Assembly: GCA_944332815.1 (NCBI GenBank)
Contig: CALVKQ010000001.1
Span: 49,697-113,696, forward strand
Length of the DNA stretch: 64,000 nucleotides
Source: an uncultured Clostridia bacterium
GTDB taxonomy: Bacteria; Bacillota; Clostridia; Christensenellales; CAG-917
Reading direction: 5' to 3'
Part shown: piece by piece, positions 1 through 64,000 of the stretch
Position numbering within the stretch: position 1 is the stretch's first letter
How the letters are laid out: each line of letters starts with the position of its first letter
The notes under the pieces: generated by a model
Databases searched by the model: none
Seen by the model: the letters and a program-made list of their open reading frames with translations, nothing else
Told to the model about the DNA's origin: nothing
Program-made: the position numbers and the translations under genes

Positions 1-1
1 T

Positions 2-1432
2 TTGCAAGGCATAGTCGCGCAGGAAGAAGCCAAAATTTACATAAAGAATTCGGACAATTTTGTTTACGCGGAAAAGTTCGTCGCCGAGAAAGAGCTGACC
101 GTGACCGAATTTTCCGACCCTTGGGCGCTGGTGCTCGCCTGCAAAGAACATCTCGCGGACAACGGTTACGTGCTTTTCGAAGGCGTCGGCAGCTTCACCG
201 TCAACACCGCCGCCACCATCTCGGGCGCGGAAAAATGGCTGTCCGTCCCACGTTCGGCGCAAGAGGAGGCGGAACGCCGCGGACTGGAACTCAAAGCTGA
301 TATGACCCTGAAAAACAGGGACGGCAGCTACGTGAACACCTACGAGTCCCTGTACGAGCGGTATGAAGACGTCCTCAACAAGAACGTCCTGATACACCAA
401 TCGCCAGACCTTGCCACCCTCCGCGACTACGGCATCGCGGCGGCGGCTTTCTGTTTCTACACCGACGAAAGCAGCAAAAGCTCCGTCGGTTTCCGAGAAA
501 AGGTCTTCTCCCGGACCGCACTGAACGCGCCCGTCCTCGGATGGAGCACCGACGAGATAGGCTATGTGGCGCAGACGACCCGAAACGGGTTGTGCGTGAT
601 AGCGTCCGACCACAGCTCCAACCTCAGCTATCTTTCGGGCTGCGACAGCGGCGAGCCCATAAGGCAGAAATACGTCGCCGATAATCTTGTCGCGGACGGC
701 ACGAAACACTACGTCGCGCTCGTCATGAGTGACGGCGACAATCTGCAATGGTGTCAGAACCTGCCCTTCACCCACCATTACAAGGACAGGCAAAATTCGA
801 CCGCCGACTACAAGCTGACCTGGACGGCGCCGCCCGTCATGGCGACCCTCGCCCCCGAAGCGCTGAAATATCTTTACGGCAACGCAAACGCAAACGACTC
901 TTTCATCTGCGGAGTGTCCGGCATGGGCTACATCAACCCGACGATGTTCCCCAGAAGCCGACTTTCGTCGTTCGCCGAAATGACCGCGGAAGCGATGGGA
1001 CGCGCGGACCTGTTTACGCTCGCCGTGCTCGACAACACCACGTCCCTCTATCGCCTCGGTATGGCGATGCGGAAATACGCCGACACGGACGGCATCCCGG
1101 GCGGCTTCATGCAGATAGGCGACAGATATCAGGAGCTTGGCGGCAGGATGATATGGTGCGGCGACAAACCGTTCATAAGCGTAAGAAAGTCGCTGTGGTA
1201 CACACCCGACGACGGACAGAGCAAGGAGGCTTTCATAAAGCGACTTGCGGACGAGATAAACGCCATGCCTGCCGACCCGACTTCCGAAAACGGCTATTCC
1301 TACATAAACATACACCCCTGGTCCATGACGATAGCCGATGTGGACCTCTTCGTTTCGCTGCTGGACGAACACATCGAGATAGTTTCGGCGGAAGAGATGC
1401 TGCATCTCGTAAAAGCCAACGTCCGCCATTGA
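2..1432 (+). CDS. GxGYxYP-like putative glycoside hydrolase family protein (5' end runs off the window)
   Basis: The ORF is open to the window edge and shows a coding-like GC3 pattern. SGMGYINP resembles the GxGYxYP family signature. No signal peptide is visible, which fits N-terminal truncation. Confidence 0.5.
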   Translation: MQGIVAQEEAKIYIKNSDNFVYAEKFVAEKELTVTEFSDPWALVLACKEHLADNGYVLFEGVGSFTVNTAATISGAEKWLSVPRSAQEEAERRGLELKADMTLKNRDGSYVNTYESLYERYEDVLNKNVLIHQSPDLATLRDYGIAAAAFCFYTDESSKSSVGFREKVFSRTALNAPVLGWSTDEIGYVAQTTRNGLCVIASDHSSNLSYLSGCDSGEPIRQKYVADNLVADGTKHYVALVMSDGDNLQWCQNLPFTHHYKDRQNSTADYKLTWTAPPVMATLAPEALKYLYGNANANDSFICGVSGMGYINPTMFPRSRLSSFAEMTAEAMGRADLFTLAVLDNTTSLYRLGMAMRKYADTDGIPGGFMQIGDRYQELGGRMIWCGDKPFISVRKSLWYTPDDGQSKEAFIKRLADEINAMPADPTSENGYSYINIHPWSMTIADVDLFVSLLDEHIEIVSAEEMLHLVKANVRH

Positions 1433-1576
1433 CCCTCCCCTCCGAGGCAGCCGCGGCAAAGCCCTCCGCCGCGCCCCTGACCGCGCCCGTCCCGATGCGC
1501 GCACACACGCCGAAGGCGCTGCGGCTGCGGCGCATGAGATTCTAATAAAATTACGCTAACGGCACCTAAACATACC

Positions 1577-1604
1577 AAAACGCGCGTATAAACGCGCGTT
1601 TTTG
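1577..1604. terminator. Bidirectional intrinsic terminator between convergent genes
   Basis: aaaaCGCGCG-tataaa-CGCGCGttttt: a GC stem flanked by an A-run and a T-run. Confidence 0.6.
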
Positions 1605-1650
1605 TGATATCATCGCAAGGACGCGCTTCATGCGGCGCGCCCGACGCGAA

Positions 1651-3471
1651 TTATTGCTTGTTCTTGAACTGCTGCTTCATGCGTTCGCTCCCCGACAGTA
1701 TGACCTTGCGGATGCGCAGGTGTTTTGGGGTGACTTCCAGCATCTCGTCGTCGTTGAGGAACTCGAGGGATTCTTCCAGGCTGAACTTCCTCGGGGTGTT
1801 GAGGCGGAGCGCCTCGTCGGAGCCTGCGGCGCGCATATTGGTGACGTGCTTGCGCTTGCAGACGTTGACGCGGATGTCCTCGGCTTTGGGGGACATGCCC
1901 ACCACCATTCCCTCGTAGACCATGGTCTGCGGATCGATGAACAATGTTCCGCGCTCCTGCGCGTTGAAGAGCCCGTAGGTCGCCGCCTCGCCCGTTTCGA
2001 ACGCGACGAGGGAACCCGTGAATCTGCGCTGTATGGGTCCTTTGTAAGGCGCGTAACCCTCAAAGAGCTGGTTCATGACGCCCTCCCCTTTGGTGTCGGT
2101 GAGGAACTCGTTCTTGAACCCGAACAGCCCTCTGGACGGCACGACGAATTCCATCCTTATGCGGCTGCCTTTTGGCTCCATGGTGACGAGCTCGCCTTTA
2201 CGCACGCCCATGCGCTCCATCACGGAGCCCACGCAGTCGGAAGGCACGTCTATGAACAGCCTTTCCATAGGCTCGCACTTCTCGCCGTCGATGGTGCGGA
2301 ATATGACCTGCGGCGTGCCGACGCCGAACTCGTACCCCTCGCGGCGCATGGTTTCGATGAGGATGCTGAGGTGCATCTCCCCCCTGCCGCACACCTTGAA
2401 AGTGTCGGGGCTTTCCGTCTGATACACGCGCAGAGAAACGTCTTTCAGCAACTCGCGGAAGAGCCTGTCGCGCAGCTGCCTGGACGTGACGAACTTGCCC
2501 TCTTTGCCGGCGAACGGGCTGTCGTTGACGGAGAAATTCATCTCTATCGTAGGCTCGCCTATCTTGACGAAGGGGACGGGGTCTATCCTGCTCGGGTCGC
2601 AAAGCGTGTTGCCGATGGTGATATTCTCGATGCCGCTGAAACACACGATATCCCCCACCTTCGCCTCTTCGACGGGAACGCGCTTCAACCCCTCTATCTG
2701 GAAGAGGGTGACCACTTTGCTGCGGTAGGGAGAAAGCCCCGTGTAGTCGCACACCATGACCTCCTCGCCCACTCTGACGTCGCCGCGCTCTATCTTGCCT
2801 ATGCCTATGCGCCCGACATACTCGTTGTAGTCTATCGCGGACACGAGCAGCTGCAACTCGCCGTCGGGGTCGCCCTCCGGAGGCTCGATGTAATTCAGGA
2901 TGGTTTCGAACAACGGTTTGAGGTCGGTGCCGGGGACGTTGTAGTCGGTGGTGGCGGTGGCGTTCTTGCCCGAACAATAGAGAATGGGGCTCATGAGCTG
3001 ATCGTCGTCCGCGCCGAGGTCGAGCAGAAGCTCCAACACCTCGTCGCCCACCTCCGCGAGCCTCGCGTCCGGGCGGTCTATCTTATTTATGACGATGATG
3101 ATCTTGAGCCCGAGTTCCAGCGCCTTTTCCACCACGAACCTGGTCTGCGGCATGGGACCCTCCGCCGCGTCGACGAGCAGCAGTACGCCGCTCACCATTT
3201 TGAGCACGCGCTCCACTTCGCCGGAAAAGTCCGCGTGTCCCGGGGTGTCGATGATGTTTATCTTCACGCCGCCCCAATGCACGGAAGTGTTCTTTGCAAG
3301 TATGGTGATGCCCCTCTCGCGTTCCAGCGCGCCGGAGTCCATGACGCAGGTCTGCACCTGCTGATTGTCGCGGAAAGTCCCCGACTGACGGAGCATCCCG
3401 TCCACCAGCGTAGTCTTGCCGTGGTCGACGTGTGCAATGATGGCTACATTTCTCAAATCTTCTCTGATCAT
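1651..3471 (-). CDS. typA: Translational GTPase TypA/BipA
   Basis: 606 aa. G-domain motifs [17 protein letters not shown] and NKID are present, with an EF-G-like domain layout. Confidence 0.95.
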
Positions 3472-3582
3472 ACGTTTCCTTCGGCGCGCCGCCGCGCCTT
3501 TTTCATGCGGCGTATCCGATGAACACCGCGCAAATCAAGTTTTATTGTAGGTTTTGAGCGTGTGAACCACGCATTATGTCAT

Positions 3583-4740
3583 TCAGTCCATATCGCGCGA
3601 GAGCACGAAGTAGTACTTTTTCTCCTCATTCGCGAACTCTTCCTCAAGCCTCTTTTCTATCTCGGAAAGAGGGGTCTTGTTCTCGAAAGGCATCTCCACG
3701 TCGAAGATGATGTTGGTGTGCGACGCCCCTTTCACCAAACGGAAGTCGTGCAGGGAAAGCCCTCCCCCCATGGCTCGGAGCACTCCGACGCACCTCTCTT
3801 TCAGGGCGAGAGTTTCCTCGTCCTCGTTGTCTATGGGATCGATGTGCAGAGTGAGCCGGATGCCGAGCTCGTCATACACATCACGCTCTATGTTATCCGC
3901 GAGTTCGTGTGCGAACATGATGTCGTCGCGCGCAGGCACCTCAAGGTGCGCCACCGCAAAGTATCTCCCCTCCCCGTAAGAGTGGACGGCGAGGTCGTGC
4001 ACTCCTATGACGCCGACATAGGAGAGTATCTTCTCTTTGAGCGCGTCCACGACCTCCGTCGGAGGGCGCGTCCCGATGAGAGGGTCGGCGGCTTCCAGGA
4101 TATATCTGAAACTGGACACCACTATGAACAGCGAAACCGCAAGCCCGAAGTAAGCGTCCACGTTGACCCCTGTCGCGTCCATGACTATCGCGGCGATGAG
4201 AACTGCGGAAGTTGCGATGACGTCGTTGCGGCTGTCCGCCGCCGCGGCTTTGAGCGCCCCCGACGAGATGCTCTTCGCAAAGTCCAGATATATCGCCATC
4301 TGCACGAGTTTCATGACTATGGACGCCGCGAGCACCACGTACGTCCACACGTCCGTGCTCACCGCCTCGGGGCTTATCATCTTCTCCACGGAGGACTTGC
4401 ACAGCAGCACGCCCACAATGAGGATTATGACCGCCACCACGAGCGCGCCTATGTACTCGTAACGCGCGTGCCCGTAAGGATGTTCGCGGTCGGCAGGTCT
4501 TGCCGCAAGTTTGAACCCTGCCACCGTCACCGCGCTGCTGCCTGCGTCCGAGAGGTTGTTCACCGCGTCCGCTATCACCGCCACGCTGCCGCTCACGAAA
4601 CCCACCGCAAGTTTGAGCGCGCAAATGACGGCGTTCGAACATATGCCGAACACCCCGGCAGCCACGCCGTAGCGCGTGCGCACTTCGGGTTTCCCCGTGG
4701 ACTCAAAGTCCTTTATGAGCAGCTTCTTCAACCACTTCAT
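3583..4740 (-). CDS. Cation diffusion facilitator (CDF) family metal efflux transporter
   Basis: Six-TM N-terminal half with a SGSVAVIADAVNNLSDA-type motif, plus a cytoplasmic C-terminal domain. The ATG at 4740 overlaps the upstream stop (TGATG). Confidence 0.85.
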   Translation of the reverse strand: MKWLKKLLIKDFESTGKPEVRTRYGVAAGVFGICSNAVICALKLAVGFVSGSVAVIADAVNNLSDAGSSAVTVAGFKLAARPADREHPYGHARYEYIGALVVAVIILIVGVLLCKSSVEKMISPEAVSTDVWTYVVLAASIVMKLVQMAIYLDFAKSISSGALKAAAADSRNDVIATSAVLIAAIVMDATGVNVDAYFGLAVSLFIVVSSFRYILEAADPLIGTRPPTEVVDALKEKILSYVGVIGVHDLAVHSYGEGRYFAVAHLEVPARDDIMFAHELADNIERDVYDELGIRLTLHIDPIDNEDEETLALKERCVGVLRAMGGGLSLHDFRLVKGASHTNIIFDVEMPFENKTPLSEIEKRLEEEFANEEKKYYFVLSRDMD

Positions 4741-4919
4741 CACCAATCCTCTCTGTGCGAGATCTTGACGTCGTCGTAAAAATCGAAGTACTTGCGCTTG
4801 AACGCCTGCGTTTCGCTGCGTCTGCGTTTGAGTTCCTCCCTTGCCTGCTTCAACGCCTCGTTGGAAGGCTCTTCTTCGGGCAGATCCTCGGGAGTGAGCT
4901 TGGTCTTGTCCTCTCTCAT
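4740..4919 (-). CDS. Small charged hypothetical protein (59 aa)
   Basis: ATG preceded by GGAGA at good spacing and translationally coupled to the CDF gene. I recognise no family. Confidence 0.4.
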   Translation of the reverse strand: MREDKTKLTPEDLPEEEPSNEALKQAREELKRRRSETQAFKRKYFDFYDDVKISHREDW

Positions 4920-4945
4920 ATTATTCTCCGTCCGCGGAAGGCGCG

Positions 4946-5239
4946 TCAAAATTCGATGTGTTTGACGCCCTCTTTCTCGCTCCGCCTGTACAACACTATC
5001 TTGTTCCCCGTTGCGGCGACTTCTTCCGCGCCCAAACGCACGGACAGCTCTCGCAAAATTTCTTTCGGAGCCGCGCCTGCGGTTTTGAGCACCGTGATCT
5101 TCACAAGTTCGTGCGCGTCGAGCGCGGCGGAAAGGTCCGCCGCCATGTTATCATTCACGCCGCCTTTGCCCACCTGGAACCAGGCGTCCAACCCGTTTGC
5201 CGCGGCACGCAGCGCCGCTCTCTGTTTTCCGCTCAACAT
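4946..5239 (-). CDS. YhbY-like CRM-domain RNA-binding protein
   Basis: LSGKQRAALRAAANGL...VGKGGV...HELVKI matches the YhbY/CRS1 pattern. The internal ATG at 5239 was chosen as the start. Confidence 0.75.
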   Translation of the reverse strand: MLSGKQRAALRAAANGLDAWFQVGKGGVNDNMAADLSAALDAHELVKITVLKTAGAAPKEILRELSVRLGAEEVAATGNKIVLYRRSEKEGVKHIEF

Positions 5240-5240
5240 A

Positions 5241-5675
5241 TCAAAACTCTCCCTTTTCGGAAAATATGCCGCTCTCCTCCACGATGGACGCCGCAAGCCC
5301 GACCAGCTTCATGCAATAAGGCTTCTCGGAATTGTGCGTGTTCCCGTGCGGATGCTCGGCGATGAGGTCGCGGCACACTATGCTGCCTGCGCGCTCGCGG
5401 AACTTCTCCGCCAGTTCGCGCTCCTTTGCGTAGAACTCTTCCTTATTTTCCTTGTCCAGCATATCGGGGTGCTGCATAAGCCCGAGCAGCATCGCCATGC
5501 CGCTCACCGCGCCGCACACTTCGCGCAGCCTGCCCATACCGCCCCCGAAAGGAGCGGACATCCTTTCCAGCACCGCGCGATCCACGCCCGTAAACTCCTG
5601 AAAAGCGAGCACCACCGACTGTGCGCAGTTATATCCCTCGAAAAAAAGCGCTTCCGCCCTTTCTGCCCCGGTCAT
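5241..5675 (-). CDS. C_GCAxxG_C_C family protein
   Basis: N-terminal GYNCAQSV motif and later conserved Cys residues are typical of this family. Confidence 0.7.
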   Translation of the reverse strand: MTGAERAEALFFEGYNCAQSVVLAFQEFTGVDRAVLERMSAPFGGGMGRLREVCGAVSGMAMLLGLMQHPDMLDKENKEEFYAKERELAEKFRERAGSIVCRDLIAEHPHGNTHNSEKPYCMKLVGLAASIVEESGIFSEKGEF

Positions 5676-5949
5676 ATGCACCTCTCGACCCACGCGTCCG
5701 CGCGTGCTGCGCGCCTCCGCGCCGAATTATTCAACAATGATAGCACACCGCGCACCGAAACGCAACAAAACCGACGGACAAGAAAACGCCCTATCTCCGA
5801 TTTTGCATATAAGTGACAGTCCGCGCCCCCTCTTTCCGATTTTTTACAGCCGAAGAGAGGCATACCGGACCGGCATACTTCCCGTAAAAGCGCGCATACT
5901 GATGTCCGAACGGATGCGCAGCGCACCCGAAAAACAACGGGAGGTAAAG

Positions 5950-6096
5950 ATGAAACACATTTGCAAAACAGGCGAAAAGCCCGGCAGAGGAACTTACAGC
6001 TGCACCAATTGTCACACGGAGGTGAGCGTCGGCGACCGCGACAAACTCCCTCCCTGCCCTTCCTGCTCCAACAATGAGTTCACGGAAGTCCGATGA
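5950..6096 (+). CDS. Small zinc-ribbon protein (48 aa)
   Basis: GGGAGG SD 6 nt upstream. Two CxxC pairs are present (CTNC ... CPSC). Confidence 0.6.
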   Translation: MKHICKTGEKPGRGTYSCTNCHTEVSVGDRDKLPPCPSCSNNEFTEVR

Positions 6097-6274
6097 CGCG
6101 CCCTCGCCGAAACGCAGACCGACGAAAGTCCCTCCGGCGTCCGGCAAAAAAAGAGGACGGCCGCGCGCGCTTGACGGAGTGATCCCATAACTCTGAAACG
6201 CGAGCGCGGCGAGCGCTCCGCCGGGCGGAGAACGACGGCGCGGTACGCGGACCGCATTCTTCCGCCCGGGCAGC

Positions 6275-6306
6275 AAAAACGGACGTTGACAGCGTCCGTT
6301 TTTTTA
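6275..6306. terminator. Intrinsic terminator (bidirectional)
   Basis: aaaaACGGACG-ttgacag-CGTCCGTttttttt, between the convergent zinc-ribbon and MscS genes. Confidence 0.65.
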
Positions 6307-6388
6307 CGAGCAACGGGACGCTCGGCTTCCCGTTGCGCTTTTCTTTTTCTCATCGTTCACTCGGCGCAGCGCGATCGGATGCTTCCTC

Positions 6389-7252
6389 TCACTTCGCCTT
6401 CGTGATGACCTCTTTCTTGCTCTTTTTCGTGAGCGTTATGGCTTCGGGGCGCTCGCCCTCGTGCACGTCCACCTGCATATTCGGGGTGAGGAAACCCTCC
6501 TCTTTGAGAGCGTTGTAGACGTTCTCCGTCATGCGGTATTTCACCGTCCAGTAGTCCGCCGTGAGGGTGAAGCATTTCAGCTGCATTTTGACGCAATTCA
6601 TATCTTGACCGCTCATAACGACGCTGTAACCCTCGTCTTTTGCCAAAAGCGACTCGGCTTCCGCCACGCGTGAAACTATGTCGCGCACCACTGCCACATC
6701 GCTCCCCTTGTCCACCGCGATATCCACGACGACGCGGCGGAAACGGCACCCTTCATAGTTGATGATGGGGTTGTTCACCGCCTCGGAGTTGGGGACTATG
6801 ATGACGGTGTCGTCATCCGTTTTGAGGGTAGTGTTGAAGAGGTTTATCTGGGTGATCCTGCCCTCCTCGTCGGCGATCTGAACGTAGTCGTCCTTTTTGA
6901 AAGGCTTGTTGAAGATTATCATTATGCCGCTGGCAATGTTGCCCAGGCTGTCTTTGAGCGCGAGCCCTATCGCCACGCCGCAGGTGCCTATCACCGCGAT
7001 GATGGAAGCGGTATTGATGCCCATCGTCGCAAGCGCGGTTATGAGCACTATTATCTCCAGGACGATGTTGACCAGCGACACGATAAAACTGGACATCGCC
7101 TCGTCGCGTTTGGTGCGGCGAAGGATGCGTTTGAGCACCGCCTTGATGAGCCTGACGATGATCAGCCCGACGATGAGGATGATGATGCCGTAAAGGATGT
7201 TCAACCCGGCGTTCTTAAAGAAGTCTGCAACGCCCTGCCAAAATTCTTCCAT
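6389..7252 (-). CDS. Small-conductance mechanosensitive channel (MscS family)
   Basis: Three N-terminal TM helices. GLALKDSLGNIASG and the beta-domain pattern (ITQINLFNTTLKT) are typical of MscS. Start placed at MEEFWQ. Confidence 0.85.
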   Translation of the reverse strand: MEEFWQGVADFFKNAGLNILYGIIILIVGLIIVRLIKAVLKRILRRTKRDEAMSSFIVSLVNIVLEIIVLITALATMGINTASIIAVIGTCGVAIGLALKDSLGNIASGIMIIFNKPFKKDDYVQIADEEGRITQINLFNTTLKTDDDTVIIVPNSEAVNNPIINYEGCRFRRVVVDIAVDKGSDVAVVRDIVSRVAEAESLLAKDEGYSVVMSGQDMNCVKMQLKCFTLTADYWTVKYRMTENVYNALKEEGFLTPNMQVDVHEGERPEAITLTKKSKKEVITKAK

Positions 7253-7342
7253 AGGTTTCTCCCTGACGTTTGATGATAGGATTATACCACAAAACGCGGC
7301 AAAATCAACGCACAAACGGATATCCGCCGCGCGCAAAGCGGC

Positions 7343-7371
7343 TTGATTCGCGGACGCGCGTATGATATAAT
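7343..7371 (+). promoter_or_regulatory. Sigma-A type promoter for the radical SAM gene
   Basis: TTGATT-17 nt-TATAAT with a TGn extended -10 element. Confidence 0.5.
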
Positions 7372-7441
7372 GATTATATGCCGATAAGTATAAGCGCAAC
7401 GAAACGTACGGCGCGCGATGCCGCAGAAGGGAGGATGTGAC

Positions 7442-8533
7442 ATGCCCCCCGTTTCACTGATGATAAAACCGGCGTCGTCGCTGTGCAATATGCGGTGCAA
7501 GTACTGTTTTTATCATTCCCTCGCCGAGCAGCGCGAGTCGGCTTCCCACGGCATGATGAGTGAAGCCACCCTGCGCCGCACGCTGGAACAGGCTTTCGCG
7601 TACGCGGACGGGAAACCCGTCGCCATCTCCTTTCAGGGCGGCGAGCCCCTGCTCGCAGGCAAGGAATTCTTCGCCGCCGCGGAAAGCATGCTGCGCAAAC
7701 TTGACCGAAAGCACTCTCCCGTCAGTGTGGGCGTGCAGACCAACGGCACTCTGCTGGACGAGGAATGGTGCAGGATGTTCCGCTCCTTCGGCTGGCTGGT
7801 GGGGCTGTCGCTGGACGGCGACCGCGCCGCGAACGCGCTGCGCGTGGACGCCGACGGAGAACCCACTTTCGACAGGGTTTACGCCGCCGCAAAGCTGCTG
7901 GAAAAGAACAGGACGGAGTTCAACGTCCTCTCCGTGCTCACCCGTCGCAACGCGGAAAACATAGGGCGGATATACGCCTTTTTCAGGCGCAACAAATTCC
8001 GCCACCTGCAATTCATCCCCGTGCTGCTCCCCCTTCGCCGAGATGGAGAAACGCGGGCTCCCGAAGAGGAGGACCTCCGCCTCACCCCGGATAGCTATGC
8101 GACCTTCCTCAAAAAGGCGTTCTCCCTTTACATGAAGGACATGATAGACGGCAGATACACGTCCATAAGGCAGTTCGACAACTTCGTCGCCCTCGCCAAC
8201 TTCGGCCGTGCGGAACAGTGCGGTATGAACGGGAGCTGCTCACGGCAGTTCGTGGTGGAGGGGGACGGAGCCGTCTACCCCTGCGACTTCTTCTGCCTGG
8301 ACGAGTACTGCATGGGCAACGTCAACGACAGCACCTTTGCCGCACTGGAAGACTCCCCTGCCGCCGTACGTTTCCGCGAAGAGTCCGCCCTCCGTCCCGA
8401 AAAATGCGAGAGCTGCAAGTACCTCCGCATGTGCGGCGGAGGTTGCAGGCGCGAGCGCGCGGACGTGGACAAATGCGAGGCGTACGCCGAATTTTTCGAT
8501 TACGCCCTGCCCAACATGAAGCGCATGCGCTGA
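7442..8533 (+). CDS. Radical SAM/SPASM protein, anaerobic sulfatase-maturase-like
   Basis: N-terminal CxxxCxxC (CNMRCKYC) and a C-terminal Cys-rich SPASM region (CGMNGSC, CDFFC, CESCKYLRMCGGGC). GGGAGG SD. Confidence 0.8.
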   Translation: MPPVSLMIKPASSLCNMRCKYCFYHSLAEQRESASHGMMSEATLRRTLEQAFAYADGKPVAISFQGGEPLLAGKEFFAAAESMLRKLDRKHSPVSVGVQTNGTLLDEEWCRMFRSFGWLVGLSLDGDRAANALRVDADGEPTFDRVYAAAKLLEKNRTEFNVLSVLTRRNAENIGRIYAFFRRNKFRHLQFIPVLLPLRRDGETRAPEEEDLRLTPDSYATFLKKAFSLYMKDMIDGRYTSIRQFDNFVALANFGRAEQCGMNGSCSRQFVVEGDGAVYPCDFFCLDEYCMGNVNDSTFAALEDSPAAVRFREESALRPEKCESCKYLRMCGGGCRRERADVDKCEAYAEFFDYALPNMKRMR

Positions 8534-8607
8534 CCGCGCCGCCGCTTCTTCCCGCCTCGGACGGCGTGCCCGTCCGCAAAACCGAACAAGTACCGCAAGA
8601 GGTAAAA

Positions 8608-9567
8608 ATGAAATTGATCATCCCAAAAGGTTTCACCGTCGGCGCCGCCCAGAATGAGTTCACGGGCGTTACCGTCCTGCTCGCCCCCAAGGGCGCGACG
8701 GGCGGTGCGGACTGCCGCGGCGGCGCGCCGGGCACTCGCGAAACCGACCTGCTCCGCCCCGAAAAAATGATGGACAAGGTGAACGCCGTGGTGCTTTCCG
8801 GCGGCTCCGCCTACGGGCTGGCGTCCATGACGGGGGTCACGGAATGGCTGTCCCAAAACGGCTTCGGCTACAAGTCCATGGGCAAACTCGTCCCCATCGT
8901 TACGGGCGCGGTGCTGTATGACCTCAACCAAAAAGAATTGCACTATCCCGACGCAAAAATGGGGTTTGAAGCGTGCGAAAACGCATCTGAAACCCCGTTT
9001 ACGGGTCAATACGGCGCAGGACGCGGCGCGACCGTCGGCAAGATAAGAGGCATGAAATACGCCTCTCGCTCGGGGGTCGGAGCCTACACCGTCAAGGTCG
9101 CCGGCGTGACCGTGACCGCCGTCATCGCCGTCAATGCGCTGGGCGACGTGTTCGACCCCGAACAGGGCAAGATAGTGGCAGGAGCCAAAGCGAACGACGG
9201 CAGCTTCCTCGACACGGAGCGCCACATCGTGAACGGCGGACTGATGAAGCTCTTCCTGGGCACCAACACCACCATTGGGTGCATCCTCACCGACGCGAAG
9301 CTGGACAAAGTGGCGGCAAACAAATTGGCGTCCGCATCCCACGACGGGCTGGCGCGCGCCATACGCCCCGTGCACACCGACTTTGACGGCGACACCATGT
9401 TCTGTCTGGCGTCGGGTCACCGTCCCGTCCTCAACCTGCTGCTCTTGCAGACCGCCGCGGCGTACGCCGCAGAGCGCGCCTGCGTGAACGCGGTGCAGGG
9501 CGTGAAGGACCTGACGGTCATATACGACGAAACGGACGAAGAAACGGACACGTGGCAGTGCGACTGA
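8608..9567 (+). CDS. P1/S58 (DmpA-type) family peptidase
   Basis: GFTVGAAQN...GVTVLL...GGAPGTRETDLL...VVLSGGSAYGL matches the DmpA/S58 pattern. The longer track ORF (8218) overlaps the previous gene and is rejected. Confidence 0.75.
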   Translation: MKLIIPKGFTVGAAQNEFTGVTVLLAPKGATGGADCRGGAPGTRETDLLRPEKMMDKVNAVVLSGGSAYGLASMTGVTEWLSQNGFGYKSMGKLVPIVTGAVLYDLNQKELHYPDAKMGFEACENASETPFTGQYGAGRGATVGKIRGMKYASRSGVGAYTVKVAGVTVTAVIAVNALGDVFDPEQGKIVAGAKANDGSFLDTERHIVNGGLMKLFLGTNTTIGCILTDAKLDKVAANKLASASHDGLARAIRPVHTDFDGDTMFCLASGHRPVLNLLLLQTAAAYAAERACVNAVQGVKDLTVIYDETDEETDTWQCD

Positions 9568-9635
9568 CCGCGTCCGAACGCGGCTTCTTCGCCGCAGTGC
9601 GCGGATGTCCGCCGACAACACGTAAAGGACTTGCG

Positions 9636-10247
9636 ATGGAGATAGCGATAATACTCAATTCCGGCGTGCCCGTCACGAGGGAGATCACCGCCGACAAAGT
9701 CATCTGCACTGACGGAGGGCTGCTGCTCTCACCCGTGCGCCCCGACTATCTTGTGGGCGACCTGGACTCGCTCGCTTCCCCACCCGAGGACATCCCCCTG
9801 CTCAGGCACGACTCGCACAAGAATTTCACGGACGGGGAATCCGCCGTGCGCTTTGCCGCGGAACTCGGCGCGGATCTGGTCACACTTTACGGCGTGACGG
9901 GAGGCAGATGCGACCACTTCCTCGGCAACCTGGCGACCATGGCGCTTGCGATGGAACTCGGGATGAAAGTGCGTTCTCTCAACACGGACGCGGAGATATA
10001 CGGCGTGTCGGCTGAACTCTGCCCCGACTTCCGCATCCCTCTGACAGTCGGAGAAACCTTTTCGCTGATACCTCACGGCGGCGAGGCGACGGTCACGCGC
10101 GCTCGCGGCGTCGAATACCCTTTGGAGGAACTCACCCTGACTCCTACGGACACGCGCGGAGTGTCCAACCGCGCCGTTGCGGAAGAGGTGTCCTTCACCG
10201 TGACGAAAGGTATGGTGTTCTTCATCCGCGACATCTATTTCAGGTGA
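9636..10247 (+). CDS. thiN: Thiamine pyrophosphokinase
   Basis: GDLDS and GGRCDH motifs, about 200 aa, next to a thiamine transporter gene. Confidence 0.8.
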   Translation: MEIAIILNSGVPVTREITADKVICTDGGLLLSPVRPDYLVGDLDSLASPPEDIPLLRHDSHKNFTDGESAVRFAAELGADLVTLYGVTGGRCDHFLGNLATMALAMELGMKVRSLNTDAEIYGVSAELCPDFRIPLTVGETFSLIPHGGEATVTRARGVEYPLEELTLTPTDTRGVSNRAVAEEVSFTVTKGMVFFIRDIYFR

Positions 10248-10302
10248 TGTAAGAGCGAAAGCGCAAAGCGGATAACACAAAAAACGGATGACATCAAACA
10301 AA

Positions 10303-10333
10303 CGGAGAGAGCGGCTGAATGCCGCTCTCTCCG
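10303..10333 (-). terminator. Intrinsic terminator downstream of thiT
   Basis: Perfect 13-bp stem CGGAGAGAGCGGC/GCCGCTCTCTCCG, followed on the minus strand by T-rich sequence. Confidence 0.55.
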
Positions 10334-10437
10334 CAAAAGGAAGGCGTTTGCCTAACGAAGACTTGCCGTATGAGGGAGGGGACGGGAGGGAGAGGCGCGC
10401 ATCGCGCGGCGCTCCAGTCAGCCATGAAAAAGACAGA

Positions 10438-11598
10438 TCAGGCCTGCTTGCCGTCCTGTCCGTCGCCGAAGCCGATGTCGTCTGCGTCCTTCTCGTCCTC
10501 GATGTCATATTCCGCCACGCCCGTCGTCGGCTGGACGGCGATGTCCATCTGCCTGCGGAAGGCACGGGAGAGCAGGAGCAGGACGCCTGCCGCAAGGTCT
10601 ATGGCGAGGTCCACCACGGTGAAGGAGTTGTACGCCAAAGAGTAGTAGAAGAACTGATCCGCACCGTAGCCCCCTTCTATGGCATACGCGCCGAACGCGA
10701 ACGTGCCGGAGAGGAGGTGGCACAGATAACGCAGCACCACGGCGACGGTCGCGCCCACGACGAATGCCGCTATCTTATTCTTCTTGATGGGCGTGCGCTC
10801 GAAGAATAAGCCGCTTGCCGCGATCATACCGAATGCGAGCGGATAGTCCAGCATGAACTGCACGGGGTGGATGATATAGGTGTCTTGAAGCGCTTGCAGG
10901 AAGCCGTAAATGAGGCAGACCATCACGCCCCTGCGAGTGCCGAACATCGCGCAGTAGATCATGAGGGGCAGGAGGCTTGCGAACGTCACGCTGCCGCCCT
11001 GGGGCAGATCCACGAGTTTAACGTAAGAGAGCGCAAAGGACATGGCGATGGCGATCGCGCCGTAGACCACGGACTTGGTTTCGTTGACTTCCCTCTTCTT
11101 GCCCACAAAGTAGATGGCGATGAGCGCGACCAGCATTGCCACGAAGGAAATGATGAGCGCGGTGTCGTTCATGTAGGGGGAATAATCCGTATCGCCCGAG
11201 ATATTCTCTTTGAAGTAATCCGCCAACACCACCATGAGCGCTATGAGTCCGCCCAACAATCCCAGCCCGGTGATGACTGTCGCCACCTTGGTGAGGAACT
11301 TGTTGAACACGGACGCAAGCCCCATAAGGCAGCCGCCGCATAGCGCGATGAGCACGAGCGCGAGTATCGCCGGGAAGTAAGGCATGAAAGAGTCATCCGC
11401 CTCCATCTCGTAGAACGTCGCTGCCGCGAGCAGCGCGGCGGCGGTCAGGGCGACCCCGAGCAGGGTGCCTATCGCCACTTTGGAAAAATCTTTGAGCTTT
11501 TCTCTGCGGAACTTATACAGCAGCAGCGCAACGATGCCGAACGCCGCTATGAGAGCCACGACCGTATAAAGCAACGCAAAGGCCAGTTCTTCCGTCAT
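10438..11598 (-). CDS. thiT: ThiT-type (ECF S-component) thiamine transporter with an N-terminal multi-TM extension
   Basis: The C-terminal ~190 aa (LPQGGSVTFASLLPLMIY...TRRG...) resemble ThiT. A TPP riboswitch lies directly upstream. The first ~170 aa are additional TM helices. Confidence 0.75.
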   Translation of the reverse strand: MTEELAFALLYTVVALIAAFGIVALLLYKFRREKLKDFSKVAIGTLLGVALTAAALLAAATFYEMEADDSFMPYFPAILALVLIALCGGCLMGLASVFNKFLTKVATVITGLGLLGGLIALMVVLADYFKENISGDTDYSPYMNDTALIISFVAMLVALIAIYFVGKKREVNETKSVVYGAIAIAMSFALSYVKLVDLPQGGSVTFASLLPLMIYCAMFGTRRGVMVCLIYGFLQALQDTYIIHPVQFMLDYPLAFGMIAASGLFFERTPIKKNKIAAFVVGATVAVVLRYLCHLLSGTFAFGAYAIEGGYGADQFFYYSLAYNSFTVVDLAIDLAAGVLLLLSRAFRRQMDIAVQPTTGVAEYDIEDEKDADDIGFGDGQDGKQA

Positions 11599-11642
11599 AG
11601 TTGTATCCTCCGTAAAAGAATTTTCGTTTGCGCGTCGGGAAT

Positions 11643-11668
11643 GAAAAACCCCGAACGTATGCTCGGGG
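11643..11668 (-). terminator. Riboswitch expression-platform terminator
   Basis: On the minus strand, CCCCGA-gcatacgt-TCGGGG is followed by TTTTT, between the aptamer and the thiT start. Confidence 0.6.
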
Positions 11669-11689
11669 CGTTCAACAAAAGGAATAAGG

Positions 11690-11765
11690 TCGTTTGCTTC
11701 CTTACGCGAGGATTATCTCACAAGTTGAAGGGTATGATCTCAGCCTTTCGGCACCCCTAGCGCAT
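11690..11765 (-). promoter_or_regulatory. TPP (THI-box) riboswitch
   Basis: The minus strand reads GGGGTGCCGAAAGGCTGAGATCATACCCTTCAACTTGTGAGATAATCCTCGCGTAAGGAAG. This carries the conserved GGGGUGC, CUGAGA, ACCCUU and GCGUAAGG elements. Confidence 0.85.
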
Positions 11766-11767
11766 TT

Positions 11768-11796
11768 ATCCTATCACCGCCCTCCTATCCTGTCAA
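11768..11796 (-). promoter_or_regulatory. Candidate promoter for the riboswitch-thiT unit
   Basis: TTGACA-17 nt-TAGGAT on the minus strand, immediately upstream of the aptamer. Confidence 0.45.
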
Positions 11797-12012
11797 GCGT
11801 GTTTTTGCCGCGTTCGCAAATTAATGCGGAGCCTTCCCCTCTCTCCGCGCCCTTACTCGCTCGCGCTTCTTTTTTCCAAATGTATAAAAACGCTTGCATA
11901 TGCACGCGCGTTATACTATATATAATACAATAAGCCTTGCGCGCAGGCACGCGAAAGGCATATGATAAGGCAGAAGAATAAGAGAAGTACTATCGCTCAG
12001 GAGAATATCCGA

Positions 12013-12690
12013 ATGAAAAAACTCAAAATGCCCAAGATCTTCACCGAATTCAAGGAATTCATCACCCGCGGCAACGTCATGGGGCTTGCAGTAGGCATGA
12101 TCATCGGCGCCGCTTTCACGGCGATCGTGAACGCGCTGGTCAACAGCATCCTCAAACCCCTCATCAACGCCATCCCCATCGGCGACGGCGTGAGCGGACT
12201 CATCACCATGCTCGTTCCCCGCAACGCCGAAGGTGCAGAGATAGCGATGAGCGTGTTCCAAGCCGATCCCTCTGCTGCGGATCTCACCAAATCCGTCTAC
12301 ATCGACTGGGGCGCCTTCATCATGGCGGTCATCACCTTCCTGCTCACCGCGCTGGTGCTCTTCTTCATCCTGAAAGCCATCGCCTCCGCGCAGAAGGGCT
12401 TCGGCGGTTTGAAGAGCGACATGGACATGCTCTTCTCCGAAGAGGCCGAACAGCTCCGCAAAGAGGGCAAGAGCCGCAAGGAGATCAAAGCCATCATGCA
12501 GGCTCGCGCCGAAGAAGCCGCGGCAAAGGCCGCTGCGGAAGCGGAAGCCAACAAGCCCGAAACCACGGAAGAACTGCTCAAAGAGATCCGCGACCTCCTG
12601 CGCGCACAAGCCGCAAGCGGCGAGAAAGCGGACGACTCCGTCAAAGCGGCAGTCGCGGCTGCGGAAGCCGCCGTGGAGGAAAAGGTATAA
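12013..12690 (+). CDS. mscL: Large-conductance mechanosensitive channel MscL with a long Ala/Glu/Lys-rich C-terminal tail
   Basis: FKEFITRGNVMGLAVGMIIGAAF is the MscL N-terminal signature. AGGAGA SD. Confidence 0.85.
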   Translation: MKKLKMPKIFTEFKEFITRGNVMGLAVGMIIGAAFTAIVNALVNSILKPLINAIPIGDGVSGLITMLVPRNAEGAEIAMSVFQADPSAADLTKSVYIDWGAFIMAVITFLLTALVLFFILKAIASAQKGFGGLKSDMDMLFSEEAEQLRKEGKSRKEIKAIMQARAEEAAAKAAAEAEANKPETTEELLKEIRDLLRAQAASGEKADDSVKAAVAAAEAAVEEKV

Positions 12691-12793
12691 GAAACCTTGC
12701 TCTCCTTCATCATCCGACAATTTGTGCTCAATCGTTGGACATCGGGCATAAATATGTTAGAATGACCGTACGGAGAACAAAGATTTCGACGCT

Positions 12794-14188
12794 ATGACAG
12801 ACACTCAGACAGCCGACGGCGGTGTTATAAAACCGCGGAAGCGCAAACTGAACCGGAAACCGTCCACCATGCAGATACTTGTGCTTGGTTACCTTGCCAT
12901 TATCCTGCTGGGGACGTTTTTCCTTTGTCTGCCCATCTCCGCGAAAAACGGAGGATGGACGGCTTTTATCGACTCTCTGCTCGTCGCCACCTCCGCCACC
13001 TGCGTGACGGGGCTCATCACGGTGGACACCTTCCTGCACTGGACGACGTTCGGGCAGGTGGTCATCATCCTGCTCATACAGATAGGCGGACTCGGGTTCA
13101 TGACATTCGTCACCCTCTTCTCTCTCGCGCTCGGCAGACGCATAGGGCTGTTCGAACGCGGACTCATCGCACAGTCCGCAGGCGCATTCGGAAAGGGCGG
13201 CATACTGCGCCTCATAAAACGCATCCTCATCTTCACCTTTTCGGTGGAGCTTCTGGGCGCGTGCATACTTATGACGCGCTTCGTGCCTGAATTCGGCGGA
13301 CAGGGGGTGTGGTTTGCCTTCTTCCACTCCATCTCGGCATTCTGCAACGCAGGCTTCGACCTCATGGGCGTGAAAGGCACGGAGTTCGCCTCCCTCACCT
13401 CATACAGCGACGACTGGGTGGTCAACCTCACCATCTGCGCCCTCATCCTGGTGGGCGGCATGGGCTACGTGGTGTGGAGCGACATCTGGGACAAACGCTT
13501 CCGTTACAGGCAGTACCGCCTGCACACGCGCATAGTGCTGTGGTCGGCGGTCATACTCGTCTTCCTCCCTGCCCTGCTCATCTTCGCTTTCGAACAAGGC
13601 GGCAGCGTGCTGGAAGGCAAAGGTCCTGCGGAAAGTTTCCTCATCTGCCTCTTCCAGGCGGTCACCCCGAGGACGGCAGGGTTCAACACCGTGCCGATAG
13701 CCGAGCTCTCCGACAGCAGCATACTGCTCATCCAGATCCTGATGTTCATAGGCGGAAACAGCGGTTCCACCGCAGGCGGCGTGAAGGTCACCACCATGGT
13801 GGTCATCCTCTTCGGGCTGTACTCCTCCGTGCGCGGACACAAGGATATAGTGATAGGCAAACGCTCGCTGGACCTTTCGCTTGCCAAACAGGCGATGTCG
13901 CTGTTCACCATCTACCTCATCTTCGTGCTGACGGCGACCCTCATCATCTGCGCGGTGGAACCTCAGAACATCACCCTGCGCGACGTTTCCTTCGAGTGCG
14001 TGTCCGCGATCGCGACCGTCGGTCTGACCACGGGTATCACTCCCCTGCTGCACACCGCGTCCAAGTTCATCATCACTCTGCTGATGTTCTCGGGCAGGCT
14101 GGGCGTGCTCACCCTCGCGTCCGCGATGATGACCTCGAAAGTCCAGCCCCTCACCAAACGCCCGACGGAAAAAATACTGATAGGCTAG
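12794..14188 (+). CDS. TrkH/KtrB family potassium uptake membrane protein
   Basis: Polytopic protein with repeated GF/GG pore-loop motifs (TATCVTGL, FCNAGFD, RTAGFN, ATVGLTTG). Confidence 0.9.
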   Translation: MTDTQTADGGVIKPRKRKLNRKPSTMQILVLGYLAIILLGTFFLCLPISAKNGGWTAFIDSLLVATSATCVTGLITVDTFLHWTTFGQVVIILLIQIGGLGFMTFVTLFSLALGRRIGLFERGLIAQSAGAFGKGGILRLIKRILIFTFSVELLGACILMTRFVPEFGGQGVWFAFFHSISAFCNAGFDLMGVKGTEFASLTSYSDDWVVNLTICALILVGGMGYVVWSDIWDKRFRYRQYRLHTRIVLWSAVILVFLPALLIFAFEQGGSVLEGKGPAESFLICLFQAVTPRTAGFNTVPIAELSDSSILLIQILMFIGGNSGSTAGGVKVTTMVVILFGLYSSVRGHKDIVIGKRSLDLSLAKQAMSLFTIYLIFVLTATLIICAVEPQNITLRDVSFECVSAIATVGLTTGITPLLHTASKFIITLLMFSGRLGVLTLASAMMTSKVQPLTKRPTEKILIG

Positions 14189-14212
14189 CCGCTCCACGGC
14201 AAAGGAGATAAT

Positions 14213-14854
14213 ATGAAATCCATACTCGTCATAGGAATGGGACGCTTCGGCACCTACCTCGCCATGAAACTCACCGAGCTCGGCAATCAGGTCATGATAG
14301 CCGACAAGGACGAGGATAAGATCAACCGCCTCTCCCACCACTTCACCGACGCGATCATAGGCGATTGCAGCCGCGAAGAGGTGCTGGAAGAGATAGGCGT
14401 CAACAACTTTGACATCTGCTTCGTCACCATGGGCGAGAGCTTCCAATCCTCTTTGGAGGTCACTTCCCTTCTCAAAGACATGGGCGCGAAGTACGTCGTG
14501 ACCAAATCGTGCAGCGAGATACAAAGCAAATTCCTGCTGCGTAACGGCGCGGACGAGGTGGTGTATCCCGAGCGCGACCTGGCGTTCAAGACCGCCATCC
14601 GCTTCAACGCGGACAACATCTTCGACTTCATCCAGCTGGGCGCGGACTACGGCGTGTTCGAGATCAAAGTGCCCCACGAATGGGTGGGCAAGAACGTCGT
14701 CGGCGCGAACGTGCGCAAAGAGTACGGGCTCAACGTCCTCGCGGTCAAAAAGAACAACTCCGTGGCGCTTGCCGCCAGCGACTATGTGTTTGAAGACGGC
14801 GACCATGTGATAGTCGCGGGCGCGTTCAAAAACATCGACCGCCTCAAACACTGA
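14213..14854 (+). CDS. TrkA/KtrA family potassium uptake regulatory subunit
   Basis: N-terminal Rossmann motif VIGMGRFG and a C-terminal TrkA_C-like part, directly after trkH. Confidence 0.9.
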   Translation: MKSILVIGMGRFGTYLAMKLTELGNQVMIADKDEDKINRLSHHFTDAIIGDCSREEVLEEIGVNNFDICFVTMGESFQSSLEVTSLLKDMGAKYVVTKSCSEIQSKFLLRNGADEVVYPERDLAFKTAIRFNADNIFDFIQLGADYGVFEIKVPHEWVGKNVVGANVRKEYGLNVLAVKKNNSVALAASDYVFEDGDHVIVAGAFKNIDRLKH

Positions 14855-14877
14855 ACTTTCTTCTCAAAAAACATTCA

Positions 14878-14915
14878 GAAACCACCGGTCGGCCCGGTGG
14901 TTTCGCTTTTTTTTT
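14878..14915 (+). terminator. Intrinsic terminator after the trk operon
   Basis: GAAACCACCGG-tcggc-CCGGTGGTTTC followed by a T9 run. Confidence 0.75.
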
Positions 14916-15127
14916 ACGCACGGCATCACGCTCTCCGCCTACCCTTGCATAACATCCATCGGTGCCCGTCCCGCAATGCGACATTTATATGCGGCGTCAT
15001 CCCGCTCTCGTCGCATTTCAGCACAAAACAGCATTTGATGATGTTTATTTAAGTGTTAAACTGTCCGATATGCAGAAATCCGCGCTCAGGCGGGTTTACT
15101 GTTCCTGTCGGATAGAGTTGCGCAAAA

Positions 15128-16111
15128 TTATGCGTTTGACACAAAACTATAAGTCTTATGCAATGGCGAATTCTGTCGCACCGTGAATCCGTCGGGCAAT
15201 ATTATGCTGCGGCGGTCGGAATGCGGCATATAACCGTTAAAGTGGAAACTCGCCTTTTTCAAATTGAATTGCTTGTCAATCACATACACTTCGTAGACAT
15301 CTATCATATGAGGCTGATGTGGGTCCGCAACGGAATAGCGCCGCATCGAACCGTAAGGCATACTTGTATTGCATTTTCTCGCCACGATGACTTCGCCGTC
15401 AAGACCGACAAGGCTCGGAATAATCTCCAACGCAGCCCTCGCGTACAAAAACGCATCCTTTGACGGCAAAAATCCCATCGGCTCTTCTGCACAAAAGCCT
15501 CTGCCCGTGTAGTCGGCGGAAGAACACGGCTCGTCATCGAGTTTTGATATCATATATCGGATAAAATCGCAATACGGCATATTTAGATTCAGAGCTTCGG
15601 TGTTGAGCGCCCTCATAAAATAATAGACGCTGCGCGTCGTTTTCCTCATATAAGCATAAACCGTACCGAGCAAAATATTTAACTCGCCGTAATTGTGCAA
15701 CCAGCCCACCCATTCTTCATTCGCCGCAAACGGATAAGCGGGCTTTTTCTTGTTGAGGTCGCTAATCCCGTGACAACAATACAATTCCGCCTTCGCCAGG
15801 TCCTTCTCAAAGCCGAACGAACCGAAAATATAAGCGAAAATCGCCCGCTTATATTCCAAGTATGACATCTCCTCTTCGTCTTTGCAGGGTATCGGAAGCC
15901 TTTCCGCCGTCAGCGTAAACCACGGATTGCGTTCCATCATTATCGCAAAGATATCCTCATCCATCTCCATCCCGCACGGACTTACATACTTTTTCACAGC
16001 CGCTCCTCCCGAACTTTTTTCTTTGTCCATCTCATATTTCTTTCGCAAAAAATTTGTGAACTGCTCAACCTCTTCCGTCAAATCGTAATCTTCCTGCCGT
16101 GATTCTTTCAT
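15128..16111 (-). CDS. Hypothetical protein (327 aa)
   Basis: GGGAGGAG SD before the ATG at 16111. Clean ORF inside the low-GC island. I recognise no family. Confidence 0.6.
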   Translation of the reverse strand: MKESRQEDYDLTEEVEQFTNFLRKKYEMDKEKSSGGAAVKKYVSPCGMEMDEDIFAIMMERNPWFTLTAERLPIPCKDEEEMSYLEYKRAIFAYIFGSFGFEKDLAKAELYCCHGISDLNKKKPAYPFAANEEWVGWLHNYGELNILLGTVYAYMRKTTRSVYYFMRALNTEALNLNMPYCDFIRYMISKLDDEPCSSADYTGRGFCAEEPMGFLPSKDAFLYARAALEIIPSLVGLDGEVIVARKCNTSMPYGSMRRYSVADPHQPHMIDVYEVYVIDKQFNLKKASFHFNGYMPHSDRRSIILPDGFTVRQNSPLHKTYSFVSNA

Positions 16112-16273
16112 TTTTTCTCCTCCCGTTTTTTCGTGCACCTTAAAACGTCGCATTTTCCATGCAACAAAAAATCATCCGACCGCCGTCACATCCCCTAACG
16201 CTGCATGATTTAAGATATCTCAAGGATTTCGAGGTCGTATTTTATCTAAAATCCGTCATGCTCAGAATAAAAT

Positions 16274-17038
16274 TCACATCACCTTTATCGTCACGGAACT
16301 CTCATTCACCTCTATGGCAAGTTTTTTGGCACAGCGTGTGCACGTGGTCGTAAATTCCGTCCCCGCCGAGATCTTCCCTATCTTGCTCCCACAACCGGGA
16401 CAATTTATGTAATAAAATGTCTGCCACTTCGGACCCGGCTTCGGAGCAGGCGCCGGAGCAGGCGTCGGAGCGGGCGTCGGAGCAGGCTTCGGAACGGGCT
16501 TCGGTAGGTCGGGTGTCGAAACGATCTTCAGATAGCCCTGCTCAAAGCATTGCGGCGATTGAAAGACTTTGACGCCTTCTTCACCTTCGAACCGTACACA
16601 TGCGCGCCCGTCGATGATGCTCTTCAAAATGCCGATCCCGTATTTTTCATGCCTGACTATACTCCCGACGGGCGGCTCCTTCGGCTTCGGAGGCTCCGGG
16701 ATGACGGGCGATCCGACTATCCTGTCACACCATGCACATATTTTATCTTCGTAAGTGTCCGCGTCCCGCCGCTCCCACTGACTGCACATATAGTATCGTC
16801 CGGCAAGATACCAAGTGACCCAATATCGTGCATAACCCGACGCATCGTAAACATCTTCCAAGTCGTCGACAAGCAGTGGGTATGCGATGTCGAACTTCCT
16901 TTTGCTGTAATCTTTATCATGCAACAGCTTGATAATGTCCGGCGTCAAATAGCCTTTGTTATACAACCACGAAAAAAGTCTTTTCACCCAATCCTGGGTT
17001 TTCTCTCCGCTTCGCTTTGTCGGATAGATCCTGTCCAT
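16274..17038 (-). CDS. Hypothetical protein: N-terminal domain, Pro-rich linkers, Tudor/DUF3553-like segment and C-terminal zinc ribbon
   Basis: AAGGAG SD. PEPPKPKEPP and PKPVPKPAPTPAPTPAPAPAPKP linkers. VRHEKYGIGIL...VRFEG resembles a small beta-barrel module. C-terminal CPGC...CTRC. Confidence 0.6.
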   Translation of the reverse strand: MDRIYPTKRSGEKTQDWVKRLFSWLYNKGYLTPDIIKLLHDKDYSKRKFDIAYPLLVDDLEDVYDASGYARYWVTWYLAGRYYMCSQWERRDADTYEDKICAWCDRIVGSPVIPEPPKPKEPPVGSIVRHEKYGIGILKSIIDGRACVRFEGEEGVKVFQSPQCFEQGYLKIVSTPDLPKPVPKPAPTPAPTPAPAPAPKPGPKWQTFYYINCPGCGSKIGKISAGTEFTTTCTRCAKKLAIEVNESSVTIKVM

Positions 17039-17279
17039 ATTATTACTCCTTGTTTTACATTTGTTTTATAAGCTTCGATTCATTCATTTATCTTTCGCGC
17101 AGGATCCGGCGATGGAGCTGCGTCTTTGTTTGATGTGCTGTTTTATTAGATCTGTCACGCGGGATATCCGCTTTGACGGCGATCGCGCTGTTTGCCGCTG
17201 CCTTTGGTGACTTTCACAAGGTTTGACCTGTCGTTCCGATGAGGGCTGCATAAATTGTTCGGCGCCCTCGAAGATCCCG

Positions 17280-17921
17280 TCACTTTTCGTCCGTTTCGAG
17301 AGAGGATTTCCAGTCCGAGCCTATGTCGGAGATGCCTATACGTGCCGAATACACCACATCGTTCAATACCCTACTGTACATTTTTCTGACGCCGCTGTGA
17401 CTGGGGGTAAAATTCGCTGCATGAGAGGCGCATATCCCGAGTTTTCCGGCTTCGGAAACGGCGTCCATATTTGCGCCGAGGAAAATAAACTGCCATGAGT
17501 ATTTCTCCTGCTGATGTGCAATCATCTCCCGCACTTTCTGCAAGCTGTAACTCATGCTTGAATTCTCCTCCCCGTCCGTCGTAATCACGAAAATGACGTG
17601 TTCGGGGCGTTCCTCTTCCGGGGTATTGCTCAGACGTACTCCCAAATTGTCTATCGTCCGTCCGACCGCGTCGAGAAGTGCCGTACCTCCGCGGGCAGAA
17701 TAGTCATCTTTCGTCAGCGGCTTAACCTCATCAAGGGCGACGTGCTCGTGCAGCACCTGATAACTTGTATCGAACAGAACTGTCGTGATATATGCCTCAC
17801 CCTCGATTTTTCTTTGTTTTTCGATAAATTCGTTGAACCCTCCTATTGTGTCCTCTTCAAGCGGTTTCATAGAGCCGCTGCGGTCCAGTACAAAGACCAT
17901 CTCCGTCAGATTTTTTTTCAT
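17280..17921 (-). CDS. von Willebrand factor type A (vWA) domain protein
   Basis: MIDAS motif DRSGSM near the N-terminus, later T and D(G) positions (GGTALLDA, ITTDGEEN), about 210 aa. Confidence 0.8.
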   Translation of the reverse strand: MKKNLTEMVFVLDRSGSMKPLEEDTIGGFNEFIEKQRKIEGEAYITTVLFDTSYQVLHEHVALDEVKPLTKDDYSARGGTALLDAVGRTIDNLGVRLSNTPEEERPEHVIFVITTDGEENSSMSYSLQKVREMIAHQQEKYSWQFIFLGANMDAVSEAGKLGICASHAANFTPSHSGVRKMYSRVLNDVVYSARIGISDIGSDWKSSLETDEK

Positions 17922-17968
17922 AAGACATTTCCTTGCATTTTATTTTACGTCTTTTTATCGACGCAATT

Positions 17969-18340
17969 TTAATTTTCTTCAAAGCGGTATATTCTGGTGA
18001 GAATCGGCAGCAGGCGCTCTGCCAAATCAACCCGCTTTTCGGATGACAATTCGCAGACCGTGTCTCCGCGGATTGCCCCGAGAATAAAGGCTATCTCCTC
18101 CGTCCCGAACTTTTTCCCTCCGAGATAACATCCCTTTTTTGTCTTTACTATCGGATATCCCATCTCGATGAGCGCTTCGATATTGCGTCCGACAGTCTTC
18201 CTGTCGCACGGCATCACGTCGTTAAGCCATTCGGCTATCTCCGTCTGCGTCATCGGGTGATTCCGGTCCGTATTCGATTCCAGAATCTTCAAAACGTACA
18301 GAATCAGATATTTTTTGCGGCTCAAAATCTTGTCCTCCAT
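17969..18340 (-). CDS. Winged-HTH transcriptional regulator (WYL-regulator-type N-terminal domain, no WYL domain)
   Basis: YLILYVLKILESNTDRNHPMTQTEIAEWL...DRKTVGRNIEAL matches the HTH_11-type N-terminus of WYL regulators. Only 123 aa from the internal ATG at 18340. Confidence 0.65.
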   Translation of the reverse strand: MEDKILSRKKYLILYVLKILESNTDRNHPMTQTEIAEWLNDVMPCDRKTVGRNIEALIEMGYPIVKTKKGCYLGGKKFGTEEIAFILGAIRGDTVCELSSEKRVDLAERLLPILTRIYRFEEN

Positions 18341-18414
18341 TTTAATTATAACAATGTGCTTGTACCAAAAATCGCCCACAATGTTTTTTTGCGAAAAATT
18401 AATTTCCGGACAGC

Positions 18415-18498
18415 CATATGCCGTTTGATTTATATTAATTTTCGCCGGATGAATTTTCGGCATTCTTTTCATATGCCGTTTGATATGTATTAATTTCG
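18415..18498. repeat. Two ~30-bp direct repeats in the divergent regulator intergenic region
   Basis: CATATGCCGTTTGATTTATATTAATTTTCG (18415-18444) and CATATGCCGTTTGATATGTATTAATTTCG (18470-18498), starts 55 bp apart. Confidence 0.7.
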
Positions 18499-18590
18499 AG
18501 CATACACGTTTATATGGCTGCGAGCAACCATATAAAAAGTATAATACTGTTACTGTTGCACATAACCATTCCAAAGGGGAGTGCGCAGCC

Positions 18591-18834
18591 GTGAACACCA
18601 TAAATAAAGCGCTCAAATTGCGCATCGAAGAACTGCTGAAAGAAAAAAAATATGACGAGATACCGACCGGCGATGAACAGCGGCATAACGCATTCTACCC
18701 TGAAAAACATTCTTCACGAAACAGTTTCGGACAGTCTGTTGTCAACAGTGATACTCATAGCCTCTGGTTTCAATATGACAGTGAGTGAATTTCTCGACAG
18801 TCCGTTGTTTTGCGAAGACAAGCCGGACATATAA
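18591..18834 (+). pseudogene. XRE-family HTH regulator interrupted by a frameshift in an A8 tract
   Basis: GTG start with an AAGGGGAG SD. Helix 1 (LRIEELLKEKK) is in one frame. The rest of the HTH (MTRYRPAMNSGITHSTLKNI...FNMTVSEFLD) is in the +1 frame, switching at A8 (18642-18649). Confidence 0.55.
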
Positions 18835-18846
18835 CGCAGAATACCG

Positions 18847-18883
18847 AAAACCGCACCGAAAGGTGCGGTCTTTTCGTTGTTTT
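18847..18883 (+). terminator. Intrinsic terminator
   Basis: ACCGCACC-gaaa-GGTGCGGT followed by cTTTTcgTTgTTTT. Confidence 0.7.
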
Positions 18884-18939
18884 AAGATGTAAGGACGAAT
18901 GCAATGCGGCAAAGAGCGTTCTCGCGCCGTGCCGCGTCT

Positions 18940-20577
18940 TTACAAAAACTTTTCCTCTTCCGTGTCGTAAAGCCCCGTGTCCAGCAGCCGCAGACGGGGT
19001 ATGACGGGGAGCGCAACGAATGAGAGAGTGGTGAACGCGTCCACGCCGGGATCCACCCCCATGGCGTGCGCGATGCGCTCCAACTCCTCCGTCCTTTTTG
19101 CCACTTCCTCCGCGCTGCCCGTCGCCATGAGCCCGAACGCAGGCATGGGGAGTTCCCCCACCGTCCTGCCGCCCGACGCGATGACGTAACCGCCGCCTAT
19201 CTCTTGCAGTCTTTTTAGGGCGAACGCCATATCCGCGGCATTGTCGCCTGCGCATACGGCGTTGTGCGAATCGTGAGATATAGAAGTGGCGATCGCGCCG
19301 CCCCTCATACCGTAGCCCACCAGCTTACACACGGCGAAATTCCCGTTCCGCCCATGCCTTTCCGCCGTCACGAGCAGGTCGCACGGCTCGCCTTTCCCGA
19401 CCTTTGTTTTCTCGGTGATTATCTGCCCTTGCACCAAAGAGAGCGCGACCCCGTCCAAGCGTCCGGGCACGGCTATATCCTCTGCGGATATCGTGTTGAG
19501 ATGCACAGAATTTTCAAAAACGGCATGTTTATCTTCATGTTCCGATGGTTTAACCGTGAGTTTTCCGTTTTTCGCCACGACGACGCCGTCCTTCAAAACG
19601 CAGACTACTTCCCCCGTATCCTCCTTGGCAACAACTATATCGGCGCGCAGTCCCTCCCCTATGTTCCCCCTGTCCGGCAAGCCGTAAAAGCGGCAGGGAG
19701 AATAGGAGGACATCCTTGCGACATCTCCCCATCCGAAGCCCTTTCGGAGGGCGAGGGAGACTATGTGCGAGATGTGTCCTTCGCGCGCTATGGTGGCAAG
19801 ATGCTTGTCGTCCGTACAGAAAGCGAAACGCCCCGTGTCCAGTCCCCTTTCCTTCACGCCGTCCAACAACTCGGAAGCGTTGCGCGCCGCGCTCCCTTCG
19901 CGGATATAGATGTTCATGCCCCTGTCGTAGCGCGCGAACATCTCTTCCTTGGTCGCGCACTCATGGTCGTTGCAAACGCCTGCGGCGACATAGGCGTCCA
20001 ACATACTTTCGGGCATACCGGCGGTGTGCCCGTCCACCGTCCTGCCGCAAAAGAGTGCGAGTTTTGCCGCCATGCGAGGCTCTCCGTGCGCCGCGTCGGC
20101 AAATCTCATCACCTCGCCCAGTCCCACCACCATGGGATCGTCCGCGAACTCTTTCATGTCATCCGCAGAGAACTCGCCCGCGCCGTTGGTGTCCAGCTCC
20201 GTGGCAGGCACGCTTGACGGCAGGCATATAAATATGTCCGCGCGCGAACGGCGGCACTCCTCCATGAAGACGCGCAGCCCGGGCGCGCCTGCGACATTGA
20301 CGACTTCGTGAGGGTCGGCGATGACGGTCGTGGTGCCGAAAGGCAGCACCGCGTCCCCGAACGCCGCAGGCAGCACCATGCCCGACTCTATGTGCACGTG
20401 AGCGTCCGCGAACCCTGCCGCGATCACCTTCCCCGTGCAGTCCAAGACCTCGTCCGCGCTTTCGTAGCCGCATCCGCCCACTCGCGCGATGCGCCCGTCC
20501 TCTACAAGCACGTCCGCAGAAAAAAGCACGGCACGTCTGCCGTCGGCGACCCTGCCGCCTTTTAAGAGCACTCTCAT
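18940..20577 (-). CDS. ade: Adenine deaminase
   Basis: 545 aa amidohydrolase-fold protein with GFADAHVHIESG and the two-domain length typical of Ade. Confidence 0.8.
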   Translation of the reverse strand: MRVLLKGGRVADGRRAVLFSADVLVEDGRIARVGGCGYESADEVLDCTGKVIAAGFADAHVHIESGMVLPAAFGDAVLPFGTTTVIADPHEVVNVAGAPGLRVFMEECRRSRADIFICLPSSVPATELDTNGAGEFSADDMKEFADDPMVVGLGEVMRFADAAHGEPRMAAKLALFCGRTVDGHTAGMPESMLDAYVAAGVCNDHECATKEEMFARYDRGMNIYIREGSAARNASELLDGVKERGLDTGRFAFCTDDKHLATIAREGHISHIVSLALRKGFGWGDVARMSSYSPCRFYGLPDRGNIGEGLRADIVVAKEDTGEVVCVLKDGVVVAKNGKLTVKPSEHEDKHAVFENSVHLNTISAEDIAVPGRLDGVALSLVQGQIITEKTKVGKGEPCDLLVTAERHGRNGNFAVCKLVGYGMRGGAIATSISHDSHNAVCAGDNAADMAFALKRLQEIGGGYVIASGGRTVGELPMPAFGLMATGSAEEVAKRTEELERIAHAMGVDPGVDAFTTLSFVALPVIPRLRLLDTGLYDTEEEKFL

Positions 20578-20681
20578 ATCTCACCGCCTTTGCGCCAAAG
20601 CGCACGCAAGTCCGGCGCTCGCCGAACTTGCAAATCAAACAGTTTATACAATTATTTCCGCAGAATGAACTCGGTTTACGG

Positions 20682-21251
20682 TCATTTCAGGTTTTCTTCG
20701 ATGAGCGCGTCCAGATACTTGGGCAAGTCCTTTTCCGCAAGCACTCCCGGGTTGTCCAGCAGCCATATGAGCAGGCTGACGAGCGCCCCGGCGTAGCATA
20801 TCGCCGTCATCTGCGACGGCACCGAAGTGTGATGCGTCCCCTTGAACTTCCCCAGCTGATAACGGATGGACTGCGCCAAAGAATCCGTGAGCGTATGCAC
20901 CACTTTCTCGTTGCGGTTGAACTCCACTATCCTCGCCACATGATTGTGTTTGTCCGAAAGATACTCCACCGCCATGAACAGCAGCTTGTGCATGAGCTCC
21001 TTGGGAGAGGCGGCAGGCACGTCCTGCGTGAAACTTTCGTAAACAGAATCTTTCAGTTCTTCCAGCGCGAAGGACAGCAAATGATACTTGTCCTCGAAGT
21101 GCGCGTAAAAAGTGGCGCGGTTGACCATCGCCCGTTTGCACAGGTCGATGACGCTTATGCGTTCGATGGAGCTTTCCTCCATCATTTCGAGCAGCGTGGC
21201 GCTGAGCAACTTGCGAGTGCGCACTATCCTGAGGTCTTCCTTATACTCCAT
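20682..21251 (-). CDS. TetR/AcrR family transcriptional regulator
   Basis: N-terminal HTH with ISVIDLCKRAMVNRATFYAHFEDKYHLL. Start placed at MEYKED. Confidence 0.85.
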   Translation of the reverse strand: MEYKEDLRIVRTRKLLSATLLEMMEESSIERISVIDLCKRAMVNRATFYAHFEDKYHLLSFALEELKDSVYESFTQDVPAASPKELMHKLLFMAVEYLSDKHNHVARIVEFNRNEKVVHTLTDSLAQSIRYQLGKFKGTHHTSVPSQMTAICYAGALVSLLIWLLDNPGVLAEKDLPKYLDALIEENLK

Positions 21252-21509
21252 AAACCCGACTTCCCTTAAATAAGTTTGTATCATTATCCCACAATACCCC
21301 CACGATGTCAAGATAAAATACAAAAGTCTGTTATCCTACATCGGGTGCGCTTTTGCCACGTCCGCCCCGTAACTGTCGCCCGAACGCGCCCTTGTCCGCA
21401 GACAAAAACCGACAAAATATCCCACGAAACGACATCCTCTCACGCGCTTGTTTTTCCCTCTTATTTTTCGTTTGCGCACAATTAACGGACGAAAAATGCC
21501 CTATAAGCC

Positions 21510-21538
21510 TTGATAAATGCGAAAATGTTTGTTATATT
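21510..21538 (+). promoter_or_regulatory. Candidate promoter for the M28 peptidase gene
   Basis: TTGATA-17 nt-TATATT, followed by a 10-bp inverted repeat (21552-21561 / 21577-21586) that could be the TetR operator. Confidence 0.4.
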
Positions 21539-21600
21539 AGATATTAGCTTATTTATGCGTGACGCGCGCACAGCCGCACGCATAAACTGTACGGAGTGTT

Positions 21601-22839
21601 ATGAGAGTTTCCGAAGAGATACGCAACAAAGCCGTGGATTACAGCTTGGATTCCATCAAGTATATCTGCGAAGAGATAGGTCCGCGCGAGTCCGGTATGC
21701 CTGCCGAGCGCAAAGCCCAGGAATGGCTGAAAGACCAGCTGCTCAAAAACGGTTGGGCGGACGAGGCGGCGATAGAGCCCTTCACCGTGTCGCGTCACGG
21801 GCTGGTCGGCTTCACGAAGATAGTTTCCGTGATGCTGGTCATCGCGGCGGCGATGCAGTTCGTCGCTCTTGCAGGCGGCGCAGCCGCGAATGCGGCGGCA
21901 AACGCCGTGACCATCTTCCTGTGCGGCGTGGGGCTGCTCATCACCGTGCTGGAATTTCTGATGTACAAGCCTTTCATCGACCCCCTCCTCCCCAAAACGG
22001 AGTCGGGCAACGTGTACGCCACCTACAAAAGCAGCGGCGAAACCAAACGTCGCATAGTCTTTTCCGGGCATTGTGACTCCGCCTACGAGTGGACGCTGAT
22101 GAAGATAAAACCTGCGTTCATGATCGCGGTGATAGTTCTCTGTGTGGTGGGCGTGCTTGCGGCGGTCGCGCTCTGCATCGTGAACCTGGTGCGCGGCGAG
22201 CCTGCCGTATGGAGCCTGGTCGTGACCTCGGCGTTCATCCCCGTGTACGTGCTGCTCTACTTCTTCTGCACTTTCAAGGTGGTGGTCCCGGGCGCGAACG
22301 ACAACCTGACGGGAGTGCTGGCGTCCGTCGCCGTGCTCAAATGCCTGAAAGAGAGCGGCATCCGCTTCGAGCACACCGAAGTCGCCGTGTTGCTCACCGG
22401 GTCGGAAGAAGCAGGTCTGCGCGGAGCGTTTGCATGGGCGCGCAAACACAAAAAGGAGATAATGTCCGACGGCACCGAAACCGTGTTCATCGGGCTGGAA
22501 ACCCTGCGCGACTGGGATCATCTCAACATCTATAACCGCGACCTCACCGGCACCGTCGCGCATGACGCCGGCGCGGTCAAACTGCTGGACAAAGCGTCCG
22601 CCGCCTGCGGCAGACCTCTCAAACACTTCTCGGTGTTCTTCGGCGCGTCCGACGCCGCCGCAGTCACCAAAGAAGGGCTCCGCGCCACCTGCCTTGCCGG
22701 GATGGATCCCACCCCTGCGGACTACTATCACAACGTCAAGGACACCGCGGATAACATGGACAGAAAAACATTTGCGCTCGGTCTGGATATAGCCATCGAA
22801 GCTGCCGAGATCTTCGACAGAGAGGGGGCGCCGGAATGA
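21601..22839 (+). CDS. M28 family metallopeptidase with inserted transmembrane segments
   Basis: GHCDSAYEW, GANDNLTGV and GSEEAGLRG match the metal-ligand motifs of M28. Hydrophobic helices lie between residues ~70-240. Confidence 0.7.
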   Translation: MRVSEEIRNKAVDYSLDSIKYICEEIGPRESGMPAERKAQEWLKDQLLKNGWADEAAIEPFTVSRHGLVGFTKIVSVMLVIAAAMQFVALAGGAAANAAANAVTIFLCGVGLLITVLEFLMYKPFIDPLLPKTESGNVYATYKSSGETKRRIVFSGHCDSAYEWTLMKIKPAFMIAVIVLCVVGVLAAVALCIVNLVRGEPAVWSLVVTSAFIPVYVLLYFFCTFKVVVPGANDNLTGVLASVAVLKCLKESGIRFEHTEVAVLLTGSEEAGLRGAFAWARKHKKEIMSDGTETVFIGLETLRDWDHLNIYNRDLTGTVAHDAGAVKLLDKASAACGRPLKHFSVFFGASDAAAVTKEGLRATCLAGMDPTPADYYHNVKDTADNMDRKTFALGLDIAIEAAEIFDREGAPE

Positions 22840-23615
22840 GCATCGCGAGGGAAATCATGAAAAAGATCGCTTATCTCCTCATCATAGCGGCACTCGTGGT
22901 CGCGTTCGCATTCGCTCTCGTCGCCTGCAACGACAACGGCTCGACGGATAACAGCGGAAACGACAACACCATGTCCGACGCCGACTACGCCGCAGTGAAA
23001 GCCGCGGTGGAAGCCAGTTCGCAGAAGACCTCTTACGGTGCGACCGTCACCGAAGTCGCGGACGGCGTGACGACCGTGACGAAAGCGAACTTCTATAACA
23101 CCGGCAGGGATCGCCTCATCCAAACGGAGTACGTTTCCGAAAACGCGGACGGCAGTGTTGCAGAAAAGGGGTTCACCGTCTATATCCCCGGAGAAAGCAA
23201 CATATTCGCGGAAGCGGTCTATGAGGGAGAGAGCACTCTGCCCTCTTACAGCAACTTTGACAACGCCTCCGGCATGATCCTCCAAGAGGCTCTGACCGAC
23301 TCCGGGCTGCTGTCCAGGGACAAGGTGAACGACCTGTTCAACAAGAACAATTCCTTCGCCCTCACCGACGGCACGAAGTCGAGCGCGGACGGATACACCG
23401 TCTACGTCTTCAAATTCGACAACGACGAAGAAAGCGGCAAAGCCACCATCACCGTGGACGGCAACGGGGTCCTCTCCGCGATGGAACTCGCATACGACGA
23501 CGGCAGCGTCCTGAAAGCCGAGTACGTCTATGACCTCGGCGCGGTGCCTGCGGACGTGCCGACCACCTCCCCGGCGTGGTACACGGCGCACCCCAAAGCC
23601 GAGCAGACCGCCTGA
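22836..23615 (+). CDS. Lipoprotein, function unknown
   Basis: Signal peptide plus lipobox (FALVAC). The start overlaps the previous stop (ATGA). Confidence 0.7.
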   Translation: MSIAREIMKKIAYLLIIAALVVAFAFALVACNDNGSTDNSGNDNTMSDADYAAVKAAVEASSQKTSYGATVTEVADGVTTVTKANFYNTGRDRLIQTEYVSENADGSVAEKGFTVYIPGESNIFAEAVYEGESTLPSYSNFDNASGMILQEALTDSGLLSRDKVNDLFNKNNSFALTDGTKSSADGYTVYVFKFDNDEESGKATITVDGNGVLSAMELAYDDGSVLKAEYVYDLGAVPADVPTTSPAWYTAHPKAEQTA

Positions 23616-23700
23616 AACCCGGCGTCCGCCTGAAAGCCGTAAGGCGCAACCCCGTGAATTACCCCACGGAGCGCGCCCGGCAAAAACCGCATAAAAAACG

Positions 23701-23728
23701 AAAGGTCCGTCCGAATGACGGGCCTTTT
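23701..23728 (+). terminator. Intrinsic terminator (first of a tandem pair)
   Basis: GGTCCGTC-cgaat-GACGGGCC followed by TTTT. Confidence 0.6.
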
Positions 23729-23744
23729 GAAAACCTGACATTTG

Positions 23745-23772
23745 AAAACGCCCGTCCGAAACGGGCGTTTTG
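23745..23772 (+). terminator. Intrinsic terminator (second of the pair)
   Basis: ACGCCCGT-ccgaa-ACGGGCGT followed by TTTT. Confidence 0.65.
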
Positions 23773-24086
23773 TGCGATGGTGTCATTTGCGCCTGTCGGT
23801 AATTCTCCCGTCGCGCACGGGGTGCGTCCGACCTCGGCGCAAATGACTTTCGGCGGAATCTTCCGTTGCCGCTCCTCTTGCGGCGGTCCTTCCGTCAACA
23901 CCGATATTCTACACCCTCCCCCTCGCGATTTCAACCCCCTTTTTCAAGTCATATCCGAAGTTTTGTGGGAATATCCCACACTATCCGCATACCGAGCAGA
24001 AATAAGGTGCGAGAACGCCGCCCCCTCCCACAAAACCGACATATCCGGGCGATATGCCGCTTATCCGCCCTGCCCGACGCATGATG

Positions 24087-24115
24087 TTGACAAACGGCGA
24101 ATAAATGATTATAAT
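24087..24115 (+). promoter_or_regulatory. Consensus sigma-A promoter
   Basis: TTGACA-17 nt-TATAAT, 29 nt upstream of the ATG at 24144. Confidence 0.6.
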
Positions 24116-24143
24116 ATAGAAAACGTATCAGGGAGGATAAATT

Positions 24144-24626
24144 ATGTTTTGCAGCAACTGCGGAAGAGAGATAAGCGACGGCGCGGCGATCTGCCCCTAC
24201 TGCGCGGCAAAGCCCGACGCCAAATCTGCCGACGCTCCGAACCCCTTCACCGAAACCCGAGAGCAGTCGAACGGCGGCCGTTCTCAGCAACAGTATCAGC
24301 AACAATACCAACAGCAGTATCAGCCGCAATATCAGCCCTCGCCGACCAACGGGTTTGCGATCGCCGGATTGGTGTGCGCGTTCTTTTTCCCTCTGCTCGG
24401 CTTGATATTCAGCTGCATAGGCTTGTCCCGTTCCAAGACCATGAACGGCGAAGGCAAAGGTTTGAGCATCGCCGGCTTGGTTATTTCCCTGCTGTGGCTC
24501 GTCGCGGTCGTCATCATCATCGTTGTCTATGCCGTGGTTTTGGGCGCCTTGGTGGATACGCTCAACGACCCCAATACCTATTACGACACGGTCAACATGG
24601 CAATGGCGTACATCGGCGTGCTGTGA
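24144..24626 (+). CDS. Zinc-ribbon / Gln-rich linker / DUF4190-like membrane protein
   Basis: N-terminal CSNC...CPYC, then (QQY)n low complexity, then two TM helices (GFAIAGLVCAFFFPLLG...). Confidence 0.7.
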   Translation: MFCSNCGREISDGAAICPYCAAKPDAKSADAPNPFTETREQSNGGRSQQQYQQQYQQQYQPQYQPSPTNGFAIAGLVCAFFFPLLGLIFSCIGLSRSKTMNGEGKGLSIAGLVISLLWLVAVVIIIVVYAVVLGALVDTLNDPNTYYDTVNMAMAYIGVL

Positions 24627-24674
24627 CAAAGCGCGTGACGCCTTTTTCGGGCGGCATGGAACACGAAAAAATCA

Positions 24675-24705
24675 AGACCCCGTCGCAAACGCGACGGGGT
24701 CTTTG
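24675..24705. terminator. Bidirectional intrinsic terminator
   Basis: AGACCCCGTCGC-aaac-GCGACGGGGTCT with an A-run before and a T-run after, between convergent genes. Confidence 0.7.
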
Positions 24706-24725
24706 TCATCATTCGGGGAGCCGTA

Positions 24726-25031
24726 TCACTCCCTGAAAAGGTACTCGGCGAGGTCCACGGTGAAGTCCTTCCGCACTTTCACGCCCTCGTCTTCCAGCAA
24801 TTTTGCCTGCACCTCCCTGCCCCCGAAGGCGAAAGAGGGGGCGAGCGCGCCGAAACGGTTGACTATCCTGTGGCACGGGATGACCCCGGGGCGAGGATTG
24901 CAATGCAAAGCGTAACCGACCGCGCGCGACGCGTGGGGCGAGCCGCACATGGCGGCTATCTGTCCGTAGGTTGCCACCTTTCCCTTGGGCACCCTCATGA
25001 CCTGTTCGTACACTTTGTCGTAAAAGCTCAT
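24726..25031 (-). CDS. MGMT-family (methylated-DNA-protein-cysteine methyltransferase DNA-binding domain) protein
   Basis: VPKGKVATYGQIA...PCHRIV active-site motif, 101 aa. Confidence 0.8.
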   Translation of the reverse strand: MSFYDKVYEQVMRVPKGKVATYGQIAAMCGSPHASRAVGYALHCNPRPGVIPCHRIVNRFGALAPSFAFGGREVQAKLLEDEGVKVRKDFTVDLAEYLFRE

Positions 25032-25152
25032 ACCGCGACGTTCTCCTTGTTGGCGTTTTGCGCCGCCTGATCGAGATAAGCGTTATCGCTTTGATACTAT
25101 TCTTTCCGAAGTTTTTGCGCAGCCGAAGTTGTGGGTATGCAGGACGCTGCTG

Positions 25153-25947
25153 TCAGATGCCGAGCAGTTTCTCCGCCGTGCCGTGCAATATCTTTTCTTT
25201 GTCCTCTTCCGTGAACGCGCAGGAGCGTATCATCTCGGCGGCTTCCGCCGTATCGCTCCACGGCGAGTCGGAGGCAAACAGTATCCTGTCCGCGCCGTGA
25301 CGGGTCACGATGTACTCGAAGAGGTCCTTCGGACAATATTTTGTCGCCATAGACGTGTCCATATACACGTTTTTCCCCACGAGATACTCCGAGGTTTCCA
25401 CCCACTGCTCCTGACCGCCCAGATGCGCGATGACCATCTTTCCGCCGTCAAAGCGGTCGGCAAGGGCTGCGAACCTGCGCGGATTGCTCCTGTACGGCGG
25501 CGTGCCTATGGGGTCGTAGCCGGCGTGCCAGAGGATGATGAGCCCCTTGGAAAAAGCATATTCGTAAAAGGGGAACACGCTTTCGTCGTCCACGGTGAAT
25601 TTCTGATATTCGGGGTGCAGCTTTATCCCCTTGAAACCGCGCGCGACCACGTCGTCCACATCCGCTTTCCAACCCTCCCACATGGGATAAGCCGCGCCGA
25701 ACGTGATGAGCCTGTCGTCGTTCACCGTGGACGCCCAGGCGTTTATCTTCGCGACCTGCGAGGGCTTGGTGGCGATGGAGAGCACCACGCTCTTGTCTAT
25801 GCCGTGCGCGTTCATATAGGAAAGCAGCCCGTTCCTTGTCATATCCGTGCAATGCCGATATGCCCCGTGCGAGTTTTTGATGAGTGCGGCGCGCGCTTTG
25901 GGCGCCAGTTCATCATTGAAAATGTGAGTGTGAAAATCTATTATCAT
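25153..25947 (-). CDS. Amidohydrolase-family (TIM-barrel metal-dependent) hydrolase
   Basis: MIIDFHTHIF N-terminal HxH motif, later H and D ligands, 264 aa. Confidence 0.75.
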   Translation of the reverse strand: MIIDFHTHIFNDELAPKARAALIKNSHGAYRHCTDMTRNGLLSYMNAHGIDKSVVLSIATKPSQVAKINAWASTVNDDRLITFGAAYPMWEGWKADVDDVVARGFKGIKLHPEYQKFTVDDESVFPFYEYAFSKGLIILWHAGYDPIGTPPYRSNPRRFAALADRFDGGKMVIAHLGGQEQWVETSEYLVGKNVYMDTSMATKYCPKDLFEYIVTRHGADRILFASDSPWSDTAEAAEMIRSCAFTEEDKEKILHGTAEKLLGI

Positions 25948-26016
25948 ACCCGAAAATTTTACTCTTTCCCTCTCAAAATGTAAAGCGATGCCGTGCCGAA
26001 ATAATAAGGATATGCC

Positions 26017-26790
26017 TCAAAGCAGGTCTTTCACCGCTTTGTAATTGTAATTCTTTTTCAGCACGCGGTAAAAGGTGGGGATGGAAGAAAATCCGCACGC
26101 GAGAGCAGCTTCCGATGCTGTGCATCCCGTGTTTTTCATCATGTCCAGCGTATGCATCAGCCTGACCGCGGACACATAGTCCGTGATGGACGTCCCCAGC
26201 GCCGCATTGAACATCCTGGAAAAGTAATAGCGGCTGTATCCGAAATGCTCCGCCATGCTCTCCAACGTGATGTCGTCCGCGTAATGCTCGCTTATGTACG
26301 CCAAAAGTTCGTCCACGAAGGTCTGCCTGCCGCGCACGCCCTCCGTATATCCCAGCTTATCCGCTATGCGCCCCAGCAGCATATCGCAGTGCGCCTGCAT
26401 GACGAGAGGATTGTCCTCCCCCTTTGCGAGCGCCTCCACGTGAGGCAGCAGAGAGCGGCAAAACTCCTCGTCCGTGACGACGCACCCGTTCATGAGCTTG
26501 TCGCCGAAGCGGTCGTAGTAGTCGCGCAGCATATGGTTGGGGAACACCAGCACCGTCTGACGGCTGCCCTCGCTCTCCTCGTAACCGTGCATCTCGTAGC
26601 TGTTGGCAAAGAAAATATTGTCCGCGCCGAGGTCCCTTTCCTTGCCGGAAGCGAAGAACTTCTTCCTCCCCTCCGTGACGTACATGACCTCCACTTTTCT
26701 GTGGAAATGCACGTGACACACGTTGTCGCAGTCCGCCGAAACGAAAAGCCGTTCGTCCCTTTCCCTGTTTATCTCATATTGAGCAAGCAT
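26017..26790 (-). CDS. AraC family transcriptional regulator
   Basis: N-terminal cupin-like part and a C-terminal double HTH (YSRYYFSRMFN ... GFSSIPTFYRVLKK). GGGGAGGG SD before the ATG at 26790. Confidence 0.8.
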   Translation of the reverse strand: MLAQYEINRERDERLFVSADCDNVCHVHFHRKVEVMYVTEGRKKFFASGKERDLGADNIFFANSYEMHGYEESEGSRQTVLVFPNHMLRDYYDRFGDKLMNGCVVTDEEFCRSLLPHVEALAKGEDNPLVMQAHCDMLLGRIADKLGYTEGVRGRQTFVDELLAYISEHYADDITLESMAEHFGYSRYYFSRMFNAALGTSITDYVSAVRLMHTLDMMKNTGCTASEAALACGFSSIPTFYRVLKKNYNYKAVKDLL

Positions 26791-26828
26791 AGCGACCCTC
26801 CCCGTCCGATTTCCGCATTTTACGGATA

Positions 26829-26857
26829 ATGACAGCAATAATTGAGAATATTATAAT
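26829..26857 (+). promoter_or_regulatory. Candidate promoter divergent from araC-like gene
   Basis: ATGACA-17 nt-TATAAT. Confidence 0.45.
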
Positions 26858-26946
26858 CAAAATTTTAATGCACGTCCAGTGAATACGCACTACAATGTCC
26901 GCGAAAAATAAATAAAGCCATACCGAACATAAAGGAGGTGCCGACA

Positions 26947-27039
26947 ATGAAAACCAAAACAGCGACCACGATGCAGACCAAGCGTACCGGCATCGCAAAA
27001 CGCATCGGCGAAGCCCTCTTCTGGGCGACCCGCCACTGA
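26947..27039 (+). CDS. Candidate 30-aa small protein (MKTKTATTMQTKRTGIAKRIGEALFWATRH)
   Basis: AAAGGAGGTG SD 6 nt before the ATG. It is absent from the ORF track, presumably because of its size. A promoter lies upstream and a terminator downstream. Confidence 0.35.
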   Translation: MKTKTATTMQTKRTGIAKRIGEALFWATRH

Positions 27040-27169
27040 CCCTTTCGTCCGAACGGCTCACGGCGTCAAACGACAACGCCGTGGCATGCGCTCCCCGACC
27101 GCTGATCGAAGATCTTAGCCCGGGGATCCCGAATGTGGGTCATCTCAAAAACTAAATATTGTTGTATTC

Positions 27170-27205
27170 GACAAAATCAAAAGCCGTCCGGGGTTCGGGC
27201 GGCTT
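27170..27205 (-). terminator. Intrinsic terminator after pfkA (usable from both strands)
   Basis: On the minus strand, GCCGCCCG-aaccc-CGGACGGC is followed by TTTTGATTTT. Confidence 0.6.
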
Positions 27206-27228
27206 TGGTTTCGGTTGGTCGGGGGATG

Positions 27229-28218
27229 TTACTTACTGATGCTGGTCGCGAGCATGAACAGGTTGTCGTCGAATTGCTTTTTGACTTTGAGGGCTTCGAT
27301 GACGTTCATGTCGATGGTGTCGCTGCCGCGCACGCCGACCACTCTGCCGCTCTGTCCGCATTCGATGAGTTCGACCGCGCGCGCCGCAAGACGGCTGGCG
27401 AGGACTCTGTCGAACATGGAGGGGGTGCCGCCGCGCTGGAGATAACTGAGGGCGACATGGTTGACCGTCCTGCCCGTGGAGGCTTTGACCTTCTCACGCA
27501 GCTCGTCGCGCAGGTCGTTCCTGCCCTCGGCGAGCACGATGATGGTGGAAGTTTTGCCCTTGTCGAAGCCCTTTTTGACGCTTGCCGCGATGGCGTCCAC
27601 ATCGGTGGGGGCTTCGGGGAGTATGACGTACTCGGCGCCGCCGGCGAGCGCGGTTTTGAGCGCGATGTCGCCGCAGTGCCTGCCCATGACTTCGAGGATC
27701 ATTATCCTGTCGTGAGAGGTGATGGTGTCGCGGAGTTTGAGCATCGCGTCCAGCACGGTGTTGCACGCGGTGTCGAAACCGATGGTGTAATCGGTGTAAC
27801 CCATGTCGTTATCGATGGTGCCGGGGATGCCGATGACGTTGATGTCGGTGAGCTGATGCAGGTCGGAAACGCCGTGGAAGGAGCCGTCGCCGCCGATGAC
27901 GATGAGGTTCTCTATACCGCGCTTCAAGAGGTTCTGCGCCGCAGCCTGCACGACCTCGGGCTTTCTGAACTCGTCCGTTCTGCCCGTACGGAGGATGGTG
28001 CCGCCGGTGTGGACGCAGTTGGAAACGCTGCCGTAAGGCATCTCGATGATATCGTCTTCGATGAGCCCGACATAGCCGTGACGCACGCCGTAGACTTCAT
28101 AGCCTTTGTTGAGCGCATAGCGGACCGCAGTCCTTATGCACGCATTCATGCCGGAAGAGTCGCCGCCGCTGGTCAGGATCGCGAGTTTTTTGGTTTGTTT
28201 GGATGCATTCTTTGCCAT
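27229..28218 (-). CDS. pfkA: ATP-dependent 6-phosphofructokinase
   Basis: LTSGGDSSGMNA, GGDGS and IPGTIDND motifs. GGAGGT SD before the ATG at 28218. Confidence 0.92.
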   Translation of the reverse strand: MAKNASKQTKKLAILTSGGDSSGMNACIRTAVRYALNKGYEVYGVRHGYVGLIEDDIIEMPYGSVSNCVHTGGTILRTGRTDEFRKPEVVQAAAQNLLKRGIENLIVIGGDGSFHGVSDLHQLTDINVIGIPGTIDNDMGYTDYTIGFDTACNTVLDAMLKLRDTITSHDRIMILEVMGRHCGDIALKTALAGGAEYVILPEAPTDVDAIAASVKKGFDKGKTSTIIVLAEGRNDLRDELREKVKASTGRTVNHVALSYLQRGGTPSMFDRVLASRLAARAVELIECGQSGRVVGVRGSDTIDMNVIEALKVKKQFDDNLFMLATSISK

Positions 28219-28286
28219 AATGACCTCCGGATACGTCCGTTTATCTGTCGAATTAGTGTACGCGCGCAGGCGCATACCTTGGTCTA

Positions 28287-28315
28287 TTATATCCGCAGAA
28301 AGTAAAATTGTAAAG
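28287..28315 (-). promoter_or_regulatory. Candidate pfkA promoter
   Basis: TTTACA-17 nt-TATAAT on the minus strand. Confidence 0.5.
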
Positions 28316-28441
28316 CAAAATCGCATCATGCCGGACCTGAATAATACGACGGATACTCATATTATTCCGGCACGGCATAAACATCGGTGGTGCGAATGAC
28401 TCGGCTCGGGCGGAAACCCACGGCGCCAAACACATTCCGTA

Positions 28442-31400
28442 TCATTTAGGAAGAGTATAACGCACATTCTCTTCCCCGACGAGGTTTGCGATGCGTTTGA
28501 GCAATTCGTCGCTCGGCTCCACCTTCTGACGGAACTCGCGCAGGCACATTTTACCCTCGGCGTTGCGCATCTGGGCGCGGACGGGCACGCTGCCCGGGAA
28601 CATGGCGAGCAGTCCCGTGACGACCTTCGTGACGGCAGGGTCGCTCACCAGCACGTACACCACGCCCGAACGAGTGGCAGCCGCCGCCTTTTTTGCGGCA
28701 TTCTCCCACACTTCCAGCCTTTCCAGCGAAAGTTTGGGTTCGCTCTCGTCGCGCAGGTCCAGCCTGCCGTAAGCCTTGACGGGAGAGTCGGATTCCAAAA
28801 GATGCCCGTAAGTTTCATAGGCGCGCGGATACATGGAAAAGGCTATGCTGCCCTCCCTGTCCTCCAATCTGCCCACGGCGAAACGCTGCTGTTTGCCCGT
28901 CATCTTGCGCTCGTGGGACTCGACGATACATCCCATGCAGACATTCCTGCCCGTGAGTTCGCGGTTCAACACGGACACTTCCTCGCCCTCCTCGTCGTAC
29001 TCTTTGAGATAGAGCATGGAAGTTTCAAAGTTGAACTCCTTGCGCGTGTCCGAATAGTCGTCCAGCGGATGGCCGCTGACATACATCCCCAACACCTCTT
29101 TTTCGCCTGCGAGCAGCTGCGTCTTTTCGTATTCGGCAAGCTCGGTGTACTTCACCGACACGTCCTCGATGAGGGTGTCGAAGAGGGAGAGCTGCCCTTC
29201 CAGCTGGTTCTTCTTGTCCGAAGCGACGGCTTCCATGATGCGCTCGTAGGACGCCATAAGGGTGGAACGGGTCTTGCCGAAACAGTCGAAAGCGCCTCCC
29301 TTTATCAGGCTCTCCATCATGCGCTTGTTGACCTGCCCTATGCACCTCTCCGCAAAATCGCGCAGGTCGGAAAACGCCCCGCCGCGCGCACGCTCGCTCA
29401 ACACGAACTCCATCGCCTGCTCGCCCACGTTTTTGATGCCCATCAGTCCGTAACGCACGTTGTCGTTCTCTATGGAGAAGAACTTTTTGGAGCGGTTGAT
29501 ATCGGGAGGGAGTATCTTGACTCCCGTGCGGCGCAGATAGTTGATGTAATGTTTCACCTCGTCCGCATTGGTTATGCGGTTGTTGATGACCGCGGTGATA
29601 AAGTGGATGGGATAATAGCATTTGAGCCACGCCGTGCGGTAAGACACCACGGAGTACGCCGCCGCATGCGACTTGTTGAACGCATAACTCGCGAATTTTA
29701 GGATCTGCTCGAACAGCTCCTCCGCTATCTCCTTGCTCACGCCGTTTGCGACGGCGCCGGGGATATGCTTTTTGGTGCTGTCGTCGGCAAGCACGCCGCC
29801 GTTGATGAATATCTCCTTCTGCTGTATCAGCACTTCGCGCTTCTTTTTCGCCATACTGCGGCGCATTATATCCGCTCCGCCGAAGGAGTAGCCGGCTATC
29901 TTCTGCGCTATCTGCATGACCTGTTCCTGATAAACGATGCACCCGTAGGTGTTTTCCAGCACCGATTTGAGCAGCGGATGCGCGTAATGCACGGAAGACG
30001 GATCGCGTTTGCCCTGGATGAAAAGGTCCAGGAACTGCATGGGACCGGGGCGGTACATGGAAATGCCCGCCATGACGTCTTCGAGATTGCTCGGTTGCAG
30101 TTGCATCATGAACTTTTTCATGCCGCCGCCTTCCAGCTGGAACACCGCCTCGCAGTCGCCGCCGGCGATGAGCGCGTACACGTTGGGGTCTTCGTAGCCC
30201 AGCTTGTCGAAGTCCACGTCCACGCCCTTGTCCTCTTTGATGTACTTTATCGCTTCGCTGATGTCGGTGAGGGTCTTGAGCCCCAGGAAATCCATTTTGA
30301 GGAGCCCCTGCGCCTCCACCATATTCTTGTCGAACTGCGTGGTGATATCGTTCCCGTTCCTGGACAGCGGCACGTGCTCCACGATGGGATCGCCGCAAAT
30401 GACGACGCCTGCCGCGTGCATGGAGGTCTGACGGGGCATCCCTTCCAGCTCTATCGCGGTGTCCACCACCTTTTTCGCGGTGGGATTGGTGCGGTAAAGA
30501 GTCGCGAACTCGTCCGAATAAAGGCTGCTGCCCGGCGTCAGGCACTGTTTGAGCAGGACTTTGCCCACGGGGATATCCTTCACCCACTTGTTGGAGTCCG
30601 CAAACGGCACGTCGTAGACGCGCGCGACGTCCTTGACCGCCGCCTTGGCGCTCATGGTGGAATACGCGATTATCTGCGCGACGTTGGGCGCGCCGTACTT
30701 CTCCACGACGTACTCTATTATCTCGGGGCGCCGCACGAAACAGAAGTCGATGTCAAAGTCGGGCATGGACACCCTCTCCTCGGAAAGGAACCTTTCGAAG
30801 AGCAGGCTGTAACGCAGAGGATCCACGTCAGTTATGCCTATGGCATAAGCCACCAGACTGCCAACGCCGCTGCCTCTGCCCGGTCCCACCGGGATGCCGC
30901 GCTCCTTCGCCGCGTTCACGAAGTCCCACACGATGAGGAAGTAGTCGTTGAAACCGCATCTGTCTATGACGCCCAGCTCGTAATTGAGCCTCTCCTCTAT
31001 TTCCGGCGTTATGACGTCGAAGCGGCGGTGTATCCTCTCCCACGCCAGATCGTGCAGATACTGTTTGGAGTCCCTGCCGTTCATGTCCGCGGTTTCGTAG
31101 TGAGGGATGAAGGTTTTATCATACTTCACGACGAAGTAGTTGCCGTCCACCTTGTCGGCTATCTCCTTGGTGCTCTGTATCGCCTCGGGGATCCAGGAAA
31201 ATAACTCCTCCATCTCCTCGCCGCTTTTGAGATAGAAGTTATCGTTCGCGAAGCGCACGCCGGCAGGGTCCGTCTTTTTGCATTGCAGATTGATGCACAT
31301 CATGGTGTCCTGCGTGTCGGCGTCCTCGCGTTTGAGATAATGTGCGTCGTTGGTCGCCACCACTTTGACTCCTATCTCCCTTGCGAGCGCGACGAGCGGC

Positions 31401-32008
31401 CGCAGTATCCTCTGCTGCTCTTCCAGCCCGTGGTCTTGGAGTTCGATGTAAAAATCTCCCTCCTCGAACATCCCTTTCAGACGCAGGGCGTACTCCTTCG
31501 CCCCGTCGTGATCGCCGCGGAGCAGCAGCTGGGGGATGCGTCCGGCAAGACACGCCGAACAGCAGATGAGCCCCTCGGAATACTTCGCGAGGGTGTCCAG
31601 GTCTATCCTGGGCTTGACGTAAAACCCGTCCACGAAGGATATGGTGGACAGCTTCATCAGGTTTTTGTAGCCCGTCAGGTCTTTTGCAAGCAAAATGAGG
31701 TGATCGCGGCGGTGCATGGTTTCGGGCGTCTTGACTCTGAGGTCGTCCGCCACGTAAAATTCGCTGCCGATGATTGGTTTGAGCTGCGCCTCCCTCATCG
31801 CGCTGACAAAGGTGTGCACGCCGTAAAGATTGCCGTGATCGGTGATGGCGCACGCGGTCATGCCCATTTCTTTGAGCGCCTGCGTGAGCGGAGATATGTG
31901 CAGTATCTTGTCCTGCTCCGAGTCGGACAGCACGTTCTGGTTGAGCCTTATCGCTCCGTCCAGCAGGCTGTACTCGCTGTGCACGTGAAGATGTACGAAA
32001 TCACTCAT
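28442..32008 (-). CDS. dnaE: DNA polymerase III alpha subunit (DnaE type)
   Basis: N-terminal PHP motif FVHLHVHSEYSLLDG and ~1190 aa of collinear DnaE features. An alternative start at 32032 overlaps the whiA stop. Confidence 0.95.
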   Translation of the reverse strand: MSDFVHLHVHSEYSLLDGAIRLNQNVLSDSEQDKILHISPLTQALKEMGMTACAITDHGNLYGVHTFVSAMREAQLKPIIGSEFYVADDLRVKTPETMHRRDHLILLAKDLTGYKNLMKLSTISFVDGFYVKPRIDLDTLAKYSEGLICCSACLAGRIPQLLLRGDHDGAKEYALRLKGMFEEGDFYIELQDHGLEEQQRILRPLVALAREIGVKVVATNDAHYLKREDADTQDTMMCINLQCKKTDPAGVRFANDNFYLKSGEEMEELFSWIPEAIQSTKEIADKVDGNYFVVKYDKTFIPHYETADMNGRDSKQYLHDLAWERIHRRFDVITPEIEERLNYELGVIDRCGFNDYFLIVWDFVNAAKERGIPVGPGRGSGVGSLVAYAIGITDVDPLRYSLLFERFLSEERVSMPDFDIDFCFVRRPEIIEYVVEKYGAPNVAQIIAYSTMSAKAAVKDVARVYDVPFADSNKWVKDIPVGKVLLKQCLTPGSSLYSDEFATLYRTNPTAKKVVDTAIELEGMPRQTSMHAAGVVICGDPIVEHVPLSRNGNDITTQFDKNMVEAQGLLKMDFLGLKTLTDISEAIKYIKEDKGVDVDFDKLGYEDPNVYALIAGGDCEAVFQLEGGGMKKFMMQLQPSNLEDVMAGISMYRPGPMQFLDLFIQGKRDPSSVHYAHPLLKSVLENTYGCIVYQEQVMQIAQKIAGYSFGGADIMRRSMAKKKREVLIQQKEIFINGGVLADDSTKKHIPGAVANGVSKEIAEELFEQILKFASYAFNKSHAAAYSVVSYRTAWLKCYYPIHFITAVINNRITNADEVKHYINYLRRTGVKILPPDINRSKKFFSIENDNVRYGLMGIKNVGEQAMEFVLSERARGGAFSDLRDFAERCIGQVNKRMMESLIKGGAFDCFGKTRSTLMASYERIMEAVASDKKNQLEGQLSLFDTLIEDVSVKYTELAEYEKTQLLAGEKEVLGMYVSGHPLDDYSDTRKEFNFETSMLYLKEYDEEGEEVSVLNRELTGRNVCMGCIVESHERKMTGKQQRFAVGRLEDREGSIAFSMYPRAYETYGHLLESDSPVKAYGRLDLRDESEPKLSLERLEVWENAAKKAAAATRSGVVYVLVSDPAVTKVVTGLLAMFPGSVPVRAQMRNAEGKMCLREFRQKVEPSDELLKRIANLVGEENVRYTLPK

Positions 32009-32028
32009 AACTTCCTCTTCGGGTGTGT

Positions 32029-32976
32029 TCATTCCTCGCCGAAACCGTTTTCGGCGGCTAGCTGCGCGAGCTTGCGCAGACGGTGGTTAAGACAGCTCTT
32101 GCTCACGCCCAATATATCGGCGAGTTCGCTCATGCTGGCGAGAGGATACTCCATGCGCGCGTTCGCCGTGTCGCGCAGTGTGGCGGAAAGGGAATCCAAC
32201 CCCACGCTTTCCTCTATCGCGCCTATCGCCATGAGCTGCCTGGACGCGGCGGCATAGGACTTGTCCAGATTCGCCGCCTCGCAGATGGTGACCCTGTTTA
32301 TGCTGTTTGCGGTTTCGCGCTCGTCTATGATGCTTTTGAGTTTGAGCACGCTCTCCGAAAGCCCCAAAAGCGCCAGCGCGGAAAGTATGCTCTCCTTGTC
32401 CTTGATGTACACCAGCCTGAGCGCGCCGCGTTCGCTCACCTTTGCCTGGACGCCGAGATCGGCAAGAAGCTGCATTATCTCCTCCGCGAACTCATCCCCG
32501 TCCACGGCAAACTCGAAATGGTAGCCCTCCCTCTTCTCCTCGTCGCCGCCGGGAGAGGGAACGTAAACGCTGCCGCACACCATAAAGAGCCCTTTTAAGT
32601 AGCTCTCCGCAGCGCTGCGGCTGTTTTTGACGAAGGAGGGAACTCCCCCCTCCGCAAGACGGAGATCCTCCACCGCCTGGGCGGTGAACCCCGTGGGCAC
32701 GGACACCGAAAAGGACGTGCCACCCTTTTTCATCCCCGATCTGATGTGCTCCGCCGACATCTCGAACTCGGACGGGTACAACATTTTGAGCAGCCCTATC
32801 ACGGCGATGCACTGCTCATACGACGCGAGGTTGAACACGAGGTTGCGCCGTCTGCCCACTATGTGCAAGAAGCCCCCCTGCTTCGCCGCGGCGGACAGGA
32901 AAGCCCTGACCCCCTGCTCGTCGGAAGGGAGCGTCGTGAGCAATTCTTTTTCGGCGTTATCTTTGAAGGATGCCAT
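32029..32976 (-). CDS. whiA: DNA-binding protein WhiA
   Basis: 315 aa with a degenerate LAGLIDADG-like middle and a C-terminal HTH (SKSCLNHRLRKL). Confidence 0.88.
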   Translation of the reverse strand: MASFKDNAEKELLTTLPSDEQGVRAFLSAAAKQGGFLHIVGRRRNLVFNLASYEQCIAVIGLLKMLYPSEFEMSAEHIRSGMKKGGTSFSVSVPTGFTAQAVEDLRLAEGGVPSFVKNSRSAAESYLKGLFMVCGSVYVPSPGGDEEKREGYHFEFAVDGDEFAEEIMQLLADLGVQAKVSERGALRLVYIKDKESILSALALLGLSESVLKLKSIIDERETANSINRVTICEAANLDKSYAAASRQLMAIGAIEESVGLDSLSATLRDTANARMEYPLASMSELADILGVSKSCLNHRLRKLAQLAAENGFGEE

Positions 32977-32986
32977 GTTTACTCCG

Positions 32987-33757
32987 TCATTTTGTGCTTA
33001 TAAACCCTTTTTTTGTGCGGAATACGGCAGTTCTTCCGATGCCGCACACTCTGTCTTCCGGGATGTTGTGCCGCCGCATGAACTCCTCCACTCTTCCGAA
33101 CGCTCCCACCTTCCCGGTGGAGTGCGCGTCCGACCCCAGGATGAAGATCGCGCCGGATGCGGACACCTCGTCTATGTGCCTTTCGAGCGCGTCGATATGT
33201 TTCTCGTTTAGCTCGATGTAAATCCCCTTTTCCGCGGCGGCGCGGCACACCGCGCCCACGTCCACCGCCGCGCGGTGTCCGAGGTGGCAAAGCACGTCCA
33301 CGGGATATCTCTCCATGACCGCGAGCCACGCGCGCGTGTTGCAGGCAACGAGTTCCTCATCCCCTCTCGCGCGCTCGCTCCCCCAGCCGTTCACCAACAA
33401 AAAGCGCGGTTCGCGGCATATATAACGCGGTTGCAAAAAGCGGTGGAACCCGACCGTAAGCACGTCGCAGGCGGCGACGATCGCGTCCGGCACGTCCAGG
33501 CTGCCGTCCTCCCCGGTGATGCTCGCCTCTATGCCGGAGTACACCTTCACTCCGCCCTCGGCGTTGACGGCAGCGATCTGCGCCTGCTGCTTTCTGAACT
33601 TCTCTTCCGTCTGTCTGAAAAACAGACTGCCGCAGCCGTGATCCGCAATGGCGATCTCTTTGAGCCCCAACTCGGCTGCGCGCACCGCTTTGTCGCGGAC
33701 GCTGCCCCTGCCGTCGCTCGCATTCGTATGCATATGATAATCGCCGATGACCTTCAT
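32987..33757 (-). CDS. PHP-domain phosphoesterase
   Basis: DYHMHTNASDG N-terminal motif with later H/D metal ligands. Start placed at MKVIGDYH. Confidence 0.75.
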   Translation of the reverse strand: MKVIGDYHMHTNASDGRGSVRDKAVRAAELGLKEIAIADHGCGSLFFRQTEEKFRKQQAQIAAVNAEGGVKVYSGIEASITGEDGSLDVPDAIVAACDVLTVGFHRFLQPRYICREPRFLLVNGWGSERARGDEELVACNTRAWLAVMERYPVDVLCHLGHRAAVDVGAVCRAAAEKGIYIELNEKHIDALERHIDEVSASGAIFILGSDAHSTGKVGAFGRVEEFMRRHNIPEDRVCGIGRTAVFRTKKGFISTK

Positions 33758-33825
33758 GCCCACCTCTTCGCAGCCCCTTTCGGGCGCGCGCAAAAACCGT
33801 GTAAACGATTATATCATATATTCTT

Positions 33826-34749
33826 TCAAAAAGGCAGGTCGTCCGCAAGAATTTTAAATTCTTTTTCCAGCGCTATCCCGAAAAGCTCCCTCACGCGCAT
33901 CCCGACAAACTCCGCAAGCCCCGTAAGATCTGCGGCGCTCCCTCCCCCCGTATTCACCACGAAATTGGCGTGCAGTCGGGATATCTCCGCCCCTCCCAAC
34001 CTCACGCCTTTCAGCCCTGCGTCCTCTATGAGCGCCCACGCAGGCAGCACCGAACGCTTGAACATACTGCCGCAGGAAGGTTTGGAGGGCTGATGCGCGC
34101 GCCTGTATGCGAGAAAACTCTCCCTGCGCGCCGCGCTCTCTTCCGCGCTCATGGGAATGAACGCGAACGTGACCGCCGTCACGAATCCTTCCGCGCCGCG
34201 GCGGTAGGCGAATCCGATGTCCTCCCCTCTTATCCGTCTGCTCTCCCCGGTGAGAGGGTCTGAAACTTCCGCCTCCTCGACGATATCCGCCGTTTCCTCT
34301 CCGAACGCGCCGGCGTTCATCCTGACCATCCCCCCTGCCGTGGCAGGCACGCCGCACATGAACTCCGCGCCGCCGCAGCCGCGATCCGCACATACGGCAA
34401 GGATGTCGGACACCCGCGCGCCGCCTTCCGCCCTTACCAGCACTCTGCCGTCCTCGCGTACGCCCACGCACCTTACCGCTCTCATCCTGCCCGTGTAGAG
34501 CACGGGACGGGACACCTCTCCGTCCGCGATGACCGTCTTGCTTCCGCCGCCCAAAACGAAGGGCGCTTCTCCGCCCGTCGCGACGCATTCCGAAAAGAAC
34601 TCCGCCGCGCGCTCGGCGTCGGTGGGCGCGAAAGCGCATTTGACCCTTCCGCCGCCCCGATAGGTGGTGAAACGCGCCGCAGGGAGGTCGTGCATGATGT
34701 CCGTCCCCGTTCGGCGCGCCGCTTTAAGACAGTTCTCCGCCGCGCTCAT
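33826..34749 (-). CDS. murB: UDP-N-acetylenolpyruvoylglucosamine reductase
   Basis: FAD-binding N-terminal half (TTYRGGG), a C-terminal MurB domain (GSMFKR, GGAEISRLHANF), 307 aa. Confidence 0.9.
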   Translation of the reverse strand: MSAAENCLKAARRTGTDIMHDLPAARFTTYRGGGRVKCAFAPTDAERAAEFFSECVATGGEAPFVLGGGSKTVIADGEVSRPVLYTGRMRAVRCVGVREDGRVLVRAEGGARVSDILAVCADRGCGGAEFMCGVPATAGGMVRMNAGAFGEETADIVEEAEVSDPLTGESRRIRGEDIGFAYRRGAEGFVTAVTFAFIPMSAEESAARRESFLAYRRAHQPSKPSCGSMFKRSVLPAWALIEDAGLKGVRLGGAEISRLHANFVVNTGGGSAADLTGLAEFVGMRVRELFGIALEKEFKILADDLPF

Positions 34750-34799
34750 ACGACATATCTATGCGCGTGCGCGGCGTTATGTACCCGGGTATCTCCCGT

Positions 34800-35756
34800 T
34801 TAATCAAAGTCGTTATCCTCGGGGCGGTTCTTCTCCATAAGGCGGTAGGAAAGCTCGTCCAAAGGGTTCCTCCCCAGCGATTTCAAGCGGAAGTTGCGGC
34901 TTGCCGCCTCTATGACCACCGCGAGATTGCGCCCTGCGGAAACGGGGACGACCACTCGCTGGAACTTCACCCCGAGGATGTCGTAGACGAGGTCCTCGTT
35001 GCCCAGCCTGTCGTAGCTCTTATTGTCGTCCCACTTCTCCATCTCTATGACGAGGTGTATGCGCTTTTGGTTGAGGACGCCGCCCACGCCGTACATCGCC
35101 TCCACGTCTATGAGCCCCACGCCGCGCACTTCCAGCAGATTGGAGATGCGCTTGGGCGGATAGCCGTATATCTTGTTTTTGATGCGCTTGACCTCCACAA
35201 GGTCGTCCGCCACCAACATATGACCGCGGTGCACCAGTTCCAGCGCGGTTTCCGACTTGCCTATGCCGCTCTCCCCGATGAGGAGCACGCCTATGCCGCT
35301 TATGTCCAGCAGTTCGCCGTGGATGACGTCGCTCGCGGCGAGCGCGGTGGTGAGGTAATGCACCACATCGCTCTCTATCGCGGCGGTGGACTCCACACTG
35401 ACGAAGAGCGCGGTGGCGTACCTCTCCGCCATGAGCCTCATGCTCTCCATGACCGCGTGCTTATGCGTGACGATGACGCAGGGGACGCCCTTGGAGAACA
35501 GCCTTTCGAACTGCACGTCCCTCTTCTCGGGCGCGAGGGAATCCAGATACGCCATCTCCGCGTTGCCCAAGATCTGTATCCTGTGTTCGGGGAAAAACTC
35601 GTCGAACCCTGCGAACAACAGCCCGGGACGGTTGGTCGCGGTGGAACTGAAAACTATATCCTCCGAGGGAGCGTAAACTATCTCCAATTCCAGGTCCGCC
35701 GCGAACTTTGCCGCGCTTATCGTGACTTCGCTTTTGCGCACGGGATTTTTGCCCAT
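34800..35756 (-). CDS. hprK: HPr kinase/phosphorylase
   Basis: Walker A GESGIGKSE and the HprK signature LVADD...EVRG.G. GGGAGGAG SD. Confidence 0.92.
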   Translation of the reverse strand: MGKNPVRKSEVTISAAKFAADLELEIVYAPSEDIVFSSTATNRPGLLFAGFDEFFPEHRIQILGNAEMAYLDSLAPEKRDVQFERLFSKGVPCVIVTHKHAVMESMRLMAERYATALFVSVESTAAIESDVVHYLTTALAASDVIHGELLDISGIGVLLIGESGIGKSETALELVHRGHMLVADDLVEVKRIKNKIYGYPPKRISNLLEVRGVGLIDVEAMYGVGGVLNQKRIHLVIEMEKWDDNKSYDRLGNEDLVYDILGVKFQRVVVPVSAGRNLAVVIEAASRNFRLKSLGRNPLDELSYRLMEKNRPEDNDFD

Positions 35757-35845
35757 AACTCCTCCCGGGGCGCGGCGCACCCCTTTGTCTTTCCTTCTTC
35801 CGTTATTTCATAAAACGACGGAATGCCGCGTTTAAGTATCGTTTT

Positions 35846-37684
35846 TTAAGTTTCATCCTGCGTTTTCGGCGCATTCAGCGCTTCGAGCAGTTCTTTTGCC
35901 GACTCGACGGTGAACCCGTGGAGCGCGGCTATATCCTCAGCGGAAGCATGCCTGACATTCTCCGCCGAACCGAATTTTTCAATGAGAGCGTCCGCCTTTT
36001 TCCTGCCTATGCCGGGCACCTTCATCAGGACGGTTTCGGACATGTGTCTGCCGCGCAAAGTGCGGTGATAGGTGATGGCAAAACGGTGCGCTTCGTCGCG
36101 CACGCGTTGAAGCATCTGCAACGCCACGCAGTCCTTGGGCAGCAACACGGAAGTCTTGGGCGCACTGCCCAAAAACACCTCCTCTTCCCTCTTGGCAAGG
36201 GAAAGTATCTCCAACCCTTCCTCGCCGCATTCGGCGAGCGCTTGCAGCGCATAGGCGAGCTGCCCTTTGCCGCCGTCTATCAGGATGAGGTCGGGGGGAG
36301 TGGCAAAGCTCTCGTCCTTGCCCTCTTTGAGGCGCATGAGCCTCCTCGTCAACGCCTCTTTCATACAGGCGAAGTCGTTGTTGCCTTCCACGGTCTTTAT
36401 GCGGAATTTGCGGTAATGCGACTTCTTGGGCTCTCCGCCCTCGAACACCACCATGCTCGCCACCTTGTCCGTCCCGGAGATGTGCGAGATGTCGTACGCC
36501 TCTATCCTGTTGGGCAGCATGGGCAGAGAAAGCAGTTCCGCCAGCTGTCTGACCGCGCCCTCCGTGCGCAGCAGTTTTCTCTCCTCCCTGCTGCCGTACT
36601 TTTCCAGCGCGTCGGAAGCGTTGGAATGGGACAGATCGAGCAGCTGTCTGCGCACCCCCTGCTTGGGGACTATCACTCTCACCGTATGCCCGGCGAGCGC
36701 GTTCACCGCCCTTTCCAGCGCGTCGGCGTCCCCTGCGGAATCGGTGACTATCTCGTCGCATACGGGAGGGCTCGATTTGTAAAACTGATAGATATAGGAA
36801 GATATGTCGTCGCACACGGCGTCGAACACCCTGTTTTCGCCGCCCACCAGCTTGCCTGCGCGCACCACCAGCATGTTCACCGCGCCGAGCACGCCGTTGC
36901 TTTCGTACGCAAAGATGTCCAGATCCAGGTCCTTCGGGAGGGCGCTGACCTGCTTGCGCACCAGATTGTCCAGCACTTTCAGTTTGTGTTTATAGTTCAG
37001 CGCCACTTCGAAGTTCTCCTCCTCCGCGAACGCCATCATCTTTTCCGTGAGCACGCGCTCCACCTCCCTGTCGTTGCCTTTCAGGAAGGAGATCACTCGC
37101 CTTATCTCCTGCTTATACTCCTCGCTGCTCACCTTCCCCGTGCAGGGCGCCAGGCATTTGCCGAGGTGGTGATTAAGGCACGGACGGGAGGGTTTTGTCA
37201 GGTCGCGGTTGCAGTCGCGCACCTTGAACGCCGTATGGATGAGGTCGGTGATGTCGCGGATATTGACGGACTGCATGTACGGTCCGAAGTACTGCGCGCC
37301 GTCGTTTTTGAGCTTGCGCACCAGCCGCACCGTGGGGAAATCCTCCTTCATGTCTATGCGCAGGAAGGGATAGGACTTGTCGTCCTTCAAGAGGATGTTG
37401 TACTTGGGAGCGTGCTTTTTTATGAGGTTGTTTTCGGTGACGAGCGCGTCCACCTCGCTCGGACATATGATATAGCGGAAATCGGCGACGTGAGCGAGCA
37501 TCGCCATCACCTTCGCCGTCTTGTTGCCGGACTGATAAAAATACTGTTTCAGACGGGCTTTCAGCCTCTTCGCCTTTCCGACGTAGATGATCTCCCCGTT
37601 GCTGTCCAGCATCATATAAACGCCGGGATCCTCCGGCACGTCTTTGAGTTTTGCCTTAAAGTCCACGACGCTATTATAACCCAC
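35846..37684 (-). CDS. uvrC: Excinuclease ABC subunit C
   Basis: N-terminal GIY-YIG (GVYMM...IIYVGKA), a UvrBC motif region, and a C-terminal endonuclease plus (HhH)2, 612 aa. Confidence 0.95.
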   Translation of the reverse strand: MGYNSVVDFKAKLKDVPEDPGVYMMLDSNGEIIYVGKAKRLKARLKQYFYQSGNKTAKVMAMLAHVADFRYIICPSEVDALVTENNLIKKHAPKYNILLKDDKSYPFLRIDMKEDFPTVRLVRKLKNDGAQYFGPYMQSVNIRDITDLIHTAFKVRDCNRDLTKPSRPCLNHHLGKCLAPCTGKVSSEEYKQEIRRVISFLKGNDREVERVLTEKMMAFAEEENFEVALNYKHKLKVLDNLVRKQVSALPKDLDLDIFAYESNGVLGAVNMLVVRAGKLVGGENRVFDAVCDDISSYIYQFYKSSPPVCDEIVTDSAGDADALERAVNALAGHTVRVIVPKQGVRRQLLDLSHSNASDALEKYGSREERKLLRTEGAVRQLAELLSLPMLPNRIEAYDISHISGTDKVASMVVFEGGEPKKSHYRKFRIKTVEGNNDFACMKEALTRRLMRLKEGKDESFATPPDLILIDGGKGQLAYALQALAECGEEGLEILSLAKREEEVFLGSAPKTSVLLPKDCVALQMLQRVRDEAHRFAITYHRTLRGRHMSETVLMKVPGIGRKKADALIEKFGSAENVRHASAEDIAALHGFTVESAKELLEALNAPKTQDET

Positions 37685-37731
37685 CTTTGCGGATTAGTAA
37701 ATAGCAAAACACCCCGTGCACGGGCGCGCGG

Positions 37732-37908
37732 CTATGTCGCGGAGTTCTCTCCCGTTCCATCGCGAGGGAGCAGCGTGGGTCCTGCGACGGTGAGCGCGAA
37801 CAGGATGGCGATCATCACCGCGGTTTCCGTGGAGGACACGCTCCCGTCCGACGCGAACACCGTCATCACGACGAGCAAAAACAAAAACCAGTTTTCGTTG
37901 AAAGCCAT
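37732..37908 (-). CDS. Possible small membrane protein (58 aa)
   Basis: GAGGTGGGG SD-like sequence before the ATG at 37908 and two hydrophobic stretches. No family recognised, so this may be spurious. Confidence 0.25.
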   Translation of the reverse strand: MAFNENWFLFLLVVMTVFASDGSVSSTETAVMIAILFALTVAGPTLLPRDGTGENSAT

Positions 37909-38044
37909 ACCCCACCTCGCAGCACAACAGGTTATGCGCGCGCCTGCCGAAGTGTGCGCGGCGTTCAGGAGGCATTGACGATATTCGTCCGAAAAAGACA
38001 AATGCCGCTCTTTTTCCTCGCGGCATAGGAATTATCATGCAGAC

Positions 38045-38377
38045 ATGGAATCCCTGCTGGACGAACGCACGACGGAACTCATCCGCGATTATGTTCCGCG
38101 CAACGCCACTCTGCATCTGCTCTCCGAGTTTTTCGGAGCGTGTGCGGACGCGACGCGCGCAAAGATAATCTGCGCCCTCTCCATCTCCGAGATGTGCGTG
38201 GGGGATATCGCGCGCGTGTTAGGGTTGAATCAGACCACCTGCTCCCACCAACTGCGGCTGCTCCGCGCGGCGGATATCGTGACCCAGCGCAGAGAAGGCA
38301 AGATCGTTTACTATTCCCTGAAAAACCGCAAGATCGAGGACGTCATGTACGCCGGCGTAAAATTCCTGGGGCTGTGA
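38045..38377 (+). CDS. ArsR/SmtB family metalloregulator
   Basis: Typical wHTH with ...TRAKIICAL...EMCVGDIA...L.QTTCSHQLRLLR... and YYSL, 110 aa. Confidence 0.85.
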   Translation: MESLLDERTTELIRDYVPRNATLHLLSEFFGACADATRAKIICALSISEMCVGDIARVLGLNQTTCSHQLRLLRAADIVTQRREGKIVYYSLKNRKIEDVMYAGVKFLGL

Positions 38378-38493
38378 CCCCGTACACTCCGCGCACATGT
38401 TCGGAGCGCGGTTGAGGTGTGCAAACAACACTTAAAATTTTAAGAGGCCTGTCCCCCATTAAACCTTACTCCCCCACGCACACTAGTTTAGAG

Positions 38494-38638
38494 TTTTGAA
38501 CAGTTGGGGACGGGCTTATTTTGTTCAATTTTTGAACACTTGGGGACGTGTTTGATTTGTTCAATTTTTGAACACTTGGGGACGTGTTTGATTTGTTCAA
38601 TTTTTGAACAAAATAAGCCCGTCCCCAACTGTTCAAAA
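38494..38638. repeat. Perfect 28-bp inverted repeat enclosing tandem 37-bp repeats
   Basis: 38494-38521 is the exact reverse complement of 38611-38638. Between the arms, TTGTTCAATTTTTGAACACTTGGGGACGTGTTTGA occurs twice in tandem, followed by a third TTGTTCAATTTTTGAACA. Confidence 0.9.
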
Positions 38639-38644
38639 TGAGTA

Positions 38645-39202
38645 ACGTCCCCTGACATGGGAGTATTGTACCCCCTCCTTCCCTTCGGGCTTTCCTCCCC
38701 CACTCGGAATAGAGGACAATCCTCCTAAAATTTAAGTGTTGTTTGCCCCCTTCCTTCGGGTTTCCCCCAAAATCGTTCCCCCTTAAAAGGGAACCCACCA
38801 TTTCGGGGGAAACCTTCGGCGCTCGCGCATGACTGCTTCCGAGGACGGCACCTTTACGGAGCCGCCATGTTATGCCGCTTGCAATGCACCCGCTGCGCGA
38901 AGAGAGTGGCGCATTGCCGGCGCACTATTCGTCTAGCGCTCGGCACTCACACGGTCGCCGCCTGTTGCGGCTCCGCTCCGAATAAGTGCGCGTCGTACAC
39001 GGAGTTGGACGCGCCGCGACTTGCAAACGTGGGCGATGCTCGCCCACGGTGCAAGTTTGGCTGAGCGGCGCGTTATTACGTCTTTGAACAGGGGCAAGTA
39101 AAAATCAAGCACGCTCCGAATAAGTGCACGTCGTGTACGGGGTATTTTTTCCGTCTTCGAATAAGGGGAAGGAAGGGTATAATACTCCCATGTCAGGGAC
39201 GT
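38645..39202. repeat. Mosaic structured non-coding element, copy 1 (paralog of 59297-59790)
   Basis: It shares collinear blocks with the second locus, including a 39-nt identity (38693-38731 = 59383-59421) and a 64-nt block (39010-39073). It is closed by an imperfect 29-nt inverted repeat (38645-38673 / 39175-39202). Confidence 0.7.
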
Positions 39203-39257
39203 ACACCCCATTAAATTTTGCTTCATACCCGTTCTTTGCGTGTTTTAAACAAGCTGT

Positions 39258-39872
39258 TCAGAGTTCGTCGAAAGGGTTTGTGTCTTCCGCGTCTTCGCGC
39301 GCTATTTCTTCCGCGGTCACTTCCGAGGAATGCTTGTCGCGGATGACGCGCGCGAGCAGTTTGCTCATGGTGCGGTAGACATAATTCATCAAAAGGTCGA
39401 TGAGGAGGAGCGCCACCGTGCCGAGGATCGCGATCGCCCAATAATCGAAGTACGCCGCGACGTCCGGGGCGAGCACTTCTATCGCCTGCAAGCCGTAATA
39501 CAGCGCGGCGAGAGCGGCGTTGATGAAAAGGATCTTGACGGGATATGAAACGAACCACTTCACTCCCCTCTCCCACATGACGGCAGAGATGAGAGCCATG
39601 GGTCCGAAGTATATGGCGTAACCCACAACGGTGGTAACGTCGCCCACCAAAAAGCCGAGCCCTGCGGACACGATATACGCGAACACCGCCGAAGCGTAGT
39701 AGCGTTTGGTGACGGGCGCCATCACCGCGACGCCTGCCGCGGCGAACATCGCCACCGTGACGTAGCGCACCACCACGCCCAGCCAGACAAACAAAAGCGC
39801 AAGCGCCGCGGATATCCCGGCAAGCGCAAGCGCATAAGCGGTTTTTCTCGGAGAGAAAACTCTTTTTTTCAT
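39258..39872 (-). CDS. Polytopic membrane protein, function unknown
   Basis: Five or six hydrophobic helices. The ATG overlaps the stop of the upstream J-like gene (ATGA). Confidence 0.65.
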   Translation of the reverse strand: MKKRVFSPRKTAYALALAGISAALALLFVWLGVVVRYVTVAMFAAAGVAVMAPVTKRYYASAVFAYIVSAGLGFLVGDVTTVVGYAIYFGPMALISAVMWERGVKWFVSYPVKILFINAALAALYYGLQAIEVLAPDVAAYFDYWAIAILGTVALLLIDLLMNYVYRTMSKLLARVIRDKHSSEVTAEEIAREDAEDTNPFDEL

Positions 39873-40543
39873 CAGCAGCAGCGGATGAGGTCGCCGCCGA
39901 GGCACTCGCAGCAGCAGTCCGCGCATATCGCACACTGACAAGCGGTGCAGCACCCGTCCATAGCGGAGGGTTCGGCTTGCTGTTGATAGCTGCGTTGGGT
40001 GGCGTAATAGTTCTGTTGACCGCTCGCATTCTGTCCGTCGGACCCCTGCGCGGCGCCCTTCGCGAACGCGTTTCCGCCGTCTATCTTCTTCTTCATGCTT
40101 TCGAGCGAACGCTTATACTTCTCGTTTTCGGGGTCGAGGTCGAGCGCGAGCTCCAGCTGCTTCTTGCTGTCGTTCAACCAGTTTTTCTCATAGAAGATGA
40201 TCGCCTGATAGTAGTGCCACTCGCCGCCGCGATAATACATATCGTCCAGCAAGGACTGGGCTTTTGCGAAGTCCTTTGCGGATATCGCCGCTTTCACCGC
40301 GTCGAATTGGGCGGCGTCGCTGCCGTCGCCGTCGCTTATCTTCGCCGCCTCGTGGGTGTAGCTCATCGCGTCCTGATACGCCTGATCCAGCACTTCCAGC
40401 ATACGCGCGGCGTCCGAACCTGCCTCGCCCTCGTCAAAGACGTGCTGCTGATAATAAGCGCGCTTGGTTTTGTAGGCTTCCAGTATCTCGCTCTGGGACG
40501 CGCCTTTGGATATACCGAGGATCACAAACGGGTCACTTGGCAT
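39872..40543 (-). CDS. J-domain-like / TPR-like protein with an extremely Cys-rich C-terminus
   Basis: The N-terminus DPFVILGISKGASQSEILEAYK resembles a J domain, but the HPD tripeptide is absent. The tail is CCTACQCAICADCCCECLGGDLIRCC. Confidence 0.7.
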   Translation of the reverse strand: MPSDPFVILGISKGASQSEILEAYKTKRAYYQQHVFDEGEAGSDAARMLEVLDQAYQDAMSYTHEAAKISDGDGSDAAQFDAVKAAISAKDFAKAQSLLDDMYYRGGEWHYYQAIIFYEKNWLNDSKKQLELALDLDPENEKYKRSLESMKKKIDGGNAFAKGAAQGSDGQNASGQQNYYATQRSYQQQAEPSAMDGCCTACQCAICADCCCECLGGDLIRCC

Positions 40544-41382
40544 TTATCTTCTCCTTTGAGCAGTCTTTCCATCTGCATATTAAGCCCGAGGTAAACGGTG
40601 TTGGACAACATCCCTTCGCTGACCACGATATGCATGGAATTGTATGCTCCGACAAGTTTATTATAAGTCGAGCGCAGCAAAAAGTCGAGTTCCTGCGCGT
40701 TTTTCTCCAAAAAAGAGGCTTTGTCGCCGCAGCCGCCGTAGGCTGCGAGCAAGGGGTTATACCTGCCCTTTTTCTCGTCCTTCTCCACGTCGTCCACCGC
40801 GTCGAAGAGATACACCAGCCTGCCGAGCGTGTACATGAAGCAATCCGTATGCTCGTCCGTCTTTATCATAAGCCGCGTGACGTCGCGCATGAGGGAGGCA
40901 AAGCAGTCCGCAACGAGGTCGATGTCCGCGCAGTTGCGCTTTTCCAGCACGGAAAGTTTTCGGAAACTCTCGCGCATGAGCGCGTCCGCCTCGGGCATCC
41001 TTCTCGCCGCCGCGCGTTTTCTCGCCGCCAGCGCGCCCACCGCCGCCGCACGCGACTTCTTGCCGTCGTGCACATCGTCCAAAGCGTTGTAATAGACGAG
41101 CAGCACGGCAAGATCCGCCGCCTTTGCGGTGAGTTCGTCGGGCTTTATCACCGTCTTGCGTTTGCCGTTGATGAGGCACATCCTGCGCTCGAAGCTCACC
41201 TGCGTGTCCGTCAGAGAATGCAGCAGCGCGTTGTAAAACGTGACGTCGTAGTTGGTGCAAAGCCTTGTCAGCGGACCGCCCGTGCGCGCAAGCTGCTTGC
41301 ACAAGCCGCAATAGTACGCCTGAAAGACGTTGAAGTCCTTGATGTACATATTGTTTTTGTCCGGTATGACGTAGCCAAACAT
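40522..41382 (-). CDS. DUF5685-like protein
   Basis: The N-terminus MFGYVIPDK...YYCGLCK resembles the clostridial DUF5685 family as I remember it. It is co-directional with and overlaps the next gene. Confidence 0.55.
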   Translation of the reverse strand: MFGYVIPDKNNMYIKDFNVFQAYYCGLCKQLARTGGPLTRLCTNYDVTFYNALLHSLTDTQVSFERRMCLINGKRKTVIKPDELTAKAADLAVLLVYYNALDDVHDGKKSRAAAVGALAARKRAAARRMPEADALMRESFRKLSVLEKRNCADIDLVADCFASLMRDVTRLMIKTDEHTDCFMYTLGRLVYLFDAVDDVEKDEKKGRYNPLLAAYGGCGDKASFLEKNAQELDFLLRSTYNKLVGAYNSMHIVVSEGMLSNTVYLGLNMQMERLLKGEDKCQVTRL

Positions 41383-41441
41383 ACTCCGCTCTCACGCATC
41401 ATACTGACGGAAAAAGATAAAACCTACCTTAAACCGCTCCG

Positions 41442-42470
41442 TTATTTGTCGAAGGACACCAAACCCACCTTCCGCTTGACCTTGGCAAGGGTGCGAGCGG
41501 CGAGCCTTGCCGCCTTCTGCGCGCCCTCCTTTGCCACCTCTGCGATGTACGCCTTATCCGCAAGATAACGCGCATACTCCTCTCTTATGGGCTTGAACTT
41601 GGCGGCGACCGCCTCGCCCACCGCCGTCTTGAACGTGCCGTAACCGCAGCCTGCGAACTCCTTTTCCGCCTCCGCCACGCTCTTGCCCGCGATGACAGAA
41701 TAGATGGCGAGCAGATTGCTTATGCCCGGTTTGTCGGGGGAAGCGACTATCTCGCTGCCGCTGTCCGTGACCGCACGGCGGAACTTCCGCATGATGGACG
41801 CCTCGTCCTCTATGACGGACACCCAGCCGTTGGGGTCGGGGTCGGACTTGGACATTTTCGCCGTGGGCTCTTGCAAGGAGCATATCTTCGCCCCCGTTTC
41901 GGGGATGTAGCCGTCAGGGACGACGAAGGTGTCGCCGTAACGGTTGTTGAAGCGTATTGCGATGTCCCTGGCGAGTTCGAGATGCTGCTTTTGGTCTATC
42001 CCGACGGGCACCAGATCGGAACGGAAGAGCAGGATATCCGCCGCCATGAGCACGGGATAATCCATCAGCCCCATATTGATATTGTCCGCGTGTTTGGCGC
42101 TCTTATCCTTGAACTGCGTCATCCTGGACGCCTCGCCCACGTAGGTATTGCAATTGAGTATCCACGCGAGCTCGGAGTGCGCCGGCACGTGGGACTGGAA
42201 GTAAAGCACCGACTTCGACGGGTCTATGCCGCAGGCGAGTAGCTGCGCGAAGAAGCTCATGCACCCCTGCCTGAACTCCTGCGGTTCCCTGCGTACGGTG
42301 AGCGCGTGAAGGTCCGCAATGAAGAATACAGAGTCGAACTCGTCCTGCATCTTCCCCCAGTTGGACACCGCCCCCACATAGTTCCCGAGGGTGATCGTGC
42401 CCGTGGGCTGTATGCCGGAAAGCACTACCTTTTTGCGCTCGTTCTGCACTTTATCGTTCAATTCTGCCAT
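41442..42470 (-). CDS. trpS: Tryptophan--tRNA ligase
   Basis: Class I signatures: an HIGH-like motif (SGIQPTGTITLGNY) and KMSKS, 342 aa. Confidence 0.95.
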   Translation of the reverse strand: MAELNDKVQNERKKVVLSGIQPTGTITLGNYVGAVSNWGKMQDEFDSVFFIADLHALTVRREPQEFRQGCMSFFAQLLACGIDPSKSVLYFQSHVPAHSELAWILNCNTYVGEASRMTQFKDKSAKHADNINMGLMDYPVLMAADILLFRSDLVPVGIDQKQHLELARDIAIRFNNRYGDTFVVPDGYIPETGAKICSLQEPTAKMSKSDPDPNGWVSVIEDEASIMRKFRRAVTDSGSEIVASPDKPGISNLLAIYSVIAGKSVAEAEKEFAGCGYGTFKTAVGEAVAAKFKPIREEYARYLADKAYIAEVAKEGAQKAARLAARTLAKVKRKVGLVSFDK

Positions 42471-42497
42471 ATAAACACCTTGTTTTGCCGTTTGCGT

Positions 42498-44009
42498 TCA
42501 CTCTTTGTCGGCGTCCGCACTCCCCTCTCCGTCACCCAGCACGAAGTCGTACACCGCCTGCTTCACTCCGTCGCGAGGGATGACTTTCGTGTGGCGCACG
42601 GGCAGCGAGTTGAGGGCGAGTATCCCGTCCGGGCACTCCGCCGCCGTGAACATGCTCAGTTTCATGACCGCCTTATCCGTGTCCTTTTCGCGCGCGTCCG
42701 CGACCGCGTTATACACGTCGCAGGCGAACTTGTACGGGCTTGCCGTGGACACGATGACCGTGGGCGTAGCGTCGTCCGTTTCATCCGCGTAGTCGCTGTA
42801 AACGCTGACCGCGACCGCCGTGTGAGGGTCGAGCACGTAATCGTCCAGGTCGAAGAAGTTGTGTATGGTTTCCTTGGTTTCGTCCTCGTCCGCCCAACCG
42901 GCTTCGAACACGTCGAAGTCGTGCGCGTCGAGTTCCAGCTCGAACCTGCCCTTGTTTTTGAGGTCGTCGTACAGTCTGCGCACTTTGGCGCTGTCCCTGC
43001 CCGTCGCTTCGAAGATGAGCCTTTCGAGGTTGGAGGACACCAGAATGTCCATGGAGGGCGACATCGTCTTGAAGAACTTGCGGTTGATGTCGTACTCCCC
43101 TTTCGAGAAGAAGTCGGAGAGGATGTTGTTGGCGTTGCTCGCCACTATGAGCTTATTGACGGGCAGCCCCATCTTATAGGCGTAATAACCTGCCAGGATG
43201 TTGCCGAAGTTGCCCGTGGGCACCACGAAATTGACCTTCTCGCCCTTTGTTATCTCCCCCGAGTTCAGCAAGTCGCAGTACGCGGAGATATAGTAGGCTA
43301 TCTGCGGCGCCAATCTGCCCCAGTTTATGGAGTTGGCGGAGGACATCTCTATGCCGTGCGCTTTGAGTTTCGCGATGACCTCGGGGTCGGTGAACACCCT
43401 CTTGACCGCGGTCTGCGCGTCGTCGAAGTTGCCCTTTATCCCTGCGACGTGGACGTTGCTTCCCTGCTGGGTCACCATCTGCCTCTTCTGCATCGCGCTG
43501 ACGCCGTCGGCAGGATAAAAGACTATGATCTCCGTGCCTTCCACATCGCGGAAGCCTTCCAGCGCCGCCTTGCCGGTGTCGCCGCTGGTCGCGACCAGGA
43601 TGAGGGTGCGGCTGTCGTCGCCCAGCTTGCGTTTGGACGCCACCATAAGGTGGGGGAGCAGCGTGAGCGCCATATCCTTGAACGCGAAGGTGGGACCGTG
43701 CCACAGCTCCAGCATATACAGCCCGTCGTCCACTTTGACGAGGGGGCACGGGTCGTCGCCGTCAAAACGGGAGTACGCCTTCCGCGCGTAGTCCAGCAGC
43801 TCTTCGCACGAAAAGCCGTCCAGATACTCCGCGAGCACGCTTGCCGCGCGTTCGGGATAATCCATCTCCGTGAGCGCGTTGAGTTTCCCGTCATCCAAAA
43901 CGGGGAAAGACGACGGAACGATAAGTCCGCCGTCATCCGATATACCTTTAACTATTGCTTCCGCAGCGGTGTAAGTGCGCATGCGGTCGCGTGTGCTTAC
44001 ATACTTCAT
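42498..44009 (-). CDS. thrC: Threonine synthase (long form)
   Basis: MKYVSTR N-terminus and a PLP-lysine context (PTFAFKD), 503 aa. Confidence 0.9.
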   Translation of the reverse strand: MKYVSTRDRMRTYTAAEAIVKGISDDGGLIVPSSFPVLDDGKLNALTEMDYPERAASVLAEYLDGFSCEELLDYARKAYSRFDGDDPCPLVKVDDGLYMLELWHGPTFAFKDMALTLLPHLMVASKRKLGDDSRTLILVATSGDTGKAALEGFRDVEGTEIIVFYPADGVSAMQKRQMVTQQGSNVHVAGIKGNFDDAQTAVKRVFTDPEVIAKLKAHGIEMSSANSINWGRLAPQIAYYISAYCDLLNSGEITKGEKVNFVVPTGNFGNILAGYYAYKMGLPVNKLIVASNANNILSDFFSKGEYDINRKFFKTMSPSMDILVSSNLERLIFEATGRDSAKVRRLYDDLKNKGRFELELDAHDFDVFEAGWADEDETKETIHNFFDLDDYVLDPHTAVAVSVYSDYADETDDATPTVIVSTASPYKFACDVYNAVADAREKDTDKAVMKLSMFTAAECPDGILALNSLPVRHTKVIPRDGVKQAVYDFVLGDGEGSADADKE

Positions 44010-44437
44010 TCCGATCCCTGATACTTTTTAAGAAATTCCGGGAAATCCTCCTCGTTCTCGCTGACGGTGAGGATGAACCTGGTGTCCGTGTTTTTTGCTA
44101 TCGCGTAGATATCCGTGAAGAAGTCCTCCATCTCGGCGACGGGTCTTGCGAGCATACGGTGCGCGCCGTCGATGTAGAAGCTTTCTATGTCGTGGTTGCC
44201 TGCCAGGATGCCGCGGATGAACCCGATGAGTTCTCTCTCGTCCACGGCGGACTGCCCCGCCCTTTTCAGGCACTCCGTGTTGATGACTCTGATCTGGTAG
44301 CGGAGGGAGTACATATACCTGTCCGTATCGGTGAGGAAAACTATATCTCCCTTTGCGGTTTCGACATTGTCGTTTGCCATGTTGATGATGATCTTGGTTT
44401 TGCCGGTCCCTTTCGCTCCGGTGATGAGTTTAATCAT
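44006..44437 (-). CDS. Small P-loop NTPase, function unknown
   Basis: Walker A GAKGTGKT at residues 7-14 and a candidate Walker B SFYIDG. GGAGGTG SD. The stop overlaps the thrC start. Confidence 0.6.
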   Translation of the reverse strand: MIKLITGAKGTGKTKIIINMANDNVETAKGDIVFLTDTDRYMYSLRYQIRVINTECLKRAGQSAVDERELIGFIRGILAGNHDIESFYIDGAHRMLARPVAEMEDFFTDIYAIAKNTDTRFILTVSENEEDFPEFLKKYQGSE

Positions 44438-44526
44438 ATTCACCTCCGCTTCTATTTTATAGGATAACGCGCGCAATTACAAGAGCCGATTTAATTTCCG
44501 CCGCGATTTTGACCGTTACGCGCCGT

Positions 44527-45918
44527 TTACTCGTACTTTTTGAACTCCGCGTGTCTTTCGGAATCCAGCTCCGCGAACATGGCGTCCAGCTCGCCGTCGC
44601 TGATGACCGTGGTCCTGCCCTCGGCGTACTGCGCGTCCACGAGCTCTTTCATTTTCAGGATGAGCGCGTCGCGCTTGTCGATGTGCATCTCCTGCGGCAC
44701 GCCGTAGAAGGAATTTATCCAGAACGCGATGCCTGCCACGCCGCTGAACGCGTCCACCACCACCCTCGCCGGACGGTGCAATATCTTCTCGGTGTCGAAG
44801 ATGTTGTATATCTCCTGATCTTTCAGCATCCCGTCCGCGTGTATGCCGGCTTTGGTGACGTTGAAGTTCCTGCCCACGAAAGGAGTGCGCTCCGGGATGT
44901 CGAAGCCCATCTCGTGCTCGAAGTAATCCGCTATCTCCGTGATGACGGAAAGGTCCATGCCGCCCGCGCCGCCGCGCAGAGAGGCGTACTCTATCGCCAT
45001 GGCTTCGAGCGGAGTGTTGCCCGTGCGTTCGCCTATGCCGAGCAAGGTGGTGTTCACCGCCGAACAGCCGTACAGCCACGCAGTCGCGGAGTTGACCACC
45101 GCCTTGTAAAAGTCGTTGTGCCCGTGCCATTCCAGCTGTTCGGAAGGGATCTCCGCGTAGTAACGGAAACCGTACACTATGCCCTGTACGCTCCTGGGGA
45201 GCGCGGTGCCGGGATAAGTCACGCCGTAGCCCATGGTGTCGCACGCCCTTATCTTGATGGGGATGCCGCTCTCCGCGGACAGCTTCATGAGCTCGATGGC
45301 GAAGGGCACCACGAACCCGAAGTAGTCCGCGCGCGTGATATCCTCGAAATGGCACCTGGGCACTATGCCGCGTTCCAGCGCCTTTTTGACGATGGTGAGA
45401 TACTTCTCCATCGCCTGACCGCGCGTGAGGTTCATCTTTTTGAAGATGTGATAATCCGAGCAGCTCACCAAAATGCCCGTTTCCTTGATGCCGAACTGCT
45501 TGACCAGCTCGAAGTCCTTCTCGTTGGCGCGTATCCAGGACGTGACCTGCGGAAATTCGTAGCCGAGTTCCAGGCACTTTTCCACCGCTTCGCGGTCCTT
45601 CTCGCTGTACAGGAAAAATTCGCTCTGCCTGATCAGTCCGTTGGGACCGCCCAGGCGGTGCAGCATCTTATAAAGCGCGACGATATCCTTGACCGCAAAC
45701 GGTTTGGTCGCCTGCTGTCCGTCGCGGAAGGTCGTGTCCGTGATGAAAATGTCCTTCGGACATTCCATGGGGACGTGACGCATATTGAACGCCGTCTTGG
45801 GGATCTCGCCGTAAGTGAATATCTTGCGGTGGAGATTGGGATGGGGCACGTCCTGCAAGTTGGGCTTGTAGGCGTGTTCCTCTATGACATGATGGTTCTT
45901 GTTGTAACGTATTATCAT
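44527..45918 (-). CDS. HMGL-like (isopropylmalate/homocitrate/citramalate synthase superfamily) enzyme, possibly Re-citrate-synthase type
   Basis: DTTFRDGQQ catalytic motif and a TIM-barrel-length protein (463 aa) with the N-terminal extension seen in the clostridial Re-citrate synthase group. The subfamily assignment is from memory, not verified. Confidence 0.7.
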   Translation of the reverse strand: MIIRYNKNHHVIEEHAYKPNLQDVPHPNLHRKIFTYGEIPKTAFNMRHVPMECPKDIFITDTTFRDGQQATKPFAVKDIVALYKMLHRLGGPNGLIRQSEFFLYSEKDREAVEKCLELGYEFPQVTSWIRANEKDFELVKQFGIKETGILVSCSDYHIFKKMNLTRGQAMEKYLTIVKKALERGIVPRCHFEDITRADYFGFVVPFAIELMKLSAESGIPIKIRACDTMGYGVTYPGTALPRSVQGIVYGFRYYAEIPSEQLEWHGHNDFYKAVVNSATAWLYGCSAVNTTLLGIGERTGNTPLEAMAIEYASLRGGAGGMDLSVITEIADYFEHEMGFDIPERTPFVGRNFNVTKAGIHADGMLKDQEIYNIFDTEKILHRPARVVVDAFSGVAGIAFWINSFYGVPQEMHIDKRDALILKMKELVDAQYAEGRTTVISDGELDAMFAELDSERHAEFKKYE

Positions 45919-45930
45919 GAGTTCCTCCCC

Positions 45931-47016
45931 TCACTCGATGTTTTCGAGCAATTTATTCTGCAACGCGAGTTTGAGCGCGGATATCATCTCGTCCAGTTCC
46001 CCAAGCATGAACCTGTCCAGGGTGTAGAGGGTGAGCCCTATGCGGTGATCCGTCACCCTGCCCTGCGGAAAATTGTAGGTGCGGATGCGCTCGCTCCTGT
46101 CCCCGGTGCCTATCTGTGCGCGCCTTGCCGCGCTGTACTCCCTGTCCGCCTGCGAACGATAATGTTCGTACAGCCTCGAACGCAGCACTTTCATCGCCTT
46201 TTCGCGGTTTTTGATCTGACTGCGCTCGTCCTGACATTCCACCACTATGCCCGTGGGCAGATGGGTTATGCGGATGGCGGACTCCGTCTTGTTGACGTGC
46301 TGACCGCCTGCGCCGCCGCTGCGGTAAGTGTCTATTTTGAGGTCGTTCTCGTTGACGTTCACCTCGACGTCCTTTGCCTCGGGCAGCACCGCCACGGTGA
46401 CGGTGGAAGTGTGTATCCTGCCCTGGGACTCCGTTTCGGGCACTCGCTGCACGCGGTGCACGCCGCTTTCGAATTTCAGGTTGCCCCATGCGCCTTTGCC
46501 CGCGATCATGAAGGTGAGTTCCTTCGCGCCGCCGAGTTCCGTGAAGTTCATATTGATCTCCTCCACCTTCCAGCGCATCCTGTCCGCATAGTGGCGGTAC
46601 ATCTTCATGAGCTCGGTGCCGAAAAGCGCCGCTTCGTCGCCGCCAGCGCCTGCGCGGATCTCCATGATGACGTTGTTGTCCTCGTCGGGATCTTTGGGGA
46701 GCAGCGCGATGCGTAATGCCGCCGCGTCCTCCTCCATCGCTTCGCGGAGGGAGGCTTCCTCCTCCTTCAACAGTTCGCGCATATCCGGGTCGCTCTCCGC
46801 CGCGAGCATGCTCTCGCACTCCGCCGCTTCACGCTTGTGCGCCAGATATTCCGCGTACTTTTCCGCCGCAGGCTGCAAGTCGGAATGTTCCTTGGAATAA
46901 GCCACGAAAAGGCTCTGATCCGCAAGAGTTTCGGGGCGCGCGAGAAGTTCGCCGAGTTCGGCGTATCTGGCTTCCAGCCTGTCCAGCCGTTCCAGCAGCT
47001 TATCGCTCATCTTCAT
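45931..47016 (-). CDS. prfA: Peptide chain release factor 1
   Basis: [20 protein letters not shown] (GGQ motif). A PxT-type recognition region is expected from the RF1 length and context. Confidence 0.95.
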
Positions 47017-48926
47017 GCCCCGATCTCCTCCTTCACCGCTGCGCGGAGCATCCTGTCCACGCCCTGCATATCCTTGTATATCTCGACGTCGAATGCGGAA
47101 AACAGCTCCTTAACCGCCTCCGCCTGTCCTATGCCGAACTCCGCATAAAGCACTCCGCCCACATTGAGATGAGAGGGCGCTTCCGATGCAAGTATGCGGT
47201 AAAAGTCGAGTCCGTCCTCCCCTCCGTCAAGCGCGGAAAGGGGCTCGAACTCCCTGACCCTTTTGTCCAGCCCGGCGATGTCCGCATGGGGGATATAGGG
47301 GGGATTGACGGTTATCAGGTCGAACTTCTCTCCCTTTACGGGAGCGAACATATCCCCGACCAGCACGCGCACATTCACGCCGGCGTTGAGCGCGTTCGCC
47401 CGGGCGACGTCCGCCGCCGCGGAGGAAATGTCCGTGGCTGTGACTTCCGTCCCTTCCACGCCTGCCGCTATGACAGCTATCGCTCCGCTGCCCGTGCAAA
47501 GGTCGAGCACCCTTCCGCCGCCGCGCTTTTTCAGTTCCTCCGCCGCCATGACTGCGAGTTCCTCCGTTTCGGGACGGGGGATGAGCACGGAGGGACAGAC
47601 CGAGAGCCGCACTCCGCAGAAGTCGGTGTTCCCCAGCGCGTACTGCAAGGGTGCGCCGTCCTTCATTTTGAGGGCGACCGCACGCGCCGCTTCGAACTGT
47701 TCCTTGGTGACGGACTTGGCGGCGGCAAGCGCGCTGCGCTTCATGCCGGTCACTTCCGCAAGCACCCAATCGACGTCGCTCTCGTCGCAGTCGGGGGCAA
47801 GCTCCTTTATCTTGGCACGCGCCGCTTTCACGGGCACGTTGAACTCGAATTTGCGCTCCGGGATGTCGGGATCGGCGTCCATCGCGAGCACCGTCTTGAA
47901 CGCCGTAAGGCTCACTTCCAGCATATCGTCCGTGGGCTGTTTGGTGGTGAGCTTCTGCATGAGCATCCCCGGCGCGCGCAGCACTCTGAACAGCAGACAG
48001 TCGGAGCGCGCGAGCAGTTTGAGTATCTCATAGGATATGCCTGCCACCACGGGCAGGAAAAGCAGCTTGACCGCCAGCCTGACCAGCGCGTTCACCACGC
48101 TGTCGAAGCGCGTCCAGCCTATCTCCTGCAACATCCAGTTGACCAGCGCGAACACTATTATGCTCACCGCCACCACGAAAAAGATGAAAGTCGTGCCGCA
48201 GCGGCTGTGCTCCGTGCGCATCCCTCGCGCGTTCTCCACGGTAAGATCCAGCCCGTGCTCGTAACAGCTGATGACCTTATGCTCCGCCCCGTGATACATG
48301 AACACTCGGCGGATGTCTTTCATCAAGGTTATGGAAAGCAGATAGCCTATGAATATGACGAGCATTATCGCCGCTTCGCAAAGGCTCAGAAGCGCGGGAT
48401 GGTCGTTGGTGCCCGGGATCTCGAAGATGAGCCCCGTAAGGAAGTTGGGCAAAAACACGAAAAGCCCGACCGCGAGCGCGAGCCCAAGCACCAGGGACAC
48501 CGTGGTCAGGATGTGCATTGGGTTGAGCTTGAACTTTTCCGCCACCCACTTGTCGAACTTGGTGGGCTCGGCGTAATCGCCGAACACCTCGGCGGAACGC
48601 ATGAGCCCCCCCACGCCCATAAAGAGCTGCGTGACGAGATTGACCACTCCGCGCACGAAAGGCAGCCGCAGAAGAAAGTTGCGCTCGGACGCGTCTTTAA
48701 TGCGCTTTGCCTCCACGGTGATCTCACCCGACTCCGTGCGCACGGCAGTGGCAAGCGAAGCGCGCCCTTTCATCATGACGCCCTCTATGACCGCCTGACC
48801 GCCGATGTAAGTGCGTCGGACGATCTTGCCCTGTTTCTCTTTTTTCTCTGCGCCTTTCGCGCCTTCGGATGCTGCCAAATCTTTCCCTTCCGCAAGAGCG
48901 CGGAGCGTCCGCCCCTTTGCTCCCAT
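47013..48926 (-). CDS. prmC: Fusion protein: DUF1385 (YqhQ-like membrane domain) + release-factor glutamine methyltransferase PrmC
   Basis: The N-terminal half has [15 protein letters not shown] and TM helices (DUF1385 pattern). The C-terminal half has DLCTGSGAI and NPPY motifs. It is a single uninterrupted ORF. Confidence 0.85.
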
Positions 48927-49002
48927 TCATGCGCCGCGACACGCGCTCGCGCGCGCAAACGAGAAATGCAGGCTGTCGTTAAGCCTGCATCTCCGGTTTT
49001 CG

Positions 49003-49209
49003 TCAGTCGAGATTGTATCTCTTCTTGAACTTGTCGACGCGGCCGCCGGTGTCGACCAACTTCTGCTTGCCCGTGAAATACGGATGGCACTTGGAACATA
49101 TTTCGACCTTGATGACGTCCGTCTTCTTGGTGGTGCCGGTCAGGAACGTATTTCCGCAAGCGCACTGCACTGTGGCGGTGTGGTAATCCGGATGGATGCC
49201 TTCTTTCAT
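49003..49209 (-). CDS. rpmE: 50S ribosomal protein L31
   Basis: MKEGIHPDY...CxC...[12 protein letters not shown], 68 aa. Confidence 0.95.
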
Positions 49210-49318
49210 TGTTCACTCCTGTTTTCGTATTTTTACGCCCACACGCGCCAATGTTTCCCTTCGAGGTCCCGACCCCGACAAGGGCAGGAGCTACGCGCAT
49301 ATGACATAAAGTTTCTTT

Positions 49319-49347
49319 ATTATATCCACACCGAAAGCCCCTGTCAA
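49319..49347 (-). promoter_or_regulatory. Consensus sigma-A promoter upstream of rpmE
   Basis: TTGACA-17 nt-TATAAT on the minus strand. Confidence 0.6.
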
Positions 49348-49378
49348 GCGAATTCGCGGTGCGGAAAGAATGTCTTCT

Positions 49379-50110
49379 CTATTCGGAAGCGAGCAGGGAG
49401 AATATCTTCGCCCTCTCCGCCGCTATGTCCGAAGAGTCGAGCGCTCTCTCCCCTCTCGGAAGGGCGATCTCACCCTCCGCGGCGACGCGCGCAGGCACCC
49501 CGTCCAGCACAAACCAGCGGTCGGCGGCGAGCACGCACTCGTCGGCGTCGTGGGTGACGTAGACCACCGTGCGCGGTGATGCTGTGAGCAGTCTGCCCAG
49601 TTCGTCGAGCAAGCGGAACTTCAACCCTATGTCGAGGGCGCGGAAAGGTTCGTCCATGAGCAGCACTTCGGACGGAAAAAGGAACGCCCTCGCCATCGCG
49701 ACGCGCAGGCTCTCGCCTCCCGAAAGCTCCGTGGGCAGCTTTTCCGCCTTGTCGCCGATATGCAGTTTTTGAAGCATATCGGCTATCCTTTCCCTCCTCT
49801 CCGCCTTATCGCGAAAAATCGCGCGAAGCGTCAGATCAAGGTTTTTATACACGCTTATCGAGGGTATCAACCTGTCTTTTTGAAAAATGTAGGATATGCC
49901 GCCCTCCGGTTTTTCTATCTCTCCCGAAAAGGGCACGAGCCCTGCTATCGCGTTGAGGAGGGTGCTTTTGCCCACTCCCGAACCGCCCATGACGACGCCT
50001 ATCTCCCCGGGGGTGAAGTCGATATCGAAACCGTCGAAGACCTGCCGTTCGCCGTACGCGACGGTGAGCCCTCTCACCCGGATGCCGCTCGCTCTCTCTT
50101 TGTCCTTCAT
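49379..50110 (-). CDS. ABC transporter ATP-binding protein (NitT/TauT-type)
   Basis: Walker A GGSGVGKST, signature LSGGE and Walker B LLMDEP. The ATG at 50110 overlaps the permease stop (ATGA). Confidence 0.85.
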   Translation of the reverse strand: MKDKERASGIRVRGLTVAYGERQVFDGFDIDFTPGEIGVVMGGSGVGKSTLLNAIAGLVPFSGEIEKPEGGISYIFQKDRLIPSISVYKNLDLTLRAIFRDKAERRERIADMLQKLHIGDKAEKLPTELSGGESLRVAMARAFLFPSEVLLMDEPFRALDIGLKFRLLDELGRLLTASPRTVVYVTHDADECVLAADRWFVLDGVPARVAAEGEIALPRGERALDSSDIAAERAKIFSLLASE

Positions 50111-50886
50111 TTGACGCGCGTCCATCTTCTTCTGCCCTCCCACAGCTTTTTGAGCAGGGCGACGACCCCCTCAAAAAGAAAGCTCATCACGATGGCGACC
50201 ACCGTCCACGCCATGAGCTGCGCTATCTCGAATATGACGCTCGCACGCTGCATCTCCACGCCTATGCTGCCTATCGTCTGCGCCAGCACCTCCGCCGCGA
50301 TGACGACTTTTACGCAAAGGGACGCCGCGCTCCTGCACCCGTCCGCGACGGCAGGAAGCACGCTCGGGATGTATATCCCCGTCAGCCTGTCGCGTAGGCG
50401 TATCTTGTATACCTGCGCCATTTCGAGCAATTCGGGGTCCACGTTCGCTATCGCGGAATGCATGGAATTGTACAGCAGTGGGAAGCAAATGAGGAAGCCT
50501 ATGAGCAGCGGCACTTCGGAATTGTCCAGCCACGCCACGGCGAGAAGTATCACCGCCATTGTGGGGGCGGCTTGCAGCACCGTGACTATCGGCGAGAGAA
50601 CGCGGTGCATCGCAGGGAGAAAGGCGCCTGCCGCGGCGAGCGCCGCGGCAAACGCGAAGGAGAGCAGGAAACTCCCCGTCACCCTGCCGGCGGTGAGCCC
50701 TATGGCGCGCCAGGTTTCCCCTCTGCCCAGCACATCGCCGAGCGCACGGGATATCTCGTCGATCTGCGGTATGAGGATGGGGTTGTCCTTCGCCGCGGAC
50801 ACGACAGCCCACACCGCAAGCACAACGCCGAGAGCGGCGACGGGATACAGCACGTTTCCGAGCGCACGTCCGACCCTGCGTTTCAT
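50107..50886 (-). CDS. ABC transporter permease (NitT/TauT-type)
   Basis: Six TM helices with an EAA-loop-like motif (LEMAQVYKIRLRDRL). Coupled to both neighbouring genes. Confidence 0.85.
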   Translation of the reverse strand: MKRRVGRALGNVLYPVAALGVVLAVWAVVSAAKDNPILIPQIDEISRALGDVLGRGETWRAIGLTAGRVTGSFLLSFAFAAALAAAGAFLPAMHRVLSPIVTVLQAAPTMAVILLAVAWLDNSEVPLLIGFLICFPLLYNSMHSAIANVDPELLEMAQVYKIRLRDRLTGIYIPSVLPAVADGCRSAASLCVKVVIAAEVLAQTIGSIGVEMQRASVIFEIAQLMAWTVVAIVMSFLFEGVVALLKKLWEGRRRWTRVK

Positions 50887-51878
50887 CACTTCTCTATCGC
50901 AAGTCCGTTTGCGGAAAGTATCTTTTCAAACGCGTACTGCGGCACCGCGCCCTGCCCTATGCAGCCCACGGTCTTGCCTGCGAGCGCCTCGGGCGAAACT
51001 GTGCCCTCGGTCTTCCCTATCATATAGAGTATGCCGCGCGTGTTGGAGCAAAGGAATTTGTACTCCGCGCCCTTCGTCGCCACAAGGTTGACGCCGCCGT
51101 TTGCCGGCATGATGACTATGTCGCCGTCCCCCTTCGCCATATGCGTCGCTATCTGGTTCGCCGGCACGATGTTGACTTTGACGGTGTAGCCTGCGACGGT
51201 GAGAGTGTCCTTTTTCGCAATGAGTTTCGCCACCGCGAGCGCGGGCGCGCCGTCGGGGACATAGAGCTCAAGCGTGCCGCTGCCCTCACCCTGCGCCGTC
51301 GCCTGCGTTTCGTCGTAGTAAACGGAGTCGGGGACGTTCTCGACGCCGTTCAGAACTTTGAGCATATCGTTGACGTCCGCTTTGACGCTTGCCGCAGGAT
51401 ACACCCCGACATTACACTTCGGGATGCTCGCAGCAGGGTAAGCGGAAGCGCTGCCTGCGTCTTTGAGCAGCTTGGTCATGGAAGCGGCGTTCTTAGTGAT
51501 ATACTCCACGTTTTCCTCGAACACGGCAAGGAGCGCGTCCACGAAGGTCTTGTTTTGGGCAAGACCGCTCCTTATGAAAGTGGAAGACATGGGGAAGCCG
51601 CTCGCATTGCCCGTCGCTTCCGCGTACTTCGCCTGCATGTCCATGACCACCTTGAACCCTTTTGCGGCGCCTGCCGTGGCGGCAGGTTCACCCACGATGC
51701 CGTAGTCTATCTTGCCTGCGGTAAGCGCGGCTTGCACCGCCGCTCCGTCCGCGTAATACACCACTCTGACGGCGGCTGTATTTTCCTTGTCGTTGCAAGC
51801 GGCAAGCCCCACCGCGAACGCCGCGACGAGCGCGGCGACCATCAGGACTGCCACCGTTGTTTTGAGAACTTTTTTCAT
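50886..51878 (-). CDS. ABC transporter substrate-binding lipoprotein
   Basis: Signal peptide plus lipobox (GLAAC), periplasmic-binding-protein size, first structural gene of the transporter. Confidence 0.7.
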   Translation of the reverse strand: MKKVLKTTVAVLMVAALVAAFAVGLAACNDKENTAAVRVVYYADGAAVQAALTAGKIDYGIVGEPAATAGAAKGFKVVMDMQAKYAEATGNASGFPMSSTFIRSGLAQNKTFVDALLAVFEENVEYITKNAASMTKLLKDAGSASAYPAASIPKCNVGVYPAASVKADVNDMLKVLNGVENVPDSVYYDETQATAQGEGSGTLELYVPDGAPALAVAKLIAKKDTLTVAGYTVKVNIVPANQIATHMAKGDGDIVIMPANGGVNLVATKGAEYKFLCSNTRGILYMIGKTEGTVSPEALAGKTVGCIGQGAVPQYAFEKILSANGLAIEK

Positions 51879-51942
51879 AATATGCCTCTTTAAGTTTTAT
51901 TTTTGTAGTATTAACACCTTGTTATGGTGATATTACCTAATT

Positions 51943-52194
51943 TCATTCCGCGAGTTCGAACGCCGTCAGCGCGGACTTGACCGCAATGTCGGGGAACTTC
52001 CCCAGCCTGCCCGTAAGGGCGGAAACGCGCTCCTGCGAGCCCTCCACGATGAGGGCGATGGCATTGGCTTCCCTCCTCGGCACTCCCATCCTGCCCACGA
52101 TGATATCGGCAAAATCGGAGAGCACGCTCTGCATCTCCATCACCGTTTCGCGGTCGCCTTTGAGCACTATGCCCACAACACCTATCCGTTTCAT
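51943..52194 (-). CDS. TM1266-family small ACT/NikR-C-like regulator (annotated elsewhere as putative iron-only hydrogenase system regulator)
   Basis: 83 aa. RIGVVGIVL...DIIVGRMGVP...IALIVEG...ALTGRLGK matches the family pattern as I recall it. Confidence 0.65.
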   Translation of the reverse strand: MKRIGVVGIVLKGDRETVMEMQSVLSDFADIIVGRMGVPRREANAIALIVEGSQERVSALTGRLGKFPDIAVKSALTAFELAE

Positions 52195-52376
52195 ATACCC
52201 TCCTTTTTATCCCCCGCCCGAAGAGTCGTGGCTCTTCCGGTGGGGACACCGATTAGAACCCCAGTCTAAAATCAGAGATTTTCACCCGGGGACCCCGGGA
52301 TATTGGCTCCGATTTGAAATCGAAAATCAGCTCCGGGGAGCGATCTTGTCCTCGCCACGCCTTCGGGCGAAGGGAC

Positions 52377-52405
52377 AAAAAAACCGACGCCCCGAAAGAC
52401 GTCGG
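52377..52405 (-). terminator. Intrinsic terminator inside the operon leader
   Basis: On the minus strand, CCGACG-tctttcgggg-CGTCGG is followed by T7. Confidence 0.65.
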
Positions 52406-52482
52406 CAAACCGCGCCCGCAGGCGCGCATATCTTTTTCACCGTCGTCTTGCACTCCGAAAACTCATCGTTTGGGACGATTTG

Positions 52483-52510
52483 ATTATATCATCTCACGTC
52501 GGATTGTCAA
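52483..52510 (-). promoter_or_regulatory. Consensus sigma-A promoter
   Basis: On the minus strand, TTGACA-16 nt-TATAAT with a TGn extended -10, immediately after the stop of the upstream lipoprotein gene. Confidence 0.6.
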
Positions 52511-52522
52511 CCGTTCGCGCGC

Positions 52523-54367
52523 TCAATGCGAGAACAGCACGCCTAAAATGAGCACCATCATCTTCACCGCGGCATTGTTCTCGGCAAGTTCCCTCACCTT
52601 TTCCGCATCCTCGGAGGCTGCGTCCGTGATGTATCCCATGTCGCCGAGGGCAGCCAGTTCACCCATATCTGCGTAGGCTTCATCCAGCTTCTCCGAGATG
52701 ACGTCCACCGCCACCGACGGCAAAGGCGCGCCTGCGAAGCTGCTCGCTCTCTTCATGCACTCGTCCGCGATACGCGCCAATTCCGCGCGCCACTCTTCGG
52801 TGTACTCCCCGTTGGCGTCGCCGTCCGCGCCGACGGTGATCTCGACGGGCTCCTCTCCGTTCTCGGTCAGAGCCTTGTTGAGCAGCTCCACCATATTCAG
52901 CACGCTGCCGGACATTCGCCTGAGCCTGCTCTCGCTGACCTCGTCGGGAGCGAGCACGTACTCCCTCCACGCATTCTCAAACAACACGTCGCTCCACTCT
53001 CCCAGCAACGCCACTATCATTGCCGTCACATCGGAGGAGTATTCGACCTGTTCTCCGCCGTATACCGACAGCATGAGGACGAAGAAGTAAAGCAGCATAT
53101 TTTTTTGTCTGTCGCCTTCTGCCGCTATGCGCTCGAATTCCGCTTTGAGCTGCGCGGCGCTGACCTCGTTCATAAAGGAGTACGCCGCTTCCGAAAGCAG
53201 GAGCAGCATGTTGACTTCCGAAAGAGCGTTGTCCTTTTCCGCCGCCAGCGATTTGAGTTTGCACACGAGATCATAAGTGTATTCGCCCTTTTCGTCCTTG
53301 TCGTAAAGGGGCACCGCCATGGCGGTGAGATAATCGGTCATGAGTCCTATCTCGCCGACAGCGGACTCCGCATATCCGAGCCACTCCGTCAGATCGCGCA
53401 CTATTTCGAGGGGCTGCGCGAACCCGTCGAAGCACTCGCGCACGCTCGCCAGCGCGCGCTTGACACTCGCGGCTTTTTCCTCGGTCATCTCGTCGCCGAA
53501 ACGGGCTATCCCCTCCACTACGCCGCTCAGCCACACGAACGCGTCCGCATCGCTTATGCCGGACAGCGCGCCCGAGCCGCCTGTCGATATGCTTTGCAAT
53601 ATAGAGGCAAGTCCGCTGCCGCTGCTGCCCGTGCCCACCGTCTGCTCGAAGTCGTACGCGAAACCGAAGAGGAGTTTTATCCCCTCCTCCGCCTCGTCCA
53701 GGGCGGCGACGGTCTGCGCTATCGTTTCCTCCCCTTTCAGGGACTCTTTTATCCTCTCCGCGCGCTCCACCGCCTCGCCTATATTGTTGAAGCCTGCCGA
53801 CTCCACCTTGTTCTTTATCTTGTTCAGCCTCTCCACGAGCGCGGTGTACACGTCGTCCGTGCGATCGGCGACGGCGCGCAACGCCGCGAACCCGAGTTCG
53901 CTCACATCCTCCGACGTGAACCCCACTTCCGCGATGAGTTCCATCACGGCGTCCGCGTTCACGCGCGCGTCAAGAAGCAGCCTCTTCCCGTCCTCGGATG
54001 CGACAAACTCGGCGGCGAGCCTTATTTTCGCCGTCTGCAAGGAGGAATCGTAAAGTATGCCTACGATGACGTCCGTCCAAAGCTGTGCTTCCACGTGATC
54101 CCCGGGGGCGTCGAGTTTTGCGATCTCGTCGTCGGTCATATCGGGCAGCCATTTCTCGTTAAACGCCGCAAGCACGTTGCGTTCAAACAGTCCGACCGCC
54201 TCCGTCCTCTCCTGCTCGGGGGAAACGCCCTGCCCTTTATCGTCGTTGCAGGCTGCGAGAGTGAACGCCGTCGTCAGCACGAGCGCGAGCACGAGCAGCA
54301 CGGCGAACAGCCTCCTGAGCCCCTCGCACGACCTCGGATATCTCCTTTCGTCATGGCAAAGTTTCAT
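52523..54367 (-). CDS. Large alpha-helical lipoprotein, function unknown
   Basis: Lipobox FTLAAC after a hydrophobic leader, 614 aa. The start is coupled to the FtsX-permease stop (TGATG). Confidence 0.7.
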   Translation of the reverse strand: MKLCHDERRYPRSCEGLRRLFAVLLVLALVLTTAFTLAACNDDKGQGVSPEQERTEAVGLFERNVLAAFNEKWLPDMTDDEIAKLDAPGDHVEAQLWTDVIVGILYDSSLQTAKIRLAAEFVASEDGKRLLLDARVNADAVMELIAEVGFTSEDVSELGFAALRAVADRTDDVYTALVERLNKIKNKVESAGFNNIGEAVERAERIKESLKGEETIAQTVAALDEAEEGIKLLFGFAYDFEQTVGTGSSGSGLASILQSISTGGSGALSGISDADAFVWLSGVVEGIARFGDEMTEEKAASVKRALASVRECFDGFAQPLEIVRDLTEWLGYAESAVGEIGLMTDYLTAMAVPLYDKDEKGEYTYDLVCKLKSLAAEKDNALSEVNMLLLLSEAAYSFMNEVSAAQLKAEFERIAAEGDRQKNMLLYFFVLMLSVYGGEQVEYSSDVTAMIVALLGEWSDVLFENAWREYVLAPDEVSESRLRRMSGSVLNMVELLNKALTENGEEPVEITVGADGDANGEYTEEWRAELARIADECMKRASSFAGAPLPSVAVDVISEKLDEAYADMGELAALGDMGYITDAASEDAEKVRELAENNAAVKMMVLILGVLFSH

Positions 54368-56796
54368 CACGACCTCCTCATTCCGTAACCGCGCCTGAAC
54401 CCGAACAGGACGGGGATAAGCGCGTAGACCGCCGCGACGACCAGCCCTGCCGCCACCGCCGCGACCGCGTTATACATAAAGCCGAAATACAGCCCGAACA
54501 TACGCAATGCGTGAATAAGACACATCGCCGCGAGCGCGCTCGCAGGCAGCGCGAATATGAATGCGCACGCGGCGGAAACGGTGTGTTCCAGCGTTTCCGC
54601 CCCCAACAATGCGTTTTTGGACAGCCCTGCGCCGAGCAGGGTGCTGCGAGTAACGGAGGCATACGCTCTGCCTGCGAACACATTGGCGAGCGCGACCGCA
54701 AACGCCAGCGCCGTGAGCATGAATGCGAGCGCGGCTATGAGGTCGAACACGTTTTCCAGCGATTTAGTATCCCACTCGTACGCTTCCAATGCCGGCACGG
54801 TGTAATAGTTCCTGTCCGCAAAGTGCGCCCTTATCATTTCCGCGGTGTCCGCCGCATCCGAGGACGCGATGACGACCACCGTGTCGGGGGAAAGCCCGAA
54901 CGCGTCCGCAAGCGCTTCCGCAGATACTATGACGTAAGAGCCGTTGAACAACTCGTGGCGCACTATGCCGCCCACTTCCAGCTCCCCGATCTGTCCGTCA
55001 ATGTCCAAAGTCACCGTGTCCCCGACGTCCACGCCGTAAAGCTCCCTCACCGACTCGTCCAGCACCGCCTTGCCCTCCGCGAGAGCGGCAATGACGTCCT
55101 CACGTGGGGTGAGATAGGCAAAATCGGCAAGTTCCAGCGCCCCCGACGACCCCAGCAGATTGAAAGTGGCGGCGTCCATCTCGGGCGAAGACACCGAAAC
55201 CTGCCGCCACACCATAAGTTCCGCCTTGTCCACTCCGTCCAACGCGGTGAACTCGTTCTCGTCCACGTCCGAAGCCACGTTGGTGACCAACACCATGCGC
55301 TCGAACTCCGCGGTGAGCCCGGAGAATACGGACGTGGTGAGCGACCATGCCGTGAACAACAGCATGGACACCGACATCCCGACGGCAAGTATCTGCGCGG
55401 AACCCGACGCACGGCGTTCTCTCGCCGCCGAATAGCCTGTCGCCACAACAGACGGAGCATTCGTTTTCGTCATGACTCTCCCCGTCAAACGCACAAGACG
55501 AGGCGCGGCAGCCGCCGCACAGGCGATGACCAGCACCAGGTTTACCGCCGACAGCGCGCCCTTCCCTCCCGGGACGAGGTTTTCTATGAGCAAAGTCACG
55601 AGTGTCACCGCCGCAAGCAAAGAGGTAAGGACGGCTCCCAAACGGCCTTTGTCGGGCGCGCCCACAAGGTTCTCTCTCGCGGAGGCGCGGAAAACCCTTG
55701 CCAACGGATACAGCGACGCGCCGAAAGCCACCGCTCCGCCCACTGCCGCCGCCGCGACGAGAAGACCGGCGTTTACGGAAAAACTCAACGTGGAGGAAAG
55801 CACTATGCGCAGCATGAGCGCAAATATGCCCACGGCAAGCCCCATGCCTATCGCCGCGCCGACGACGCATATCGCCGCACTCTCGACAAAGAACATCCCG
55901 AGCAACCTCTTTTTGGTCGCTCCGACGAGAGCGAGTTTAGCCGCGTACGCCCTTCTGTCGCGCGTGCCAGATGTGAACACCAGCGCCACACCGACCAAAC
56001 ATAACAACGCTACCGCCGCCCCGGCTATGGTGACAGGCGCGGCAAGATTACGCGCGCGTGTGGAGATGTGATCGAGGTCCACGCATTCGGACACGGTATG
56101 GTCGCGGTACTCCTGCATGGCGGCGATGCGTTCGCGCACTTCGCTTATGTCCGCGCCCTCGCTCACGGTCACATACACTTCGTTGTAAACGGTCGTTCCG
56201 CTTATCATGACGGAGGACATCGCGGAGGCGTTCCCCAACACGGTGTACGGGGAATCGGAAAGGAAATATCCCGTGTTCTCCGCTATGCCTTTGATGTAGA
56301 AATTCACGGTGCCGCCGACCGACGTCAGCTTGCGCACGGTGATGACTCCGCCCGTCCGCCAACCGAAATGCTCCGCCGCGGCGCGCGACACTATCACGTC
56401 GTCGCTCTTTACGGGCAGTTCCCCTTCCGCAAGCTCGACGGCACGCAACGCCTCAACGTCGCCGTCCTCGAAACCGCGCAGTCTTACGTACTCCCCGGGC
56501 TCGTCGCCGCGTTCGGCAAGCGCATAAAGGGACACGGTGGCGGCAACTTTCTCCACCCCCTCGACCTCACGCAGCGGCGCGACGGAAATTATCCTGTTGC
56601 CGCCGCTCTTTGCCGCTATCATGATGTCGCTGTCGCCCTGATCTGCGGTTTCAACAGCAAAAACGTATTCATAAACCGCGCTTTCAAACGAAAACATACA
56701 GAAAAACATCGCCACGCATACGGAGATCGCCAGCACGGACGCCAGCGTGCGCAACGGTTTGGCTTTCAGGTTTTTGAGCGCGAGCCAAAGTGTCAT
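54367..56796 (-). CDS. FtsX-family ABC permease with two FtsX domains (MacB-like)
   Basis: MTLWLALKNLKAKPLRT N-terminus typical of FtsX/MacB permeases. Two 4-TM blocks with large extracytoplasmic loops. The ATG at 56796 overlaps the ATPase stop. The 104-aa N-terminal extension in the track ORF is rejected. Confidence 0.85.
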   Translation of the reverse strand: MTLWLALKNLKAKPLRTLASVLAISVCVAMFFCMFSFESAVYEYVFAVETADQGDSDIMIAAKSGGNRIISVAPLREVEGVEKVAATVSLYALAERGDEPGEYVRLRGFEDGDVEALRAVELAEGELPVKSDDVIVSRAAAEHFGWRTGGVITVRKLTSVGGTVNFYIKGIAENTGYFLSDSPYTVLGNASAMSSVMISGTTVYNEVYVTVSEGADISEVRERIAAMQEYRDHTVSECVDLDHISTRARNLAAPVTIAGAAVALLCLVGVALVFTSGTRDRRAYAAKLALVGATKKRLLGMFFVESAAICVVGAAIGMGLAVGIFALMLRIVLSSTLSFSVNAGLLVAAAAVGGAVAFGASLYPLARVFRASARENLVGAPDKGRLGAVLTSLLAAVTLVTLLIENLVPGGKGALSAVNLVLVIACAAAAAPRLVRLTGRVMTKTNAPSVVATGYSAARERRASGSAQILAVGMSVSMLLFTAWSLTTSVFSGLTAEFERMVLVTNVASDVDENEFTALDGVDKAELMVWRQVSVSSPEMDAATFNLLGSSGALELADFAYLTPREDVIAALAEGKAVLDESVRELYGVDVGDTVTLDIDGQIGELEVGGIVRHELFNGSYVIVSAEALADAFGLSPDTVVVIASSDAADTAEMIRAHFADRNYYTVPALEAYEWDTKSLENVFDLIAALAFMLTALAFAVALANVFAGRAYASVTRSTLLGAGLSKNALLGAETLEHTVSAACAFIFALPASALAAMCLIHALRMFGLYFGFMYNAVAAVAAGLVVAAVYALIPVLFGFRRGYGMRRS

Positions 56797-57491
56797 TTTT
56801 GAATAAGTCCGTCCTCTATCTCTATCTTGCGTGAAGCGTAGTCGGCGTGCGCCGCAGAGTGAGTGACCATAACGAGCGCAACTCCCTTTTCGCGGTTGAT
56901 GCGGTCCAGCAGTTCCATGACCTGGCGTCCTCTCTCCTTGTCCAGACTGCCCGTGGGTTCGTCCAGGAATATGAGTTTGGGGGAAGTGACCAAGGCACGC
57001 GCCAGCGCGACGCGCTGTTGTTCGCCGCCGGACAGCTGACGGGGCAGGTTGTCCAGCCTCTCCTCTATGCCCAGGAAACGGCACACTTCCGCAGCGACCT
57101 CCGCGCATTCTTTTTCCTTCCTGCCGTCCAGACGCAGGGGAAGGATGATGTTTTCGCGAGCGGTAAGATGGGGCACAAGATTGTCGAATTGATAAACGAA
57201 CGAGATCTCCCTGCGGCGCATTGCCGCCATCACCTCGTCCGTAACGGAGGCAAGATCGCGCCCCAGCAGCGTCACGCTACCCTCGGTGGGACGGTCTATG
57301 CCGGCAAGGATGTAAAGCAGCGTGGACTTGCCCGACCCGGACTCGCCCAGCACCGCGACGAACTCGCCGTCCTCCACGACCATGTCTATGCCTTTCAGCA
57401 CTTCCACAGTCCTGTCCCCGACGGCGTAGGATTTTTTCACTCCTTTGGCTTCCAAAATGCGGCAGCCCTTTTCAGATCCGACTTTACCCAT
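56793..57491 (-). CDS. ABC transporter ATP-binding protein (MacB/LolD type)
   Basis: Walker A GESGSGKST, signature LSGGEQQR and Walker B IFLDEPTGSLD. Confidence 0.9.
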   Translation of the reverse strand: MGKVGSEKGCRILEAKGVKKSYAVGDRTVEVLKGIDMVVEDGEFVAVLGESGSGKSTLLYILAGIDRPTEGSVTLLGRDLASVTDEVMAAMRRREISFVYQFDNLVPHLTARENIILPLRLDGRKEKECAEVAAEVCRFLGIEERLDNLPRQLSGGEQQRVALARALVTSPKLIFLDEPTGSLDKERGRQVMELLDRINREKGVALVMVTHSAAHADYASRKIEIEDGLIQK

Positions 57492-57692
57492 TGCTTACCT
57501 CTCGTTTAATGATATCACACGCGCGCGCGTATCTCAACACAAAAAAATCACACGCGCAACATGAAAAACTCTCCCCGTCTTACCTCCTCTCGCCCGATCT
57601 TTCTTCGGACTTATTTCACCGCGCGCGCCGCAATTCTCTCCGTGAGCGTCGCGACGCTTTGCAAATCGCCGCATCCGTGTTATCATTTCGGT

Positions 57693-58319
57693 ATGGCAAA
57701 AAAGATGTTTCAAGGGACGGATATAGGACGGCTCATGGAAGAGAGCGCGCAAAGCGGAGAAAAACCGCGCCTGCTCCTGCACGTCTGCTGCGGACCGTGC
57801 GCGGCAGGGGTCCTGCCTGCCGTGACGCCCTTTTTCGATGTCACGTTGTTTTACTATGACCCCAATATATTGCCGAAAGCAGAGTTTATCAAGCGTTTAG
57901 ACACACTAAAACAGCTTTTGGCGCACTTTCCCGATGTAAAGCTCATCGTGCCCGAGCAGGACGAAGAGGAGTTCCTTTCCGCCGTAACGGGGCTGGAAAC
58001 CCTCCCCGAAGGGGGAGCGCGATGCGAAGTCTGCTTCGCCGTCAGACTGAAAAAGACGGCGGAATATCTTGCTTCCTCGGACGGAAAATACGACGGGTTC
58101 GCCACCACCCTCACCGTCAGTCCGAGAAAAAATGCCGTCCTCATAAACCGCATAGGCGAGGAGGCGGCGAAAGAATACGGTGTGACATATTTCACTTCGG
58201 ATTTTAAGAAAAACGACGGCTGGCTGACTTCGGTGCGGCTGTCACGCGAATACGGCTTGTACCGCCAGCATTACTGCGGCTGCGGCTTTCCCGTCCCGTA
58301 CGATGCCGAACAAAGCTGA
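57693..58319 (+). CDS. queH: Epoxyqueuosine reductase QueH (DUF208)
   Basis: LLHVCCGPC N-terminal Cys motif, later CxxC (CEVCF), and a C-terminal YRQHYCGC. Confidence 0.85.
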   Translation: MAKKMFQGTDIGRLMEESAQSGEKPRLLLHVCCGPCAAGVLPAVTPFFDVTLFYYDPNILPKAEFIKRLDTLKQLLAHFPDVKLIVPEQDEEEFLSAVTGLETLPEGGARCEVCFAVRLKKTAEYLASSDGKYDGFATTLTVSPRKNAVLINRIGEEAAKEYGVTYFTSDFKKNDGWLTSVRLSREYGLYRQHYCGCGFPVPYDAEQS

Positions 58320-58418
58320 CAGAGTTCGCCGCACCGGGATCCCCCGTATGCAAAAGGACCGAGGCCTTATACCCGGTCCTTTCCTGTTCTCCGACGAACG
58401 TGTGCGGTGTGCCGAAGT

Positions 58419-58868
58419 TTATTTGAAGTACTTGTTTTCAATGTCGGCGATCATGTCCAGCCTGCGCTGGTGTCTGCCGCCTTCGTACTCGGCGACGAAC
58501 CATGCCTTGACGATGTCGCTCGCCTCTTCGGGAGTCACCACTCTGCCCCCGAGCGCGATGATGTTGGCGTTGTTATGACGCTTGGTCATCTCCGCCATGA
58601 AGGTGTTGGTGACCACCGCCGCACGAATGCCTTTGACCTTGTTGGCGGAAATGGAGATGCCTATCCCCGTCCCACACATGAGCACGCCGGCGTCACACTC
58701 GCCCGACGCCACAGCTTCCGCGACTTTCTGCCCGTAGACGGGATAATCCACCGACTCGTCGGTGTAAGTGCCGAGGTCAACGACCTCCGCGCCAAGCTCT
58801 TCCAGCGTGCGGATGACCGCAGGTTTGAGGACGATGCCGCCGTGATCGCAACCGATCGCAATTTTCAT
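58419..58868 (-). CDS. rpiB: Ribose-5-phosphate isomerase B
   Basis: MKIAIGCDHGG...GVLMCGTGIGISISANK motifs, 149 aa. AAGGGGTG SD. Confidence 0.92.
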   Translation of the reverse strand: MKIAIGCDHGGIVLKPAVIRTLEELGAEVVDLGTYTDESVDYPVYGQKVAEAVASGECDAGVLMCGTGIGISISANKVKGIRAAVVTNTFMAEMTKRHNNANIIALGGRVVTPEEASDIVKAWFVAEYEGGRHQRRLDMIADIENKYFK

Positions 58869-59113
58869 AAATTCACCCCTTGAGTTTGATAAGTTAATTA
58901 TACTCCCCTCCTCTCCCGAGCGCAAGAGTCAGTTCTCGCGTTTTGTCGAAAATGCCCGGGACGTATCCGAGCGCGCTCCGAATAAGTGAACGTGAGGAAA
59001 AAAGTTTAATGGGGGCGTCCCCTGACAAGGCATACTTCCGTCTTCGAATGAGTGTGGAGTGTGTTCAAGCACACACGCTCATGCTTCACGTTATACCGAA
59101 ACAGGAACGCGTT

Positions 59114-59237
59114 GGGACACAACGGGGACGGGGTAAAGCCGGGGTACCCATCTTTGATGGGGCTTGGGGGCGCAAATGTCCAATGAGGGACAAAACGTGT
59201 CCCTAATTGGACATTTTTGCCCCGTCCCCGTTGTCCC
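59114..59237. repeat. Long imperfect hairpin homologous to the 38494-38638 inverted repeat
   Basis: GGGACACAACGGGGACGGGG (59114-59133) pairs with CCCCGTCCCCGTTGTCCC (59220-59237). An inner hairpin is AAATGTCCAAT..GGGACA/TGTCCC..AATTGGACATTT. The GGGGACGGG core is shared with region 1. Confidence 0.75.
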
Positions 59238-59296
59238 GGATAAAGCAAGAACACTCTAACTAGTGCACGTGTGGAATAAAGTTTAATAGGGGCTTG

Positions 59297-59790
59297 CGTC
59301 CCCTGACATGGAAGTATAGCTCCCCCTCCTCCCCGGGGACCCCACAAAATGCATGCATTTTGTGGGGAGCCCCATTCGGGACTCCTCCCCCACTCGGAAT
59401 AGAGGACAATCCTCCTAAAATGCGGAACTCACTTTTTCATAAAGGCGCAGGCGGTGCGCCTTTATGAAAACACCTCTTGAAAAAGTTTGTTTATCGCACT
59501 TACATAATCAAGCGGCGAACAGTGCTCACTGAACGTCGCTCGTGGGGCGAGGAGGGCGACTCGACGCGCACCGAGCCCGTGTCTACTTAATTTTTCGTCT
59601 AGCTTGCGAGGTCGCAGATCCGCGCCGCGACTTGCAAGCGTGGGCGAACATTCGCCCACGGTGCAAGTTTGGCTGAGCGGCGCGTAATTCCGTCTTCGAA
59701 CGAGTATAAGTTGAAATTAAGTACGCTCCGGATAAGTGCACGTGGAATATTAGGGTTTTTCCCCGTCTTCGAATAAGGTTTGGAAAAATA
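59297..59790. repeat. Mosaic structured non-coding element, copy 2 (paralog of 38645-39170)
   Basis: It has the same order and orientation of conserved blocks as copy 1 (59298, 59383-59421, 59594, 59621-59685, 59725-59778). The interior differs and includes a 15-bp hairpin at 59434-59470. Confidence 0.7.
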
Positions 59791-59807
59791 ATTTCAACGC
59801 CCTTGCC

Positions 59808-60233
59808 TTAAACGGCGATATTTGGATGAAGAGCGCGAAAGCCCCACATATCCGGACGCGCGGTGTACTTTTTTTGCCCCAGCTGAAAATCCTCTGATTT
59901 TCACCCGGGGACCCCGATGTACATAAGCGGCCGGAGATGTGGGGCTGACAAAGCTATTCGCCAAATAGCGGCGTTTAACTTGTTAAAGCGCGATATTTTC
60001 GCGTCAGACAAGGAAGAACCGCGTTCCACGGACGCGCGGTGTACTCCTTGTACATAAGCGGTCGGGAACGCGGTTCTGACGCAGTATCACGCAAAATAAC
60101 ACACTTATCTAAACGGCGATATTTGGATGAAATGCGCGAAAGAACCCTGCCGAGAGGCGGAACGTACATTGACGTACGTGAGCATCTACGGCAGGGACTC
60201 TGACAAAGCAGTTCGCCAAATAGCGCCGTTTAA
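59808..60233. repeat. Three tandem long hairpin elements directly after the surface-protein stop codon
   Basis: Units at 59808-59978 and 60110-60233 share basal arms TTAAACGGCGATATTTGG / CCAAATAGCGsCGTTTAA. A middle unit spans about 59985-60090. The last arm overlaps the TAA stop at 60230-60232. Confidence 0.8.
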
Positions 60234-63200
60234 CGGATGCCGATGATGGGAGGCACCCTCCTATTACTCACAGCAGCAGGCGCATCATAGTGCTGCGGCG
60301 CGATGTCCGCGGCTGCCTCTGCCGCTACGACGGGAGCGACGGGAGCGGCGGTGGGAGGCTGAGGCATGATGGAGTCGATGGGCTCGACCTCCACGGGGAT
60401 GGGATCGGGCGCGCGATGCAGTTTGACGAGCACGGCGATGAGGATGGCGATCGCTATGACGAGAACCAACACCGCCGCCGCAAGCGCGATGATCCACCAA
60501 TCAAACGCGGGCGCGGAGCTGTTGACGAACACGAGGTTGCCTATGTAGTTGGTCTTATACTCAATGGTGTTGCCGGTCACGGTGTAGGACTCGGGATCCA
60601 TCTTGACGAGCCTGCCGTCCGCGTTGACGTAGTACACGCTGAAACCGCTTGCCACGCCGTCGGGGATGCGCGCCGTTATCGTGACTTCGTTTGCGAGAGT
60701 CGTGACCGCACCGTTGCGGTTGTTGAGCTGGATGCGCAGTATGCCGCTGACGCCGAGCTCCTCGTCCTCGCCTGCGAAGGACTGCACGTTGCTCTGGACG
60801 ATCTGCCAGTAGCTTTCGCTGCTGTCGACGGTGGTATCGGACAGCTTGTAATCCACCGCAACGGGATCGCCGAAGTCGACGGTGACATAAGTCGTGCCAT
60901 CGGCGACGTAAGCGACCTTGGTTATCTGGACGGTCATCTTGCCGGAGCTGTTGCCGACCGCGACATAGTTGGGGTTGTTCGCCTTGATCTCGTAGTCGTA
61001 GACGCCGGGTCCGGTGACCGAACTCACTATCTTGCCGTTGAAGCGGTAGACGACGGTGAAGTTGCCGACGGACGACCCATCGGACGTCGTGAACTCTATC
61101 TTGTAATTGCCGCTCACGCCTGCGGTCGCATCGTGCACGTCGGAACCGGGCACAACGGTGACCGTGACGGGTTTGGCGCTGACGCGCAGCGCGGTGACGC
61201 GGTTGTCGATGTAGTAGTTCTCCACATACTCGTCGCCTATCATGATCTCGAGTATGTACGCGCCTGCGTTCTTCATAGCCGCGAGGGACTCATCGCCGAA
61301 GACGTAAACGAGTTCCGCATTGGCGAAGAAGCCTTCCACCACTTCGCCGGTGAGCGCGTCGGTCGCCAGGAGGTCGGTGGCAGGAACCAGCCTGTACTCC
61401 GTATTCTCATACGGGAAGACGGAGGACACACCGGGAGCGAGGGTCACGATGACGCTCCTCTGCGCTATCTCGAAGTTGCCGCTTGCGGTGTAAGTGCCGA
61501 CGTAATTGTATTTGTACTTCGAATCCGCCGCGATCTTTCTGGTGACGGTGATGCTCCACGAATAGTAGCCGGACTCCGTGGGCGCCGGGATGACGCTGCC
61601 GGTGATGGCATCCGACCACTCGAAGGTGTACTCATCGAGCGCCGTAAGTCCTTTCAAGACATCCTCCACAGTGAGTGCAACGGGAGAACCGTCGGCGGAG
61701 AGAGTGTACGGACGAGAGCCGTCGACGACGGGCTTGAACACGCTCGTATCCAAAGTGGGAAGCACGATGACGAGCTCGGGAGCGACTTCCGCGCCCGTGG
61801 CATCCACCAGCACCACCTCGTAGTTGGTGAGCGCGTCGGAGTCCATGGTGAGGAGATACTTGCCGCCGTTCAGATTTGCGGTGAGCTCGTAGTCGGTGCC
61901 GACCAACGCCGCGCCTGTGCCGTTCAGCTTATAGGAGTAAGCCGAGCGCAGCGCATTCATGAGCGTGGCAACGTTATCCTTGTCCGCAACGGAGTCAGAG
62001 CTGTACACATTGAAGGTGGGCACGGGCAGAGAGCCGACATAGTATTCGGTTTCAAACGCGCCGTCCGTGCCGTTGCCGGTCGCGACGACCTGCAATTTAG
62101 CGCGCGCTATGACGACGGTGCGTCCGGACTGTGCGGTGACGGTGAAGTTGGTCGCCGTGACGGAGGCTTTCGCTCCGCTGTACGAGCCTGCATCCACCTT
62201 GATGTTCCCGTTCGCGTCGAGGAAAGCGACGCCCGTCGAAGTGACGAGAGTTGCGGTGCCGACTGTGCCGTCGATGCGGACATACGCGCCGTCCGCCGCC
62301 TGCACGAAGGAGCCGTCGTCATTCCTGTTATAGAGTTTTTCCTGCGCAGGCGTGACAGCCGTCGCGTGGGCGAACGCCGCATTCCAGTCGGTGGCGAGGA
62401 TGTAGGCGTACCCTGCCTCGTCCACGATGACGGGTTTTCCGCCGACGGAATAGCTCACGCCGTAATCGAGCGTGCTGCCGTAAGTGCCGGTGATATCGCC
62501 TGCGTCAGCGGAAGTCAGCGCGACGCTCATATCCGCCCTGGTGACGGTGGCTGCACTCGAAACGGTGTAAATGCCGCCGGTGTTGAAGACGTAATTGCTG
62601 TTGCCGGTCGCGGAGTTGATGGCGAAGATGACATCCTGTCTGCCGACGCCGACGCCGCCGAGGGTGACGGTGAAGTCGGCTATGGTGAAGTCATCCGCAA
62701 GCTCGGGCGCGCCGGGCACGACGAGGACGAAGTCGCCGTCGCTGCCGTAGGTGAGCGAAGCGGACAGGTTCACGGTGTCGTCGAACTTCTTGACGAAAGC
62801 GGAACTGTCGAGGATATCCACTCTGAACGCGATCTGTATGGGATCGATCTTACCGGTCGCGGGGAAGTACGCCAATCCGGGGTACTCCTGCGCCACGGTG
62901 AACCCATCGGGAGCCGCGGTGAACGCGCTCTTTTCGGCGAGGTAGACCGTCCTGCCGTTCAGGGTGAACTCGGCGAGGAATTTTGCTCTGACGTCGTCGG
63001 GGATATCGACGGAGGCGTCGTTGCGGCTGTACGCGACGTAATCCGCGACGCCTTCCGCATCTATCTTATAGTTGACGGTGCCGTTCTGCCTGTACAGTTC
63101 GAAGCCGTAGACGGTGCCGTCCTTGGTCGCCGCCGCATCCGCGGAGTCGTAGCCTGCCGCGAGCACTCTGACGCCGTAGCTCTGCTTGACGAACTCATCC

Positions 63201-64000
63201 GCGGTGACGAACCCGGAGAGGGACGCGGTGACTCTGTTCTCGATGACGCCCGAGTACGCTGTGCCGTCATAAGTCTTGCCGGGAAGGGTGAACTCCACTT
63301 GGAGGGTCGCCGGGGTGATATTCGCCCTGAGGCTGCTGCTGCTCGCTCTGAACGTGATGGCGTAGCTGCTTGCGACGTCCTGATTATGCGCAGTCTGTTC
63401 CGCATTGCCCTCCACGGTCTTCGCGACGAGCTTCACGGAGCCGCTCTCGATGCTGACGGAGATATTATTCGCGACGTCGGCGCTGTTGAAGCGCGCGCTG
63501 TACGCAAACTCGAGGCTGTCGATATCCTTTGCGGTGCCGATCTGCACGAAATCGTTTTCGTCATACGCGCCGTTGAAGTCGAGTTTTACGTCGGTGGTGC
63601 CGTCGTAGACCTTGCTTTCGGGCTTGATGCCGGTGATGTCGATGATGATCTCCTTGGGATTGAGCACAGCCTCTTTTGCGAGGAAGAGGTTGGACACGGC
63701 GTACTCGCCTGCCGCCTCGTTTATGGGCGTGTAGGTGACGTCGAAGTCGTAGTTATCCCAATCGAAGTTGCTGCTGACGGCGATCTCGAAGTTGACGAGG
63801 ACGTCGTGATAGTAAACTCCGTTCTCGAAGTTTTCCGTCTGGACGTAGATGAAAGGCTCGTACTTTTCGCCGGTATCTCTGGCGAAGAGGTACACGGGGT
63901 TGCGGATCTCCGCGCTTTCGCCGTCTGCGACGTTATCGATGACGGGCGCGGTGACGGTGGAAGGACCGGCCTGACCGCTGTACATCACGCTGTCGCCCTC
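60230..64000 (-). CDS. Very large surface protein with MBG (YGX-type)-like repeats and a C-terminal TM anchor (5' end outside the window)
   Basis: Recurrent K.YDGT motifs (KVYDGTTDV, KTYDGTAYSG). C-terminal hydrophobic helix WWIIALAAAVLVLVIAIAILIAVLV followed by a Pro/Ala-rich tail. No signal peptide at the apparent start, so the gene continues upstream. Confidence 0.8.
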   Translation of the reverse strand, partial: EGDSVMYSGQAGPSTVTAPVIDNVADGESAEIRNPVYLFARDTGEKYEPFIYVQTENFENGVYYHDVLVNFEIAVSSNFDWDNYDFDVTYTPINEAAGEYAVSNLFLAKEAVLNPKEIIIDITGIKPESKVYDGTTDVKLDFNGAYDENDFVQIGTAKDIDSLEFAYSARFNSADVANNISVSIESGSVKLVAKTVEGNAEQTAHNQDVASSYAITFRASSSSLRANITPATLQVEFTLPGKTYDGTAYSGVIENRVTASLSGFVTADEFVKQSYGVRVLAAGYDSADAAATKDGTVYGFELYRQNGTVNYKIDAEGVADYVAYSRNDASVDIPDDVRAKFLAEFTLNGRTVYLAEKSAFTAAPDGFTVAQEYPGLAYFPATGKIDPIQIAFRVDILDSSAFVKKFDDTVNLSASLTYGSDGDFVLVVPGAPELADDFTIADFTVTLGGVGVGRQDVIFAINSATGNSNYVFNTGGIYTVSSAATVTRADMSVALTSADAGDITGTYGSTLDYGVSYSVGGKPVIVDEAGYAYILATDWNAAFAHATAVTPAQEKLYNRNDDGSFVQAADGAYVRIDGTVGTATLVTSTGVAFLDANGNIKVDAGSYSGAKASVTATNFTVTAQSGRTVVIARAKLQVVATGNGTDGAFETEYYVGSLPVPTFNVYSSDSVADKDNVATLMNALRSAYSYKLNGTGAALVGTDYELTANLNGGKYLLTMDSDALTNYEVVLVDATGAEVAPELVIVLPTLDTSVFKPVVDGSRPYTLSADGSPVALTVEDVLKGLTALDEYTFEWSDAITGSVIPAPTESGYYSWSITVTRKIAADSKYKYNYVGTYTASGNFEIAQRSVIVTLAPGVSSVFPYENTEYRLVPATDLLATDALTGEVVEGFFANAELVYVFGDESLAAMKNAGAYILEIMIGDEYVENYYIDNRVTALRVSAKPVTVTVVPGSDVHDATAGVSGNYKIEFTTSDGSSVGNFTVVYRFNGKIVSSVTGPGVYDYEIKANNPNYVAVGNSSGKMTVQITKVAYVADGTTYVTVDFGDPVAVDYKLSDTTVDSSESYWQIVQSNVQSFAGEDEELGVSGILRIQLNNRNGAVTTLANEVTITARIPDGVASGFSVYYVNADGRLVKMDPESYTVTGNTIEYKTNYIGNLVFVNSSAPAFDWWIIALAAAVLVLVIAIAILIAVLVKLHRAPDPIPVEVEPIDSIMPQPPTAAPVAPVVAAEAAADIAPQHYDAPAAVSNRRVPPIIGIR

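Follow-up and report, generated by a model that had tools for sequence, protein, structure and literature searches.

The question raised by this locus is whether two similar non-coding regions, some 20 kb apart in the window (the whole stretch of 64,000 nt that was analysed), are a pair of large structured RNAs or copies of an interspersed repeat. A preliminary description had named a collinear series of conserved blocks, and all of these were found again, to within 1 nt, in 38645-39202 (copy 1) and 59297-59790 (copy 2). The match between 38646-38683 and 59297-59334 is 87% over 38 nt, the 39-nt perfect identity is borne out in full (38693-38731 = 59383-59421, 39 of 39), the block ttcgtctagc is located at 38928 and 59594, and 39040-39166 matches 59652-59778 at 82% over 127 nt. 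This last match spans the 3′ half of a 64-nt hairpin and the tail. Two words also recur, GCTCCGAATAAGTG being seen 5 times (expected 0.46) and GTCCCCTGACAWGG 4 times (expected 0.58). The inverted repeat said to close copy 1 is real and is longer than the 29 nt claimed, joining 38650-38685 to 39163-39198 over 36 nt at 83% complementarity. On one side of the copy 1 gap is an ArsR-family gene (Pfam HTH_5), on the other a convergent ORF of 231 aa without a Pfam match, and, as claimed earlier, no credible ORF was seen in the gap. A small-protein reading was rejected, since the ORFs across the two copies lie in different frames and are unconserved. Both copies fold far better than shuffled sequence, with z = -4.55 for copy 1 and z = -7.01 for copy 2.

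A search with ROOL, GOLLD, OLE, HEARO, raiA and the other Rfam 15 models gave no match to a known family. At the Rfam gathering thresholds there were 0 hits in the whole window, and in the permissive E-value mode both regions and 7 related loci gave scattered chance hits that were inconsistent on the cores. One locus alone gave a weak hit to Clostridiales-2 in its REP-like tail (24 bits, the cut-off being 58.6), which was treated as chance; this motif is unmentioned in a 2017 paper that describes 224 candidate structured RNAs. When 945 flanking ORFs were compared all against all, ABC-transporter paralogues were the only multi-copy ORFs, and Pfam gave no recombinase or transposase among 10 window proteins. 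It should be noted that the transposase search covered the window and ~0.9 Mb of flanks, taken as 8-kb pieces about the matches, a scope in which a single-copy transposase gene elsewhere in the genome is easily missed. The flanks of the inspected loci hold ordinary housekeeping genes, and no partner gene, IscB or TnpB was found nearby. Viral contigs, phage records and plasmid records gave no family matches, and a phage or plasmid origin was rejected on this ground.

The view of the two copies as an isolated pair did not hold, as they belong to several dozen copies per genome. The 20-nt core motif was found in at least 80 stretches from 5 uncultured Clostridia MAGs and 1 Candidatus Limadaptatus MAG, part of its apparent invariance being due to its use as the search pattern. 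More than 30 copies came from the single MAG BRZ_MP__bin75. A second sequence pattern gave 26 more stretches in gut metagenomes, and the family profile gave 201 hits in 127 sequences. The same profile (nhmmer) aligns both window copies end to end and finds exactly 2 full-length members within the window. The element is ~350-450 nt long with a core of ~350 nt, and its anatomy consists of a 5′ arm with a C-rich segment, the core, and REP-like hairpin units on both sides. The core folds into a long-range helix that carries a bulged C, a central helix and several variable hairpins, with the 64-nt hairpin as its terminal element, and three subtypes (A, B and C) share this architecture. Copies differ in where optional hairpin modules are inserted, the tail arrays run from 1 to more than 5 REP-like units, and this modular build varies among copies and strains. 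The clusters are mosaics of cores, short REP-like hairpin repeats and other modules, and every core has such short hairpins beside it, their loops conserved and their stems covarying. The definition of REP, BIME and REPIN sequences (20-40-nt imperfect palindromes at gene 3′ ends) covers the flanking units only, the ~350-nt core being outside it.

The cluster at the ArsR locus is made up as follows.

38377 to 38460, minus strand: inverted fragments directly past the arsR stop codon (inverted-repeat search), one REP-like (38377-38415, pairing with 39105-39143) and the second an inverted copy of the 38708-38753 junction
38494 to 38638, unstranded: AT-rich hairpin of 145 nt with 36-nt tandem units and 45-nt arms, 93% complementary
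38634 to 39089, plus strand: family member 1 (nhmmer 131 bits, hmm positions 5-347; fold z -4.55)
38645 to 38731, plus strand: subtype-A 5′ module of member 1 (window self-comparison; alignment of ~90 copies), with the arm (38645-38685), a C-rich stretch and the 39-nt block (38693-38731)
38759 to 38814, plus strand: subtype-B helix GGTTTCCCCCAAAATCGT / ACCATTTCGGGGGAAACC enclosing a small hairpin (18 nt, 89% complementary)
38974 to 39005: additional REP-like unit of member 1
39010 to 39073, plus strand: 64-nt terminal hairpin (CGCGCCGCG ... GCGGCGCG) with a conserved asymmetric internal loop
39080 to 39166, plus strand: tail of member 1, REP-like hairpin units of ~35 nt (acgtctttgaacagg; gctccgaataagtgcacgtcgt; ccgtcttcgaataagg)
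39163 to 39202, minus strand: inverted arm, the right half of the copy 1 inverted repeat

Member 1 is chimeric: its 5′ module is of subtype A, its core of subtype B, and its 3′ hairpin is common to all subtypes. The interiors of the two copies had been called unrelated, which is too simple: copy 1 consists of the first 87 nt of subtype A joined to a subtype-B core, and its subtype-B interior recurs in L006, L008, L094, L052 and L068. The helix at 38759-38814 is present in the MFE fold of member 1, and an equal pairing is read from the sequence of the BRZ_V subtype-B copy in L052; we take this helix as the counterpart of the subtype-A long-range helix. The 64-nt terminal hairpin shows 5-6 pairs with compensatory changes (alignment A2). 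The inverted arm at 39163-39202 is what remains of a second member in the opposite orientation, and in strain L005 a complete minus-oriented subtype-A member ends exactly at this arm. REP-like tail units form tandem arrays of variable copy number in other members also. The AT-rich hairpin is a separate module of the cluster with a copy number that differs among strains, and Rfam gave only junk miRNA hits for it.

At the RpiB locus the parts are these.

58974 to 59296, plus strand: upstream part of cluster 2, where member 2 is preceded by a REP-like unit (59255-59296) and, further out, by a ~150-nt hairpin module (59096-59247), an isolated arm (59017-59056) and another REP-like unit (58974-59005)
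59283 to 59702, plus strand: family member 2, canonical subtype A (nhmmer 352 bits, hmm positions 3-348)
59335 to 59372, unstranded: small palindromic insert (ggggaccccacaaaatgcatgcattttgtggggagcccc)
59382 to 59393, plus strand: 5′ strand of the long-range helix (CTCCTCCCCCAC), with its partner at 59542-59554, GTGGGG[C]GAGGAG, bulged C
59434 to 59470, unstranded: optional perfect hairpin TTTTCATAAAGGCGCA / TGCGCCTTTATGAAAA (16 nt, 100% complementary)
59542 to 59615, plus strand: 3′ strand of the long-range helix (59542-59554), then the second helix, GCGACTCGACGCGC (59556-59569) / GCTTGCGAGGTCGC (59602-59615)
59621 to 59685, plus strand: 64-nt terminal hairpin of member 2
59690 to 59790, plus strand: tail of REP-like units
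59795 to 60233, plus strand: three tandem 'D' units of ~125-130 nt each, another structured repeat that closes cluster 2

Member 2 was aligned with 58 other distinct copies (alignment A1), and the long-range helix lies within its MFE fold (z -7.01). Its palindromic insert is missing from most copies, being found in L005, L033, L077 and L110. The perfect hairpin at 59434-59470 occurs in ~40% of the aligned subtype-A copies, with other short hairpins substituting for it elsewhere, and from its sequence it looks terminator-like on both strands. Other strains carry the ~150-nt upstream module at their ArsR locus, in one or the other orientation. Units similar to 'D' end the clusters in L052 and L063, and their copy number varies between strains; a hammerhead-like reading of these units was rejected, as Rfam support is absent and stem II is missing.

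The fold was tested on 34 sequences, mutually less than 90% identical, with a structure of 74 pairs. In this set 89.6% of the cells are paired, compared to 83.0% in shuffles, a value reached by 0 of 500. Doubly changed cells number 147 against 54.7±5.1 in the shuffles (0 of 500 reach 147), and 23 pairs carry double changes; the copies are related by descent, and the test is equally open to RNA and single-stranded DNA. In controls where the partner was slid by 1-3 columns, 37-51% of cells were paired and 7-27 were doubly changed. The long-range helix joins segments ~160 nt apart and its pairing is backed by compensatory changes (alignment A2: pair 131/377 is UA in 20 and CG in 14, pair 141/366 is AU in 12 and GC in 10). 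It is compensated between subtypes, subtype C extends it by three consecutive compensated pairs, and its extrahelical C is conserved. The second helix is unvaried in the 59 subtype-A copies, and six of its pairs are compensated in subtype C. The intuition of conserved islands with variable stems was right, in that the family has a multi-helix fold with compensatory changes. As to the structured-RNA reading, it is this fold that stood; action as an RNA would be part of a model.

Attempts to assign a strand by thermodynamics, wobble bias or tetraloop motifs gave contradictory or neutral outcomes. The helices are kept almost purely by Watson-Crick pairs, and in the helices common to both strands the wobble cells (plus-strand G.U 101, A.C 124) show no strand-specific excess. 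The minus strand is slightly better folded, being more stable in 51 of the 59 copies. This neutral wobble signal and the slightly better minus-strand fold fit a role of either strand, and fit a DNA-level role too. A UNCG-tetraloop reading of the TNCG motif after the C-rich run was indecisive, as the motif closes a stem of only 2-3 bp, and a kink-turn in the internal loop of the 64-nt hairpin was rejected, since one species has UU in place of the 3′ GA. Long unpaired segments are conserved as strongly as the helices, which points to a specific protein or tertiary partner, a mere structural roadblock being insufficient to explain them.

For 38 members both neighbouring genes were called, with a crude GC3-based caller, giving 14 convergent, 24 co-directional and 0 divergent placements; the members always adjoin a gene 3′ end. 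Among the 24 co-directional placements the element has the same orientation in 10 and the opposite in 14. Cross-species pairs at orthologous loci number 19, of which 11 have the same orientation and 8 are inverted, so that orientation relative to the neighbours and between orthologous loci is close to random. No promoter-like site was found in either window region, nor in 2 of 3 other members scanned, and the third had a single weak match, located in the arm. A consistent terminator was not found among the family members. The species that share positions differ by 8-30% in coding sequence. Positional orthologues are not mutual nearest relatives, and the nearest paralogue in the same genome is ~94% identical, and across genomes the value is 85-90%. 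Only 6 of 75 members have a paralogue at least 97% identical, and with so few near-identical copies there is no sign of recent bursts. The positional conservation across species could be compatible with a strong target-site specificity of a putative transposase.

The clusters differ greatly among strains, the gap at the ArsR locus ranging from 615 to 1291 bp and that at the RpiB locus from 563 to 1650 bp. The differences consist of inversions, deletions and swapped subtypes, and among the strains of one species, presence, absence and subtype differ at the same locus; the element region is 84-93% identical between strains, compared to 96-99% for the flanks. A clean inversion of ~900 bp is seen between L001 (4570-5508) and L002 (4528-5425), and also against L004, with breakpoints within inverted arms of 35-40 nt, of the same kind as the arm at 39163-39202. 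This segment occurs both ways round in strains with an identical ArsR protein, and the inverted segments are 81-85% identical. On the whole an inverted arm lies downstream within 1.3 kb in 6 of 88 members (those with at least 800 nt of downstream sequence), and a terminal inverted repeat was rejected as a family feature on that count. Only one usable pair of empty and filled sites was available, L096 (empty) against the window (filled) around member 2. In the filled site the direct REP-like units agtgcacgtgtggaata / agtgcacgtggaatat flank member 2, and in L096 there is a single hybrid unit. Judged from its sequence, this junction looks like recombination between direct REP-like repeats and not like a short target-site duplication, although in this single pair an insertion and a deletion by recombination would look alike; no target-site duplication could be demonstrated.

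Read against the observed family size, anatomy, covarying fold, placement and rearrangements between strains and species, our best reading is that the family is closer to the mosaic repeats known from bacteria than to a single new RNA gene. We give about an even chance to its being a lineage-specific, persistent and structured mosaic repeat that works like BOX, BIME or REPIN. Both halves of the preliminary interpretation, which saw either a structured RNA or a mosaic repeat, are partly supported, the family being a structured element and also an interspersed mosaic repeat. On the mosaic side, the many copies and the mosaic, strain-rearranged clusters were found, and a transposase-bearing master copy was not seen among the ORFs next to members. 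The structured-RNA half had been expected to fail if many copies turned up with target-site duplications next to such a master element; the copies are many, but neither the master element nor a target-site duplication was seen.

One rival reading is of trans-acting genes. It holds that the members are a multi-copy family of true ncRNA genes of several subtypes, whose RNA would work in trans with a protein partner, for example as a scaffold or guide RNA, and we regard it as rather improbable. The architecture held by compensatory change across subtypes A, B and C, the strongly conserved unpaired segments, the loci conserved across species and the missing match to a known Rfam family would all be in keeping with it, as would the hairpin inserts at variable positions, which many large RNAs have. 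Yet a promoter-like site is absent in 4 of the 5 regions scanned, with one weak match in the fifth, there is no consistent terminator and no partner gene nearby, the orientation is random, the wobble pairs are without a strand signal, and strains of the same species vary in presence, absence and subtype, with the element less alike (84-93%) than its flanks (96-99%). Strict Watson-Crick helices with no strand-specific wobble excess, as one expects of DNA, speak for a REPIN- or PATE-like non-autonomous element, copied as folded ssDNA by a single-copy HUH/Y1 transposase (RAYT or IS200/IS605-type) encoded elsewhere. We hold this to be unlikely. The enzyme would recognise the conserved fold and loops, and the flanking REP-like hairpins, always beside the cores with their conserved loops and covarying stems, would belong to the same system; the conserved extrahelical C of the long-range helix favours it, and the missing terminal inverted repeats suit IS200/IS605-type ends. 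HUH/Y1-type enzymes (RAYT, IS200/IS605) are known to read hairpins of 20-40 nt, however, and the ~350-nt multi-helix junction is far above this size. The family keeps to one lineage, gave no matches in phages or plasmids and is present at orthologous sites; REPIN populations are described in like terms, as inherited vertically and compared at orthologous positions (bioRxiv 10.1101/2024.10.14.618302; PMC8049555). Against this, such a transposase was not seen in the ~0.9 Mb of flanks and the window, where a single-copy gene is easily missed, and the 6 of 75 members with a near-identical paralogue give no sign of a recent burst.

The readings built on inverted repeats are far weaker. A classical MITE, that is an IS-derived small non-autonomous DNA transposon with terminal inverted repeats and target-site duplications, is already largely refuted and scarcely credible to us. 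The 36-nt imperfect inverted repeat does bracket copy 1, but its right arm belongs to the truncated neighbouring member and few members (6 of 88) have an inverted arm within 1.3 kb. The many copies of 350-450 bp and the presence or absence between strains would suit a MITE; the flanking ORFs (945) gave no transposase-bearing relative, though, the positions are common to several species, and the empty site in L096 looks like a collapse of long direct REP-like repeats to one hybrid unit. An inverton, in which the arms are recombinase sites and the flip of the segment alters neighbour expression, we judge very improbable, even with a ~900-bp segment found in both orientations between inverted arms in strains with an identical ArsR protein and with orientation differing at 8 of 19 orthologous loci between species. 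No promoter-like site was found inside the segment, the neighbours converge on it and leave the flip without an obvious target, most members lack a paired inverted arm, and no invertase gene was found adjacent. The 81-85% identity of the inverted segments indicates old or recombinational events and not rapid switching.

If the family is a mosaic repeat of the BOX, BIME or REPIN kind, selection on its fold would act on single strands, most likely on RNA that arises by read-through from the flanking genes, because the members are without a promoter of their own. As members lie in either orientation and their helices are almost purely Watson-Crick, either strand could form an equivalent barrier, which could terminate or insulate convergent transcription and protect mRNA 3′ ends, in parallel to what is thought for the REP/BIME, ERIC and BOX repeats. 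The family would stay at fixed intergenic sites and be homogenised or replaced through recombination or gene conversion among copies, with inverted arms leading to inversions and direct REP-like units to deletions or insertions, and frequent cut-and-paste transposition would be unnecessary to explain the pattern. A more speculative view, which we put forward as doubtful, is that the core represents a new class of structured nucleic acid, large and multi-copy, with conserved loops that would be read by a putative protein encoded elsewhere. This reader might be a recombinase or transposase for which the folded element serves as scaffold or guide, and which would place, invert and homogenise the clusters at fixed REP-like target sites. 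A dedicated protein reading the fold would make the family define a new element-enzyme system, and, if that reader is such a recombinase or transposase, gut Clostridia would have a new kind of mobile system, one dependent on structure and possibly assisted by RNA.

Good descriptions of structured interspersed repeats exist for Proteobacteria, pneumococci, Neisseria and the Bacillus cereus group; for uncultured gut Clostridia we know of none. The family is unusual among such repeats in its large multi-helix unit with long-range pairing and conserved loops, in its diversified subtypes that retain the architecture, and in intergenic sites that are constant across species with orientation and sequence reshuffled. 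The clusters make intergenic regions differ by more than 1 kb between strains, and they mark sites that hold unrelated gene cargo in some strains. This length variation and the cargo sites bear on metagenome assembly, strain typing and the annotation of 'candidate structured RNAs' in gut metagenomes.

Among the known systems, the large RNAs ROOL, GOLLD, OLE, raiA and HEARO/omega RNA are similar in size range (350-450 nt) and in having conserved islands between variable hairpins, and HEARO is likewise multi-copy per genome. The family differs from ROOL, GOLLD, OLE, raiA and HEARO in giving no covariance-model match even at permissive thresholds, and from HEARO, omega RNA and the IS110 bridge RNA in having no adjacent IscB, TnpB, IS110 transposase or other ORF; ORF-less derivatives of the omega RNA, HEARO or IS110 type, mobilised in trans, may be compatible with such ordinary flanks. 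Unlike the large RNAs of Firmicutes, it has dozens of copies in either orientation with no promoter found. The NIMEs of Neisseria and the bcr repeats of the Bacillus cereus group are intergenic arrays of 50-400-bp units with short bounding repeats; they are recombination hot spots, and some bcr families have compensatory changes that suggest RNA structure. They have no sequence relationship to our family, and to our knowledge its size, long-range helix and subtype structure have no described counterpart among repeats of this type. BOX of Streptococcus pneumoniae (with RUP and SPRITE) is, like our family, an interspersed intergenic repeat of one narrow lineage; both are modular, the end modules being conserved and the internal or tail units varying in number, and both have extensive predicted structure. 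BOX elements are co-transcribed with neighbouring genes, turn over slowly and have no transposase of their own (PMC3049150). There is again no sequence relationship, and, unlike the BOX string of 45-60-nt boxes, the core here is one ~350-nt multi-helix unit with long-range pairing, has three deep subtypes that hold the architecture via compensation, and occupies orthologous loci across species. REPINs, too, are restricted to lineages, inherited vertically and compared at orthologous positions (PMC3337134, PMC8049555, bioRxiv 10.1101/2024.10.14.618302). Our family differs from the REPIN-RAYT system in its host, a Firmicute (Clostridia), and in that no RAYT was found in the flanks, and from REPs in a main unit that is ~10 times larger and is not a simple palindrome. 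The flanking units, on the other hand, are like the REPs of Proteobacteria, being ~35 nt long with covarying stems, in tandem or inverted clusters at gene 3′ ends. BIMEs are mosaics of several motifs, and so are the clusters described here.

Direct reading of both regions located all blocks of the preliminary description to within 1 nt. The arm, which starts the 5′ module, matches at 87% (38646-38683 against 59297-59334), a 39-nt block is perfectly identical (38693-38731 and 59383-59421), the motif ttcgtctagc is present at 38928 and 59594, and a 127-nt stretch spanning the tail and the 3′ half of the 64-nt hairpin is 82% identical (39040-39166 against 59652-59778). The short motifs are much commoner in the window than in shuffled sequence, and both copies fold far better than dinucleotide shuffles (z = -4.6 for copy 1 and -7.0 for copy 2). 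The feature is genuine and non-random. On one side of the gap of copy 1 (the ArsR locus) lies an ArsR-family gene (Pfam HTH_5), on the other a convergent 231-aa ORF; as had been claimed, no believable coding frame was found in this gap. The description of a pair of paralogous elements holds, except that its scope is too small, as these belong to a family of many copies.

When exact matches to a 20-nt segment of the 39-nt block were sought, with each species represented by one genome, at least 80 stretches were obtained. Among the matches listed, all but one chance hit belong to six MAGs, of which five are from uncultured Clostridia and one is a Candidatus Limadaptatus (Eubacteriales incertae sedis), and BRZ_MP__bin75 alone accounts for more than 30 copies of those listed. 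The chance hit (1195-1214 of L057, a Patescibacteria MAG) is the sole listed match beyond the Clostridia clade and was rejected as a family copy because it lies in unrelated sequence without flanking similarity. It may be noted that loci L011-L090 were found with the 20-nt block as search pattern, which accounts for part of its invariance there; the block is variable in the metagenome loci found by the other pattern. This independent mid-element pattern gave 26 additional stretches in gut metagenomes, and the family patterns had zero matches in viral contigs, phage records and plasmid records. A profile built on 59 distinct copies gave 201 hits in the 127 sequences searched, and found exactly two full-length members in the 64-kb window, at 38634-39089 (131 bits) and 59283-59702 (352 bits). 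A metagenome contig (L091; ENA ERZ28614680, scaffold_1168) that is 100% identical to the window across 58800-60400 is probably the window's own strain or source assembly.

On aligning the family copies, a consistent build of 13 parts in fixed order was obtained:

Part 1: REP-like hairpin unit (about 35 nt), followed by an A/T-rich spacer
Part 2: arm, ACGTCCYCTGACAKGG, with a small local hairpin
Part 3: C-rich run
Part 4: block TCCTCCCCCACTCGGAATAG
Part 5: variable hairpin
Part 6: AAAATGCGG
Part 7: optional hairpin module
Part 8: TCGCAC...CACATAATCAAGCGG
Part 9: variable hairpin
Part 10: GTGGGG[C]GAGGAGGGCGACTCGACGCGCAC
Part 11: GTGTCTACTTAA...CGTCTAGCTTGCGAGGTCGC
Part 12: 64-nt hairpin CGCGCCGCG...GCGGCGCG
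Part 13: tandem array of REP-like units, variable in number (ccgtctYcgaa..., gctccgaataagtg...)

At least three subtypes exist: A is canonical and includes copy 2, C has the architecture of A with many substitutions, and B differs in its interior and has the 3′ domain common to the others. Copy 1 is a chimera of a subtype-A 5′ module (first 87 nt) and a subtype-B core. The inverted repeat said to close copy 1 is present (38650-38685 against 39163-39198; 36 nt, 83% complementarity) but was over-interpreted, its right arm being the stub of an adjoining, oppositely oriented member; this position is exactly where, in strain L005, a complete member of subtype A in minus orientation ends.

RNAalifold on the 59 subtype-A copies predicted three main features, namely a long-range helix of CTCCTCCCCC(AC) with (GT)GGGG[C]GAGGAG (59382-59393 and 59542-59554 in copy 2, about 160 nt apart), an invariant central helix (GCGACTCGACGCGC / GCTTGCGAGGTCGC) and a terminal hairpin. 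Covariation was assessed on 34 sequences chosen for diversity (pairwise less than 90% identical) with a curated structure of 74 pairs. Here 89.6% of cells were paired as against 83.0% in shuffles, and 147 cells were doubly changed as against 54.7±5.1, each value being reached by 0 of 500 shuffles; double changes are seen at 23 pairs. Because the copies share descent, these counts are not independent events. Sliding one partner by 1-3 columns left 37-51% paired and only 7-27 doubly changed cells. The ends of the long-range helix show UA/CG and AU/GC switches, and subtype C adds three further consecutive compensated pairs there, with the bulged C retained. In the central helix, six pairs are compensated in subtype C. 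One lineage changes TGCGG/TCGCA to TGCAG/TTGCA, and five or six pairs covary in the terminal hairpin. The sequence comparison thus argues for a real multi-helix fold.

Folding slightly favours the minus strand (alifold -75 against -66 kcal/mol; lower MFE in 51 of 59 copies). An RNA made from one strand is expected to show a wobble excess on that strand; such an excess is absent on either strand, the helices common to both having 101 G.U cells in the plus-strand reading and 124 A.C cells. A scan for sigma-70-like promoters found none in the two window regions; of three further members, two likewise had none and one had a single weak match in the arm. Rfam gave no family match, permissive thresholds included. 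Both neighbours could be called for 38 members with a crude GC3-based caller, placing 14 between convergent genes, 24 between co-directional genes (10 in the orientation of the genes, 14 opposite) and none between divergent genes. The flanking genes are housekeeping, and comparison of flanking proteins found no recurrent protein adjoining members.

Orthologous loci are occupied in 19 cross-species pairs (same orientation in 11, inverted in 8), with coding flanks 70-92% identical between the species compared. Both window loci are filled in at least one other species (BRZ_V at both; BRZ_MP also at the ArsR locus), and 5 of 17 sampled BRZ_V loci are also sampled BRZ_MP loci against a chance estimate of about 0.35. 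Positional orthologues are not mutually closest relatives (ranks 1 to 16 out of 12-20); the nearest paralogue in the own genome is about 94% identical and the nearest copy in another genome 85-90%. We read this pattern as copies at fixed sites evolving in concert or being replaced repeatedly. The intergenic region 5693-6389 carries members in two other species (L033, L063) and none in the window, which instead has a zinc-ribbon-like ORF of 48 codons (5950-6096) and a terminator-like hairpin at about 6277-6306.

Within the species, contigs encoding the identical ArsR or RpiB protein were compared as strains. Gap length ranges over 615-1291 bp at the ArsR locus and 563-1650 bp at the RpiB locus (the gap of copy 2), with cluster modules present, absent, swapped or inverted, and the element region is 84-93% identical as against 96-99% for the flanks. 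Between L001 and L002/L004 a segment of about 900 bp is cleanly inverted, with breakpoints inside inverted arms, and L096 lacks member 2 and has a single hybrid REP-like unit in place of the two direct units around it in the window. The cluster may lie at the edge of a variable island or of a hot spot for integration, since unrelated genes follow it in L007 (5138-8333) and L010 (5371-8333), whose ArsR protein is identical to the window's. Those of L010 have a defence-like look (AAA_15/AAA_21 ATPase, then a 167-aa protein); in L007 they encode a 395-aa protein and an S8 peptidase. Also, the gap between rpiB and a QueH-family gene (58320-58418; L091-L100) is 100 to about 275 bp depending on strain.

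Other repeat modules accompany the family in the window:

59795-60233: three tandem "D" units of about 125-130 nt, a structured repeat distinct from the family
59335-59372, 27111-27131, 52277-52297, 59896-59916: small palindromic ...GGGGACCCC... modules
38494-38638: AT-rich hairpin of 145 nt, nearly perfect and composed of 36-nt tandem units (TTTTGAACAnTTGGGGACG...)
59096-59247: nested hairpin module of about 150 nt, acaacggggacggggtaaa ... tttgccccgtccccgttgt

Each D unit is closed by a long stem (TAAACGGCGATATTTGG ... CCAAATAGCGCCGTTTAA) and contains a long inner hairpin and the motifs GGATGAA..GCGCGAAAG and CTGACAAAGC; unit number is strain-dependent, Rfam gave no hit, and single similar units terminate clusters in other species (L052, L063, L064). 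The palindromic modules (ggggaccccacaaaat..attttgtggggagcccc; ccccaccgaaa..tttcggtggggacccc) are also seen in L019, L081, L100, L120, L121, L123 and L124. Inserted at positions that differ among family members, and at further sites of the window, they resemble a family of their own, made up of tiny hairpins prone to insertion. The unit number of the AT-rich hairpin depends on strain, and its Rfam miRNA-precursor matches were dismissed as spurious. At the ArsR locus, other strains (L001-L005, L007, L010) have the nested module, in one orientation or the other. In a separate stretch of about 4 kb (14855-18940) the GC3-based caller found no typical gene; its four minus-strand ORFs (15128-16153, 16274-17038, 17280-17921, 17969-18625) have no Pfam match and may be foreign or fast-evolving genes.

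The elements would be transcribed through read-through; lying in either orientation where convergent or tandem transcription units end, they could act as structural barriers. Inversions would be mediated by the inverted arms and deletions or insertions by the direct REP-like units, with gene conversion homogenising the copies. This account of barriers and recombination leaves unexplained the strong conservation of long unpaired segments and of the bulged C, which suggest a specific partner. These features leave two other readings plausible: an unseen HUH transposase may mobilise the elements as ssDNA in a REPIN-like system, or the elements may belong to a new element-protein system. There is little support for a classical MITE: an inverted arm lies downstream in only 6 of 88 members, therefore terminal inverted repeats are not a family property. 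A regulatory inverton is likewise poorly supported.

The evidence fits a persistent, lineage-specific structured mosaic repeat working like BOX, REP/BIME, REPIN or NIME, and we file the family with this known class of structured interspersed intergenic repeats. Finding a dedicated protein partner, or else a defined RNA product, would make it of high interest. What is distinctive among such repeats is its size, the covariation-supported multi-helix fold, the subtypes, and positional persistence with random orientation. BOX elements are reported to be co-transcribed with neighbouring genes and to exert secondary-structure effects (PMC3049150), and REPINs are described as vertically inherited and as located at orthologous positions (PMC8049555; bioRxiv 10.1101/2024.10.14.618302). 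Like these systems, the family is interspersed and modular, occurs in intergenic 3′ regions only, has much secondary structure, turns over slowly and is reshaped via recombination among its own repeats.

Follow-up and report, generated by a model that had tools for sequence, protein, structure and literature searches.

A three-helix hairpin forms the end module of a small intergenic repeat in uncultured gut Clostridia

The hairpin described here, the base-pairing of which is under selection, is the end module of a small non-coding intergenic repeat and is present in more than 100 copies in some uncultured gut Clostridia. The module is high-copy, extragenic, structurally constrained and subterminal in two element families, and strains of a single species have gained, lost, inverted or truncated the elements that carry it. 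Most likely, the hairpin is a mobilisable piece of "junk" DNA rather than a one-off regulatory RNA. The explanation that we favor, to which we assign a probability of about one half, is that it is a cis-acting folded-DNA subterminal stem-loop of lineage-specific non-autonomous elements similar to REPs, BIMEs and MITEs.

The window (the whole stretch of 64,000 nucleotides that was analyzed) contains two copies of the hairpin, both on the forward strand: copy A at positions 39010-39073 and copy B at positions 59621-59685. Their sequences and coordinates are as given in an earlier sequence-only reading of this DNA. RNAfold returns one architecture for both copies, three nested helices as had been claimed, with energies of -44.0 kcal/mol for copy A and -44.8 kcal/mol for copy B (z = -6.0 and -6.1, respectively; none of 200 dinucleotide shuffles is equally stable). 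The complementary strands fold nearly as well (-40.5 and -41.3 kcal/mol), and folding with DNA parameters gives -30 and -28.5 kcal/mol. The helices had been reported as 8, 6 and 9 bp long; in the fold, the six Watson-Crick pairs of the middle helix are joined by an A-U and a G.U pair, which makes it 8 bp. The two copies differ, as had been noticed, by A or G at one base of the 2x1 internal loop, and also by their terminal loops (TGC in A, ACAT in B), while the proposed extension of the terminal stem in copy B did not stand, since this stem is 9 bp in both. The 33 nt of the 3' half are identical in A and B and absent elsewhere in the window (chance expectation, 0 matches). The likeness does not end at the hairpin: downstream it continues at about 82% identity over about 100 nt more (39074-39175 versus 59686-59790), and upstream modules are common to both loci (38646-38731 versus 59297-59421).

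Several known classes of structured sequence were considered for the hairpin. Rfam 15 gave no match at the gathering score over the whole window, and in a permissive Rfam scan of region A up to E = 10 nothing was found at the hairpin, the only microRNA-like matches being to the REP-G palindrome described below. A tRNA and tmRNA scan gave none, and promoter and terminator scans reported nothing at either hairpin. An intrinsic terminator was rejected because the GC-rich stem has no T-run on either strand. An integron attC site, which has R''/R' boxes (RYYYAAC ... GTTRRRY) and occurs in co-oriented cassette arrays, was rejected as well: the hairpin has ends CGCGCCGC ... GCGGCGCG with no GTTRRRY, and copies in either orientation are scattered among housekeeping genes. 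The same applies to a kink-turn, which has tandem sheared G.A pairs beside a 3-nt bulge that homologues conserve. In the standard copies GA faces ...TGA, while variants carry GG or ...TGG at these sites, and the bulge measures 7-8 nt.

The distribution of the hairpin was determined in two ways. A search with an 18-nt pattern from the 3' strand of the hairpin, performed on one genome per species of a genome collection, returned at least 99 loci. Among the matches listed, about 91 loci belong to five related "uncultured Clostridia" MAGs (CASDRL01, CAAEDU01, CALVTS01, CALWAF01 and CALVQW01), and eight matches in unrelated taxa have no hairpin. A covariance model built on 29 distinct copies, which gives 86.9 bits for copy A and 89.7 bits for copy B, found 125 copies, 52 of them distinct, in 0.74 Mb of sequence consisting of the collected MAG loci and strains of the window's species; individual MAGs contain at least 51, 33, 25 and 9 copies. 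Several loci share synteny with the window (70-85% identity), and some orthologous gaps are occupied in one genome but empty in a second one. Searches of plasmid, phage and viral-contig collections gave no match to the family. Among proteins encoded next to copies at 86 loci only generic ABC ATPases form a cluster, with no recurrent transposase.

Of 121 copies, not one falls within a called gene (genes were called by a GC3 heuristic), and the gaps that host the hairpin have a median length of 1087 nt, compared to 55 nt for all gaps. When both neighboring genes were called (64 copies), 47% of the copies lie between convergent genes and 8% between divergent genes, against 16.5% and 16.7% of all intergenic gaps (chi-square p = 7e-8 for the gene-context distribution). 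The orientation of the hairpin is only mildly biased, 39:24 relative to GC skew, 41:26 relative to the local gene-strand majority and 20:9 in tandem contexts, at p = 0.06-0.09 and as seen in 8-kb fragments only.

Copies A and B differ only at unpaired sites, and it had been proposed from this that selection acts on the structure, whether as RNA or as single-stranded or cruciform DNA. Two or three such differences are weak evidence, because about 28% of positions are unpaired anyway, but the inference itself holds because about 120 further copies keep the pairing and co-vary. A test for compensatory changes among homologs, suggested in the sequence-only reading, was run on the 125 copies (52 distinct sequences). 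Standard pairs fill 96.0% of pair cells in the distinct sequences versus 85.3% in shuffles, and slid-register controls are 24-50% paired. As many as 11 of the 25 hairpin pairs have changes on both sides, which was reached by 1 of 500 shuffles, and the covariation score is 0.219 versus 0.056; the alignment used was fitted to the covariance model, which somewhat favors pairing. Helix 2 occurs as CTTGCA/TGCAAG, CGTTCA/TGAACG, CGCTCA/TGAGCG and CTTTCA/TGAAAG, and the adjacent A-T becomes G-C. Helix 3 has at least four complementary versions (CGTGGGCGA/TCGCCCACG, AGCGGGCG/CGCCCGCT, AGGCGGC/GCCGCCT and GGGC/GCCC), and the outer helix varies between CGCGCCGC/GCGGCGCG, GCCGCC/GGCGGC and GCCGC/GCGGC. 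The sequences of the 3' bulge, (T/C)TTGG(C)TGA, and of the AG/G internal loop are kept throughout the copies. Some changes are not compensated: an A.C mismatch in helix 3 of two abundant subfamilies (AGCAGGCG and AGCGAGCG, 24 copies) is tolerated and has been propagated, and in three copies it has been restored to A-T. The family has a subfamily structure in which a few master variants make up most copies. The 5' strand of helices 1 and 2, which is outside of the search pattern, has a mean pairwise identity of 0.996, compared to 0.70-0.81 for the element body.

Alignment of the long flanks of the hairpin reveals a unit of about 330 nt, which we call Fam1. It begins with a 5' end containing GTTTAATGGGGGTTACGTCCCCTRACATGG (the T-end), followed by a C-rich 5' module that ends in CCTCCTAAAATGCGG, a middle part with ACATAATCAAGCGG, a linker and the hairpin. 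A second unit of about 330 nt, Fam2, resembles Fam1 in its 5' end, linker and hairpin and has an interior (GGCGCATTGCCGACGCAC...) that is unrelated to that of Fam1. The 5' end common to both families contains CGTCCCC, and in both the hairpin stops about 6 nt short of the 3' end of the element; a CGTC located 6-7 nt 3' of the hairpin is present in Fam1 and absent in Fam2. An array of one to five R units (CGCTCCGAATAAGTGNACGTGGGGTTCAAGCA, about 33 nt each) starts about 6 nt past the hairpin. The order of modules by consensus is T-end, body, hairpin, R units, and since R units also precede the T-end, the elements lie between R units. In typical copies of both families, only one end is a T-end. 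The 3' hairpin is wholly dissimilar to the 5' end of the element, CGTCCCCTGACATGGGAGTATTGTACCCCC. The consensus folds of the whole element on the two strands have similar energies (-141.5 and -147.4) and favor neither strand.

Copy B belongs to a full Fam1 element located on the forward strand at 59296-59691, as judged by BLAST depth against about 100 loci, the family consensus and the module map. The element consists of the T-end CGTCCCCTGACATGG (59296-59334), the 5' module up to CCTCCTAAAATGCGG, the middle part ACATAATCAAGCGG, the linker, the hairpin and 6 nt more. R units directly 3' of hairpin B occupy positions 59686-59790 on the same strand. Copy A is part of a composite element (38645-39202, forward strand), which is defined by an inverted repeat, by an orthologous locus in CALVTS and by the module map. 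It is bounded by inverted T-ends at 38645-38685 and 39163-39202 (36 nt at 83% complementarity). Within these bounds, a Fam1 5' module is followed by a Fam2 body (38735-38953) and its vestigial hairpin, and the remainder consists of R units and hairpin A. The vestigial hairpin, GTCGCCGCC-TGTT-GCGGCTCC at 38954-38974 (forward strand), retains the outer helix and has lost the two inner helices by deletion, which is apparent relative to intact Fam2 hairpins and to the strains L116 and L114. R units of about 33 nt with the core CGYTCYGAATAAG, recognized in repeat families and the flank listing, lie directly 3' of hairpin A at 39074-39165 (forward strand); further R units near copy A are found at 38974-39005 and, inverted, at 38377-38415. 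In CALVTS, a head-to-head Fam2/Fam1 composite of about 950 nt with hairpins at both outer ends is present at no fewer than five loci with 89-92% identity, and inverted hairpin pairs separated by about 700 nt are the outer ends of such head-to-head composites. Further repeat families in these gaps, namely REP-G, a GGGGACGGGG-ended palindrome and an element of about 125 nt, make them a BIME-like mosaic. The two gaps of the window in which the hairpins reside, unusually long non-coding stretches of about 0.85 and 1.36 kb, are thus stacked repeat modules rather than riboswitches or hidden genes.

Strains of the same species were identified by contigs that encode exactly the ArsR and RpiB proteins of the window. 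Among these strains, region A varies in length from 615 to 1291 nt, its hairpin may be in the forward or the reverse orientation or absent, and its body may be that of Fam1 or Fam2. Alignment of the window with strains L116 and L114 shows that both lack a 138-nt segment at 38974-39111 (forward strand), which comprises an R unit, TTGGA, hairpin A and 38 nt more and is flanked by direct R units. Region B varies from 563 to 1362 nt; strain L124 has no Fam1 there and the others differ by whole modules. Those strain junctions that could be resolved coincide with R units or T-ends. Comparison of same-species strains yielded no clean insertion flanked by a defined target duplication, the only duplications seen being those of whole R units. 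MAG pairs with 96-98% identity have no indel within aligned stretches, and more distant MAG pairs differ by whole mosaics. Since the strain indels are always bounded by R units or duplicated modules, transposition is inseparable from recombination here, and recombination between such sequences would explain the gains and losses equally well.

In our favored explanation, the hairpin would fold in cis as single-stranded DNA at the 3' end of the element and would be the structure recognized by a strand-specific HUH enzyme in the course of element mobilization or processing. The conserved bulge (T/C)TTGG(C)TGA and the AG/G internal loop are candidate protein contacts. Recognition of single-stranded DNA would explain the compensatory pairing, the preservation of the bulge and internal loop, and the stronger conservation of the hairpin compared to the element interior. 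Common ends combined with unrelated interiors, as in Fam1 and Fam2, are expected for sequences that are needed in cis. The likeliest enzyme would be the predicted RAYT-type Y1 transposase of the genome.

This putative enzyme is encoded in CALVTS at locus L042, positions 770-1663. Its sequence matches Pfam Y1_Tnp with 40.9 bits (the cut-off being 23) and contains a C-terminal helix-turn-helix in addition to this domain. The top NCBIfam model is "REP-associated tyrosine transposase" (NF047646) with 65 bits, which is under the equivalog cut-off of 80. For a profile of 20 homologues, the top solved structure is E. coli TnpA-REP (PDB 4ER8, E = 5e-4), ahead of ISDra2 TnpA, and no RAYT-like homologue deviates at the HUH histidines or at the tyrosine of YIHNNP. 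The gene neighbors, an AMP-binding enzyme and PEPCK, are kept in four genomes, and judging by this synteny the gene is probably single-copy and vertically inherited. This agrees with published work, in which RAYTs are described as vertically inherited and single-copy (PMC5581495). The homologue from the window's species (P0006, locus L107, 257 aa, 57% identical) is encoded on a contig of which the first 2863 nt match positions 61159-64000 of the window at 97.2%, and this puts the RAYT-like gene about 7.1 kb past the right end of the window.

How this gene is related to the repeats depends on the genome. At L042, it lies between two inverted Fam1 copies with 384-nt arms that are 90% complementary, with hairpins at 333-398 (forward strand) and 1949-2014 (reverse strand); tblastn with the RAYT-like protein found it at L042 only among the 99 loci listed. 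In L107, L103 and L106, the gene is flanked directly by REP-G palindromes, without the three-helix hairpin, and by the usual flanking criterion the cognate repeat of the gene would be REP-G. In the window, a cluster of three direct and one inverted REP-G units is located at 38494-38640, as established from the repeat listing and the flanks of the RAYT-like gene in L107. The REP-G stem is TGAACA/TGTTCA or TGGACA/TGTCCA, with TTGGGGACG.. and GGGGACG in the loop, and in a more distant genome it is GAAACTT/AAGTTTC. The core CGTCCCC, which REP-G shares with the T-ends, is the sole sequence link between the palindromes flanking the RAYT-like gene and the hairpin elements; a GGGGACG core is found within 700 nt of the hairpin in 58 of 69 copies, which is an enrichment, but not one decisively above background.

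Several observations count against the hairpin being a folded-DNA end of this kind. With 62-64 nt and three helices it is far larger than REPs or the end hairpins of IS200/IS605 elements, and it is unlike the small hairpin at the 5' end of the elements that carry it. The direct flanking of the RAYT-like gene by REP-G rather than by the hairpin in L107, L103 and L106 is another such observation. Its orientation bias is only mild compared to the strict bias of IS608-type elements, and every difference between strains is also explicable by recombination between R units or duplicated modules.

Among the closest known systems are the REPs and REPINs with their RAYTs (REP-associated tyrosine transposases) in, e.g., E. 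coli and Pseudomonas (PMC3116915, PMC5581495, PMC3733652). Like them, the hairpin is a high-copy, strictly extragenic palindromic repeat, which clusters with other repeats in mosaic arrays, and the same genome has a syntenic Y1 HUH transposase, the gene of which is flanked by palindromic repeats. Yet REPs are single imperfect stems of 20-40 nt with a GTAG/CGTC tag, whereas the hairpin has three helices and forms one end of a unit of about 330 nt. REPIN doublets are inverted and less than 130 nt apart, in contrast to the much wider spacing of inverted pairs here, and the hairpin flanks the RAYT-like gene in CALVTS L042 but gives way to REP-G in the other genomes. Because its size, its three helices and its doublet spacing fail to agree with REPs, its flanking of the RAYT gene is not conserved between genomes, and its elements lack the matching end hairpins of IS200/IS605, we do not file the hairpin as a REP. 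With the PATEs derived from IS200/IS605, the elements share a hairpin located a few nucleotides from the end, the lack of coding capacity, a Y1 HUH enzyme in trans (putative here) and selection on the folding of one DNA strand. In IS200/IS605 elements, however, the left and right hairpins are alike and about 20-30 nt long, while here the two ends are unlike; the strict lagging-strand-template orientation bias of that family has as its counterpart here only the mild ratios given above, and no tetranucleotide target has been demonstrated. As to the classical MITEs with their terminal inverted repeats and duplication, the composite element of copy A has inverted T-ends, whereas typical copies have a T-end at one end.

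BIMEs of E. coli, BOX elements (boxA-boxB-boxC) of Streptococcus pneumoniae and Correia elements of Neisseria are modular and have stable predicted secondary structures; in Correia elements, terminal inverted repeats go together with a TA duplication, and BOX is not known to have an associated transposase. The hairpin elements resemble these repeats by their modular or mosaic organization, preference for gene 3' ends and variable number of a short unit, and are not known to have sequence similarity to them. In the elements studied here, R-unit arrays flank the elements instead of forming their core. Long families with terminal inverted repeats flank some RAYT genes (Di Nocera et al. 2013, PMC3733652), and in a similar way the RAYT-like gene of CALVTS is placed between inverted Fam1 copies of a family that is moderately abundant in the genome; the Fam1 bracket is absent in L107, so this arrangement is not conserved with the gene. 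Overall, the hairpin element belongs to the broad class of structured non-autonomous intergenic repeats.

A more inclusive proposal may be considered tentatively. The hairpin elements, the GGGGACG palindromes and the R-unit arrays could together constitute a multi-family repeat system of gut Clostridia, driven by a vertically inherited RAYT-plus-HTH enzyme. Association with REPINs was reported only for RAYT groups 2 and 3, chiefly from Proteobacteria (PMC5581495), and the enzyme considered here has an extra C-terminal helix-turn-helix. The system might then, again tentatively, be a REPIN-like "resident replicator" outside of RAYT groups 2 and 3 that uses a 62-nt three-helix DNA hairpin, in place of a short REP, as its cis end. 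It is equally possible that, instead of such a system, the hairpin is an abundant structured RNA domain of a bacterial SINE-like element. If the link to the RAYT-like enzyme is true, these Clostridia would provide a Gram-positive model for REPIN-RAYT-type systems and a large, easily assayed DNA hairpin substrate, and a Clostridia REPIN-like system, if confirmed, would be a modest extension past RAYT groups 2 and 3.

A function at the RNA level is the alternative that has to be weighed most carefully. The hairpin may be a cis element of 3' UTRs or read-through transcripts, probably acting through the complement strand, which would serve for protection of the upstream mRNA from 3' exonucleases, as a processing site or for insulation of convergent genes; enterobacterial REPs and BIMEs and the Correia elements of Neisseria provide precedent for such roles. 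We regard this as possible, though doubtful. The covariation suits RNA as well as DNA, the complement of the hairpin folds nearly as well, and copies are enriched at gene 3' ends, almost half of them between convergent genes. Of 29 copies in tandem contexts, 20 run antisense to the genes, so that read-through RNA would carry the complement. Polymorphic mismatches are mostly A.C on the forward strand, i.e., G.U on the complement (8 events in 67 copies), compared to 4 events in about 5 copies for forward-strand G.U. On the other hand, the invariant G.T at the base of helix 2 pairs on the forward strand only, and neither the excess of A.C mismatches nor the orientation bias is significant; evidence about the strand from G.U and A.C mismatches and from orientation is suggestive only. 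There is no U-tract after the hairpin on either strand, no terminator or promoter was called there, and no Rfam family matches. The RNA explanation also leaves unexplained the fixed distance to the element end and the ends common to two families with unrelated interiors. A DNA role and an RNA role do not exclude each other, as is seen from REPs.

It is unlikely that the hairpin is a duplex or cruciform DNA site recruited by the host for binding of a nucleoid or topology protein, as BIMEs are with gyrase and IHF, with spreading being secondary. The BIME-like mosaic of several repeat families in these intergenic regions, the preserved sequence of the unpaired bulge and internal loop, which could be contacted by a protein, and the R-unit period, which corresponds to about three helical turns, are compatible with such a site. 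However, the compensatory changes keep an intramolecular pairing that a duplex site would not need, the presence, absence and inversion of the hairpin at one locus in different strains speak against a position-specific host function, and no candidate binding protein was identified.

Very improbable is the possibility that the elements are small RNA genes, each transcribed from a promoter of its own, with the hairpin as the 3' structural domain of the RNA. Fam1 does contain a conserved TTGAAA ... ACATAAT about 150 nt upstream of the hairpin on the forward strand, but the spacing of the hexamers is 18-20 nt, the -10 is weak and no promoter was called there by the scan; two Fam1 subfamilies have not conserved the -35-like part and Fam2 is devoid of the whole stretch; no terminator is present past the hairpin and many copies are truncated or chimeric. 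Finally, the view of the hairpin as a palindrome that is a neutral passenger, with copies that are alike through recent copying or homogenization, would account for the dominance of a few master variants and the propagation of the mismatched ones, but this explanation is disfavored, with just as slim a chance, by the compensated double changes in 11 of 25 pairs, including three independent restorations of A.C to A-T, and by the near-identity of the hairpin in elements the remainder of which has diverged.

The strain-level structural variation at fixed loci described above might serve for strain typing in this uncultured gut lineage. The hairpin repeats also break metagenome assemblies, and many of the hairpin loci among the matches listed are, indeed, located at contig ends.

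Beyond the window's right end lies a gene for a RAYT-type Y1 transposase (REP-associated tyrosine transposase) with a C-terminal helix-turn-helix, at positions 10001-10774 of L107, a contig of the window's species whose positions 1-2863 correspond to window 61159-64000 at 97.2% and thereby anchor the gene some 7.1 kb outside the window. From synteny, the transposase appears to be single-copy. Its neighbours, an AMP-binding enzyme and PEPCK, are conserved in four genomes; between CALVTS, a related Clostridia MAG, and the window's species they share 84-89% DNA identity, whereas the transposase shares only 67.6% (57% at the protein level). This RAYT-like gene is directly adjoined by arrays of REP-G, palindromes with a GGGGACG loop (L107 9830-9937 and 10790-10893). 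The window itself holds a REP-G cluster at 38494-38640, made of 36-nt palindromes with the loop TTGGGGACG, three units being direct and one inverted; their arrangement is almost identical to that of the gene-adjoining arrays.

The transposase gene is located past the 5' end of a giant gene on the minus strand, the 3' part of which occupies window 60230-64000 and which continues in L107; its product of about 3320 residues has a weak match to the YDG domain. In one other strain an FGGY kinase is the RAYT-proximal neighbour instead, so that synteny is broken at the repeat cluster. Immediately beyond the giant gene's stop codon come copies of a further family of repeats, about 125 nt long (window 59800-60230, with repeats at 59918-59967, 60049-60098 and 60173-60222), whose inverted ends follow the pattern TGACGGCGATATTTGGATGAAG ... 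CGCCAAATAGCGCCGT; the final ~120 nt of this stretch (60110-60230) have some 40 matches among the fetched loci.

Two further palindromes are found near hairpin copy B. The first, of about 135 nt (59100-59235), has inverted ends GGGACA(N)GGGGACGGGG and a hairpin in its centre; about 16 related clusters are present among the fetched loci, and it belongs to a block of 282 nt (about 59004-59285) that strain L125 lacks. The second, a 39-nt mini-palindrome, GGGGACCCCACAAAATGCATGCATTTTGTGGGGAGCCCC (59334-59372), forms an insertion within the 5' module of the Fam1 element carrying copy B; the corresponding Fam1 copy of L125, at this locus, lacks it. Similar mini-hairpins tagged GGGGACCCC break up other elements (L062, L089, L069 and L107).

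Near hairpin copy A, a Fam2 hairpin is reduced (38954-38974): its two inner helices are lost and the outer helix is kept, closing a short loop. This loss, common to strains L116 and L114, looks like a hairpin-templated deletion. Copies A and B are both on the plus strand, antisense to the called genes of about 26000-64000, nearly all of which are on the minus strand. Elsewhere in the window, at 16417-16500, at least five tandem 12-nt TCGGAGCAGGCG-like units probably encode a short peptide repeat within an ORF.

What the first reader, a model, noticed from the sequence alone, without database searches (positions are those of the whole stretch)
59808..60233. Three tandem long hairpins after the adhesin stop codon, with conserved cores and compensatory outer stems
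Units 1 (59808-59978) and 3 (60110-60233) share the basal arms TTAAACGGCGATATTTGG / CCAAATAGCGsCGTTTAA and flanks (atgaaRWgcgcgaaag ... ctgacaaagcWRttcg). Their inner stems differ but are self-complementary: GCCCCACATATCCGG/CCGGAGATGTGGGGC versus CCCTGCCG/CGGCAGGG. Units 1 and 2 share a core, ggacgcgcggtgtac ... gtacataagcggYcgg. In unit 2 the enclosing stem is a different, perfect 12-bp pair (GAACCGCGTTCC 60016-60027 / GGAACGCGGTTC 60065-60076). Unit 1 carries a 50-nt insertion in its loop. The last arm overlaps the TAA stop of the surface-protein gene (60230-60232). This looks like REP/BIME-type 3'-UTR elements (mRNA stabiliser or terminator) or a small structured RNA family. The stem swapping is evidence that the fold itself is maintained.
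Basis: seen in the sequence. Interest (0 to 1): 0.55.

Follow-up and report, generated by a model that had tools for sequence, protein, structure and literature searches.

The report
Stop-codon-anchored hairpin repeats, gut Clostridia
The three hairpins are real and belong to an apparently uncatalogued family of ~125-base hairpin repeats in gut Clostridia that nearly always begins exactly at a gene's stop codon, which makes it a new, testable case of how repeated DNA shapes the ends of bacterial messages.

Summary
Window 59808-60233 holds three head-to-tail ~125-nt imperfect hairpins downstream (minus strand) of a giant surface-protein gene, and the TAA stop (60230-60232) forms the first pairs of the first hairpin. 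They are not a local oddity. An nhmmer profile and a covariance model found about 115 copies (87 distinct) in human-gut metagenome contigs and Clostridia MAGs. None matches Rfam, the plasmid or phage databases, or IMG/VR.

Family rules:
- The unit is always sense to the upstream gene.
- The first unit starts at that gene's stop codon (TAA or TGA) in about 19 different gene families, and the 3' end covaries with the stop (TAAAC..GTTTA, TGAAC..GTTCA).
- 33 of 41 base pairs show compensatory changes, while asymmetric internal loops keep their sequence.
- In low-GC lineages a canonical terminator follows, so the unit lies inside the 3'UTR.
- Arrays after this same gene range from 1 to at least 4 units among strains about 98% identical in flanking genes.

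Best reading: a modular, recombining hairpin-repeat family transcribed as the start of 3'UTRs. It resembles REP/BIME, ERIC and BOX in behaviour but meets the defining features of none. Function (mRNA 3'-end protection or termination insulation) is inferred, not shown.

The parts
60230..60232 (-). TAA stop codon of the giant surface-protein ORF. It is also nucleotides 1-3 of the basal helix of the first hairpin unit.
   Evidence: ORF 60230..63988(-). Hmm position 2 of the unit profile maps to 60231. The stop lies at distance 0 from the unit start.
60109..60232 (-). It is alpha-type and complete: TAAACGGCGCTATTTGGCGAACTGCTTTGTCAG - inner stem AGTCCCTGCCG - apical GTAC..GTAC - CTTTCGCGCATTTCATCCAAATATCGCCGTTTAG.
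   Evidence: nhmmer 86.7 bits, CM 109.8 bits, fold.
59983..60108 (-). Unit 2, the second unit, beta-type (GCGTGATACTGCGTCAG ... CTTCCTTGTCTGACGCG). Its perfect inner stem is 60015-60027/60065-60077. Its 5' arm is degenerate (ATAAGTGTGTTATTTT, C-to-T changes that leave G.U pairs only in the sense RNA).
   Evidence: (104.7 bits). Not listed among the CM hits at E<=0.01 (found by nhmmer only).
59979..59982 (-). Junction CAAG (sense) between the beta and alpha units. The same beta-to-alpha junction, GCGCTTTAA-CAAG(T/C)-TAAACG, recurs in other strains.
59808..59978 (-). Unit 1, the third unit, alpha-type with complete arms and inner stem CCCCACATCTCC. The same unit allele follows rpsR in locus L098 and is the first unit in strains L174 and L175.
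   Evidence: 113.6 bits; 121.1 bits.
59869..59918 (.). Apical loop of unit 1, expanded by a nested copy of a second repeat family (CCCC..GAAAATC..GATTTTC..GGGG palindrome, core 59877-59910).
   Evidence: Inverted repeat I9. Solo copy at 52258-52298. The same insert sits in a beta-type unit in L098 and in strains.
60233..63988 (-). 3' part of the upstream host gene. It is a giant (3314-3322 aa in strains) protein with a C-terminal hydrophobic anchor and a YDG domain. Its mRNA would carry the hairpins as the start of its 3'UTR.

Best explanation
The three hairpins are one array of a dispersed, modular family of ~125-nt imperfect hairpin repeats found in gut Clostridia (Christensenella-labelled and related MAGs). 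Read in the sense of the upstream gene, a unit has four layers:
- A basal helix that contains the gene's stop codon.
- A block of sequence-conserved asymmetric internal loops, in two forms (alpha: GCGAATAAC../..TTCTTCATC; beta: GCGTGATAC../..GTCTGACGC).
- A hypervariable but self-complementary inner stem.
- A conserved apical stem, YGTAC-loop-GTACR.

Shown: the family exists. It is always sense to the upstream gene. It begins at the stop codon. Its helices covary. In some lineages it lies between the stop codon and the terminator. Arrays and modules reassort quickly.

Inferred: the unit is co-transcribed and acts as RNA. The terminating ribosome must open the base of the first hairpin. Once the ribosome is released, the hairpin refolds over the stop codon and forms a very stable cap on the ORF. 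That cap would block 3'-to-5' exonucleases and/or insulate the downstream region from ribosomes that do not dissociate (a 'ribosome termination structure'). Units after the first are less constrained relics or spares. At the DNA level the family spreads and turns over by recombination between the conserved arms, or by an unidentified enzyme.
For: - Family and spread: there are 81 nhmmer hits and about 115 non-overlapping CM hits (87 distinct) in 0.73 Mb of gut contigs.
- Stop-codon anchoring: 28 of 40 distinct 5' flanks have an ORF of at least 80 codons ending within 3 nt of the unit start. On the convergent side the figure is 5 of 60, at least one of them spurious. About 19 gene families are involved, including gap, pfkA, rpsR, hisIE, recR, galE and glgD (function names assigned by eye from the translations).
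- Covariation with the stop: the stop is TAA or TGA, and the 3' end changes with it (TAAAC..GTTTAG, TGAAC..GTTCAG, CTGAGGG..CCCTCAG).
- Fold: 90.8% of cells are paired, 33 of 41 pairs have double changes, and 0 of 500 shuffles reach this.
- Constraint on the first unit: its outer 8 pairs are 96% paired, against 68% in later units.
- Orientation follows the gene, not the chromosome. L057 has units on both strands within 5 kb, each sense to its own gene.
- Strand of the RNA: G.U exceeds A.C by 104 to 45 in the helices of the sense strand.
- 3'UTR position: a canonical terminator lies 10-180 nt after the unit in low-GC lineages and in L098.
- The units are non-coding.
- Asymmetric loops are conserved across lineages of 41-60% GC. 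This argues against simple palindrome homogenisation.
- Precedent: stable structures immediately after stop codons control termination and re-initiation (PMC7518266).
Against: - No transcript data exist, so co-transcription and any effect on RNA are inferred.
- Per-unit minimum free energy is lower on the antisense strand in 58 of 69 units. Thermodynamics therefore does not favour the sense RNA.
- The G.U excess could instead reflect C-to-T bias on the non-template strand.
- Copies are related, so shuffle statistics overstate independence.
- Arrays range from 1 to at least 4 units between strains about 98% identical in flanking genes. This shows weak constraint on dose and looks like selfish or slippage-driven DNA.
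- Some of that variation may be short-read assembly error in repeats.
- A hairpin a few nucleotides after the stop would protect mRNA equally well, so the exact anchoring is not explained by the proposed function.
Confidence: 0.5

Rival explanations
1. The family is purely selfish mobile or recombining DNA (MITE- or REPIN-like) with no RNA function. The hairpin is the single-stranded DNA or terminal-inverted-repeat substrate of an unidentified transposase. Position at stop codons reflects target choice or the only tolerated landing site. Compensatory changes arise from template switching within quasi-palindromes.
For: - The same unit allele occurs at unrelated loci: after rpsR in L098, in window unit 1, and as first unit in L174 and L175.
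- One genome has an identical inner hairpin inside different outer arms at two loci (L057).
- Arrays are hypervariable within a species.
- There are truncated remnants and nested insertions of a second hairpin family.
- Later units are decayed.
Against: - There is no target-site duplication. The flanking bases are complementary, not direct repeats.
- No transposase was found among the 9 small ORFs scanned in the window. This was a partial test.
- The family is absent from the phage, plasmid and IMG/VR collections.
- Orientation tracks the gene rather than the replication direction (L057).
- The asymmetric loops and a fixed C.U mismatch are conserved, whereas homogenisation would erase them.
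- The basal helix is kept specifically in first units.
Confidence: 0.27
2. The hairpins are transcription terminators (intrinsic without a U tract, or factor-dependent) that end the surface-protein transcript.
For: - They lie at the ends of transcription units, often between convergent genes.
- In the window lineage and in L057 no canonical terminator is found within 220 nt downstream. In L057 the next feature after gap's units is a sigma-A-like promoter.
- From my own recollection, not checked here: in Firmicutes terminator stems may overlap stop codons (Johnson et al. 2020, Nature).
Against: - There is no T run after any unit, and the terminator scan found only chance internal sites.
- In many lineages a good GC-stem-plus-T-run terminator follows the unit, for example after rpsR in L098 and L129 and in the pfkA loci. 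There the unit does not terminate.
Confidence: 0.08
3. It is a protein- or ligand-binding structured RNA, or the precursor of a 3'UTR-derived small RNA. The conserved asymmetric loops and the invariant GTAC..GTAC apex would be the recognition surface, and the variable stems only a scaffold.
For: - Loop sequences are more conserved than helices across lineages of 41-60% GC.
- The apical core recurs inside unrelated outer stems in L124 and L148.
Against: - There is no match to any Rfam family at E<=1.
- No K-turn or other known motif could be fitted by eye.
- Dose varies freely between strains.
- The host genes have no common function.
Confidence: 0.1
4. The units are integron attC-like recombination sites (folded single-strand substrates of a tyrosine recombinase) with empty cassettes.
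For: - Size (~125 nt, like Vibrio VCRs) and imperfect palindromy are similar.
- They sit right after ORFs, with the stop codon in the first arm.
- The window reads GTTAAAC (GTTRRRY) across the last codon and stop.
Against: - GTT before the stop is not general: L098 has GAC-TAAAC and L057 has AAC-TAAAC.
- The 3' ends GTTTAGT and GTTCAGC do not fit GTTRRRY.
- The host genes are housekeeping genes scattered over the chromosome, not cassette arrays.
- Units are directly tandem with no ORFs between them.
Confidence: 0.02

Closest known systems
REP / BIME of E. coli and other Proteobacteria
   Same: Dispersed extragenic palindromes concentrated just after coding regions. They are mosaic clusters built from a few unit types (here alpha and beta alternate in this species), and copy number at a locus varies between strains. 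REPs are proposed to stabilise mRNA. From my recollection, not checked here: REPs within ~15 nt of a stop codon affect translation (Liang, Rudd and Deutscher 2015). General REP properties are from PMC3733652.
   Different: - REPs are 20-40 nt and tagged by terminal GTAG or CGTC (PMC3733652). These units are ~125 nt with no terminal tag.
- BIME units alternate in orientation. These are all head-to-tail and all sense to the gene.
- No RAYT was seen among the 9 small window ORFs scanned.
- REPs lie near stop codons but do not as a rule include them in the stem.
ERIC/IRU (Enterobacteria, ~127 bp) and Neisseria Correia/NEMIS elements
   Same: Imperfect palindromes of 100-160 bp that fold into one long hairpin. 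They are co-transcribed in intergenic regions and are present or absent between strains. Their effects on mRNA depend on orientation or RNase III. (From my own knowledge of De Gregorio et al.; the papers were not retrievable.)
   Different: - The sequences are unrelated and the hosts belong to a different phylum.
- Correia elements duplicate a TA target and occur in both orientations.
- Neither family is described as anchored on the stop codon with strict sense orientation.
Pneumococcal BOX elements (Firmicutes)
   Same: Modular repeats (boxA-boxB(n)-boxC) with a variable number of modules. They form stable RNA structures, and no mobilising enzyme is known. (My own knowledge.)
   Different: Different sequence and module logic. 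BOX elements are not tied to stop codons.
Ribosome termination structure (RTS), PMC7518266
   Same: A stable mRNA structure immediately downstream of stop codons that insulates translation and controls re-initiation. The position matches.
   Different: RTS is a statistical and functional class, not a homologous repeat family. RTS structures are small and gene-specific.
MIRU-type intergenic VNTRs of mycobacteria
   Same: Tandem units at gene ends that overlap stop codons and vary in number between strains. (My own knowledge.)
   Different: MIRUs are direct repeats with small ORFs and are not hairpins. The units here are non-coding.

Membership tests
REP/BIME | Unit is a 20-40 nt imperfect palindrome | tested here: not met
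   Units are 123-127 nt, or 170 nt with the nested insert.
REP/BIME | Terminal GTAG or CGTC tag (PMC3733652) | tested here: not met
   The ends read TAAAC/TGAAC ... GTTTAG/GTTCAG. CGTC occurs only internally (CTGCGTCAG) and is TGTC in many units.
REP/BIME | Many extragenic copies, mainly after coding regions, in mosaic clusters | tested here: met
   About 115 copies in 0.73 Mb of contigs, in arrays of 1 to at least 4 units, downstream of ORFs. The per-genome count is unknown.
REP/BIME | Associated RAYT (IS200-like Y1 transposase) | tested here: inconclusive
   Nine small window ORFs scanned with Pfam gave no Y1_Tnp hit. The rest of the genome is not available.
MITE | Terminal inverted repeats, small size, no coding capacity | tested here: met
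   Terminal arms are 17-18 nt, and no frame is consistently open. However, the whole unit is palindromic, not only the ends.
MITE | Target-site duplication (direct repeat) at both ends | tested here: not met
   TAA..TTA and TGA..TCA are inverted, not direct. The base before the stop pairs with the base after the 3' end (17 of 19 against 12.7 expected).
MITE | Parent insertion sequence with the same ends | not tested
   No complete genome was at hand. There was no match in the plasmid, phage or viral collections.
Intrinsic terminator | Short GC-rich stem followed by a U tract | tested here: not met
   There are no terminator-like sites at unit ends. Separate canonical terminators follow units in several lineages.
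Integron attC | RYYYAAC ... GTTRRRY core sites; one site per cassette ORF; intI nearby | tested here: not met
   The core sites do not fit in most copies. Units are tandem with no ORFs between them, and the hosts are housekeeping genes. The presence of intI was not tested.
Any Rfam 15 family | Covariance-model match | tested here: not met
   No hit at E<=1 in window 58500-61000, none at gathering score in the whole window, and none over units in six other loci.
Ribosome termination structure (functional class) | Stable mRNA structure starting immediately at or after the stop codon | tested here: met
   The helix starts at the stop codon, give or take 1-2 nt. Mean unit energy is about -57 kcal/mol. 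The effect on translation is not testable with these tools.

The most novel reading that the evidence does not exclude
This is a previously undescribed kind of element: a stop-codon-anchored hairpin module. Either it is a mobile element that targets, or itself supplies, the stop codon of housekeeping genes in one fixed orientation. Or it is a translation-termination-coupled RNA device whose basal helix is opened by the terminating ribosome, and whose conserved asymmetric loops are read by a dedicated protein (nuclease, recombinase or RNA chaperone). In either case the exact register with the stop codon would be mechanistically required and not a by-product.
Probability: 0.28. Interest if true: 0.8.

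Novelty: new variant of a known kind. Interest (0 to 1): 0.6.

Why it matters
If the reading is right, gut Clostridia carry their own counterpart of REP/BIME or ERIC elements. This counterpart has an unusually strict rule: one orientation, with the helix starting on the stop codon.

That rule gives a clean experimental handle. Moving the stop codon, breaking and restoring the basal helix, or changing the unit number would test how 3'-UTR hairpins couple translation termination, mRNA decay and read-through in Firmicutes, where this is poorly known.

The arrays are also hypervariable between strains that are about 98% identical elsewhere. They could therefore serve as strain-typing markers in metagenomes, and they are a likely source of assembly breaks.

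The covariance model built here could seed a new RNA/repeat family entry.

Tried and rejected
Nearly all 108 loci were chance hits. BLAST of the region against them still rescued seven real relatives.
- RpiB with the TTG start was not on record. The ATG start worked.
- Rfam gave nothing. The plasmid, phage and IMG/VR collections gave nothing.
- Coding potential was rejected, because no frame is consistently open.
- Strand choice by folding energy was inconclusive. It ran opposite to the G.U/A.C count.
- An apparent convergent ORF ending in the 3' end of an L057 unit was judged spurious on reading the sequence: a promoter and a signal-peptide gene lie on the other strand.
- M29 aminopeptidase genes carrying a unit in two genomes looked like orthologous retention. 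They are only 33% identical over 72 aa, so I dropped that argument.
- K-turn, C/D-box, attC, TnpB/IscB guide RNA, DGR and SECIS readings were considered by eye and did not fit.
- Literature searches found no description of this family.
- The ERIC primary paper could not be retrieved.

Full report
**1. The observation**

- Units 1 and 3 share the basal arms (59808-59825 / 59961-59978 and 60110-60126 / 60216-60232) and the adjoining flanks.
- Units 1 and 2 share a 17-nt core (59853-59869 = 60029-60045).
- Unit 2 has a perfect 13-bp inner stem (60015-60027 / 60065-60077).
- Unit 1 has a 20-nt inner stem with one mismatch and an expanded loop.

The arm pattern occurs four times in the window against 0.08 expected. 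The 461-nt stretch folds far better than shuffles on both strands (z = -11.6 and -11.0). The ORF 60230..63988 on the minus strand ends in TAA at 60230-60232, inside the last arm. The hairpins therefore lie downstream of that gene, and the strand that would be transcribed with it is the minus strand. Aligned in that sense, the three units are homologous along their whole length.

**2. It is a family**

Rfam gives nothing here, either at E<=1 or at gathering score over the whole window. My first collection scan used too short a pattern and returned mostly chance hits. BLAST of the region against those loci still picked out true relatives:
- Ca. Limadaptatus stercoripullorum (L057, five units in 8 kb)
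- an uncultured Clostridia MAG (L098)
- Christensenella sp. UBA6880 (L004)
- Firmicutes bacterium CAG:238 (L069)
- a Clostridiales MAG (L076)
- two more MAGs labelled 'uncultured Bacteroidaceae' (L047, L064)

A longer core pattern found 64 contigs, largely labelled human-gut metagenome. A nine-seed nhmmer profile gave 81 hits. A covariance model (R1) gave 150 hits on both strands, which reduce to about 115 non-overlapping places and 87 distinct sequences. There is no match in the plasmid or phage databases or in IMG/VR, and none to Rfam in six other loci. Literature searches found no description.

**3. Anatomy**

In the sense of the upstream gene a typical unit reads:

TAAACGCCGCTATTTGG / CGAATAGCTTTGTCAG / variable stem / GACCGCTTATGTAC-loop-GTACACCGCGCGTCC / variable stem' / CTTTCGCGCTCTTCAT / CCAAATATCGCCGTTTAG.

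RNAalifold on 28 diverse units predicts one long hairpin of 41 pairs in four helices. Of these pairs, 33 show changes on both sides that keep the pair. The pair count gives 90.8% of cells paired, against 70.1% in shuffles and 35-50% when the partner is slid. No shuffle out of 500 reaches the observed values.

Helices vary while the internal loops do not. The two strands of the loop region have different, conserved sequences, and they come in two forms: alpha (GCGAATAAC.. opposite ..TTCTTCATC) and beta (GCGTGATAC.. opposite ..GTCTGACGC). The apex keeps TAC..GTA invariant. No reading frame is consistently open.

**4.

In every array the unit is on the same strand as the gene upstream, and the first unit begins on that gene's stop codon.
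- With a crude ORF caller the distance from stop to unit start is 0 for most arrays.
- Measured directly, 28 of 40 distinct 5' flanks have an ORF of at least 80 codons ending within 3 nt of the unit start. On the convergent side the figure is 5 of 60, and at least one of those is spurious on inspection.
- The genes are unrelated. Read by eye from the translations (only the window surface protein was scanned with Pfam), they include gap, pfkA, rpsR, hisIE, recR, galE, glgD, two M29 aminopeptidases, a UPF0210 protein in three genomes, membrane proteins and the window's surface protein.
- The stop is TAA in some lineages and TGA in others, and the 3' end changes with it: TAAAC..GTTTAG, TGAAC..GTTCAG, CTGAGGG..CCCTCAG. 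The stop codon is therefore part of the basal helix.
- Pairing extends about one further base into the last codon (17 of 19 against 12.7 expected) and no further.
- Exceptions exist. One unit has the native stop 6 nt upstream, in frame with the unit's own TAA. One has it 20 nt upstream with a partial arm duplication. One lies 125 nt from its gene.
- The outer eight pairs are 96% paired in first units but only 68% in later units of arrays, while the rest of the hairpin differs less (94% against 88%).

**5. Is it RNA, and which strand?**

Several facts point to the sense transcript.
- Orientation follows the gene and not the chromosome. In L057, units on both strands lie within 5 kb, each sense to its own gene. 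This argues against a replication-strand rule of the IS200/IS605 type.
- In low-GC lineages and in L098, a good GC-stem-plus-T-run terminator follows the unit by 10-180 nt. There the unit lies between stop codon and terminator, inside the 3'UTR.
- In the consensus helices G.U outnumbers A.C by 104 to 45 on the sense strand.
- Window unit 2 keeps its basal pairing only through G.U pairs.

Against this, per-unit folding energy is lower on the antisense strand in 58 of 69 units, because the pyrimidine-rich loops become purine-rich. The G.U excess could also come from C-to-T bias on the non-template strand. No expression data are available. I take co-transcription as likely and RNA-level function as plausible but unproven.

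**6. Dynamics**

Looking up the window's RpiB protein returned ten contigs of the same species. Their flanking genes are 97.5-100% identical to the window, apart from one strain (L178) whose surface-protein 3' end is 95.4% identical. The array after the stop codon of the same giant gene differs in almost every one of them:
- L176 has one unit.
- L174 and L178 have two units.
- The window, L173 and L175 have three units, with different unit alleles.
- L180 has four units.
- L177 has a 5'-arm deletion.
- L179 has a deletion that removes the stop codon, so that the called ORF runs into the hairpin.

In this species alpha and beta units alternate, with a constant beta-to-alpha junction. The unit allele of window unit 1 also follows rpsR in L098 and heads the arrays of L174 and L175. 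In L057 an identical inner hairpin sits in alpha arms after gap and in beta arms after an aminopeptidase gene.

The extra ~45 nt in unit 1's loop is a copy of a second, REP-like family (a CCCC..GGGG palindrome). That family occurs solo at 52258-52298. It is nested in a beta unit in L098 and in a 3' arm in L175. It also forms a tandem array of 0 to 7 copies after rpiB in the strains.

The deeper covariation across lineages is nonetheless real. One caveat: these are short-read metagenome assemblies, and repeats of this kind invite mis-joins. Recurrent identical junctions in independent assemblies argue that much of the variation is genuine.

**7. Mechanism**

What is shown is the anatomy, the anchoring, the orientation, the covariation, the 3'UTR position in several lineages and the turnover.

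What I infer is this. The unit is transcribed with the gene. The ribosome reaching the stop codon must melt the base of the first hairpin. After release the hairpin closes over the stop codon and leaves a very stable cap on the ORF (about -57 kcal/mol per unit). Such a cap would stop 3'-to-5' exonucleases at the end of a complete message. It would also prevent non-released ribosomes from moving on, as described for ribosome termination structures (PMC7518266). From memory, REPs within about 15 nt of stop codons are known to affect translation in E. coli.

This does not explain why the register with the stop codon is exact. Either insertion or recombination is targeted there, or the basal helix that includes the stop is itself selected. 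The contrast between first and later units favours selection.

The main rival is selfish DNA without RNA function. It is supported by the turnover and by shared alleles. It is weakened by the absence of target duplications, by gene-linked orientation, by the conserved asymmetry and by the absence from mobile-element collections. Terminator, riboregulator and attC readings are weaker still (see the rival and membership entries).

**8. Comparison and novelty**

In behaviour this is closest to REP/BIME, ERIC and Correia elements and to pneumococcal BOX: dispersed, hairpin-forming, modular, strain-variable repeats at gene ends. It fails the defining tests for each known family.
- REP membership: wrong size, no GTAG or CGTC tag (PMC3733652), and head-to-tail arrangement.
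- MITE membership: no target duplication.
- Intrinsic terminators: no U tract.
- attC: the core sites do not fit and the units are not in cassette context.
- Rfam: no family matches.

The obligate embedding of the stop codon, the strict sense orientation and the nested, reassorting module structure are not features I know from those families. I therefore rate it a new variant of a known kind. There is a minority chance (about 0.28) that the stop-codon register reflects a new mechanism.

**9. Verdict**

Noticed in passing
window 52258-52298 and 59869-59918; L177:6528-6834; L175:5128-5160: A second, REP-like repeat family: a 33-35-nt CCCC..GAAA(A)TC..GATTT(T)C..GGGG palindrome with a ~45-nt period when tandem. 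It occurs solo at 52258-52298 and nested in unit 1's loop. It sits in a 3' arm of a unit in L175. It also forms a tandem array after rpiB that ranges from 0 copies (window) to 7 copies (L177) between strains.
   Followed up: partly
window 58926-59807 and 38640-39220: The rest of the 1.3-kb spacer between the surface-protein gene and rpiB is a mosaic of other short repeats, such as CCGTCTTCGAATAAG, CTCCGAATAAGTGCACGT and GGGGCGTCCCCTGACA. These are shared with another long intergenic region. 59621-59778 matches 39010-39166 at 82% over 158 nt.
   Followed up: no
window 38490-38640: A long palindrome (TTGAACAGTTGGGGACGGGCTTATTTTGTTCAA .. its complement) encloses two tandem ~36-nt copies of GTTCAATTTTTGAACACTTGGGGACGTGTTTGATTT.
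   Followed up: no
window 59434-59470: A perfect 16-bp inverted repeat, TTTTCATAAAGGCGCA/TGCGCCTTTATGAAAA, lies about 340 nt beyond the array and is conserved in the strain loci. It may be the real (bidirectional) terminator of the surface-protein transcript. The simple terminator scan did not call it.
   Followed up: partly
L173-L182 (strain loci), first ~700 nt after the surface-protein stop: In this species alpha- and beta-type units alternate within arrays (a-b-a, b-a, b-a-b-a). The beta-to-alpha junction GCGCTTTAA-CAAG(T/C)-TAAACG is constant, while alpha-to-beta junctions vary. A 5'-arm remnant (TAAACGSCGCTATTTGGCGAAT) often ends the array.
   Followed up: partly
L179:3261-3398: In one strain a deletion removes the first unit's 5' arm together with the TAA (the sequence reads ..CGT TAT TGT CAG CCC..). 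The gene caller extends the ORF about 110 nt into the hairpin. This is either a natural C-terminal extension variant or an assembly artefact.
   Followed up: no
L124:4571-4695; L148:7646-7770: The apical core CGCTTATGTAC-loop-GTACACCGCGCG also occurs inside quite different, GC-rich outer stems in two other metagenome contigs. This suggests the apex is the oldest or most constrained module.
   Followed up: no
window 59288-59401: There is a weak, sub-threshold resemblance to the Rfam NLPC-P60 RNA motif (21.9 bits against a gathering score of 53.7, E = 0.94). It is probably chance.
   Followed up: no
window, all called ORFs: Of about 50 long ORFs in the window, most end in TGA. Only the surface-protein gene carries the hairpin family at its stop, so the density is about one array per 64 kb here, against three arrays in 8 kb in L057.
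   Followed up: no
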